A DNA stretch of 32,000 nt from Xanthomonas campestris pv. campestris str. ATCC 33913 (GTDB lineage Bacteria; Pseudomonadota; Gammaproteobacteria; Xanthomonadales; Xanthomonadaceae), in contig NC_003902.1 of the NCBI RefSeq assembly GCF_000007145.1, positions 2,996,497 through 3,028,496 of the forward strand, written 5' to 3'. The notes under the pieces were generated by a model, which was not told the DNA's origin, did no database searches, and saw only the letters and a program-made list of their open reading frames with translations. Below are positions 1 through 32,000 of this stretch, one piece after another; within the stretch, counting starts at the first letter, position 1; each line of letters starts with the position of its first letter. A program made the position numbers and the translations under genes.

Positions 1-1885
1 GCATGCCGGCGCGCAGACCGACCAGGTCGATGAACTCGAACCCAGCCAGACCCAGCTCACCACCCAGTGCGCGCAGCACGCGCCAGCCCTCACGCGCCTC
101 GACCGGCAACCGACCCGCAGCACGTGCGGTCTGCACGCGGCCATCGAGATTGGTCAGCGACGCATCGATTTCCGGCAGTGCGCCGATCGGCAAAATCACA
201 TCGGCCACGTCGCGTGTGGATGCACAGGCGAACTGGCTGAAAGCCACGACTTTCGCGCCGGCCAGCGCGCTGCGCGCAGCGGCCGCATCGGCAAAATCCA
301 GACCGGGTTCGATGCCGTACACCACATACGCCTGACGCGGCTCGGCAAACATGCCGGCGACTGTCCGCGCAGTCGGCAACACGCCCTGCGAGACCAGGCC
401 GACCGCGTTGGCGCCCTGCGGGATCCGGCACAGCGACGCACCGGTTGCCGCTGCAAAGGCACGTGCCGCTGCACGCAGCGTCGCCGCCTGCGGATGATTT
501 TCTGCCAATGCGCCGACCACGATCACGGCGCGGCTTGCGCCCTTGACCGCATCACGCAGCGTGGCGTCGTCCAGCGCGCCAGCCAGCTGAGTCGGCGAGA
601 CCACCGTCCGGCTGGCCTGGGTGAAGGCGAAATCGAAATCGACCGGGTTGACCGAATGGATCTGGGTGCGGTTCTGGATGCTCGCCTTGCGCAGGCGGGC
701 ATGCAGCAGCGGCAGCTCATGGCGCACGTTGGTGCCGAACAGCACCACGACATCGGCCTGTTCGATCTCGGCCAGCGGCGTGGCAAAGGCTTCGGCAACA
801 GCGGCGTCGGAGAAATCGCGGTTGAGCAGGCGGTGATCCAGGTTGCCGCTGCCCAGGCCCTCGGCCAGACGCGCCAGCAAGGCGCCTTCTTCGTTCGAGG
901 TGGCCGGGTGCACCAGCACGCCGAGCTGATCACCGGCGTTATCGCGCAGGATCTGCGTCGCAGCGGCCAGGCCTTCGGCCCAGCTCACTTCGGTCCATTC
1001 ACCGTTGACCTTCTTGAGCGGCTTCACCGCACGGTCTTCGGCGTACAGGCCCTGATGCGAATAACGGTCGCGATCGGACAGCCAGCACTCGTTGACGGCT
1101 TCGTTCTCGCGCGGCACGGTGCGCAGCACTTCGCCGCGACGCACGTGCAGGAACAGGTTGGAGCCCATCGCATCGTGATAACCGAGCGATTCACGTGCCA
1201 TCAGTTCCCACGGACGCGCACGGAACTGGAACACCTTGTTGGTCAGCGCGCCCACCGGGCAAACGTCGATGACGTTGCCGGAAATTTCAGTGGTCAGCGG
1301 CTTGCCGTCGTAGGTGCCGATCTGCAGGTTCTCACCGCGATACATACCGCCCAGCTCGTAGGTTCCGGCGATATCGGCGGTGAAGCGCACGCAGCGCGTG
1401 CACTGGATGCAGCGGGTCATCTCGGTCGCCACCAGCGGGCCGATGTCTTCGTCCGGCACCACGCGCTTGCGCTCATTGAAGCGGCTCACCGAACGGCCGT
1501 AGCCAAGCGAGACGTCCTGCAATTCGCACTCGCCGCCCTGATCGCAGATCGGGCAGTCCAGCGGGTGGTTGATCAGCAGGAATTCCATCACGCTGCGCTG
1601 GTACTTCAGCGCTTTTTCGCTGCGCGTGGTGACCTTCATGCCGTCCATCACCGGCGTGGCGCAGGCAGGCGACGGCTTGGGCGACTTTTCAACATCGACC
1701 AGGCACATGCGGCAGTTGGCCGCAATCGGCAGCTTCTCGTGGTAACAGAAGCGCGGGATCGGGATGCCGGCCTTGTCGGCGGCCTGGATGATCATCGAGC
1801 CCTTCGGCACCACCAGCGACTGCCCGTCGATCTCGACGGTGACATGGTCCGGTGGCACGTTCGGGTTCACTGGTTGGGCGCTCAT
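1..1885 (-). CDS. nuoG: NADH-quinone oxidoreductase subunit G (NuoG), N-terminal ~628 codons; 3' end runs off the window
   Basis: Absent from the ORF track because it has no in-window stop. My minus-strand translation from the ATG at 1885 reads [71 protein letters not shown]. Downstream Fe-S cysteine motifs are [18 protein letters not shown] and [17 protein letters not shown] overlap with the nuoF stop (1882-1885). Position fits nuoA-G order. Confidence 0.93.
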
Positions 1886-3216
1886 GCGGCCACTCCGACA
1901 TGCGTGTCGACGATCGAACGACCGTTGACGATGTAGTACTCGAATTCGTCCCAGAACTGGCGCAGGAAGCCCTGGATCGGCCATGCCGCCGCTTCGCCGA
2001 ACGCGCAGATGGTGTGACCTTCGATCTGGCCGGCCACGGTGCGCAGCTGGTGGAGGTCTTCCATCGTGGCCTTGCCGGCGACGATGCGCTCCAGCACGCG
2101 ATGCATCCAGCCGGTGCCTTCGCGGCACGGGGTGCACTGGCCGCAGGATTCCTTGTGGAAGAACTGCGAGATGCGGCAGGCAAACCGCACGCAGCACACG
2201 CTGTCATCCAGCACCACGATGGCGCCGGAACCCAGACCGGTGCCAAGCGCGCGCAGGGTGTCGTAATCCATCTGCAGGCCAGCGACCTGGTCGGCCTTCA
2301 GCACCGGCATCGACACGCCGCCGGGCACCACGCCCTTGAGCTTGCGGCCCGGACGCAGGCCACCGGCCATTTCCAGCAGTTCGTCGAAGGTGGTGCCGAG
2401 CGGCACTTCGAAATTGCCGCCCTTCTGCACGCAGCCGGACACCGAGAAGATCTTCGGGCCGCCGTTCTTGGTCTTGCTCAACCCCAGGAACCACTCCGGG
2501 CCATTGCGAATGATCGCTGGCACCGACGCGTAGGTCTCGGTGTTGTTGATGGTGGTGGGCTTGCCGTACAGGCCGAAGTTCGCCGGGAACGGCGGCTTGT
2601 AGCGCGGCTGGCCCTTCTTGCCTTCCAGCGATTCCATCAGCGCGGTTTCTTCGCCGCAGATGTAAGCGCCAGCGCCCAGCGCACCATAGATATCGATATC
2701 CACGCCGCTGCCGAGAATGTTCTTGCCCAGCCAGCCGTTGGCATAGGCATCGGCCAGTGCCAGCTCGAAATTTTCGAACGGCTCGTGATGGAACTCACCA
2801 CGCAGATAGTTGTAGCCCACGGTCGAGCCAGTGGCGTAGCAGGCGATTGCCATGCCCTCCACCACCGAGTGCGGGTTGTAACGCAGGATGTCGCGGTCCT
2901 TGCAGGTCCCCGGCTCGGATTCGTCCGAATTGCACAGGATGTACTTCTGCATGGTGCCCTTGGGCATGAAGGACCACTTCAGACCAGTCGGGAAGCCCGC
3001 GCCACCGCGGCCGCGCAGGTTGGAAGCCTTCACCATTTCGATGACGTCGCCCGGCGGGATCTTCTCTTCGAGGATCTTGCGCAGCGCGGCGTAGCCACCG
3101 GTCTTCAGATAGCTTTCGTACGACCACGGGGTGTCGTAGTGCAGGGTCGTGTAGACGACCTGATGCGGCAGCGGCGCCGGACCGACCGGGCCTGAGGGTG
3201 CGTGATGATGTGCCAT
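1882..3216 (-). CDS. nuoF: NADH-quinone oxidoreductase subunit F (NuoF, 51 kDa FMN/NADH-binding subunit)
   Basis: 444-aa ORF with [13 protein letters not shown] (FMN/NADH site) and [12 protein letters not shown] (4Fe-4S cluster). Lies between nuoE and nuoG. Confidence 0.97.
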
Positions 3217-3219
3217 TCC

Positions 3220-3747
3220 TTACTCCAGCCCGTCCAGTAGCGCGTCGACCTTTTCTTTCGTCAGGTGCTCGTGGTAATGGCCGTTGATGACCATCATCGG
3301 CGCTGCAGAGCAGGCCGCCAGGCATTCTTCTTCGCGCTTGAGGTAGACGCGCCCATCGGCGGTCGACTGACCCAACTTGCAGCCCAGCTTCTTTTCGGCG
3401 TGCGCCAGCAGATCTTCAGCGCCGTTGAGCCAGCAGCTGATGTTGGTGCAGAACGCCACGTTGTGGCGGCCGACCTTCTCGGTTTCGAACATCGAGTAGA
3501 AGCTGGCCACTTCGTAGGCCCACACCGGCGGCAGCTCCAGATACTTGGCCACGCCCACGATCAGCTCGTCGGTCAACCAACCCTGGTTCTGTTCCTGCGC
3601 GGCATGCAGACCCTGCAACACGGCCGAACGCTTGCGGTCGGGCGGGAACTTGCTCAGCCAATGATCGATGTGCGCGCGCGTCTTGTCGCTCAGCACTACC
3701 TGCGGATCGACGTCGCGCGCCGCTTCGAAATTACCCGTCGCCTTCAT
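3220..3747 (-). CDS. nuoE: NADH-quinone oxidoreductase subunit E (NuoE, 24 kDa 2Fe-2S subunit)
   Basis: 175-aa ORF with thioredoxin-like 2Fe-2S cysteines ([11 protein letters not shown] and [11 protein letters not shown]). ATGA overlap with the nuoD stop at 3744-3747. Confidence 0.96.
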
Positions 3748-5051
3748 CGGTCAACCTCACCGAAAACCAAATCGTAAGTACCGATCATCGCCACGACGTC
3801 GGCCAGCAAATACCCGCGCACCACCGCGTCCATCGAGGACAGATGCGCAAAGCCCGGTGCGCGCAGATGCACGCGGAACGGCTTGTTGGCGCCATCGGAC
3901 ATCAGGTAGCAGCCGAACTCGCCCTTGGGCGCTTCAACGGCGCAATAAGTCTCGCCGGCGGGAACGCAGTAGCCTTCGCTGAACAGCTTGAAGTGATGGA
4001 TCAGCGCTTCCATGTCGTCCTTCATGCCTTCGCGGCTTGGCGGAGCGACCTTGAAATTGGTGACCATGACCGGGCCTGGATTGGCCTTCAGCCACTTCAC
4101 GCACTGCTTGATGATGCGGTTGGACTCGCGCATCTCGGCCACGCGCACCAGGTAACGGTCGTAGCAGTCGCCGTTGGTGCCGACCGGCACGTCGAAGTCC
4201 ACCGCGTCGTACTTGGCGTACGGCTGCTTCTTGCGCAGATCCCATTCGATGCCCGAACCACGCAGCATCGGACCGGTCATGCCCCAGGCGCGCGCCAGAT
4301 CCGGGCTGATGATGCCCACGTCCACGGTGCGCTGCTTCCAGATGCGATTCTCGGTCAGCAACGTTTCGTATTCGTCCACACGGGACGGGAACGTGTCGGT
4401 GAAGTTCTCGAGGAAATCCAGCATCGAGCCTTCGCGCGCGGCGTTGAGCTTGGTCAGCGCCCCGCCCTTATGCCAACGCGATTCCTTGTACTTGGGCATG
4501 CGGTCAGGCAGATCGCGGTAGACGCCGCCCGGACGGTAATAGGCGGCGTGCATGCGCGCGCCACTGACCGCCTCGTAGACGTCCATCAATTCTTCGCGCT
4601 CGCGGAAGGCGTAGAGCATCACCGCCATCGCGCCGAGGTCGAGCGCATTGGAACCCACCCACATCAGGTGGTTCTTGATGCGGGTGATCTCGTCGAACAT
4701 CGTGCGGATGTACTGCGCGCGCTCCGGCGCTTCGATCCCCATCAGGGATTCGATCGCGCGCACGTAGGCGTGCTCGTTGCACATCATCGACACGTAATCC
4801 AGGCGGTCCATGTACGGAACCGACTGGTTGAACGGCTTGGACTCGGCCAGCTTCTCGGTGCCACGGTGCAGCAGGCCGATATGCGGGTCGGCACGCACCA
4901 CGGTTTCGCCGTCCATTTCCAGGATCAGGCGCAATACGCCGTGCGCCGCAGGATGCTGCGGGCCGAAGTTCATCGTGTAATTGCGGATTTCCTGCTTGCT
5001 TTCCACAGGATTGCTCGCGAAGGCATCGGTTGCCTGGCGGTACTCACTCAC
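3744..5051 (-). CDS. nuoD: NADH-quinone oxidoreductase subunit D (NuoD, 49 kDa subunit)
   Basis: 435-aa ORF with [15 protein letters not shown] near the N-terminus and a C-terminal [11 protein letters not shown]. 4-nt overlap with the nuoC stop. Confidence 0.97.
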
Positions 5052-5800
5052 TTGGCAGTCTCCGACTTGCCCACTTCACCAGCGGCAGTCTCATAACGCG
5101 CGTCGTCGCGGATCACGCGCGGCACGCCGACACGCGGCTCCACCGAGGTCACCGGCTCGTACACCACGCGCTTGCGCTCGTCGTCGTAACGCACTTCGAC
5201 GTTGCCGATCAGCGGGAAGTCCTTGCGGAACGGATGGCCGACAAATCCGTAGTCGGTCAGGATGCGGCGCAGGTCCGGATGGCCATCGAACACGATGCCG
5301 AACAGGTCGAACGCCTCGCGCTCGAACCAGTTCACACCCGGCCAGATGTCGGTCAACGACGCCACCACCGGCACCTGCTCGTCGGGTGCATAGCACCGCA
5401 CGCGCAAACGCTGGTTGTGCTGGTAGGAAATCAGCTGGGCCACCACCGCGAAGCGCTGCGTCGGCAGCTGCTGCGGTTGGGCACCGTTGGAACTTTCTTG
5501 GCTGGGGAATTCACCCCAGGCAAAGCGACCCAGCGCCTTGCCCTCGACACCACGGCTGAAACCCTGGGACGACACGTCGGCGGTGTCCCACTCGTCGCTG
5601 CCGTAGCCCAGGTAATCGACGCCGCACAGGTCGCTGAGCTGCTCGAAACCGAGCTCGTCGCGCAAGGCAAGACAGGTGGCGTGCCACTGTGCCGCAGCGA
5701 CTTCCAGCGTCACTTCGCCGCGCGGCTGGACCACGGAGATCTGCGCACCGGCGAAACGCGCCGCTAGTCGGTCAGTGAAGGAAGATGCTTGCTCTGCCAT
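5048..5800 (-). CDS. nuoC: NADH-quinone oxidoreductase subunit C (NuoC, 30 kDa subunit)
   Basis: 250-aa ORF with [30 protein letters not shown], characteristic of the 30 kDa subunit. Separate from nuoD (not fused). Confidence 0.95.
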
Positions 5801-5836
5801 GGGGGCTTGGCTGCTCTCGGTAGGAGAAGACGGGTG

Positions 5837-6391
5837 TCAGCGTGCGATCGTCTGGGTGCGCCAGATTTTCTTCTGCAGCTGCAAGATGCCGTAGACCAGC
5901 GCCTCGGCGGTCGGCGGGCAGCCCGGGACATAGATGTCCACCGGCACGATGCGATCGCAACCGCGCACCACCGAATACGAATAGTGATAGTAGCCGCCGC
6001 CGTTGGCGCAGCTGCCCATCGAGATGACCCACTTCGGGTCGGGCATCTGGTCGTAGACCTTGCGCAATGCCGGCGCCATCTTGTTGACCAGAGTGCCGGC
6101 GACGATCATCACGTCGGACTGGCGCGGCGACGGGCGGAACACCACGCCGTAGCGGTCCAGGTCCAGGCGCGCTGCACCGGCGTGCATCATCTCGACTGCA
6201 CAGCAGGCCAGACCAAAGGTCATCGGCCACATCGAACCTGTACGCGCCCAGTTCAACAGCGCATCGACGCTGGTGGTCACGTAGCCCTTTTCGAGCAACG
6301 GGTTTTCGCCTTCCGGGCGCAGGATGTCTTCGACCCGGCCTTCCGGCATCGGGTTGGTCATCAGACGATCCAGGGTCTGAATCACTCCCAT
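5837..6391 (-). CDS. nuoB: NADH-quinone oxidoreductase subunit B (NuoB, PSST/N2 cluster subunit)
   Basis: The track ORF 5837-6853 is over-extended. The homologous part starts at [10 protein letters not shown] (ATG at 6391; 184 aa). Contains [22 protein letters not shown] and VPGCPP cluster-N2 motifs. 10-nt overlap with the nuoA end. Confidence 0.95.
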
Positions 6392-6738
6392 TCCAGCGCT
6401 CCCTTCTTCCACACGTAGATAAAACCGAGGAACAACATGCCGACGAACAGGCCCATGGTGACCAGCGAGCGTGCGCCGATCTCCATGAACACCTGTGTCC
6501 ACGGCACGATGAAGATGATTTCCAGATCGAACACGATGAACTGGATCGCGATGAGGTAGTAGCGCACATCGAACTTCATGCGCGCGTCTTCGAATGCCTC
6601 GAAGCCACACTCGTATGGCGAAAGCTTGCGCGCGTCCGGGCTGCGCGGAGCGAGGAACCGACCAATCAACATCAGCACGATGCCGATGCCAGTGGCGACA
6701 ACCAGAAACAGCAGACTCGGCAAATATTCGGCCAGCAC
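6382..6738 (-). CDS. nuoA: NADH-quinone oxidoreductase subunit A (NuoA)
   Basis: The three-TM NuoA-like sequence starts at a GTG (6738): (M)[18 protein letters not shown]...[10 protein letters not shown]...KKGALEWE, 118 aa. Purine-rich AGAGAG lies ~8 nt upstream. The upstream part of track ORF 6382-6843 would run up to the tRNA and looks non-coding. Confidence 0.9.
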
Positions 6739-6843
6739 AGCGATTCTCTCTTGCCTCTGCCCGCACGCGCCGCGTGCCGGCATGGGGTATAGGCAGACCC
6801 CGCGCCGGCATTGCCGCGATGCGCAGGAACTGCAGCCAAACAA

Positions 6844-6928
6844 TGGTGCCCAAGAGGGGACTCGAACCCCTACGACCTAAGTCGCTACCACCTCAAGGTA
6901 GTGCGTCTACCAATTCCGCCACCTGGGC
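6844..6928 (-). tRNA. leuU: tRNA-Leu, anticodon GAG (class II, long variable arm), CCA encoded
   Basis: Minus-strand read: GCCCAGGTGGCGGAATTGGTAGACGCACTACCTTGAGGTGGTAGCGACTTAGGTCGTAGGGGTTCGAGTCCCCTCTTGGGCACCA. 7-bp acceptor stem with one G-U. Anticodon stem CTACC/GGTAG with loop TTGAGGT. T-arm GGGG-TTCGAGT-CCCC. Directly downstream of secG, as in the E. coli secG-leuU operon. Confidence 0.95.
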
Positions 6929-6966
6929 ATACGTTGCGCCGCTGGGCATCCCAGTGCGCAGCGTAT
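6929..6966 (-). other. Extended hairpin in the secG / tRNA-Leu spacer, abutting the tRNA 5' end
   Basis: ATACGTTGCGC (6929-6939) pairs with GCGCAGCGTAT (6956-6966) with one mismatch. An inner CTGGG-CAT-CCCAG stem-loop sits at 6942-6954. No U-tract follows. Function (processing or partial termination) not established. Confidence 0.4.
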
Positions 6967-6977
6967 TGTAACCGCCT

Positions 6978-7466
6978 TCAGTCTTTTTGTGCTGGTTCCG
7001 GCGTCTTTTCTTCGCGTGCGGCAGGCGCCGGCTGCGTCGGTGCGGACTGCACAGGTGTTGCGGCAGGTGCAGTGGCCGGCTCGGCCGCAGCAGGCAACGG
7101 CTGCGAGGGAGCGGTGGGCACTGCGCCAGCGGCAGGCGCCTGCGGCAACGGCTGGGTCAACTCACCCGCGGCGGCCGGAGCCGGCGTGGCCGACTGCGAC
7201 ATCACGCCCAGGTTCTGGTCGGTGGGACGGGCGCCATGGGTGGCGTACCAGGCCATGAACAGGCTGATGCTGAAGAACACCACCGCCAGCCACTTGGTCG
7301 ACTTGGACAGGAAGTTCGACGCACCCTGCGAGCCAAACACCGTGCCCGACGCGCCCGCGCCGAAGCCCGAGCCCGCCGCCGCACCGGCGCCACGCTGCAT
7401 CAGGATCAGCGCAATCATCGCCAGCGCGACCAGCACGTAGACCACATTGAGGATCAACATCAGCAT
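6978..7466 (-). CDS. secG: Preprotein translocase subunit SecG with a long Pro/Ala-rich C-terminal tail
   Basis: 162-aa ORF. The first ~75 aa show the SecG two-TM pattern with a Gly-rich loop (LMQRGAGAAAGSGFGAGASGTVFGSQGASNFLSKST). The rest is low-complexity PAPAA/PTAP sequence. Synteny is tpiA-secG-tRNA-Leu. Confidence 0.9.
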   Translation of the reverse strand: MLMLILNVVYVLVALAMIALILMQRGAGAAAGSGFGAGASGTVFGSQGASNFLSKSTKWLAVVFFSISLFMAWYATHGARPTDQNLGVMSQSATPAPAAAGELTQPLPQAPAAGAVPTAPSQPLPAAAEPATAPAATPVQSAPTQPAPAAREEKTPEPAQKD

Positions 7467-7499
7467 TTCGAAATCCGTCCCCGGACAAAACTTAATGGG

Positions 7500-8255
7500 T
7501 TAACAAGCGGCCGCCGCACGCGCAATGGCCAGGAAGTCTTCGGCAACCAGTGATGCGCCGCCGACCAGCCCACCGTCGACGTCGGGCTGGGAAAACAGCT
7601 CGCTGGCGTTGTCGGGCTTGACACTCCCCCCGTACAGGATGGGCAGTGAATCGGCAATTCTAGCATCCGCCTTCGCGACTTCGCCACGAATGAAGGCGTG
7701 CACGGCCTGGGCCTGGTCCGGCGTGGCGGTGCGCCCGGTCCCGATGGCCCAGATCGGCTCGTAGGCCACCACGGCGCGGGCGAATCCGGCACTGCCGACC
7801 AGGCTCAGGACCGGCTCCAACTGGGCACGTAGGATTGCCTCAGTCTGACCTGCCTCGCGCTGTTCCAGCGATTCGCCAACGCACAGCACCGGGATCAACC
7901 CGGCATGCATTGCGGCGGCAAACTTGCGCGCGACCAGCTCGCTACTTTCCTGGTGATACTGACGGCGCTCCGAATGCCCGACCAGGCCGTATTCGGCACC
8001 GACATCCACCAGCATCGAGGCGGACACTTCACCGGTGTAGGCGCCCTTCTCGTTGCTACTGACGTCCTGTGCACCGAATGCCAGGTGGTGGGCCTCGAAG
8101 TCCTCGATCAGATCACCGAGATACGGCAAGGGCGGCAGGATGACGACATCGACACCCGCCAGGGGCATGTGCGCGGCCACCTGCGCCACCAGTTCGGTGG
8201 CGAAGGCACGCGTGCCATGCAGCTTCCAATTTCCAGCAACGATCTTTCGACGCAT
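7500..8255 (-). CDS. tpiA: Triosephosphate isomerase
   Basis: The homologous part starts at MRRKIVAGNWKLHG (ATG at 8255; 251 aa). Motifs: AGNWK, GHSERR, AYEPIWAIGTG, YGGSV. The upstream part of track ORF 7500-8399 is rejected as extension. Confidence 0.95.
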   Translation of the reverse strand: MRRKIVAGNWKLHGTRAFATELVAQVAAHMPLAGVDVVILPPLPYLGDLIEDFEAHHLAFGAQDVSSNEKGAYTGEVSASMLVDVGAEYGLVGHSERRQYHQESSELVARKFAAAMHAGLIPVLCVGESLEQREAGQTEAILRAQLEPVLSLVGSAGFARAVVAYEPIWAIGTGRTATPDQAQAVHAFIRGEVAKADARIADSLPILYGGSVKPDNASELFSQPDVDGGLVGGASLVAEDFLAIARAAAAC

Positions 8256-8367
8256 CAGGTGCAGGTTCCTGAGTTGAAGACAGGCGTGAGAATAGCCCAT
8301 GCCCTGTCGGTACCCGGCAGACTTGTGTCCGATGCGTGTCCCATTTCGCCCTAACCAGGAACCTGCC

Positions 8368-9183
8368 ATGTCCGTTTCGCCTGTCTTCGCCCTGATCACC
8401 GGCGCTTCCAGCGGGATCGGTCGCGAGATTGCCCGTGCCTACGCAGCGCGCGGGATGCCACTAATCCTGACGGCGCGGCGAGTGGACCGGCTGGAGGCGC
8501 TGGCCGCGGAATTGGGCGCGCAGGTGCGGGTGGAAATCCTGCCGGAGGATCTGGGCGACCCCGCCGCCCCTGCCCGGCTGGTCGCCGAAATCCAGCGCCA
8601 GGGCTGGACCGTGGGCACCCTGGTCAACAATGCCGGCTACGGCATGCCAGGGCGGTATCTGCAGAACGACTGGCAGACGCATGCGCGGTTTCTGCAGGTG
8701 ATGGTGACGGCGGTGTGCGAACTGACCTGGCGGCTGTTGCCGATGATCCGCGCCAGTGGCCAGGGCCGGATCCTCAATGTGGCCTCGTTCGCCGCACTGA
8801 CGCCCAGCGCCGATGGCCAGACGCTGTATGCGGCCGCCAAGAGTTTCATGCTGCGCTTCAGCGAGTCGCTGGCGCTGGAGAACGCCGATTGCGCGGTGAA
8901 GGTGTGCGCGCTCTGCCCGGGCTTTGCCTGGTCGGAATTCCACGATGTCACCGGCACCCGCGCGGCGATGTCCACCCTGCCCGGCTGGGCGTGGCTGCAG
9001 GCCGATGCCGTGGCTGCGTACGGCATCGCCGCGCTGGAACGCGGGCAGGTGCTGGCGATACCAGGGTGGCGCTATCGCCTGGTGAACGTTGCGCTGCGCC
9101 TGTTGCCGCATGCGCTGCTGCTGCGGCTGATGGCACGTGGCTCGCACCGGGTGCGTCCTTTGGAGAACGCAAGCGATGCATAA
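8368..9183 (+). CDS. Short-chain dehydrogenase/reductase (classical SDR), substrate unknown
   Basis: Start at MSVSPVFALITGASSGIGREIA (ATG 8368, CAGGA 8 nt upstream). Motifs: TGxxxGxG, NNAG, catalytic S...YAAAK. 271 aa. Divergent from tpiA. Confidence 0.85.
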   Translation: MSVSPVFALITGASSGIGREIARAYAARGMPLILTARRVDRLEALAAELGAQVRVEILPEDLGDPAAPARLVAEIQRQGWTVGTLVNNAGYGMPGRYLQNDWQTHARFLQVMVTAVCELTWRLLPMIRASGQGRILNVASFAALTPSADGQTLYAAAKSFMLRFSESLALENADCAVKVCALCPGFAWSEFHDVTGTRAAMSTLPGWAWLQADAVAAYGIAALERGQVLAIPGWRYRLVNVALRLLPHALLLRLMARGSHRVRPLENASDA

Positions 9184-9270
9184 GTAAGCGACACTGCAAC
9201 TGACAGGCCACATCTCGCGTCGCTCGCGACCGGGAACATGGCAAACAACGCGATGGACAGGGGAAAATCA

Positions 9271-10647
9271 ATGACGACAAGATTCATAATGCGCCATCAA
9301 GCGGAGCTCATTGCGCTCTTCATTGCATCATCGGCTTTCTTTGCAATCCAGCTTGCCATCGATGCCAAGGCATTTACCGGAGATGCCGGAGCCTACTGGG
9401 CCTTGAGCTCAGCAATTACTGAAGGGACCTTCCCCAAGACGATTCGCGGATATTCCTACCCACTTCTACTGACACCATTTAGATTCGCTTTTGACCATTC
9501 AGAGCAGGCTGGATTGTTATTACTCAAGCTCGGGCAATCGATAGGATACGGCTACTTGTTTTCGATCCTCCTTCCGAACCTTTATCAGGTCATATTTGAC
9601 GCCAAACCGTCGGCATTCACCAGACTCATCCCTGCACTCCTGATGGCCTTTGCATTTCCCGGATTGATATCTTACCCGCTCAGCGACGCACCTTCTTTTG
9701 GGATAATGGCGCTAGCCTTATATGCTTGCATCAAGGCCATCAAATCACAGTCCTTCAGTCTTTTGATCGTAGCAGGGCTACTTGCCTATTTAGCCTACAA
9801 CACACGAACCATCTATTTATTTTCCTTCTTTACACTCATGGTCATTGCTGCGATTTTTTTCTCAAAAAGCCTTAAGCAAAGATTTTTTGCATCGACATGC
9901 TTTCTACTAGGCGCACTAGTAGGCGCAGCCCCCCAAATGGCAATTAATTACAGCCACCACTCAACGCGCACCCCACTCGTAGTGACGGATGTCCGCGGCG
10001 CATCCCTATTTGCGCGGCAGCTGGCATGGGGAATGATCGTTGACAAATATGAAACACATATTGACCCCCAGACCAAAAAAGCCATACCCGTATTCTATGC
10101 AAACAACAATGGCGCACTCATCCTCCAACAAAATGGAGGCTTTGAGAACAATCAATCAGTCGTAAAAATAGCTGGCCTGATGACCCAGCATCCAATTACA
10201 TTTATAAATATATATCTCCGTCACATTGCGTTAGCTCTCGATGTGAGGGATGGAGAGGTCTACACTCGGAACCCTACGTCAGAAAAAAATATTCAGTCGC
10301 TGATTTTACTTAGCATCGTCTTATTTGGGCTGACCCAACTTGGCCGAGCAATCTTCTTTCAGGCCTCTAGTGAGCCGGTAAATCGCAGACTTCTTTACAC
10401 GCTCGTGCTCCTGGCGCCTTGCATAGCCATCATTCCCGGCGCCATTGAAACTCGCTTCTTCTTGCCAATTCATTGCCTTTCCTACTGTGCCCTTGCGTTT
10501 GGTGGAATAAAAAAGGAAGCCATCGCAATGCAGCTAGCGTGCACAGCAATCTTGACAGCAGCGATCTTCACGTTTGCCGCAAAGTCGGCAGACAGCCCAA
10601 TCCACTCCCGACCCGAGTCTTACATCCCCACCCCATCGAATATATGA
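9271..10647 (+). CDS. Polytopic inner-membrane protein with GT-C glycosyltransferase-like or Wzy-like topology; function unknown; compositionally foreign (low GC)
   Basis: Start chosen at ATG 9271 (MTTRFIMRH...), preceded by AGGGGAAAATCA. About 12 hydrophobic segments, with a ~125-aa hydrophilic loop after roughly the 8th. The first periplasmic loop, DAKAFTGDAGAYWALSSAI, resembles the acidic/aromatic first-loop motif of GT-C enzymes. A/T-ending codons, unlike all neighbours. Family call is tentative. Confidence 0.75.
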   Translation: MTTRFIMRHQAELIALFIASSAFFAIQLAIDAKAFTGDAGAYWALSSAITEGTFPKTIRGYSYPLLLTPFRFAFDHSEQAGLLLLKLGQSIGYGYLFSILLPNLYQVIFDAKPSAFTRLIPALLMAFAFPGLISYPLSDAPSFGIMALALYACIKAIKSQSFSLLIVAGLLAYLAYNTRTIYLFSFFTLMVIAAIFFSKSLKQRFFASTCFLLGALVGAAPQMAINYSHHSTRTPLVVTDVRGASLFARQLAWGMIVDKYETHIDPQTKKAIPVFYANNNGALILQQNGGFENNQSVVKIAGLMTQHPITFINIYLRHIALALDVRDGEVYTRNPTSEKNIQSLILLSIVLFGLTQLGRAIFFQASSEPVNRRLLYTLVLLAPCIAIIPGAIETRFFLPIHCLSYCALAFGGIKKEAIAMQLACTAILTAAIFTFAAKSADSPIHSRPESYIPTPSNI

Positions 10648-10722
10648 AGCAGGCAACGATCTGGCCACTATGATCGCGTGCAAACTTATGCATCAGTCAA
10701 CCACTCGAGTGCCTATCCATCC

Positions 10723-11148
10723 TCAGTGATTGACGATCTCGCCATGCATCGCGGCCAACCGTGCGAGCAGGCGATTCTGGGTTCGGCGCGGAATGTTGCG
10801 CTGATCCATTGCCCAGTTGAGATCTTCGACCAGGGCATTGAAGTCGTCCTCGCGGATGGCCATATGCTGGTGCGCCTGTGCCATGGACTTGGCAGTGTCC
10901 GGGCACGGGCCATCGGCGACATGGCAGAACTTCTGCACCAGCCGCTCGTTGAGCATGACGATATTGACGCGTGCAAAGTGCTCGACGATGCGCGGGTCGT
11001 CGGCGATGCGCGAGAGCATGGTTTCCACCAGGGCCTCGATGCCGGGCTGACCGCCCAATTCTTCGTACAGCGTCTGTCGCGGTTGCGTGGTGGCACAGGC
11101 GCTCAACGTCAGCACGCACAGCAGCGAATAGCGCAGCCATCGGGTCAT
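10723..11148 (-). CDS. Group-1 truncated haemoglobin (trHbN-like) with lipoprotein signal peptide
   Basis: Start at MTRWLRYSLLCVLTLSAC (ATG 11148; lipobox L-S-A-C). Globin core: LYEELGGQPGIEALVETMLSRIADDPRIVEHF ... DGPCPDTAKSMAQAHQHMAIREDDF. By hand this aligns with M. tuberculosis HbN ([22 protein letters not shown] ... [25 protein letters not shown]), including the proximal His. 141 aa. TGATG overlap with the upstream gene. Confidence 0.8.
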   Translation of the reverse strand: MTRWLRYSLLCVLTLSACATTQPRQTLYEELGGQPGIEALVETMLSRIADDPRIVEHFARVNIVMLNERLVQKFCHVADGPCPDTAKSMAQAHQHMAIREDDFNALVEDLNWAMDQRNIPRRTQNRLLARLAAMHGEIVNH

Positions 11149-12023
11149 CACAACGCCACCTGCAGGGAAAGATACGGTCCGCGCTGACGCTTCAAGGTGG
11201 CAACTTCGCCGAGATCGGCCCAGGCGGCGGTCAGCGACACATGCTTGGTCGGGAACCAGGCGACGAAGCCGTCGGCCCAGGCTTGCTCGCGGGCGAAACC
11301 CAGATTGTTCGGCTTGTCGCGATACTCCAGGCCCACCACCCACGACGGGCTCAGCACCACGCCAGCGCTGACCTCACCGACCAGCCGATAACTGTTGCGA
11401 CGGTCGCCGCCGAAGCCCAGCAACCCGGTTTGATTGGCGCGAGTAGCGCGCACGGTGCCGTTGAGCAGCAACTGGTAGCCGCCAGCGCCTTGCAGCAATA
11501 GCCGCGCGGCGCTGAGATAGACATCGGTGCCGTGGTCGTCGCGTGCACCGATCGCCAGCGGCAAGGTGCCGTCGCGCAGGCGCTTGTACTGCACGCCCAG
11601 ACTCAGCTGCGGCGCGCGCCCGTAGACCAGATCGCCATGCAGTCGCACTTTCGCGCCAAACACATCCTGGCCGAGCGCATTCCACGGCAATCCCAACCGG
11701 TCCTGCAAGGTGCCCAGGTCCAGACGCTGGCGCGCCACCGAAAGCTCGAGCCGATTGCCCACCGTCAATGCCGCGCCCTGCACATCCAGACGGTAATCGC
11801 CGCTATCGACGTGGGTGGCGAACGCCACGGTGCCGAGTTCATCGCGCGTGCCGTACCCCGACAACGTGGCCCAGGGCACGATGCCGCCGCCACTGCTGCC
11901 TTCGAGCATCGAGACGCCGCCGGTGGCCAGCAACCGGCCCTCGCCCGCCATGCACAGCAGTGGGTTCAGCGCCGTTGCGGCAAGCAGCATTGCGGCCGCT
12001 GTCGTACGTGGAACGCGCTTCAT
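11148..12023 (-). CDS. Exported DUF3034-like protein, probable outer-membrane beta-barrel
   Basis: Start at MKRVPRTTAAAMLLAATALNPLLCMA (ATG 12023; ATGA overlap with the GGDEF/EAL stop). 291 aa. Alternating hydrophobic/polar beta-strand pattern throughout (YRLDVQGAALTVGNRLELSVARQ, GYQLLLNGTVRATRAN, VSLTAAWADLG). The GGGIVPWATLSGYG motif recalls the DUF3034 family, from memory and not searched. Confidence 0.7.
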   Translation of the reverse strand: MKRVPRTTAAAMLLAATALNPLLCMAGEGRLLATGGVSMLEGSSGGGIVPWATLSGYGTRDELGTVAFATHVDSGDYRLDVQGAALTVGNRLELSVARQRLDLGTLQDRLGLPWNALGQDVFGAKVRLHGDLVYGRAPQLSLGVQYKRLRDGTLPLAIGARDDHGTDVYLSAARLLLQGAGGYQLLLNGTVRATRANQTGLLGFGGDRRNSYRLVGEVSAGVVLSPSWVVGLEYRDKPNNLGFAREQAWADGFVAWFPTKHVSLTAAWADLGEVATLKRQRGPYLSLQVAL

Positions 12024-14383
12024 CGTTGACCTCCCGCCTGCGCCACGGGCGAGCGACCGAGCTGGCGCATGCACCATGCCAGCAGCGGCTTTTCTTCCAG
12101 TGGCGGCGAATACAGATAGCCCTGCACCATGTCGCAGCCGTAGCCGCGCAGCAGCGCCAGCGCAGTGTCGTTTTCCACGCCCTCGGCAATCACGCTCAGG
12201 CCGAGGTTGTGCCCCAGATCGATCGTGCTGCGCACGATGAAGGCATCGTCGGTGCCTTCGGCAAGCTGCATGACAAAGCTCTTGTCGATCTTCAATTCGT
12301 TCACCGGCATGCGCTTGAGCTGGGCCAGCGAGGAATAGCCGGTGCCGAAGTCGTCGACCGACAGCCGTACGCCCACATTGCGGAGTTGATGCAACATGTG
12401 CAGCGCAAATTCGACATCGCGCATCAATGCGCTTTCGGTCAGTTCCAGCGTGACCGAGGTGGCCGGCACCGCATGACGCTGCAGGCAGCCGCGCACGAAG
12501 TCCGGCAGGCCGGGGTCGGACAGATCCAGGGCCGACAGATTGATCGCCATGCCCAGTTCCAATCCTTGCGCTCGCCATTGCGACTGGCAGTGCAAGGCCT
12601 CGTCCAGCACGAAGCGGGTGAGCGGATGGATGACGCCGGAATGCTCGGCCAACGGAATGAATTCGTCCGGGCCGATCGGCCCCAGCACCGGGTGATGCCA
12701 GCGCACGAGCACCTCGACCTGCTCCACCTGATCGGTACGCAGGCTGATCTTGGGCTGGAAACGCAAGGTCAGCTCGTTGCCACCGATGGCCTGGCGCAGA
12801 TCGCCGGTGAGACGCAGCCGGCGCAGATGCTGCTCGTCCTGGCCAAGCCGGTACACGCTGGCGCCACTGGCGGTGTCGCCGACCTGGCCGCGCGCGATAT
12901 CGGCGCGACGCAGCAGCGTGTCCGGGTCGGCGCCATGTTCGGGAATCAACGCAATGCCGATGCTGGCTTCGAGCTGGATGCGCGCCTGCGGCAGCGCCAG
13001 CGGGCTGCGCAATTGCAGCAGCAGGCGTTGGGCTTCCTCCTGCACGGTGGCCGGGTCGGCATGCGCCACCACCACCATGAATTCGTCGCTGCCAAGGCGC
13101 CCGACGATGTTGGGCGCCTGCACCACGTCGGCAAGCCTGCGCCCGGCTTCGACCAAGACCTGATCTGCGAAGTCGTGGCCCAGGCTGTCGTTGAGTTCCT
13201 TGAAGCGCTCCAGGTCCAGGATCAACACCGCTGCGGTGCCGCCCGAGGCCACGGTCTGATCCACCACCTGCTGCAGCTGCTCCAGCAGCCAGATGCGGTT
13301 GGGCAAGCCAGTGAGTGCGTCGTGGCGTGCCTGGTGCAGGATGTGCTGCTCGCGCGTGGCGATCTGCTGCTGCATGCGCCCGAAGCTGTCGGCCAGCTCC
13401 GCCAATTCGCGCCCGGGCGGCAATTGCACGGTGGTGTGGTAATCACCGCGCTGGATGCGGCGTGCTGCCTGCACCAGCAGCGCCACCGGCTTACTGACGC
13501 TGCGCGCGAGAAAAATCGACACGCCCAGTGCGGCGGCGGTGGCCAGGCCAGCCAGCAGCAAAATCCGTAACTTGAGTGTGCGGTACGGCGCCACCGCGCG
13601 GTCCAACGACGCCTGCAAGGCAACCCGCACGCGGGTATCGCCCTGGATGGACTGCAACTTCACCAGGTAACGCGAGTCCCCCAGGGTCAGCGGGATTGCA
13701 GCGCCCTGCGCGTGTTCGGCGGTGCGCAATTGCTGCGCGAATTCCGTGCGTTCGGCTGGTTGCAGCGTGGACGCCAGTACGCGCGGCGGCGCACCGTCGA
13801 TGAAGAAGGTGGCATCCAGACCCGTGGTGCTGCGGAAATCCTGCGCAAGGCTGTCGCCGGATTCATTACCGATCGCAATCCAGCCCACCCGGCTCGGCGC
13901 CAGTACCTGCACGACTGCCAGGCGCACGATGTGTTGATCCAAGGCCACCACACCGACGGCACGCCCGTCGTGCTGGGCCTGTTGCAGCAAGGCCTGCACG
14001 GCACGCAGCTGCTCGGCCTGCGGCAGATCCGCCAGCCCGGTCAGAAAATCGCCTTCAGGCGACAGCAGCACCGCCGTCTGCGCATCCATGCGCGCGGCGT
14101 GGTTGCGCAACGCCGACTGCATCGTTGGCACATCGCCGCTGGCAACGGCTGCACGGAAGCCGAAATCGTCCGCCAGCACCGAGGCCGATTGCAGCAGTTG
14201 TTCATCGCGGCGCTGGTTGATGCGTTGCCAGACCCGCTCGCCAATCAGCAGCTCTTCGCCGAGTTGCGCCTTGACGCTGCGCTCGGTGGCCACCTGCACG
14301 GCAATGAAGGTCAGCGCCTGGGTGCCGAGCACCACCAGCACCAGCAGCGCCGCGATGCGCGTATGCAGTCGCATCGCCTTCAT
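12020..14383 (-). CDS. Membrane c-di-GMP signalling protein: TM - ~240-aa periplasmic sensor domain - TM - HAMP - degenerate GGDEF - EAL
   Basis: 787-aa ORF. TM1 is IAALLVLVVLGTQALTFIAV and TM2 is ILLLAGLATAAALGVSIFLA, followed by a HAMP-like segment. GGDEF domain (DALTGLPNR ... RLGSDEFMVVV) has GSDEF in place of GG[DE]EF and no RxxD I-site. The EAL domain has a full catalytic set: QPK, EVLVRW, INLS, ELTES, DDFGTGYSSL, KIDKSF, EGVE, QGY. Confidence 0.9.
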   Translation of the reverse strand: MKAMRLHTRIAALLVLVVLGTQALTFIAVQVATERSVKAQLGEELLIGERVWQRINQRRDEQLLQSASVLADDFGFRAAVASGDVPTMQSALRNHAARMDAQTAVLLSPEGDFLTGLADLPQAEQLRAVQALLQQAQHDGRAVGVVALDQHIVRLAVVQVLAPSRVGWIAIGNESGDSLAQDFRSTTGLDATFFIDGAPPRVLASTLQPAERTEFAQQLRTAEHAQGAAIPLTLGDSRYLVKLQSIQGDTRVRVALQASLDRAVAPYRTLKLRILLLAGLATAAALGVSIFLARSVSKPVALLVQAARRIQRGDYHTTVQLPPGRELAELADSFGRMQQQIATREQHILHQARHDALTGLPNRIWLLEQLQQVVDQTVASGGTAAVLILDLERFKELNDSLGHDFADQVLVEAGRRLADVVQAPNIVGRLGSDEFMVVVAHADPATVQEEAQRLLLQLRSPLALPQARIQLEASIGIALIPEHGADPDTLLRRADIARGQVGDTASGASVYRLGQDEQHLRRLRLTGDLRQAIGGNELTLRFQPKISLRTDQVEQVEVLVRWHHPVLGPIGPDEFIPLAEHSGVIHPLTRFVLDEALHCQSQWRAQGLELGMAINLSALDLSDPGLPDFVRGCLQRHAVPATSVTLELTESALMRDVEFALHMLHQLRNVGVRLSVDDFGTGYSSLAQLKRMPVNELKIDKSFVMQLAEGTDDAFIVRSTIDLGHNLGLSVIAEGVENDTALALLRGYGCDMVQGYLYSPPLEEKPLLAWCMRQLGRSPVAQAGGQR

Positions 14384-15078
14384 GGAGACGGCTTTTTCGG
14401 GTCGGCGGCGCGACGGAACTTGTCCTGCAGCGCGCGCACGCGATCATCCGGCGGCGCGACCGCTGGCGCTGTGCCGGTGGTCTGCACGGTGACACGGCGC
14501 TGCAGCGCATCGCGGCTCAGCACCAGTGGCTCGGACAGCGCAGCGCCCTTGATGCGCGGATGCCAGACGCGCAGGGTGTAGCTGCCCGCGGGCGCATCGA
14601 TCTGGACACGGCCATCGCTGCCGCTCTTGCCGAAATACGGGGTGTCCAGCACCACGATATACCCCAGCATCCAGTCATGGATGTTGCAGCCCACCGTCAC
14701 CAGCCCGGCCTGATCGAAGCGTACCGGCGCAGCCGTGCTGCCCTGGAACAGCGGCAACTCGAACTTCTTGGCAGGCGAAAACGAATACACCTGATGCCGG
14801 ATTTGATCATTGTTTGGGAAGCGCACCAGGCTACCCGTGCGTACCGCGAGCACCGCGGGAACGAACTGCGAATTCAGCTGATCCATCGACACCGTTTTCG
14901 AGGTGCCGGTCGCCGGCACCGGACGTGCGGTTTCCAGGCTCACCACTGCATCAACCAGCACGCCGCCGGCGTCCTGGACAGTCACCGTCACCGGTGTTGC
15001 CAAGGCCACACCCGCAAGGCACCCGGTCAGCACCAGTGCCGATGTTCCAACAATGTTGATTACTTTTCGCGTCCACAT
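14380..15078 (-). CDS. Exported cupredoxin-fold (type-1 blue copper, amicyanin-like) protein with beta-sandwich flanks; a family often labelled 'methylamine utilization protein'
   Basis: Start at MWTRKVINIVGTSALVLTGC (ATG 15078; alternative ATG 15093). Signal peptide with a possible lipobox L-T-G-C. Candidate copper ligands: His in NDQIRHQVYSF, then GCNIHDWM (Cys-X2-His-X2-Met). ATGA overlap with the downstream GGDEF/EAL gene. 232 aa. Confidence 0.75.
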   Translation of the reverse strand: MWTRKVINIVGTSALVLTGCLAGVALATPVTVTVQDAGGVLVDAVVSLETARPVPATGTSKTVSMDQLNSQFVPAVLAVRTGSLVRFPNNDQIRHQVYSFSPAKKFELPLFQGSTAAPVRFDQAGLVTVGCNIHDWMLGYIVVLDTPYFGKSGSDGRVQIDAPAGSYTLRVWHPRIKGAALSEPLVLSRDALQRRVTVQTTGTAPAVAPPDDRVRALQDKFRRAADPKKPSP

Positions 15079-15273
15079 GCGCCCGCACCTCATCGCAGTC
15101 CTGCAGCGGGCGCCAGGCAAATCCGACGTCGCGCTAGCGGCCAGACTGGGATATCGGCAGAGGTGAACGCAAGCTTTAACCGGACGCGAGCGAACGTTCA
15201 TCAAGCAAACTGTGGCGAGCGTCATCCGCCATGTTGCGAGCGCGGCCATAGGCTGCGCTTGGGTCCGTTCGGC

Positions 15274-16212
15274 TTACTTGAGCTTGATCTCGCGCAGGCG
15301 CTCTTCCAGAAACCCGTGTGCGGTGATCGGCTCGGGATAGCGGCTGGGGTTGTCGGCGCTGATGCAGGACGGCAACACGTCGATCAGGAAATCCGGGTTC
15401 GGGTGCAGGAAGAACGGCACCGAATAGCGCGGCTTGCGCGCTTCCTCTCCCGGCGGATTGACCACGCGGTGGATGGTGGACGGGTACACATGGTTAGTCA
15501 GGCGCTGCAGCATGTCGCCGATATTGACCACGATGGTGTCGGCGTCCGCAGTGAACGGCACCCACTCGCCTTCGTTGGAACGCACTTCCAGGCCGGCGGC
15601 ACTGGCGCCCACCAGCAAGGTGATGAAATTGATGTCGCCGTGCGCACCGGCGCGTACATTCGGGATGTCGTCGCTGGTGATCGGCGGGTAATGGATCGGG
15701 CGCAGGATCGAATTGCCGTGATCGGTCTTGTCGGCGAAGTAGTCCTGCGGCAGGCCGATGTGCAGCGCCAGCGCCGACAACACGCGCGAGCCCAGCTGAT
15801 CCAACTGCTGATACAGGTGGTAGCCACGTTCGCGGAAGCCCGGCACTTCGGTCGGCCACAGATTGGGCGCCATCACCGCGCGGTACGGCGAATCGTCCGG
15901 GATCTCGCGGCCGATGTGCCAGAACTCTTTCAAATCGAAATGCTTGGAGTCCTTGGCGGTTTCCACACCGAACGCGGTATAGCCGCGCGCGCCGCCACTG
16001 CCGGGCACGTGGTAGCTGCGCTTGACCTCGTCGGGCAGCGCGAAAAATGCCTTGAACACCTCGTAGGCGGCGTCGATGTCGGACTGCGCAATGCCGTGAT
16101 TGCGGATACCGGCAAAGCCCCATTGCCGATAAGCGGCACCGAGCTCGGCGACAAAGGCCTCGCGGTCGCTGTCGAAACGGGTGATGTCCAGGGTGGGGAT
16201 GCGCGCGCTCAT
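15274..16212 (-). CDS. 2-oxoglutarate/Fe(II)-dependent oxygenase (isopenicillin-N-synthase-like family)
   Basis: 312-aa ORF. N-terminal non-haem dioxygenase region (IPTLDITRF...GFAGIRNHGI). Facial triad H-x-D...H (GAHGDINFITLL ... STIHRV). 2OG-binding R-x-S (RYSVPFF). Confidence 0.88.
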   Translation of the reverse strand: MSARIPTLDITRFDSDREAFVAELGAAYRQWGFAGIRNHGIAQSDIDAAYEVFKAFFALPDEVKRSYHVPGSGGARGYTAFGVETAKDSKHFDLKEFWHIGREIPDDSPYRAVMAPNLWPTEVPGFRERGYHLYQQLDQLGSRVLSALALHIGLPQDYFADKTDHGNSILRPIHYPPITSDDIPNVRAGAHGDINFITLLVGASAAGLEVRSNEGEWVPFTADADTIVVNIGDMLQRLTNHVYPSTIHRVVNPPGEEARKPRYSVPFFLHPNPDFLIDVLPSCISADNPSRYPEPITAHGFLEERLREIKLK

Positions 16213-16250
16213 ACGGATGTCTTGCTCAAGAATGAAAGAAGACCTGCCGC

Positions 16251-16340
16251 TCAGGACAGCAGGCGATACAGCACATAAAACGTCGCGGCCTTGGCGAAGA
16301 CCACGCAGACGCCGATGATCAACGACTCACGCCGCGTCAC
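16251..16340 (-). CDS. Candidate unannotated small membrane protein (29 aa)
   Basis: My translation: GTG ACG CGG CGT GAG TCG TTG ATC ATC GGC GTC TGC GTG GTC TTC GCC AAG GCC GCG ACG TTT TAT GTG CTG TAT CGC CTG CTG TCC TGA = (M)[32 protein letters not shown] lies 6 nt upstream of the GTG. 25 of 29 codons end in G/C. Basic N-terminus plus one TM-length hydrophobic stretch. Overlaps the glmM 3' end by 14 nt and ends 38 nt before the oxygenase start. Below the track's size cutoff. Confidence 0.45.
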
Positions 16341-17672
16341 GCACCGCTCCGGCGAGGCGATCGAGCGTGTCCTGCATCAACCCCGCTTCGTCGGCCTCCA
16401 CAGTCACGCGTACCACCGGCTCGGTGCCGGACGGGCGCAGGAAGGCGCGGCCACGCCCCTGCACCGCCGCCTGCGCTTGCTGCAGCGCCTGCTGCACGCT
16501 GGCGGCTTCCACAATCGCCTTGGCTGCACCGCCGCCCAGACGCACATTGACGGTCTGCTGCGGGACCTTGCTCAGGCTGCTCAGCGCCTCACGCAGGCTG
16601 TGCCCGTCGCGCCCCAGCGCTTCGAGCACCTGCAGGGCGCTGACGATGCCATCACCGGTGGTGGCCCGGTCCAGACACAGCAGGTGGCCGGAGGTTTCGC
16701 CGCCCAGGGTACCGCCGCCCTCGACCAGGGCCTGATGCACATAGCGGTCGCCGACCTTGGCGCGCTGGAACGGGATCTGCAACGCCGCCAATGCTTTCTC
16801 CAGCCCGTAATTGGTCATCAAGGTGCCGACCACCGTGCCGGTGAGCCGGCCGCTGGCCTGCCACGAGCGCGCGAGCACGTACAGCAGATCGTCGCCATCG
16901 ACCGGGTTGCCCTGGTCGTCGGCCATCAGCACGCGGTCGCCGTCGCCATCGAAAGCGATGCCCAGCTGCGCACCGGTCTCGCGCACCTTGGCGGCGAGAT
17001 TGTCGATATGCGTGGAGCCGACACCATCGTTGATATTGAGCCCGTCCGGCGCCGCACCGATCACCACCACCTCGGCGCCGAGCTCGCGAAACAACATCGG
17101 CGCGATGTGGTACGTGGCGCCGTGCGCGCAATCGAGCACCATCTTCAACCCGTGCAGGGTGAAGCCACGCGGGACGCTGGCCTTGCAGAATTCGATGTAG
17201 CGGCCGATCGCATCGCGGGTACGGATCGCCTTGCCCAGGCGCTCGGATTCCACGGTGTGGAATGGCGCATCCAGGGCCGCTTCGATGGCCGCTTCGGTGG
17301 CGTCATCGAGCTTCTCGCCTTCGGCGGAAAAGAACTTGATGCCGTTGTCGTAATGCGGGTTGTGCGATGCGCTGATCACCACACCAGCATCCGCGCGCAA
17401 GGTGCTGGTCAAAAACGCAATGGCCGGAGTCGGCATCGGCCCGATCAGCTGCACGTCGGCACCGGCGGCCACCAGGCCGGCTTCCAGCGCTGCTTCGAAC
17501 ATGTAGCCGGAAATGCGGGTGTCCTTGCCGATCAGCACCAACGGGCGCTTGCTGCGCCCAGCGGTAAGCACACGCCCAAGCGCATTGCCCAGGCGCAGCA
17601 CGAAATCGGCAGAGATCACGCCCTGCCCGACCCGACCGCGGATGCCGTCGGTGCCGAAATACTTACGACTGC

Positions 17673-17676
<4 letters not shown>
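16327..17676 (-). CDS. glmM: Phosphoglucosamine mutase
   Basis: 449-aa ORF: [10 protein letters not shown], active-site [17 protein letters not shown] metal loop, GGETSGH, C-terminal [15 protein letters not shown] overlap with the accD stop. Confidence 0.96.
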
Positions 17677-18560
<884 letters not shown>

Positions 18561-18688
18561 GCGTGTATGACAATCCATGCAAGGCGGCCGTGCAGGCCGC
18601 AGAGGGGCGACAGTCTATCCCAGCGCCCCATGGCGGTGCAGTGGGCGGCCGCGCGGGTTGGCGCCGAGAGGCTTGGGCCAAGCCGCCA

Positions 18689-18725
18689 GGCGATCATGCG
18701 GGAACGTGTTGCCGGCATGATCGCC
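18689..18725. other. Perfect 11-bp inverted repeat with a 15-nt loop in the trpA-accD spacer
   Basis: GGCGATCATGC (18689-18699) and GCATGATCGCC (18715-18725). Lies ~40 nt downstream of the trpA stop on the transcribed (minus) strand. No U-tract follows. Role unknown. Confidence 0.35.
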
Positions 18726-18761
18726 GCCGTTGGGCACCTGCATGCAACCGGCAGCGGTGCC

Positions 18762-19580
18762 TCAGCCGGCGTCCAGCGCCTGCCGCAGCGGCTGCAGGAA
18801 GTCTTCGGCCCGCTTACGCGCGCTGCGCACATCCGACGCATCGGCCAGGGCCGCCACCAGCGCGCTGCCGACGACCACGCCGTCCGCATCCACCGCCATC
18901 GCGGCAGCACTGGCGGCGTCCTTGATGCCGAAGCCGGCCACCACGGGTGCGCCGGCACGGGCGCGCAGCTGGCGCAGGCGGTCGCTGGCCGCGTGCGTGT
19001 CCAGCCGGTCGGCCGCGCCAGTCACGCCAGAGAAGCTGACGTAATACAAATAGCCCTGCGCAGTGCTGCACAGCATGTCCAGCCGGGCCTCGCCGGTGGT
19101 GGGCGACGCCAAGGCGATCAGCGCCAGACCGACCTCGGTGAAGATGGCGCGGGTCTCGTCGGCCTCCTCGGGCGGCAGGTCGACCAGCAGCACGCCATCG
19201 ATGCCGGCGGCCACCGCGGTTTCGGCAAAGCGCCGCGTGCCGTGGATTTCGATCGGGTTGAGGTAGCCCATCAGTACCACCGGGGTGGTGGCGTCCTCGC
19301 GCCGGAATTCCTGCACGGCTTCGATCACATAGGCCAGCCCGGCACCGCGGCCCAGCGCGCGCTCGGAGCTGCGCTGGATGGTGGGGCCGTCGGCCATCGG
19401 GTCGGAGAACGGCACGCCGAGCTCGATGATGTTCGCACCAGCGCGCACCAGGGCATGCATCACCGGCACGGTGGCTTCCAATGAGGGGTCGCCGGCGGTG
19501 ATGAAGGGAATCAGCGCCTTGCGGCCGGAGTGACGCAGCGCGTCGAAGCACGCAGCGATACGGTCGGGCGCGCGGCTCAT
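18762..19580 (-). CDS. trpA: Tryptophan synthase alpha chain
   Basis: [33 protein letters not shown]...IELGVPFSDPMADGPTIQ...GYLYYVSFSGVTG. Start taken at ATG 19580 (ATGA overlap with the upstream ORF stop). In-frame ATG at 19586 is an alternative. Confidence 0.94.
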   Translation of the reverse strand: MSRAPDRIAACFDALRHSGRKALIPFITAGDPSLEATVPVMHALVRAGANIIELGVPFSDPMADGPTIQRSSERALGRGAGLAYVIEAVQEFRREDATTPVVLMGYLNPIEIHGTRRFAETAVAAGIDGVLLVDLPPEEADETRAIFTEVGLALIALASPTTGEARLDMLCSTAQGYLYYVSFSGVTGAADRLDTHAASDRLRQLRARAGAPVVAGFGIKDAASAAAMAVDADGVVVGSALVAALADASDVRSARKRAEDFLQPLRQALDAG

Positions 19581-20095
19581 GCGCATCCCTCCACCAGTTG
19601 CACGGCGTCCCAGCTTCCCCAGTACATCGATGTCACGCTGCCTTCTCCAGTTTCGTAGCGAACGGCGAGCCCACGCGCGGGGTCATGCCATGTCAGATAA
19701 AGATCCTTGCCGTCGTCACCGCCATAGTGATGCGGCTCGACGCCATAGCCGGCCGGCAGGCGTGCACGCACGCTGGCCTCGCTGTCGCCGATGCGAACGC
19801 CGAAGGGGCCCACGACCCCGGCATCGGTGACGTCGAAGCGGACAACGCGCCCGTCCTCGACCATCATCGCCACGCCCGCGGGCAGCAGCCCTGCTTCCAC
19901 GTAGTCGCACTGTCCGATCGGGCCGGCATTCATCGGCTTCCAGGCGGCCCGCGGCGCCAGCTCGGCGAAGCGCTCGCCAACCCGCACCGCGCCGCTGCGA
20001 TCCAGCGCGAGCGCCGATGCCGCGGCCGCCGCCAGTGCAGACAGGCACAGCAGCGCCATGCCACCGCCGAGGTTGCGCGCGTGCGCTGCGATCAC
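19577..20095 (-). CDS. Hypothetical exported protein encoded between trpB and trpA
   Basis: ORF fills the 512-nt trpB-trpA gap. Two possible starts: GTG 20095 (GTGA overlap with the trpB stop, giving [30 protein letters not shown]) or ATG 20059 ([18 protein letters not shown]). Signal-peptide-like N-terminus. The mature part has a balanced, non-junk composition ([29 protein letters not shown]...[40 protein letters not shown]...). No family recognised. Confidence 0.65.
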
Positions 20096-21309
20096 AGCAC
20101 CATGCCTTCGCGTGCGGCGATGGTGTGCACGTCCTTGTCGCCACGGCCGGACAGGTTGCACAGCACCAGCGCGTCCTTGGGCATTTCGCGCGCAAGCTTG
20201 ATCGACTGCGCGACCGCATGGCTGGATTCCAGCGCGGCCAGGATGCCTTCGGTATGCGCCAGCAAGTGGAACGCGGCCAGCGCTTCGTCGTCGGTGATGC
20301 CCTGGTACACGGCACGGCCGCTGTCGGAGAGGAAGGCATGCTCCGGCCCCACGCCTGGGTAGTCCAGGCCCGCCGAGACCGAATGGGTCTCGATGATCTG
20401 GCCGTCGTCATCGCAGATCACATACGTGCGATTGCCGTGCAGCACGCCGGGGCGCCCGGCGGCGATCGATGCCGCATGGCGGCCGCTGGCAATGCCATCA
20501 CCCGCCGCTTCGGCGCCGTAGATCTTGACGCCGGGGTCGTTCAAGAACGCATGGAACAAACCGATGGCGTTGCTGCCGCCGCCCACGCAGGCGCTGATCG
20601 CATCCGGCAGGCGGCCGTAGTCTTCCAGCATCTGCGCACGCGCTTCGCGGCCGACGATGGCGTTGAAATCGCGCACCATGCGCGGATACGGATCCGGGCC
20701 GGCGACGGTGCCGATGATGTAGAAGGTGTCCTGCACGTTGCTGACCCAGTCGCGCATCGCTTCATTCAGCGCGTCCTTGAGCGTGGCCGAGCCCGAGGTG
20801 ACTGGGATGACCTTCGCACCGAGCAACTGCATGCGGTAGACGTTGATCTTCTGCCGTTCGATGTCGGTCGCGCCCATGTAGACCACGCATTCCAGGCCCA
20901 GCCGCGCCGCGACGGTGGCACTGGCCACGCCATGCTGGCCGGCGCCGGTCTCGGCAATGATGCGGGTCTTGCCCATGCGGCTGGCCAGCAGCGCCTGGCC
21001 GATGGTGTTGTTGATCTTGTGCGCGCCGGTGTGGTTCAGGTCTTCGCGCTTGAGCAGGATCTGCGCCCCGCCCACTTCGCGGCTCAGCCGCTCGGCGTGG
21101 TAGATCGGGCTGGGGCGGCCGACGTAATGTTTGAGATCCTTGTCGTACTCGGCAATGAAGGCCGGATCCTGGCGCGCCAGATCGTAGGCGGCAGACAGTT
21201 CCTGCAGGGGCGCGATCAAGGTTTCCGCGACGAAGCGCCCGCCAAACTTGCCGAAATGGCCGGCGGCATCCGGGTACGCATGAAAGTCACTGATGGGCTG
21301 GGCCGACAT
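20092..21309 (-). CDS. trpB: Tryptophan synthase beta chain
   Basis: 405-aa ORF: [14 protein letters not shown]-lysine region [24 protein letters not shown], and a C-terminal region typical of TrpB. GGAGG lies 10 nt upstream of the ATG. Confidence 0.97.
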
Positions 21310-21420
21310 GGGAGCTATTCCTCCGCAACACTGCGGAAATACGGGAAAGACGCACTCTAACGCAGGCGACGTAGCGGATAAATCGATAAGATCGCCGCAA
21401 CCTGTGACCTGTACTCACAT

Positions 21421-22317
21421 ATGCCCACCTCCCTGCCCCCGCTTGCTGCCTTGCGCGCCTTTGAGGCCGCGGCGCGCCTGCAAAGTGTCAGCCGCGCCGC
21501 CGACGCCCTGCACGTGACCCACGGTGCCATCAGCCGGCATGTGCGTTCTCTGGAACAGCTATTGGGCACCGCCCTGTTTACCCGCCAGGGCCGCGGGCTG
21601 GTGCTGACCGCCGCCGGCACGCGCCTGCGCGATGCCACCAGCGAGGGCTTTGCGCTGATCGCCGACACCTGGGCGGACCTGGCCAGCCCGCGCAACGAGG
21701 CGCCGTTGGTGCTGGGCTGCTCCGGCAGCCTGCTGGCGCGCTGGGTGATTCCGCGGCTGGGCCGGCTGCAGCGCGATCTGCCCGATCTGCGCGTGCATCT
21801 GTCGGCAAACGAGCAACCGCCCGGGCCGGACCTGGACGGCCTGGACGCCGCGCTGCTGCTCGACACCCCGCCCTGGCCGGGCGACTGGCAGGTGCACGAG
21901 CTGGGCGTGGAGTGGATCGGGCCGGTGCTCAGCCCGCAAAGCCCGCTGGCGACCCAGCTGGCCGGGCAGCCGCCGCACGCACTGCTGGCGCACCCGCTGC
22001 TGCATACCCGTTCACGCCCGCAAGCCTGGCCGGACTGGGCGCAGGCGCATGGCATCCCGGCCGACAGCTTGCGCTTCGGCACTGAGTTCGAGCATCTGAT
22101 GTATCTGCTGGAAGCCGCTGCGGCCGGACTGGGCGTGGCGATCGCGCCGCAATCGCTGGTCGCCGCCGACCTGGCGGCCGGGCGGCTGGTGGCGCCGTGG
22201 GGCTTTACCCCGACCCGGGGCCGCTGGGGCCTGTGCGCGGCGCGGCGCAATCCCGATCCGCGGATCGCACAGCTTGCCGGCTGGTTGCGCGGCGAGCTTG
22301 CGGCGGATCAGCCCTGA
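21421..22317 (+). CDS. LysR-family transcriptional regulator, GcvA/TrpI-like, divergent from trpB
   Basis: 298-aa ORF. N-terminal wHTH: LPPLAALRAFEAAARLQSVSRAADALHVTHGAISRHVRSLEQLLG. LysR substrate-binding domain follows. Divergent arrangement with trpBA mirrors Pseudomonas trpI-trpBA. Confidence 0.85.
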   Translation: MPTSLPPLAALRAFEAAARLQSVSRAADALHVTHGAISRHVRSLEQLLGTALFTRQGRGLVLTAAGTRLRDATSEGFALIADTWADLASPRNEAPLVLGCSGSLLARWVIPRLGRLQRDLPDLRVHLSANEQPPGPDLDGLDAALLLDTPPWPGDWQVHELGVEWIGPVLSPQSPLATQLAGQPPHALLAHPLLHTRSRPQAWPDWAQAHGIPADSLRFGTEFEHLMYLLEAAAAGLGVAIAPQSLVAADLAAGRLVAPWGFTPTRGRWGLCAARRNPDPRIAQLAGWLRGELAADQP

Positions 22318-22369
22318 TCAGAGGCGAGGCGCTACATCGAGCAGCGGCGTCTTCGCGCTACCACGCATG

Positions 22370-22391
22370 AAAAAAGCCCCGGAAACCGGAG
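22370..22391 (-). terminator. Probable intrinsic terminator for the minus-strand trpF-containing transcript
   Basis: Minus strand reads CTCCGG-TTT-CCGGGG, a 6-bp stem including one G-U, followed by CTTTTTT. Lies ~180 nt downstream of the trpF stop. Confidence 0.55.
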
Positions 22392-22411
22392 CCTTGAAGA
22401 GTTCTCAGCTG

Positions 22412-22443
22412 CCCGAAGCGTCTGATGACGCTCCGGGTTTATT
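22412..22443 (+). terminator. Probable intrinsic terminator for the LysR-family gene
   Basis: CCCGAAGCGTC-TGAT-GACGCTCCGGG (11-position stem with one A-C mismatch, i.e. 10 pairs) followed by TTTATT. Lies ~95 nt downstream of the stop at 22317. Confidence 0.55.
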
Positions 22444-22567
22444 GCGCGACGCGCCTGTGCAGGTCACTTCGCCAACGCCTGCATCTGATCTGGCGAACGT
22501 CGGCATCAGCGCGGCACAACCATGGGCTCATACCGCAGCACACTGCAGCGCGCTCAAGAGACCACCG

Positions 22568-23236
22568 TTACGACATCTCGTGACAGTCGGCGCGGCGCAC
22601 TTCTTCGACGAACTTGCGCATCTTGTGGCCGTCCTTGATGCCCGGCGCAAGCTCCACGCCGCTGGACACGTCCACGCCCCACGGCAGGGTCGCCACGATC
22701 GCGTCGAAGACGTTGTCGGCGGTGATGCCGCCAGCCAGCAGGAACGGGCGATGCAGGCCGGTGGGCAGGCGCGACCAGTCGAAGGTCTTGCCGGTCCCGC
22801 CGCCCTCGCCCGGCGCATGGCTGTCGAACAGGAAGCCGGCCGTATTGGGATAGGCGAGCTGCAGGGTCCGCGCGTTGGCGTCTTCGCCATTCACGCCGGA
22901 AGCGCCCATCGGCACCGCCTTGAGATACGGCAGATTGAAGCTGCGGCAGAAGGCGTCGTCTTCTTCGCCATGGAACTGCAGCAAGGTGGGACGCACGGTG
23001 CGCACCACTTCGCGCACTTCTTCCTTGGAGTTGTTGCGGAACAACGCCACCACATCGACCATCGGCGCGGTGGCCTGGCGCATGGCGCGCGCCTCGGCCG
23101 GGGCCACGCGGCGCGGGCTGCCATGGGCGAAGATGAAACCCACCGCGTCCACACCCAGCTCGCCGGCGAGCCGGATGTCGCCGGCGCGGGTCATGCCACA
23201 GAACTTGATGCGGGTGCGGTACAGCGATCGATTCAT
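22568..23236 (-). CDS. trpF: N-(5'-phosphoribosyl)anthranilate isomerase
   Basis: Start at [16 protein letters not shown] (ATG 23236; ATGA overlap with the truA stop). 222 aa. Motifs: KFCGMT, DAVGFIF, LLQFHG, and FLLAGGI near the C-terminus. Confidence 0.93.
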
Positions 23237-24006
23237 TGGGTCACCTCGGCGGGCAGATGCCACTCTGCGGGATACAGCGGCCCGATGAACACCAGGCCTT
23301 GCGGCGGTGCCGTCGGGCCGGCCACAGTGCGGTCGCGTCCGGCGAGCAATGTCGCGATCCAGTCGATCGGCTGTTCACCGGTCCCGACCAAAATCAGCGA
23401 GCCAACAATATTCCGCACCATGTGATGAAGGAATGCATTGGCCTGCACCTGCACCTCCACCACCTCGCCCAGCCGCTGCACGGTGATGGCCTGCAGATTG
23501 CGCCGCGCATGCAGGGCCTGGCATTGCACGCTGCGAAATGCGCCGAAGTCGTTCTCGCCCAGCAATGCCTGCGCGGCGGTGTGCATGGCCTGCGCATCCA
23601 GCGGCCGGCGCTCCCAGCTCAGGGTCTGCCGGTACAGCGCCGGGCGGATCTGCCGGTTGAGCAGGCGATAGCGGTAGCGCCGCGCCCGCGCGGAAAACCG
23701 CGCATGGAAGTCCTCGGCTGCCGGCACGCACCAGCGCACCGCCACCGAGGGCGGCAGCCGCGCGGTGGTGCCCAGCATCCAGCCGCGCGGTTCGCGGCGG
23801 GCATCGCTGTCGAAATGCACCACCTGGCATTCGCCATGCACGCCGGCATCGGTGCGGCCGGCACAGACCACCTGGATCGGCGCATCGGCCACCGACGACA
23901 ATGCCGCCTGCAGGGTTGCCTGCACACTTGGCCCGCCGTGCTCGCCCAGTTGCTGCCAGCCCTGGAACTCGCTGCCGTCATATTCCACGCCCAGCGCGTA
24001 ACGCAT
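23233..24006 (-). CDS. truA: tRNA pseudouridine(38-40) synthase
   Basis: 257-aa ORF: [18 protein letters not shown], catalytic Asp in [22 protein letters not shown]. Confidence 0.95.
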
Positions 24007-24045
24007 CAGTGTCTGCCTCTTGGGGTACCGGTCATGCGCAGCCGA

Positions 24046-24426
24046 CTAGACGCTGCGCTCGGACCACACGGCCAGCGTGGTGCCGCCGGGCTCGCGAAAA
24101 TGAAACCGGCTGCCACCGGGAAAGCCGAAAACCGGCTTGACGATCTGCCCACCGGCGGCGGCAAACTGCTCCAGCACCGGGGCCAGGTCATCGGCATACA
24201 GCACCACCAATGGGCCGGTGTCGGCGGGCGGCGCCGCGGCTGCGCGATAGAAGCCGCCATCCAGCCGGCCATCGTTGAAGGCCAGATAGTCCGGGCCATA
24301 GGCCTGGAACTGCCAGCCGAACACCTGCGCAAAGAACGCGCGGCTGGCCTCCAGGTCGGCGGAGGCGAACTCGATGTAATCGATGCGGCGTTCGCGTGCG
24401 CCAAGCGTGTCCATGGCCGGGCTCAT
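24046..24426 (-). CDS. VOC-fold (glyoxalase/bleomycin-resistance/dioxygenase superfamily) protein
   Basis: 126-aa ORF with the typical beta-alpha-beta-beta-beta half-motifs (IDYIEFASADLEASRAFFAQVFGW ... FHFREPGGTTLAVW). ATGA overlap with the fimV stop. In-frame ATG at 24414 is an alternative start. Confidence 0.75.
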   Translation of the reverse strand: MSPAMDTLGARERRIDYIEFASADLEASRAFFAQVFGWQFQAYGPDYLAFNDGRLDGGFYRAAAAPPADTGPLVVLYADDLAPVLEQFAAAGGQIVKPVFGFPGGSRFHFREPGGTTLAVWSERSV

Positions 24427-26402
24427 GCCAGACGGTCGAGCAGGTCGGCCGCTTCGGCACGGGTCGCCGCATCGCCGGTGGCGGCGACTTCCAGCAACAG
24501 CCCGCGTGCAGTGTCCTTGTCGCCCAAGTCCATGTAGGCCACCGCCAGCTCGAGACGGTCGCGGCCGGCCGAGGCGAATTCGCGCGGCGCAGCAGCACTG
24601 AACGTCTCGGCATGCGGCGCGTCGTCAACCGGCACCGGCGCCGGCGGGGCTGGGTCGAAGTTCAAGCTGTCCTGCTGCGTGGCTGGTGAAGGCGGTGCGT
24701 GTGCGGCAGTCATTGGCGCTGGTACGGGTTCGGGTGCTGGCTCAGCTGCCGGGGCAGGTCTGGCGTCGGCCAGATCGACGGACGGCGCGGCAGGCGTCGC
24801 GCGCAAGGCGCGCCAATCGTCACTGGACACCACCGGGGCAGCTGCGTGCGGCACCGGCTCGGCCAGCTGCGGTTCGCGCCGCAGCACGTCCGACAGCGGC
24901 GGCTGCGTGCCACCGGCGCGTTCGTCTTCGTGCAGATCAATTTGCTCGAACTCGGTCTCCTGCACCACGTCGCGCTCGCTGGGCACGGTGGCGGCGGCGT
25001 CCGCATCCGGCTGGGCCGCAGCAGCTGCAGTGCCGGGCGGAATGAAATCGAAATTGCGGCGCGGCAACGGCGGCAACGGCGATGGCTTGCGGCGGCGCGC
25101 GGCCAGCCAGGCCACCACCGCGGCCACGATCAACACCAGCCCGCCGATCAACCACAGCGGGAATCCGCCGCCCTGCGCGGGCGTGGCCGGGGTCTCGGCC
25201 AGGCGCCGCTGGGCGGCGGCCAGGTCGGTGTCCTTCATGGCGATCAACGCCTGTTGCTGCTGCTTGAGCTTTTCCAGGTCGGCCACGCGGGTGCGCAGCT
25301 CCTGCAGCTCGGCATCGCGGGTGGCGATGTCTTCCTTGGCCTGTTGCAACTGTTCGTTGGCCGCCATCTCGCCCTCGCCTTCGCCACTGGTGCCGGACGT
25401 GGTGCCGGCCTTGTTGGTATCCGTCGCCACCGCGGGGGCGATCTCAAGCCGCGCGCCACCGGCGGCGCCTGCAGCGGCAGCGGCCGCCGGCGCGGGGCTG
25501 GCGGCCGGAGTGGTGCCCGCCTCGGCCGGTTGCGGCATGGGCGCACGCGCCTGCCGCCACTGCGTGGCCTGTTCGCGCACCAGCGCCGCGGCCTCGGCGG
25601 CGCCCACTTCGGCCAGCGCGTCCTGCTGCGGCGTGCGCAACACCGCGCCCTGCTTGAGCCGGTTGATGTTGCCGTTGATGAAGGCATCGGGATTGGTGCG
25701 CAACAACGCCAGCATGGTCTGGTCCAGCGAATGCCCGCTGGAACGCGCCACCCCGGCAGCGATCTCCGACAAGGTCTGGCCCGGGCGCACGGCCGGCAGC
25801 TGGTCGCCCGCTGCGCTGGCCGATGGCGCCGGCGCAGCGGCAGCAGGCCGTGCGGCCGGCCTTTCCACTGCGCTGTCCTGGCGACTTGGTCGCGCGCCGG
25901 AAGCCGCGGCCGGTTCGCGCGCAATGGTGTTGCTGGCACCGGCTTGCGGCGCCTCGATGCCTGGCTCGGCAATCGCCGCTGCGGTATTGGGCGCATCGAC
26001 CAGCGCCGAATACTCGCGCACCAGGCGGCCCTGGTCCCACTCCACTTCGATCAGGAAGTTGATGGCCGGCTGATCGACCGCCTGCGTGCTGGTCACGCGA
26101 ATCACCGCGCGGCCGCGGGCGTCCTGCGCAAACTGGAACTGCAGGTTGCTGACCAAGCCTTGCGGCCGCTCCAGGCCGACCCGCGCAAAAATGGTTGGCG
26201 ATGCCAGCGCCACGCGCGCGTTGTCCAGTTCGCCAGGCTCGTTGGAGATGATCGGGATCTCGGCCACCAACGGCTGCCCGGGTTTGGACAACACCCGGAT
26301 ATCGCCCAACCCCAACGCCATGGCCGCACCACTGCATAACGCCAGCAGCAGCACGCCCACCCCTTGTATCGGGCGCATCGCGCCCCGGCCCCTATGTTTC
26401 AT
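24423..26402 (-). CDS. fimV: FimV-like type IV pilus assembly / peptidoglycan-binding protein
   Basis: Signal peptide MKHRGRGAMRPIQGVGVLLLALCSGAAMA. Start candidates are 26408, 26402 and 26378. LysM-like segment (VRPGQTLSEIAAGV...INRLKQGAVLRTP). Coiled-coil (EQLQQAKEDIATRDAELQELRTRVADLEKLKQQQQ). Single TM (FPLWLIGGLVLIVAAVVAWLAARRR). Acidic Pro/Ala-rich cytoplasmic part. C-terminal FimV TPR-like motif (LELAVAYMDLGDKDTARGLLLEV). Synteny asd-fimV-truA-trpF as in Pseudomonas. Confidence 0.9.
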   Translation of the reverse strand: MKHRGRGAMRPIQGVGVLLLALCSGAAMALGLGDIRVLSKPGQPLVAEIPIISNEPGELDNARVALASPTIFARVGLERPQGLVSNLQFQFAQDARGRAVIRVTSTQAVDQPAINFLIEVEWDQGRLVREYSALVDAPNTAAAIAEPGIEAPQAGASNTIAREPAAASGARPSRQDSAVERPAARPAAAAPAPSASAAGDQLPAVRPGQTLSEIAAGVARSSGHSLDQTMLALLRTNPDAFINGNINRLKQGAVLRTPQQDALAEVGAAEAAALVREQATQWRQARAPMPQPAEAGTTPAASPAPAAAAAAGAAGGARLEIAPAVATDTNKAGTTSGTSGEGEGEMAANEQLQQAKEDIATRDAELQELRTRVADLEKLKQQQQALIAMKDTDLAAAQRRLAETPATPAQGGGFPLWLIGGLVLIVAAVVAWLAARRRKPSPLPPLPRRNFDFIPPGTAAAAAQPDADAAATVPSERDVVQETEFEQIDLHEDERAGGTQPPLSDVLRREPQLAEPVPHAAAPVVSSDDWRALRATPAAPSVDLADARPAPAAEPAPEPVPAPMTAAHAPPSPATQQDSLNFDPAPPAPVPVDDAPHAETFSAAAPREFASAGRDRLELAVAYMDLGDKDTARGLLLEVAATGDAATRAEAADLLDRLA

Positions 26403-26648
26403 GCGCATCAATATAGCCGCTGAATGAGCGAAAGAGTCGGCTTCATCATGCAGAGTGCGTGCGCCGGCGTAATGCCGCAACGCGCCATGCGTGCAGGAGC
26501 ACCGGTGTGGCCATGAACGCGATGGCGAGAGGAGATGCGAATTCGCACGCGGGTGGCAACGGCTGCGTCGCTAGCCCGCTGCATTGTTTAGTTATCCAAG
26601 GATCGTCGCGACCAAGGCGTTGGTCGACGTCAGGAGGCACGAAACAAG

Positions 26649-27178
26649 GTAGGAGCGCACTTGTGCGCGATGGGGCGTTACCGGGCAAGCCTCATCGCGC
26701 GCAAGCGCGCTCCTACGACGCTGAGCGCTCAGGCCTTGCTGTGCACGGCGCCTTGGCCGGCGTCACTGCGGATCACATGTCGGCATCAAAGCGAATCTCA
26801 TGAATGTAGGAGCGCACTTGTGCGCGATGGGGCATTACCGGGCAAGCCGCATCGCGCGCGAGCGCGCTCCTACGACGCTGAGCACTCAGGCCTTGCTGCG
26901 CACGACGCCGGCGTAGGCGTCACGGCGGGCTCGCGTCCGGCATCCACACGAATGAACGTAGGAGCGCACTTGTGCGCGATGGGGCGTTACTGGGAAAGCC
27001 TCATCGCGCGCGAGCGCGCTCCTACCACGCTGAGCGCTCAGGCCTTGCTGCGCACGGCGCCGGCGTAGGCGTCACGGCGAGGCCCACACCCAGCATCAAC
27101 ACGAATGAACGTAGGAGCGCACTTGTGCGCGATGGGGCGTTACTGGGAAAGCCTCATCGCGCGCGAGCGCGCTCCTAC
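26649..27178. repeat. Tandem array of four REP doublets (GTAG-type palindromic elements), period 152-157 bp
   Basis: Units at 26649-26716, 26806-26873, 26958-27025 and 27111-27178. Each unit is GTAGGAGCGCACTTGTGCGCGAT + a 22-nt spacer (GGGGCGTTACCGGGCAAGCCTC or a variant) + ATCGCGCGC[A/G]AGCGCGCTCCTAC, which is an inverted copy of the same REP type. The ~85-nt inter-unit segments are also mutually similar. Confidence 0.9.
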
Positions 27179-27190
27179 GGCGCTGCAGGC

Positions 27191-28216
<1,026 letters not shown>

Positions 28217-28269
28217 GAGAATGTCTTTATCGAAAGGGGAAAGAAAGGGAGCACTGCGGGCTGGGTTCG

Positions 28270-28301
28270 GGGAACCTCCAAAGCTGGCCGCGGAGGTTCC
28301 C
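28270..28301 (-). other. Perfect 10-bp stem / 12-nt loop hairpin starting at the stop codon of the dehydrogenase gene
   Basis: GGGAACCTCC (28270-28279) and GGAGGTTCCC (28292-28301). The stop codon TAG occupies 28301-28303 on the minus strand. No immediate U-tract, but a pyrimidine-rich CCCTTTCTTTCCCCTTTC follows ~25 nt later, before the asd start. Function unproven. Confidence 0.3.
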
Positions 28302-29359
28302 TATCGTTTGGTCGCAGCGGTTTTGGTCGCGCCCACGGTCGCGCCACCGCGTTTGGCAGCCGCCACCGCATCGGCGTTGAGTGCGCTCGGCGGATGCCCA
28401 GCGTTGGCACCCACGCCCAGCGCAGCGATCAGGTTGTCCACCGCCAGCTGCACCATGGCGCGGCGCGTGGCCAGGCTGGCACTGCCGATATGCGGGGTGA
28501 GCACCACGTTGTGCTGCGCCAGCAGTTCCGGGCGCACCCGGGGCTCGCCCTCGTAGACATCGAGACCGGCACCGGCGAGGCGGCCATTGGCCAACGCATC
28601 GGCCAGCGCGATCTCATCGACGATCCCGCCGCGCGCGATGTTCACCAGCGTGGCGGTGGGCCGCATCTTCGCCAGCGCGGCGGCATCGATGATGTGGTGC
28701 GAGGCCTGGGTGTAGGGCAGCACCAGTACCAGGTGATCGGACTGCGCCAGCAAGGTGTCGAGGCCGACATACTGCGCACCCACCGCCTGTTCGGTCTCGG
28801 CCGGCAGCTGGCTGCGGTTGTGATAGAGCACGCGCATGCCGAAGCCATGCGCGCCACGCCGGGCGATGCCCTGCCCGATCCGGCCCATGCCCAGGATGCC
28901 CAGCGTGCTGCCATGGATATCGGCGCCGAGCATGGTCTTGAACGACCACTGCCCCCACTGCCCGTCACGTAGCCAGCGTTCGGCCTCGGTGACGCGGCGT
29001 GCGGTGGCCATCAGCAGGGCAAACCCCAGGTCGGCGGTGGTTTCGCTCAACACATCCGGCGTGTTGCTGGCCAGGATGCCCGCCGCGCTCAGCGCATCGA
29101 TGTCGAGGTTGTTGTAACCCACCCCGACATTGGCGATGGCACGCAGCTGCGGTGCTGCGGCGATTTCCGCTGCACCGATGCGCTCGTTGAGCGTGACCAG
29201 CGCGCCATCCAGCGGCGCGAGCCGCGCGGCGAGGTCGGCGGACGAATACGCCGTGACCTGCGCGGTGGTGACCAGTTCGAAATGCGCGCCCAGCTGTTCG
29301 ACCACATCGTCGAACAACGGCTGGCTGACCCAGACCTTGGGGCGCGCGGTGTCAGACAT
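28301..29359 (-). CDS. D-isomer-specific 2-hydroxyacid dehydrogenase (glyoxylate/hydroxypyruvate/2-ketogluconate reductase-like)
   Basis: 352-aa ORF. NAD-binding [15 protein letters not shown]. Catalytic-region motifs [11 protein letters not shown] and LTPHIGSAS. About 25 extra C-terminal residues of basic Ala/Gly/Thr/Lys low complexity. 8-nt overlap with the aroC end. Confidence 0.88.
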
Positions 29360-30455
29360 CGGCCTGACCGGGAATCAGCGGCGACACCTCGCCCACGTCG
29401 CCGCATTGGGCGCGATGGCGCAAGGCCTGGTCCATCAATACCAGCGCCATCATGGCCTCGGCGATCGGCGTGGCACGGATGCCCACGCACGGGTCATGGC
29501 GCCCGGTGGTGATGACATCCACCACGGCGCCGTCGGCATCCACGGTGGCGCCGGGCAGCCGCAGGCTGGAGGTCGGCTTGAGCACCATCGAGGCGGTGAC
29601 CGCCTGCCCGGTGGAAATGCCGCCGAGAATGCCGCCGGCGTGATTGCTGAGGAAGCCTTCCGGGGTGATCAGATCGCGGTGTTCGGTGCCCTTCTGCGCG
29701 GCACTGGCGAAGCCATCGCCAATCTCCACACCCTTGACCGCATTGATGCTCATCAGCGCCGCGGCCAGTTCGGAATCAAGCTTGCCGTAGATCGGCTCGC
29801 CCCATCCCGGCGGCACGCCACCGGCCACCACGTCCACGCGCGCACCGACCGAGTCACCGGACTTGCGCAGCGCATCCATATAGGTTTCCAGCTCCGGCAC
29901 CTGCGCCGCATGCGGCCAGAAGAACGGGTTGTCTTCCACCGCATCCCAATCAAACCCGCTCGGGCGGATCTCGCCCAACTGCGACAGGAAACCGCGCACC
30001 AGCACGCCGTAGCGCTGCTTGAGCCACTTTTTGGCGATCACGCCGGCGGCCACGCGCATGGTAGTTTCGCGCGCGGACGAGCGCCCGCCACCACGCGGGT
30101 CGCGGATGCCGTACTTCTGCCAATAGGTGTAATCAGCATGCCCGGGGCGGAACTGCTGGGCGATGTTGGTGTAGTCCTTGCTGCGCTGATCGGTGTTGCG
30201 GATCAGCAGCCCGATCGGCGTGCCGGTTGTGCGGCCCTCGTAGACGCCGGACAGGATTTCGATCTCGTCGGCCTCGCGGCGCGCGGAGGTATGCCGGCTC
30301 TTGCCGGTGGCACGCCGCTGCAGGTCGTGGGTGAACTCTTCCGGCGCGATCTCCAGGCCGGGAGGGCAACCGTCGATGACGCAGCCGATCGCCGGCCCAT
30401 GCGATTCGCCGAAAGTGGTGACCGTGAACAAGCGGCCAAAACTGTTACTGCCCAT
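29352..30455 (-). CDS. aroC: Chorismate synthase
   Basis: 367-aa ORF: [47 protein letters not shown], and a C-terminal [10 protein letters not shown]. Confidence 0.97.
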
Positions 30456-30933
30456 GACGGCATCCTTTCAACATCTCTGCAGGCTGCAGCGCGTGCAGCA
30501 TGCGCGGCAGGTGACGTGCGGCGACCAGCATCGGCGCCACTGCCAGCACACCACTTGCCACGAGCAGGAACACGCCCAGCCGGGCGTGGCCGCTGAGCAA
30601 CCAGTTGGCCAGCAAATGCACCGCCACGCCCATCCCGACCAGCAGGCCAAAGGCCACAATCCAGCTGCGGCGCCGATGCGCACGTAATGTGGCATCCGAA
30701 CTGGTGGTCACGACCCAGGCACAGACGAGTCCGAAAAATGCCATGGACCCGAAGGTGATTTCTGCAGCGGCACTGGCCCAGCGCTGAAGTGCCGGGCCGC
30801 CGTACATCGGGTCGAACAACCGAAACACCACATCGAGCAATCCGAACGGAATGCACATGCCGAGCACGGACACCGGCACCAGCAGCACGATGTCGCTCAG
30901 ATGTGGCCGGTGCGTGCGTGCCTCAGCGCGCAC
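30445..30933 (-). CDS. Hypothetical small integral membrane protein (about 4 TM)
   Basis: 162-aa ORF bridging prmB and aroC, overlapping both ends. Hydrophobic segments: [81 protein letters not shown]-ending codons in the sampled stretch. Start uncertain (30933, or 30858 at MCIPFG). Confidence 0.6.
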
Positions 30934-31849
30934 TGGCCAGCTCGGTGATGCGCGCGCTGTGTGCGATCAACTCGCGGCATTCGACCGCGAAGATGCCCAT
31001 CTGGCCGACCTTGAACTCGACCCAGGCGAAATCCACTTCCGGCAGCAGCTTGATCAGGTGCTGCTCGGACTCGCCCACTTCACAGATCAGCAGGCCGTCT
31101 TCGCTGAGGTGCTGCGGCGCATCGCGCAGGATCTTCAGCACCAGATCCAGGCCATCGTCGCCCGCACGCAGGCCGAGTTCCGGCTCGTAGGAATATTCCT
31201 GCGGCAGCGCGTCGGTTTCGTCGTTGGTGACATACGGCGGATTGGTCACGATCAGGTCGTACTGCCGCCCGGCCAGACCGGTGAACAGATCGGATTTGAG
31301 CAGGCTGACGTTGTCGGCATGCAGGCGCGCCTTGTTCTCGGCGGCCAGCGCCAGCGCGTCATCGCTGATGTCCACGCCGTCCACGTCCCAATGCGGGTTG
31401 TAGTGGCCCATCGCGATGGCGATGCAGCCGGAGCCGGTGCACAGGTCCAGCGCGCGGGTCACTTCGCGGCCGCCCAGCCAGGGCTCGAAGCCCGCTTCGA
31501 TCAGCTCGGCGATCGGCGAACGCGGCACCAGTGCGCGCGCATCGCTCTTGAAACTCAGCCCGGCAAACCAGGCCTCGCCGGTGAGATATGCCGCCGGCAC
31601 GCGCTCGTCGACGCGGCGCTGGAACAGTGCCAGCACGCGCTCTTTTTCTGCGCGCAGCAGGCGTGCCTGGCCATAGGCCGGGCCCAGATCGTGCGGCAGG
31701 TGCAGGCTGTGCAGGACCAGCTGCGTGGCTTCGTCCAGCGCGTTGTCGTAGCTGTGGCCGAAGGTGAGACCGGCCTCGTTGAAACGGCTGGTGCCGTAGC
31801 GGATCAGGTCGATGATGGTGTGCAGTTCGTCGGCCGCGGCGGCAGTCAT
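30923..31849 (-). CDS. prmB: Ribosomal protein L3 glutamine N5-methyltransferase
   Basis: 308-aa ORF. SAM-binding DLCTGSGCIAI. Catalytic NPPY (IVTNPPYV). PrmB-type N-terminal domain. Adjacent to aroC as in E. coli. Confidence 0.92.
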   Translation of the reverse strand: MTAAAADELHTIIDLIRYGTSRFNEAGLTFGHSYDNALDEATQLVLHSLHLPHDLGPAYGQARLLRAEKERVLALFQRRVDERVPAAYLTGEAWFAGLSFKSDARALVPRSPIAELIEAGFEPWLGGREVTRALDLCTGSGCIAIAMGHYNPHWDVDGVDISDDALALAAENKARLHADNVSLLKSDLFTGLAGRQYDLIVTNPPYVTNDETDALPQEYSYEPELGLRAGDDGLDLVLKILRDAPQHLSEDGLLICEVGESEQHLIKLLPEVDFAWVEFKVGQMGIFAVECRELIAHSARITELASAR

Positions 31850-31929
31850 GGCAACAACTAAGAAGTGTTCGGCCCCCGATTATAGAGGTCGGATCGGTAT
31901 CATGAGCGTCCGTTGCACTGGAAACCGCC

Positions 31930-32000
31930 ATGTTCAATCGCAATACCGGCATCGTGCTGCTGGTGGCGCTGGCCGCCGGGCTAGGCCTGTTGCTGGGCCA
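31930..32000 (+). CDS. N-terminus of an exported or membrane protein (partial; first 23 codons only)
   Basis: ATG at 31930 gives MFNRNTGIVLLVALAAGLGLLLG..., a signal-peptide or TM-like start divergent from prmB. Too short to assign. Confidence 0.35.
   Translation, partial: MFNRNTGIVLLVALAAGLGLLLG

Follow-up and report, generated by a model that had tools for sequence, protein, structure and literature searches.

Four tightly packed, co-directional genes on the minus strand of the window (the whole stretch of 32,000 nt from Xanthomonas campestris pv. campestris str. ATCC 33913 analysed here) raise the question why a cupredoxin (g1), a membrane-bound c-di-GMP enzyme (g2), an outer-membrane barrel (g3) and an exported truncated haemoglobin (g4) are predicted to be encoded in one unit. 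We consider it possible, with a probability of roughly 40%, that the four genes constitute one envelope-spanning sensory input device which controls the breakdown of c-di-GMP. The set looks like an undescribed envelope sensing device. A summary of the features is given in Table 1.

Table 1. Predicted features of the four-gene locus (positions refer to the window; g1 to g4 in order of transcription).
Feature	Position	Strand	Remarks
g1, exported cupredoxin, 232 aa	14380-15078	-	predicted type-1 copper site in beta-sandwich, then C-terminal helix
g2, inner-membrane receptor, 787 aa	12020-14383	-	TM - dCache_3 - TM - HAMP - degenerate GGDEF - EAL
g2, periplasmic sensor domain, residues 32-269	13577-14290	-	dCache_3 match at residues 53-243
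g2, GGDEF domain	12890-13330	-	motif GSDEF at 13079-13093, no RxxD I-site
g2, EAL domain	12101-12802	-	motif EVL at 12707-12715, full catalytic residue set
g3, predicted DUF3034 outer-membrane beta-barrel, 291 aa	11148-12023	-	signal peptide and barrel
g4, predicted exported, lipid-anchored group-1 truncated haemoglobin, 141 aa	10723-11148	-	lipobox LSAC and Bac_globin
g4, lipobox Cys18	11095-11097	-	LSAC
g4, proximal His93	10870-10872	-	His F8
g1 stop/g2 start overlap	14380-14383	-	ATGA, read from minus-strand sequence
g2 stop/g3 start overlap	12020-12023	-	ATGA, read from minus-strand sequence
g3 stop/g4 start overlap	11146-11150	-	TGATG, read from minus-strand sequence
Non-coding leader between upstream 2OG-Fe(II) oxygenase gene and g1	15079-15273	-	likely promoter region

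All three stop/start overlaps described in the first-pass annotation are present at the positions given there, and the peptides it quoted are translations of the predicted ORFs. Stop/start overlaps are frequent in operons and have little meaning by themselves. In related loci the three junctions overlap or leave a gap of ≤ 20 nt in 67/72, 67/73 and 75/80 cases, respectively, with start codons chosen heuristically. A Shine-Dalgarno-like GAGG is located ~10 nt 5’ of the g1 ATG at 15078, while GGGAGG and AGGTGG are found 5’ of the ATG of g3 and g4. A promoter scan of the leader did not reveal a sigma-70-like promoter. A terminator-like hairpin (15231-15213) follows the stop of the oxygenase gene, such sites being no commoner than in shuffled sequence. 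No Rfam match was obtained in or around the operon and we thus assume that no riboswitch is present.

The first gene is named ‘methylamine utilization protein’ at NCBI and ‘plastocyanin’ at JGI. Its sequence matches are weak (amicyanin in NCBIfam with E 0.005; cupredoxins in the PDB). The AF2 model (pLDDT 88.6) exhibits the Greek-key beta-sandwich of cupredoxins, and a Foldseek search of the PDB ranks pseudoazurin, amicyanin and plastocyanin highest (target-normalised TM-scores 0.55-0.76). H95, C131, H134 and M137 (C-x2-H-x2-M) align with the type-1 copper ligands of PDB cupredoxins and are kept in 74-75 of 75 orthologues. The ligand set is also present in 113/113 metagenomic homologues, collected with a search pattern that left out H95 and M137. 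Judged from sequence and model, g1 is a cupredoxin with a complete predicted type-1 copper site, and the almost 100% conservation of the ligands indicates that this cofactor site is under selection.

Hydropathy analysis shows a single, N-terminal hydrophobic segment in g1. Ordinary signal peptides with a terminal AxA are found in its orthologues, among which the LTGC previously noted as a possible lipobox is not conserved. Hence we reject g1 as a lipoprotein; it is predicted to be a soluble periplasmic protein. An assignment as MauL is not supported. The name is an annotators’ label only, and mau genes are found neither in the window nor in the related loci whose content was listed or scanned with Pfam. 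The cupredoxin fold is common to g1 and the amicyanin, pseudoazurin and MauL-type proteins, and the spacing of His and the Cys-x2-His-x2-Met loop equals that of the matched PDB cupredoxin. In contrast to these proteins, g1 has an additional beta-sandwich around its core, which gives a weak CarboxypepD_reg-like signal, and the C-terminal helix comes after it. Moreover, the partner of g1 is a signalling receptor and not an enzyme, and no methylamine dehydrogenase genes are located nearby.

The receptor g2 is matched by the Pfam families EAL (1e-68), GGDEF (2e-37), HAMP (4e-12) and dCache_3 (9e-11). Two hydrophobic segments (residues 10-28 and 274-292, hydropathy) bracket ~240 residues, and the dCache_3 match (PF14827, 42.2 bits at a cut-off of 25.7) lies between them. 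A sequence search of the PDB revealed no solved relative of this periplasmic domain. Residues kept in at least 90% of the orthologues include a DFGF motif, T87, S90, N94, R98 and A162-P163. No Cys, His or Met of the sensor domain is conserved across orthologues, which fits sensing via a partner protein.

On the cytoplasmic side, g2 has GSDEF in place of the GG(D/E)EF motif of active diguanylate cyclases. Over 72 orthologues the five positions are G/I/V/L, G/A/S/T, D, E and F; the first two vary among gammaproteobacterial orthologues, and the canonical motif is kept in those of Sphingomonas. The EAL domain comprises the entire catalytic set of c-di-GMP phosphodiesterases (ExLxR, N, ExxE, DD, K, E, E, Q), with E557, L559, R561, N615, E647, E650, D677, D678, K698, E734, E737 and Q754 invariant in 72/72 orthologues. 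This combination of an active-looking EAL and a degenerate GGDEF domain supports a predicted phosphodiesterase output and agrees with the earlier view of g2 as an enzyme probably degrading c-di-GMP. Globin, PAS-haem and H-NOX domains are absent from g2 according to Pfam, and the globin g4 is a separate protein with an export signal, so that g2 does not belong to the sensors fused to haem or served by a cytoplasmic haem partner.

The g3 protein matches DUF3034 (PF11231) over its full length with E 7e-111 and 370 bits. It has a single hydrophobic segment at the N-terminus (hydropathy), signal peptides are found in the orthologues, and the mature N-terminus is conserved and rich in Gly (GRLLATGGxxxxEGxAGGGxxPWA). 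At the C-terminus, 73/83 orthologues have Phe or Tyr, whereas the protein of the window has Leu. The AF2 model (pLDDT 92) consists of 12 long strands. Its best Foldseek matches are all outer-membrane barrels, namely generic 12-strand ones (FapF, the COG4313 channel, NanC, beta-domains of autotransporters and invasins) at query-normalised TM-scores of ~0.45-0.5. Hence g3 is, by prediction, an outer-membrane barrel, as had been claimed from the sequence, and the model gives it 12 strands.

The fourth product is recognised by Bac_globin (E 9e-13, 48.8 bits at a cut-off of 21), and a sequence search of the PDB gives M. tuberculosis HbN (1idr and others) and other group-1 truncated haemoglobins as best matches (E ~1e-9 to 5e-10). 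Group-1 (trHbN) residues are well kept among 83 orthologues: His F8 (H93) in 83, Phe CD1 (F58) in 80, and the glycines G32 and G80 of the hinge motifs in 82 and 83, respectively. A pair of cysteines, Cys75 and Cys82, is kept in 82/83. The almost 100% conservation of His F8, Phe CD1 and the Cys pair indicates selection on the predicted haem site. The proximal His, Phe CD1 and Gly hinge motifs are common to the g4 family, M. tuberculosis HbN and other group-1 proteins. The family differs from them in aliphatic residues for Tyr B10 and Gln E11, in the extra Cys-x6-Cys pair and in its export/lipoprotein signal. The distal pocket is apolar, B10 being Leu, Ile or Val, E7 and E11 mostly Leu with few Phe, Val, Ile or Met, and G8 mostly Leu; a polar distal site (Tyr B10, Gln E7/E11) was not seen in any family member examined. 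The same pattern holds for 19 metagenomic homologues and for Sphingomonas.

The lipobox of g4 conforms to [LVI][ASTVI][GAS]C and its Cys is not followed by Asp. This Cys is present in 81/83 orthologues, the other two having an ordinary signal peptide. The signal peptide is devoid of a twin-arginine motif and g4 is therefore probably exported by Sec. It is most likely anchored at the inner face of the outer membrane. Profile and PDB matches together with the models support the families assigned in the first-pass annotation, i.e. cupredoxin, HAMP-GGDEF-EAL receptor, DUF3034 and truncated haemoglobin. Of the export and membrane signals it listed, the two TM segments of g2, the signal of g3 and the lipobox of g4 hold, while the lipobox of g1 has to be replaced by an ordinary signal peptide.

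Using a 12-sequence DUF3034 alignment, 80 DUF3034 loci were found, and 72 of them contain all four genes in the same order (Lysobacterales, Pseudomonas, Stutzerimonas, Halopseudomonas and Marinobacter). Two of the remaining eight are cut by contig ends. The flanks differ by lineage, with glmM...tpiA in Lysobacterales as opposed to genes for a Lon-like protease, an AraC regulator and methyltransferases in Pseudomonas. In Sphingomonas the set forms two divergent pairs. Metagenomic arrangements include g4-g1-g2 opposite g3, the order g4-g3, g3 opposite g4-g1-g2, and g1-g2-g4 without the barrel. Thus the four families co-localise far beyond one lineage and also in rearranged orders, which answers the neighbourhood survey that had been suggested for this locus. 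Both halves also occur separately: g1 and g2 without g3 and g4 at the syntenic site of a Lysobacterales-like metagenome, g3 and g4 alone in Dokdonella-like genomes, Granulosicoccus and one Pseudomonas MAG. The set hence consists of two separable pairs. Clustering the flanks of the 80 loci did not yield a fifth conserved gene; the clusters represent lineage-specific syntenic neighbours only (besides the Pseudomonas genes above, a PQQ dehydrogenase and an SSF symporter).

The pairing of g1 with g2 was followed in 120 loci collected by a cupredoxin motif. A receptor with the g2-type periplasmic domain adjoins in 88 of them. Receptor outputs comprise 29 GGDEF-EAL proteins, 5 dCache_3-HAMP-Guanylate_cyc proteins, 1 hybrid histidine kinase and 1 MCP, so the g2-type sensor domain is fused elsewhere to adenylate/guanylate-cyclase, histidine-kinase and chemoreceptor outputs. 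The sensor domain of g2 aligns over its full length with those receptors, L45, D73, T87, S90, R98 and P163 being invariant. Two such loci with other outputs (L168 and L195) carry g3 and g4 as well. For 18 cupredoxin loci flanked by ≥ 1 kb, single-sequence phmmer detected no receptor, and in some of them the cupredoxin adjoins other genes, e.g. for a TonB-dependent receptor, a PKHD hydroxylase and a BBP2-like barrel. Because cupredoxin and dCache_3 pair with several outputs, they seemingly represent a portable input module which is not specific to c-di-GMP. The envelope input pathway into c-di-GMP proposed earlier is partly upheld, with regard to families, export, phosphodiesterase output and neighbourhood; its link to c-di-GMP is not intrinsic.

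For the single device we propose the following mechanism. The cupredoxin g1 would be the cognate periplasmic partner of the dCache_3 domain, comparable to PruR, YfiR, TorT and LuxP with their respective receptors. The receptor may read the state of g1, most likely Cu(I) versus Cu(II), and raise or lower c-di-GMP hydrolysis through HAMP. Barrel and haemoglobin would be an outer-membrane pair which sets the state of g1 by electron exchange between haem and copper, the haem reporting a redox-active or gaseous stimulus. With its apolar distal pocket g4 would bind O2 weakly, NO or CO binding still being allowed. Elsewhere the same device might be wired to cyclase, histidine-kinase and chemoreceptor outputs. 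We infer both the sensed stimulus (O2, NO, redox or copper) and protein-protein contacts among the four products.

Genome comparison provides arguments on both sides of this reading. The set stays linked across lineages, contexts and rearranged orders, and export signals are conserved on all three proteins other than the receptor, which suggests a single device; the occurrence of each pair alone and the cupredoxin loci in which no receptor was detected speak against it. Type-1 copper potentials are ~+250 to +370 mV and usually above those of globin haem. Electron flow would thus be favoured from haem to copper, and g1 would be ill suited to reduce the globin. Two further points count against the device. 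If Sec exports the globin in unfolded form, its putative b-type haem must be taken up in the periplasm, and a 12-strand barrel has no obvious role in the sensing of membrane-permeant gases. A bolder version, which we regard as doubtful, is a trans-envelope metalloprotein relay for signalling instead of respiration, leading from barrel and tethered b-type haemoglobin via the blue-copper protein to a Cache-type receptor. Diffusible g1 would receive redox information that originates at the cell surface or in the outer periplasm, and its oxidation state would be read by the receptor. Such a modular ‘redox wire’ could be plugged into c-di-GMP, cyclic-nucleotide, two-component and chemotaxis outputs.

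The separate occurrence of both pairs could also mean that two independent units merely share an operon. In this case g1 and g2 would be the sensor, while g3 and g4 feed no signal into it and have a separate envelope job, e.g. periplasmic NO/peroxide detoxification or haem handling, co-expressed with the sensor. This is in line with the separate divergent transcription units of Sphingomonas and with the presence of g3 or g4 in only 7 of the 22 cupredoxin loci with enough flank. From the DUF3034 side, however, the association is near obligate, and it is retained in different proteobacterial classes, with different gene orders and with different types of receptor output. Moreover, several loci transcribe the globin together with g1 and g2 and not with the barrel, and one (L180) keeps the globin though the barrel is missing. 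We hence consider independent units unlikely. A direct binding of a small molecule by dCache_3 appears improbable. The barrel would import a substrate, and g1 and g4 would convert it to or from the ligand. Small ligands are typical of Cache domains, the presence of a dedicated small barrel suggests solute passage, and a ligand pocket could be formed by the membrane-distal half of the sensor domain, which is strongly conserved. Yet no enzyme-like domain is present besides the two redox proteins, candidate substrate genes are not conserved nearby, and the cupredoxin-sensor pair is common without the barrel.

The complete and invariant copper site of g1, the sensor domain devoid of metal ligands and the agricultural copper met by plant pathogens of Xanthomonas and Pseudomonas would agree with g2 distinguishing copper-loaded from empty g1 and thereby reporting periplasmic copper availability, with the haem pair as accessory. 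We judge this quite improbable, as type-1 sites classically serve electron transfer and not copper trafficking, only the four genes and no cop or cus genes recur in the related loci, and the conserved haem protein and barrel are left unexplained. With two TM segments and a periplasmic domain, followed by HAMP, a degenerate GGDEF and an EAL domain, the layout of g2 also resembles LapD, and NCBIfam LapD matches g2 partially (E 8e-40), far below the family cut-off (137 versus 1020 bits). Binding of c-di-GMP to g2 could then lead to periplasmic capture or release of g1 and control an envelope redox process. The EAL catalytic residues degenerate in LapD are all kept in g2 and its orthologues, the periplasmic domain matches dCache_3, and the other fusion partners of this sensor domain (cyclases, a kinase and an MCP) are outputs rather than receptors of c-di-GMP. 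A LapD-type role of g2 was therefore rejected and inside-out signalling is highly improbable.

In the literature searched on DUF3034, cupredoxins and truncated haemoglobins with c-di-GMP enzymes, no paper on the cluster was found, in accordance with the first-pass annotation, to which no characterised system of this architecture was known. A paper on Shewanella benthica HbN does not mention a signal peptide, lipoprotein, periplasm, operon, gene cluster or diguanylate. A genomics paper on Fe oxidisers mentions truncated haemoglobins and GGDEF domains separately. New here are the pairing of the cupredoxin with several receptor outputs and an exported globin family with an apolar distal pocket and a Cys pair. 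This subfamily is distinct in that its apolar haem pocket deviates from the Tyr B10 site described in textbooks. Most c-di-GMP enzymes of Xanthomonas and Pseudomonas have no known input, for which the module offers a concrete candidate, and it is present in genetically tractable models (X. campestris pv. campestris as well as the P. fluorescens, P. syringae and P. stutzeri groups). Since four kinds of output bear the same input, sensing in many receptors would be explained once this input is understood. Signalling partner would be a new role for cupredoxins, and a function would be given for the first time to DUF3034 and to ‘methylamine utilization protein’ cupredoxins outside methylotrophy clusters. 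The relay, if true, would be the first signalling role for a cupredoxin and the first function for DUF3034 as well as for an exported truncated haemoglobin.

Known systems share single aspects with the four-gene set. Haem proteins are linked, genetically or physically, to GGDEF/EAL enzymes in H-NOX with partner cyclase or phosphodiesterase, NosP, DosP/DosC and globin-coupled sensors. To our knowledge, these are all cytoplasmic, and their haem domain is either fused to the enzyme or bound by it directly, whereas g4 is a predicted exported, lipid-anchored, truncated (2-on-2) globin accompanied by a cupredoxin and a barrel. An apolar distal pocket, as predicted for g4, is also known from O2-excluding H-NOX proteins, in which it favours NO over O2. 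In the iron oxidation of Acidithiobacillus, the single-haem outer-membrane barrel Cyc2 passes electrons to the periplasmic cupredoxin rusticyanin. The likeness is an analogy only: Cyc2 is a fusion of c-type cytochrome and porin and supplies a respiratory chain, while our locus would combine a separate b-type globin and a 12-strand barrel with a signalling receptor as endpoint. YfiBNR (TpbB) of Pseudomonas aeruginosa encodes in one operon an outer-membrane lipoprotein, a soluble redox-sensitive periplasmic protein and an inner-membrane HAMP c-di-GMP enzyme, and this three-tier envelope layout resembles the present one. Its components show no homology to the four products (Pfam), it has neither metal cofactors nor a beta-barrel, and the output of YfiN is a cyclase in contrast to the predicted phosphodiesterase g2.

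A further parallel is PruR-DcpA of Agrobacterium tumefaciens, where the exported cofactor-binding PruR is encoded directly upstream of the two-TM GGDEF-EAL protein DcpA in the same operon (PMC11194511). PruR binds the periplasmic domain of DcpA and shifts it towards phosphodiesterase activity, and the operon is conserved across Proteobacteria with an output that varies somewhat (PMC11194511). A gene for a small, predicted exported cofactor protein directly upstream of one for a two-TM GGDEF-EAL enzyme is likewise seen in g1-g2. PruR has a sulfite-oxidase-like fold and binds pterin, whereas g1 is a predicted cupredoxin, and the periplasmic domain of DcpA (~140 aa) is described as a four-helix bundle in contrast to the ~240 aa dCache_3 domain of g2 (PMC11194511). 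Unlike PruR-DcpA, the four-gene set in addition comprises a predicted outer-membrane barrel and a haem protein.

The four genes encode a cupredoxin (g1), a dCache_3-HAMP-GGDEF-EAL receptor (g2), a DUF3034 barrel (g3) and a truncated haemoglobin (g4). In the ORF listing of the window, which stems from Xanthomonas campestris pv. campestris, they lie head to tail. The first-pass annotation had claimed three stop/start overlaps for this module, and their coordinates are exact in the minus-strand sequence (ATGA 14383-14380, ATGA 12023-12020 and TGATG 11150-11146). Such overlaps are frequent in operons and unremarkable by themselves. In ~90% of related loci, however, neighbouring genes overlap or lie ≤20 nt apart, with starts picked heuristically. 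SD-like motifs are found 5' of the g1, g3 and g4 starts. All four proteins occur with identical sequence in many X. campestris genomes, where they are annotated as 'methylamine utilization protein' (g1), 'EAL domain-containing protein / bifunctional diguanylate cyclase/phosphodiesterase' (g2), 'DUF3034 family protein' (g3) and 'group 1 truncated hemoglobin' (g4).

Features of the operon and its surroundings (window coordinates)
Feature	Position	Strand	Length	Remark
tRNA gene	6847-6928	-		sole Rfam match in the window
Multi-TM protein gene	9238-10647	+	469 aa	no Pfam match
g4, truncated haemoglobin	10723-11148	-	141 aa	
g3, DUF3034 barrel	11148-12023	-	291 aa	
g2, GGDEF-EAL receptor	12020-14383	-	787 aa	
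g1, cupredoxin	14380-15078	-	232 aa	
2OG-Fe(II) oxygenase gene	15274-16212	-		DIOX_N + 2OG-FeII_Oxy; directly upstream of the operon
Composition extreme	25001-26000			GC peak 0.729, AT skew -0.159; most extreme in the window

Public annotations place the g1 start differently (14380-15249, minus strand), resulting in 209, 232 or 281 aa, including the X. campestris loci L005 and L006. The 209-aa start would drop a signal peptide present in all orthologues, while the 232-aa start has an SD-like GAGG upstream and agrees with the orthologues. The oxygenase gene upstream is syntenic in Lysobacterales, not in Pseudomonas. On the other side, the stretch around the 469-aa gene has ~52% GC against ~65% elsewhere in the window. 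The interval between the globin and SDR genes varies among X. campestris genomes (L001-L006): it may contain a protein of 361, 436 or 469 aa, fragments or an IS (DDE_Tnp_1), and has the look of a variable insertion site filled by horizontal transfer.

By sequence, g1 matches cupredoxins weakly (amicyanin model E 0.005; PDB cupredoxins E 0.02-1). Its AlphaFold2 model (pLDDT 88.6, 36 homologues as input) has pseudoazurin, amicyanin and plastocyanin as top PDB fold matches and places the cupredoxin core inside an extra beta-sandwich, followed by a C-terminal helix. The type-1 copper ligands H95, C131, H134 and M137 (C-x2-H-x2-M) are kept in 74-75 of 75 orthologues and in 113/113 metagenomic homologues, collected with a search pattern that contained neither H95 nor M137. 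By fold and ligands, g1 is a cupredoxin. The label MauL is annotation only, with no mau genes nearby. A lipobox had been considered possible for g1. However, the LTGC of the window protein is not a conserved feature, and the orthologues carry ordinary signal peptides with an AxA end. The most fitting reading of g1 is therefore a soluble protein of the periplasm.

The receptor g2 consists of a TM segment (10-28), a periplasmic dCache_3 domain (E 9e-11), a second TM segment (274-292), HAMP, GGDEF and EAL. In 72/72 orthologues the full set of EAL catalytic residues is unchanged. The GGDEF motif reads GSDEF in the window, its first two positions vary among gammaproteobacterial orthologues, and the domain has no RxxD site. 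Based on these residues the predicted output is c-di-GMP hydrolysis. In the periplasmic domain, no Cys, His or Met is found among the residues kept in ≥90% of orthologues, and a PDB sequence search returned no solved relative.

g3 is a full-length DUF3034 protein (Pfam E 7e-111) of a small family with 820 representatives at 50% identity. The AF2 model (pLDDT 92) shows 12 long strands. Foldseek matched outer-membrane barrels only (FapF, the COG4313 channel, NanC, autotransporter/invasin beta-domains) with query-normalised TM-scores of just ~0.45-0.5, so that the likeness is generic. The orthologues have signal peptides, a C-terminal Phe or Tyr in 73/83 cases, and a strikingly conserved Gly-rich mature N-terminus, GRLLATGGxxxxEGxAGGGxxPWA, which might plug the barrel or touch a partner.

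g4 is a Bac_globin protein (Pfam E 9e-13), its nearest solved relatives being group-1 truncated haemoglobins such as M. tuberculosis HbN. It shows the domain, proximal His and hinge motifs of this group and lacks the polar distal site. The proximal His is present in 83/83 and Phe CD1 in 80/83 orthologues. Positions B10, E7, E11 and G8, assigned via alignment to HbN, are aliphatic or occasionally Phe, replacing Tyr B10 and Gln E11 of HbN. Without these two residues the pocket should hold O2 weakly. A pocket of this kind suits O2 sensing in the micromolar range or a preference for NO/CO, as in O2-excluding H-NOX proteins. The Cys-x6-Cys pair (C75, C82), found in 82/83 orthologues, is likely a structural disulfide fit for the periplasm, or possibly a redox switch. 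The residue pattern is shared by Sphingomonas and 19 metagenomic homologues.

The lipobox Cys of g4 is present in 81/83 orthologues, the remaining two having ordinary signal peptides; the Sphingomonas signal peptide is likewise of non-lipoprotein type. No twin-arginine motif is seen in these signal peptides. Export is thus probably via Sec, in which case g4 would have to pick up its haem once in the periplasm. Asp never follows the lipobox Cys of g4, which by the E. coli sorting rule suggests anchoring in the outer membrane.

To survey the neighbourhood, a DUF3034 alignment was run against one genome per species, and six-frame ORFs of the resulting 80 loci were searched with the four window proteins. 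The loci belong to Xanthomonas, Pseudoxanthomonas, Arenimonas, Thermomonas, Dyella and Rhodanobacter as well as many Pseudomonas, Stutzerimonas, Halopseudomonas, Marinobacter and Granulosicoccus. Two assemblies are labelled Acidobacteria (MAG) and Janthinobacterium, possibly wrongly. A g4-type globin immediately adjoins DUF3034 in 80/80 loci, and g1 and g2 lie directly upstream in the same order and strand in 72 of them. Two more loci end at contig ends, and six contain g3 and g4 only (Dokdonella-like, Granulosicoccus, one Pseudomonas MAG). In Lysobacterales the cluster is bounded by glmM and a 2OG oxygenase gene at one end and by tpiA, secG and nuo at the other; in Pseudomonas its neighbours are Lon-like protease, AraC regulator and methyltransferase genes. 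Since the flanks differ between the orders and hold no fifth conserved gene, the cluster travels as a unit.

The neighbourhood is conserved beyond close relatives also in rearranged form. Sphingomonas (Alphaproteobacteria), whose g2 has a canonical GGDEF motif, carries two divergent pairs, g2<-g1 and g3->g4. Metagenomic orders are g4-g1-g2 opposite g3, g4 before g3, and g3 opposite g4-g1-g2. One metagenomic contig (L180:3728-7294) has g1-g2-g4 with a lipoprotein globin and no DUF3034 barrel, and a Lysobacterales-like metagenome has g1 and g2 alone at the syntenic site. On another contig (L097:6063-7421) a distant DUF3034 gene has no recognisable globin alongside; neighbouring genes look fragmented (fumarase in pieces), and assembly or frameshift errors are possible. 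In the P. fluorescens group (L062, L063, L070, L073, L079) a paralogous GGDEF-EAL receptor gene (E ~1e-134 to g2) lies immediately upstream of the cluster, and at L026, L030, L053 and L039 another GGDEF/EAL gene lies just downstream.

The g1 family was sampled without query bias by scanning metagenomes for a cupredoxin motif (VYSFS, 28 residues, GCNIHD). All 120 resulting loci contain a g1 homologue. A receptor whose periplasmic domain is of the g2 type is directly downstream on the same strand in 62 loci, divergent in 18 and otherwise adjacent in eight; 14 have flanks too short to judge, and single-sequence phmmer detects no such receptor in 18. Among the full-length receptors are 29 GGDEF-EAL proteins, five dCache_3-HAMP-adenylate/guanylate cyclases, one methyl-accepting chemotaxis protein (MCP) and one hybrid histidine kinase (dCache_3-HAMP-PAS-HisKA-HATPase-REC). 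In the non-GGDEF-EAL receptors the periplasmic domains align end to end with g2, and L45, D73, T87, S90, R98 and P163 are invariant. A cupredoxin and a sensor domain that stay together while the outputs are swapped are the textbook mark of a cognate input module. As the same pair occurs on several outputs, the tie to c-di-GMP is one wiring among several. Barrel and globin also occur at a cyclase (L168) and an MCP locus (L195). Given that g3 or g4 is found at only 7/22 cupredoxin loci with enough flank, the cupredoxin-sensor core is the more widespread part and the barrel-globin pair an optional addition to it. One g1-type cupredoxin, at the unrelated metagenomic locus L144, has as neighbours a PKHD-type 2OG-Fe(II) hydroxylase, a TonB-dependent receptor, a histidine kinase and a BBP2-like barrel, which hints at a second, iron-uptake-like context.

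The first-pass annotation had read the four genes as an envelope module feeding c-di-GMP signalling. This reading is supported in part. Its testable elements all held, the phosphodiesterase output among them. The g1 lipobox was wrong, and the module is wider than c-di-GMP signalling, extending to cyclase, kinase and MCP outputs.

We propose that g1 would be a periplasmic co-sensor for the dCache_3 domain, a domain without conserved metal ligands of its own. g2 would read the state of g1, most plausibly whether its copper is Cu(I) or Cu(II), and the reading would pass through HAMP to the EAL domain. g3 and the outer-membrane-tethered g4 would set the g1 state by haem-copper electron exchange, the g4 haem reporting a redox-active or gaseous stimulus. 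We assign this overall picture a probability of roughly 0.4, and any one particular stimulus less. It has weak points. Type-1 copper potentials are typically above those of globin haems, g4 would have to be loaded with haem after Sec export, and it is not obvious what a 12-strand barrel would contribute where gases permeate the membrane. The boldest reading, a trans-envelope redox wire from g3/g4 over g1 to the g2 periplasmic domain serving signalling, is doubtful.

The cluster consists of two sub-modules, g1+g2 and g3+g4, and these could be independent units merely sharing an operon. The linkage of all four genes despite rearrangement is strong evidence for a shared function, and we consider independent units unlikely. 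The sensor domain might also detect a small molecule directly, the three accessory proteins serving to import or convert it, which we hold to be quite improbable. About as improbable is a copper-status sensor in which holo and apo cupredoxin would be told apart. A LapD-like receptor with inside-out signalling was rejected as highly improbable: both the intact EAL site and the alternative outputs contradict it.

In the full-text literature, with few subscription journals covered, we found no paper on this cluster or on a DUF3034 function and no description of an exported lipoprotein truncated haemoglobin. The g2 gene was presumably among systematic GGDEF/EAL knockout panels in X. campestris. 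To our knowledge, and as the first-pass annotation stated, the described haem-based c-di-GMP sensors (globin-coupled sensors, DosP/DosC, H-NOX partners, NosP) reside in the cytoplasm. The closest characterised logic to g1-g2 is that of PruR and DcpA, although these proteins are unrelated to those of the cluster. PruR, which is exported and binds a pterin, has its gene directly 5' of that for the two-TM GGDEF-EAL enzyme DcpA; it binds the DcpA periplasmic domain and favours phosphodiesterase activity (PMC11194511). YfiBNR resembles g1-g4 in its three tiers, with a lipoprotein in the outer membrane, a protein in the periplasm and a HAMP enzyme in the inner membrane, but shares no homologous parts. 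Taken together, a transmembrane signalling receptor under accessory-protein control is already known in kind, whereas the novelty lies in the kind of accessory proteins, namely a copper protein together with a haem protein and a barrel.
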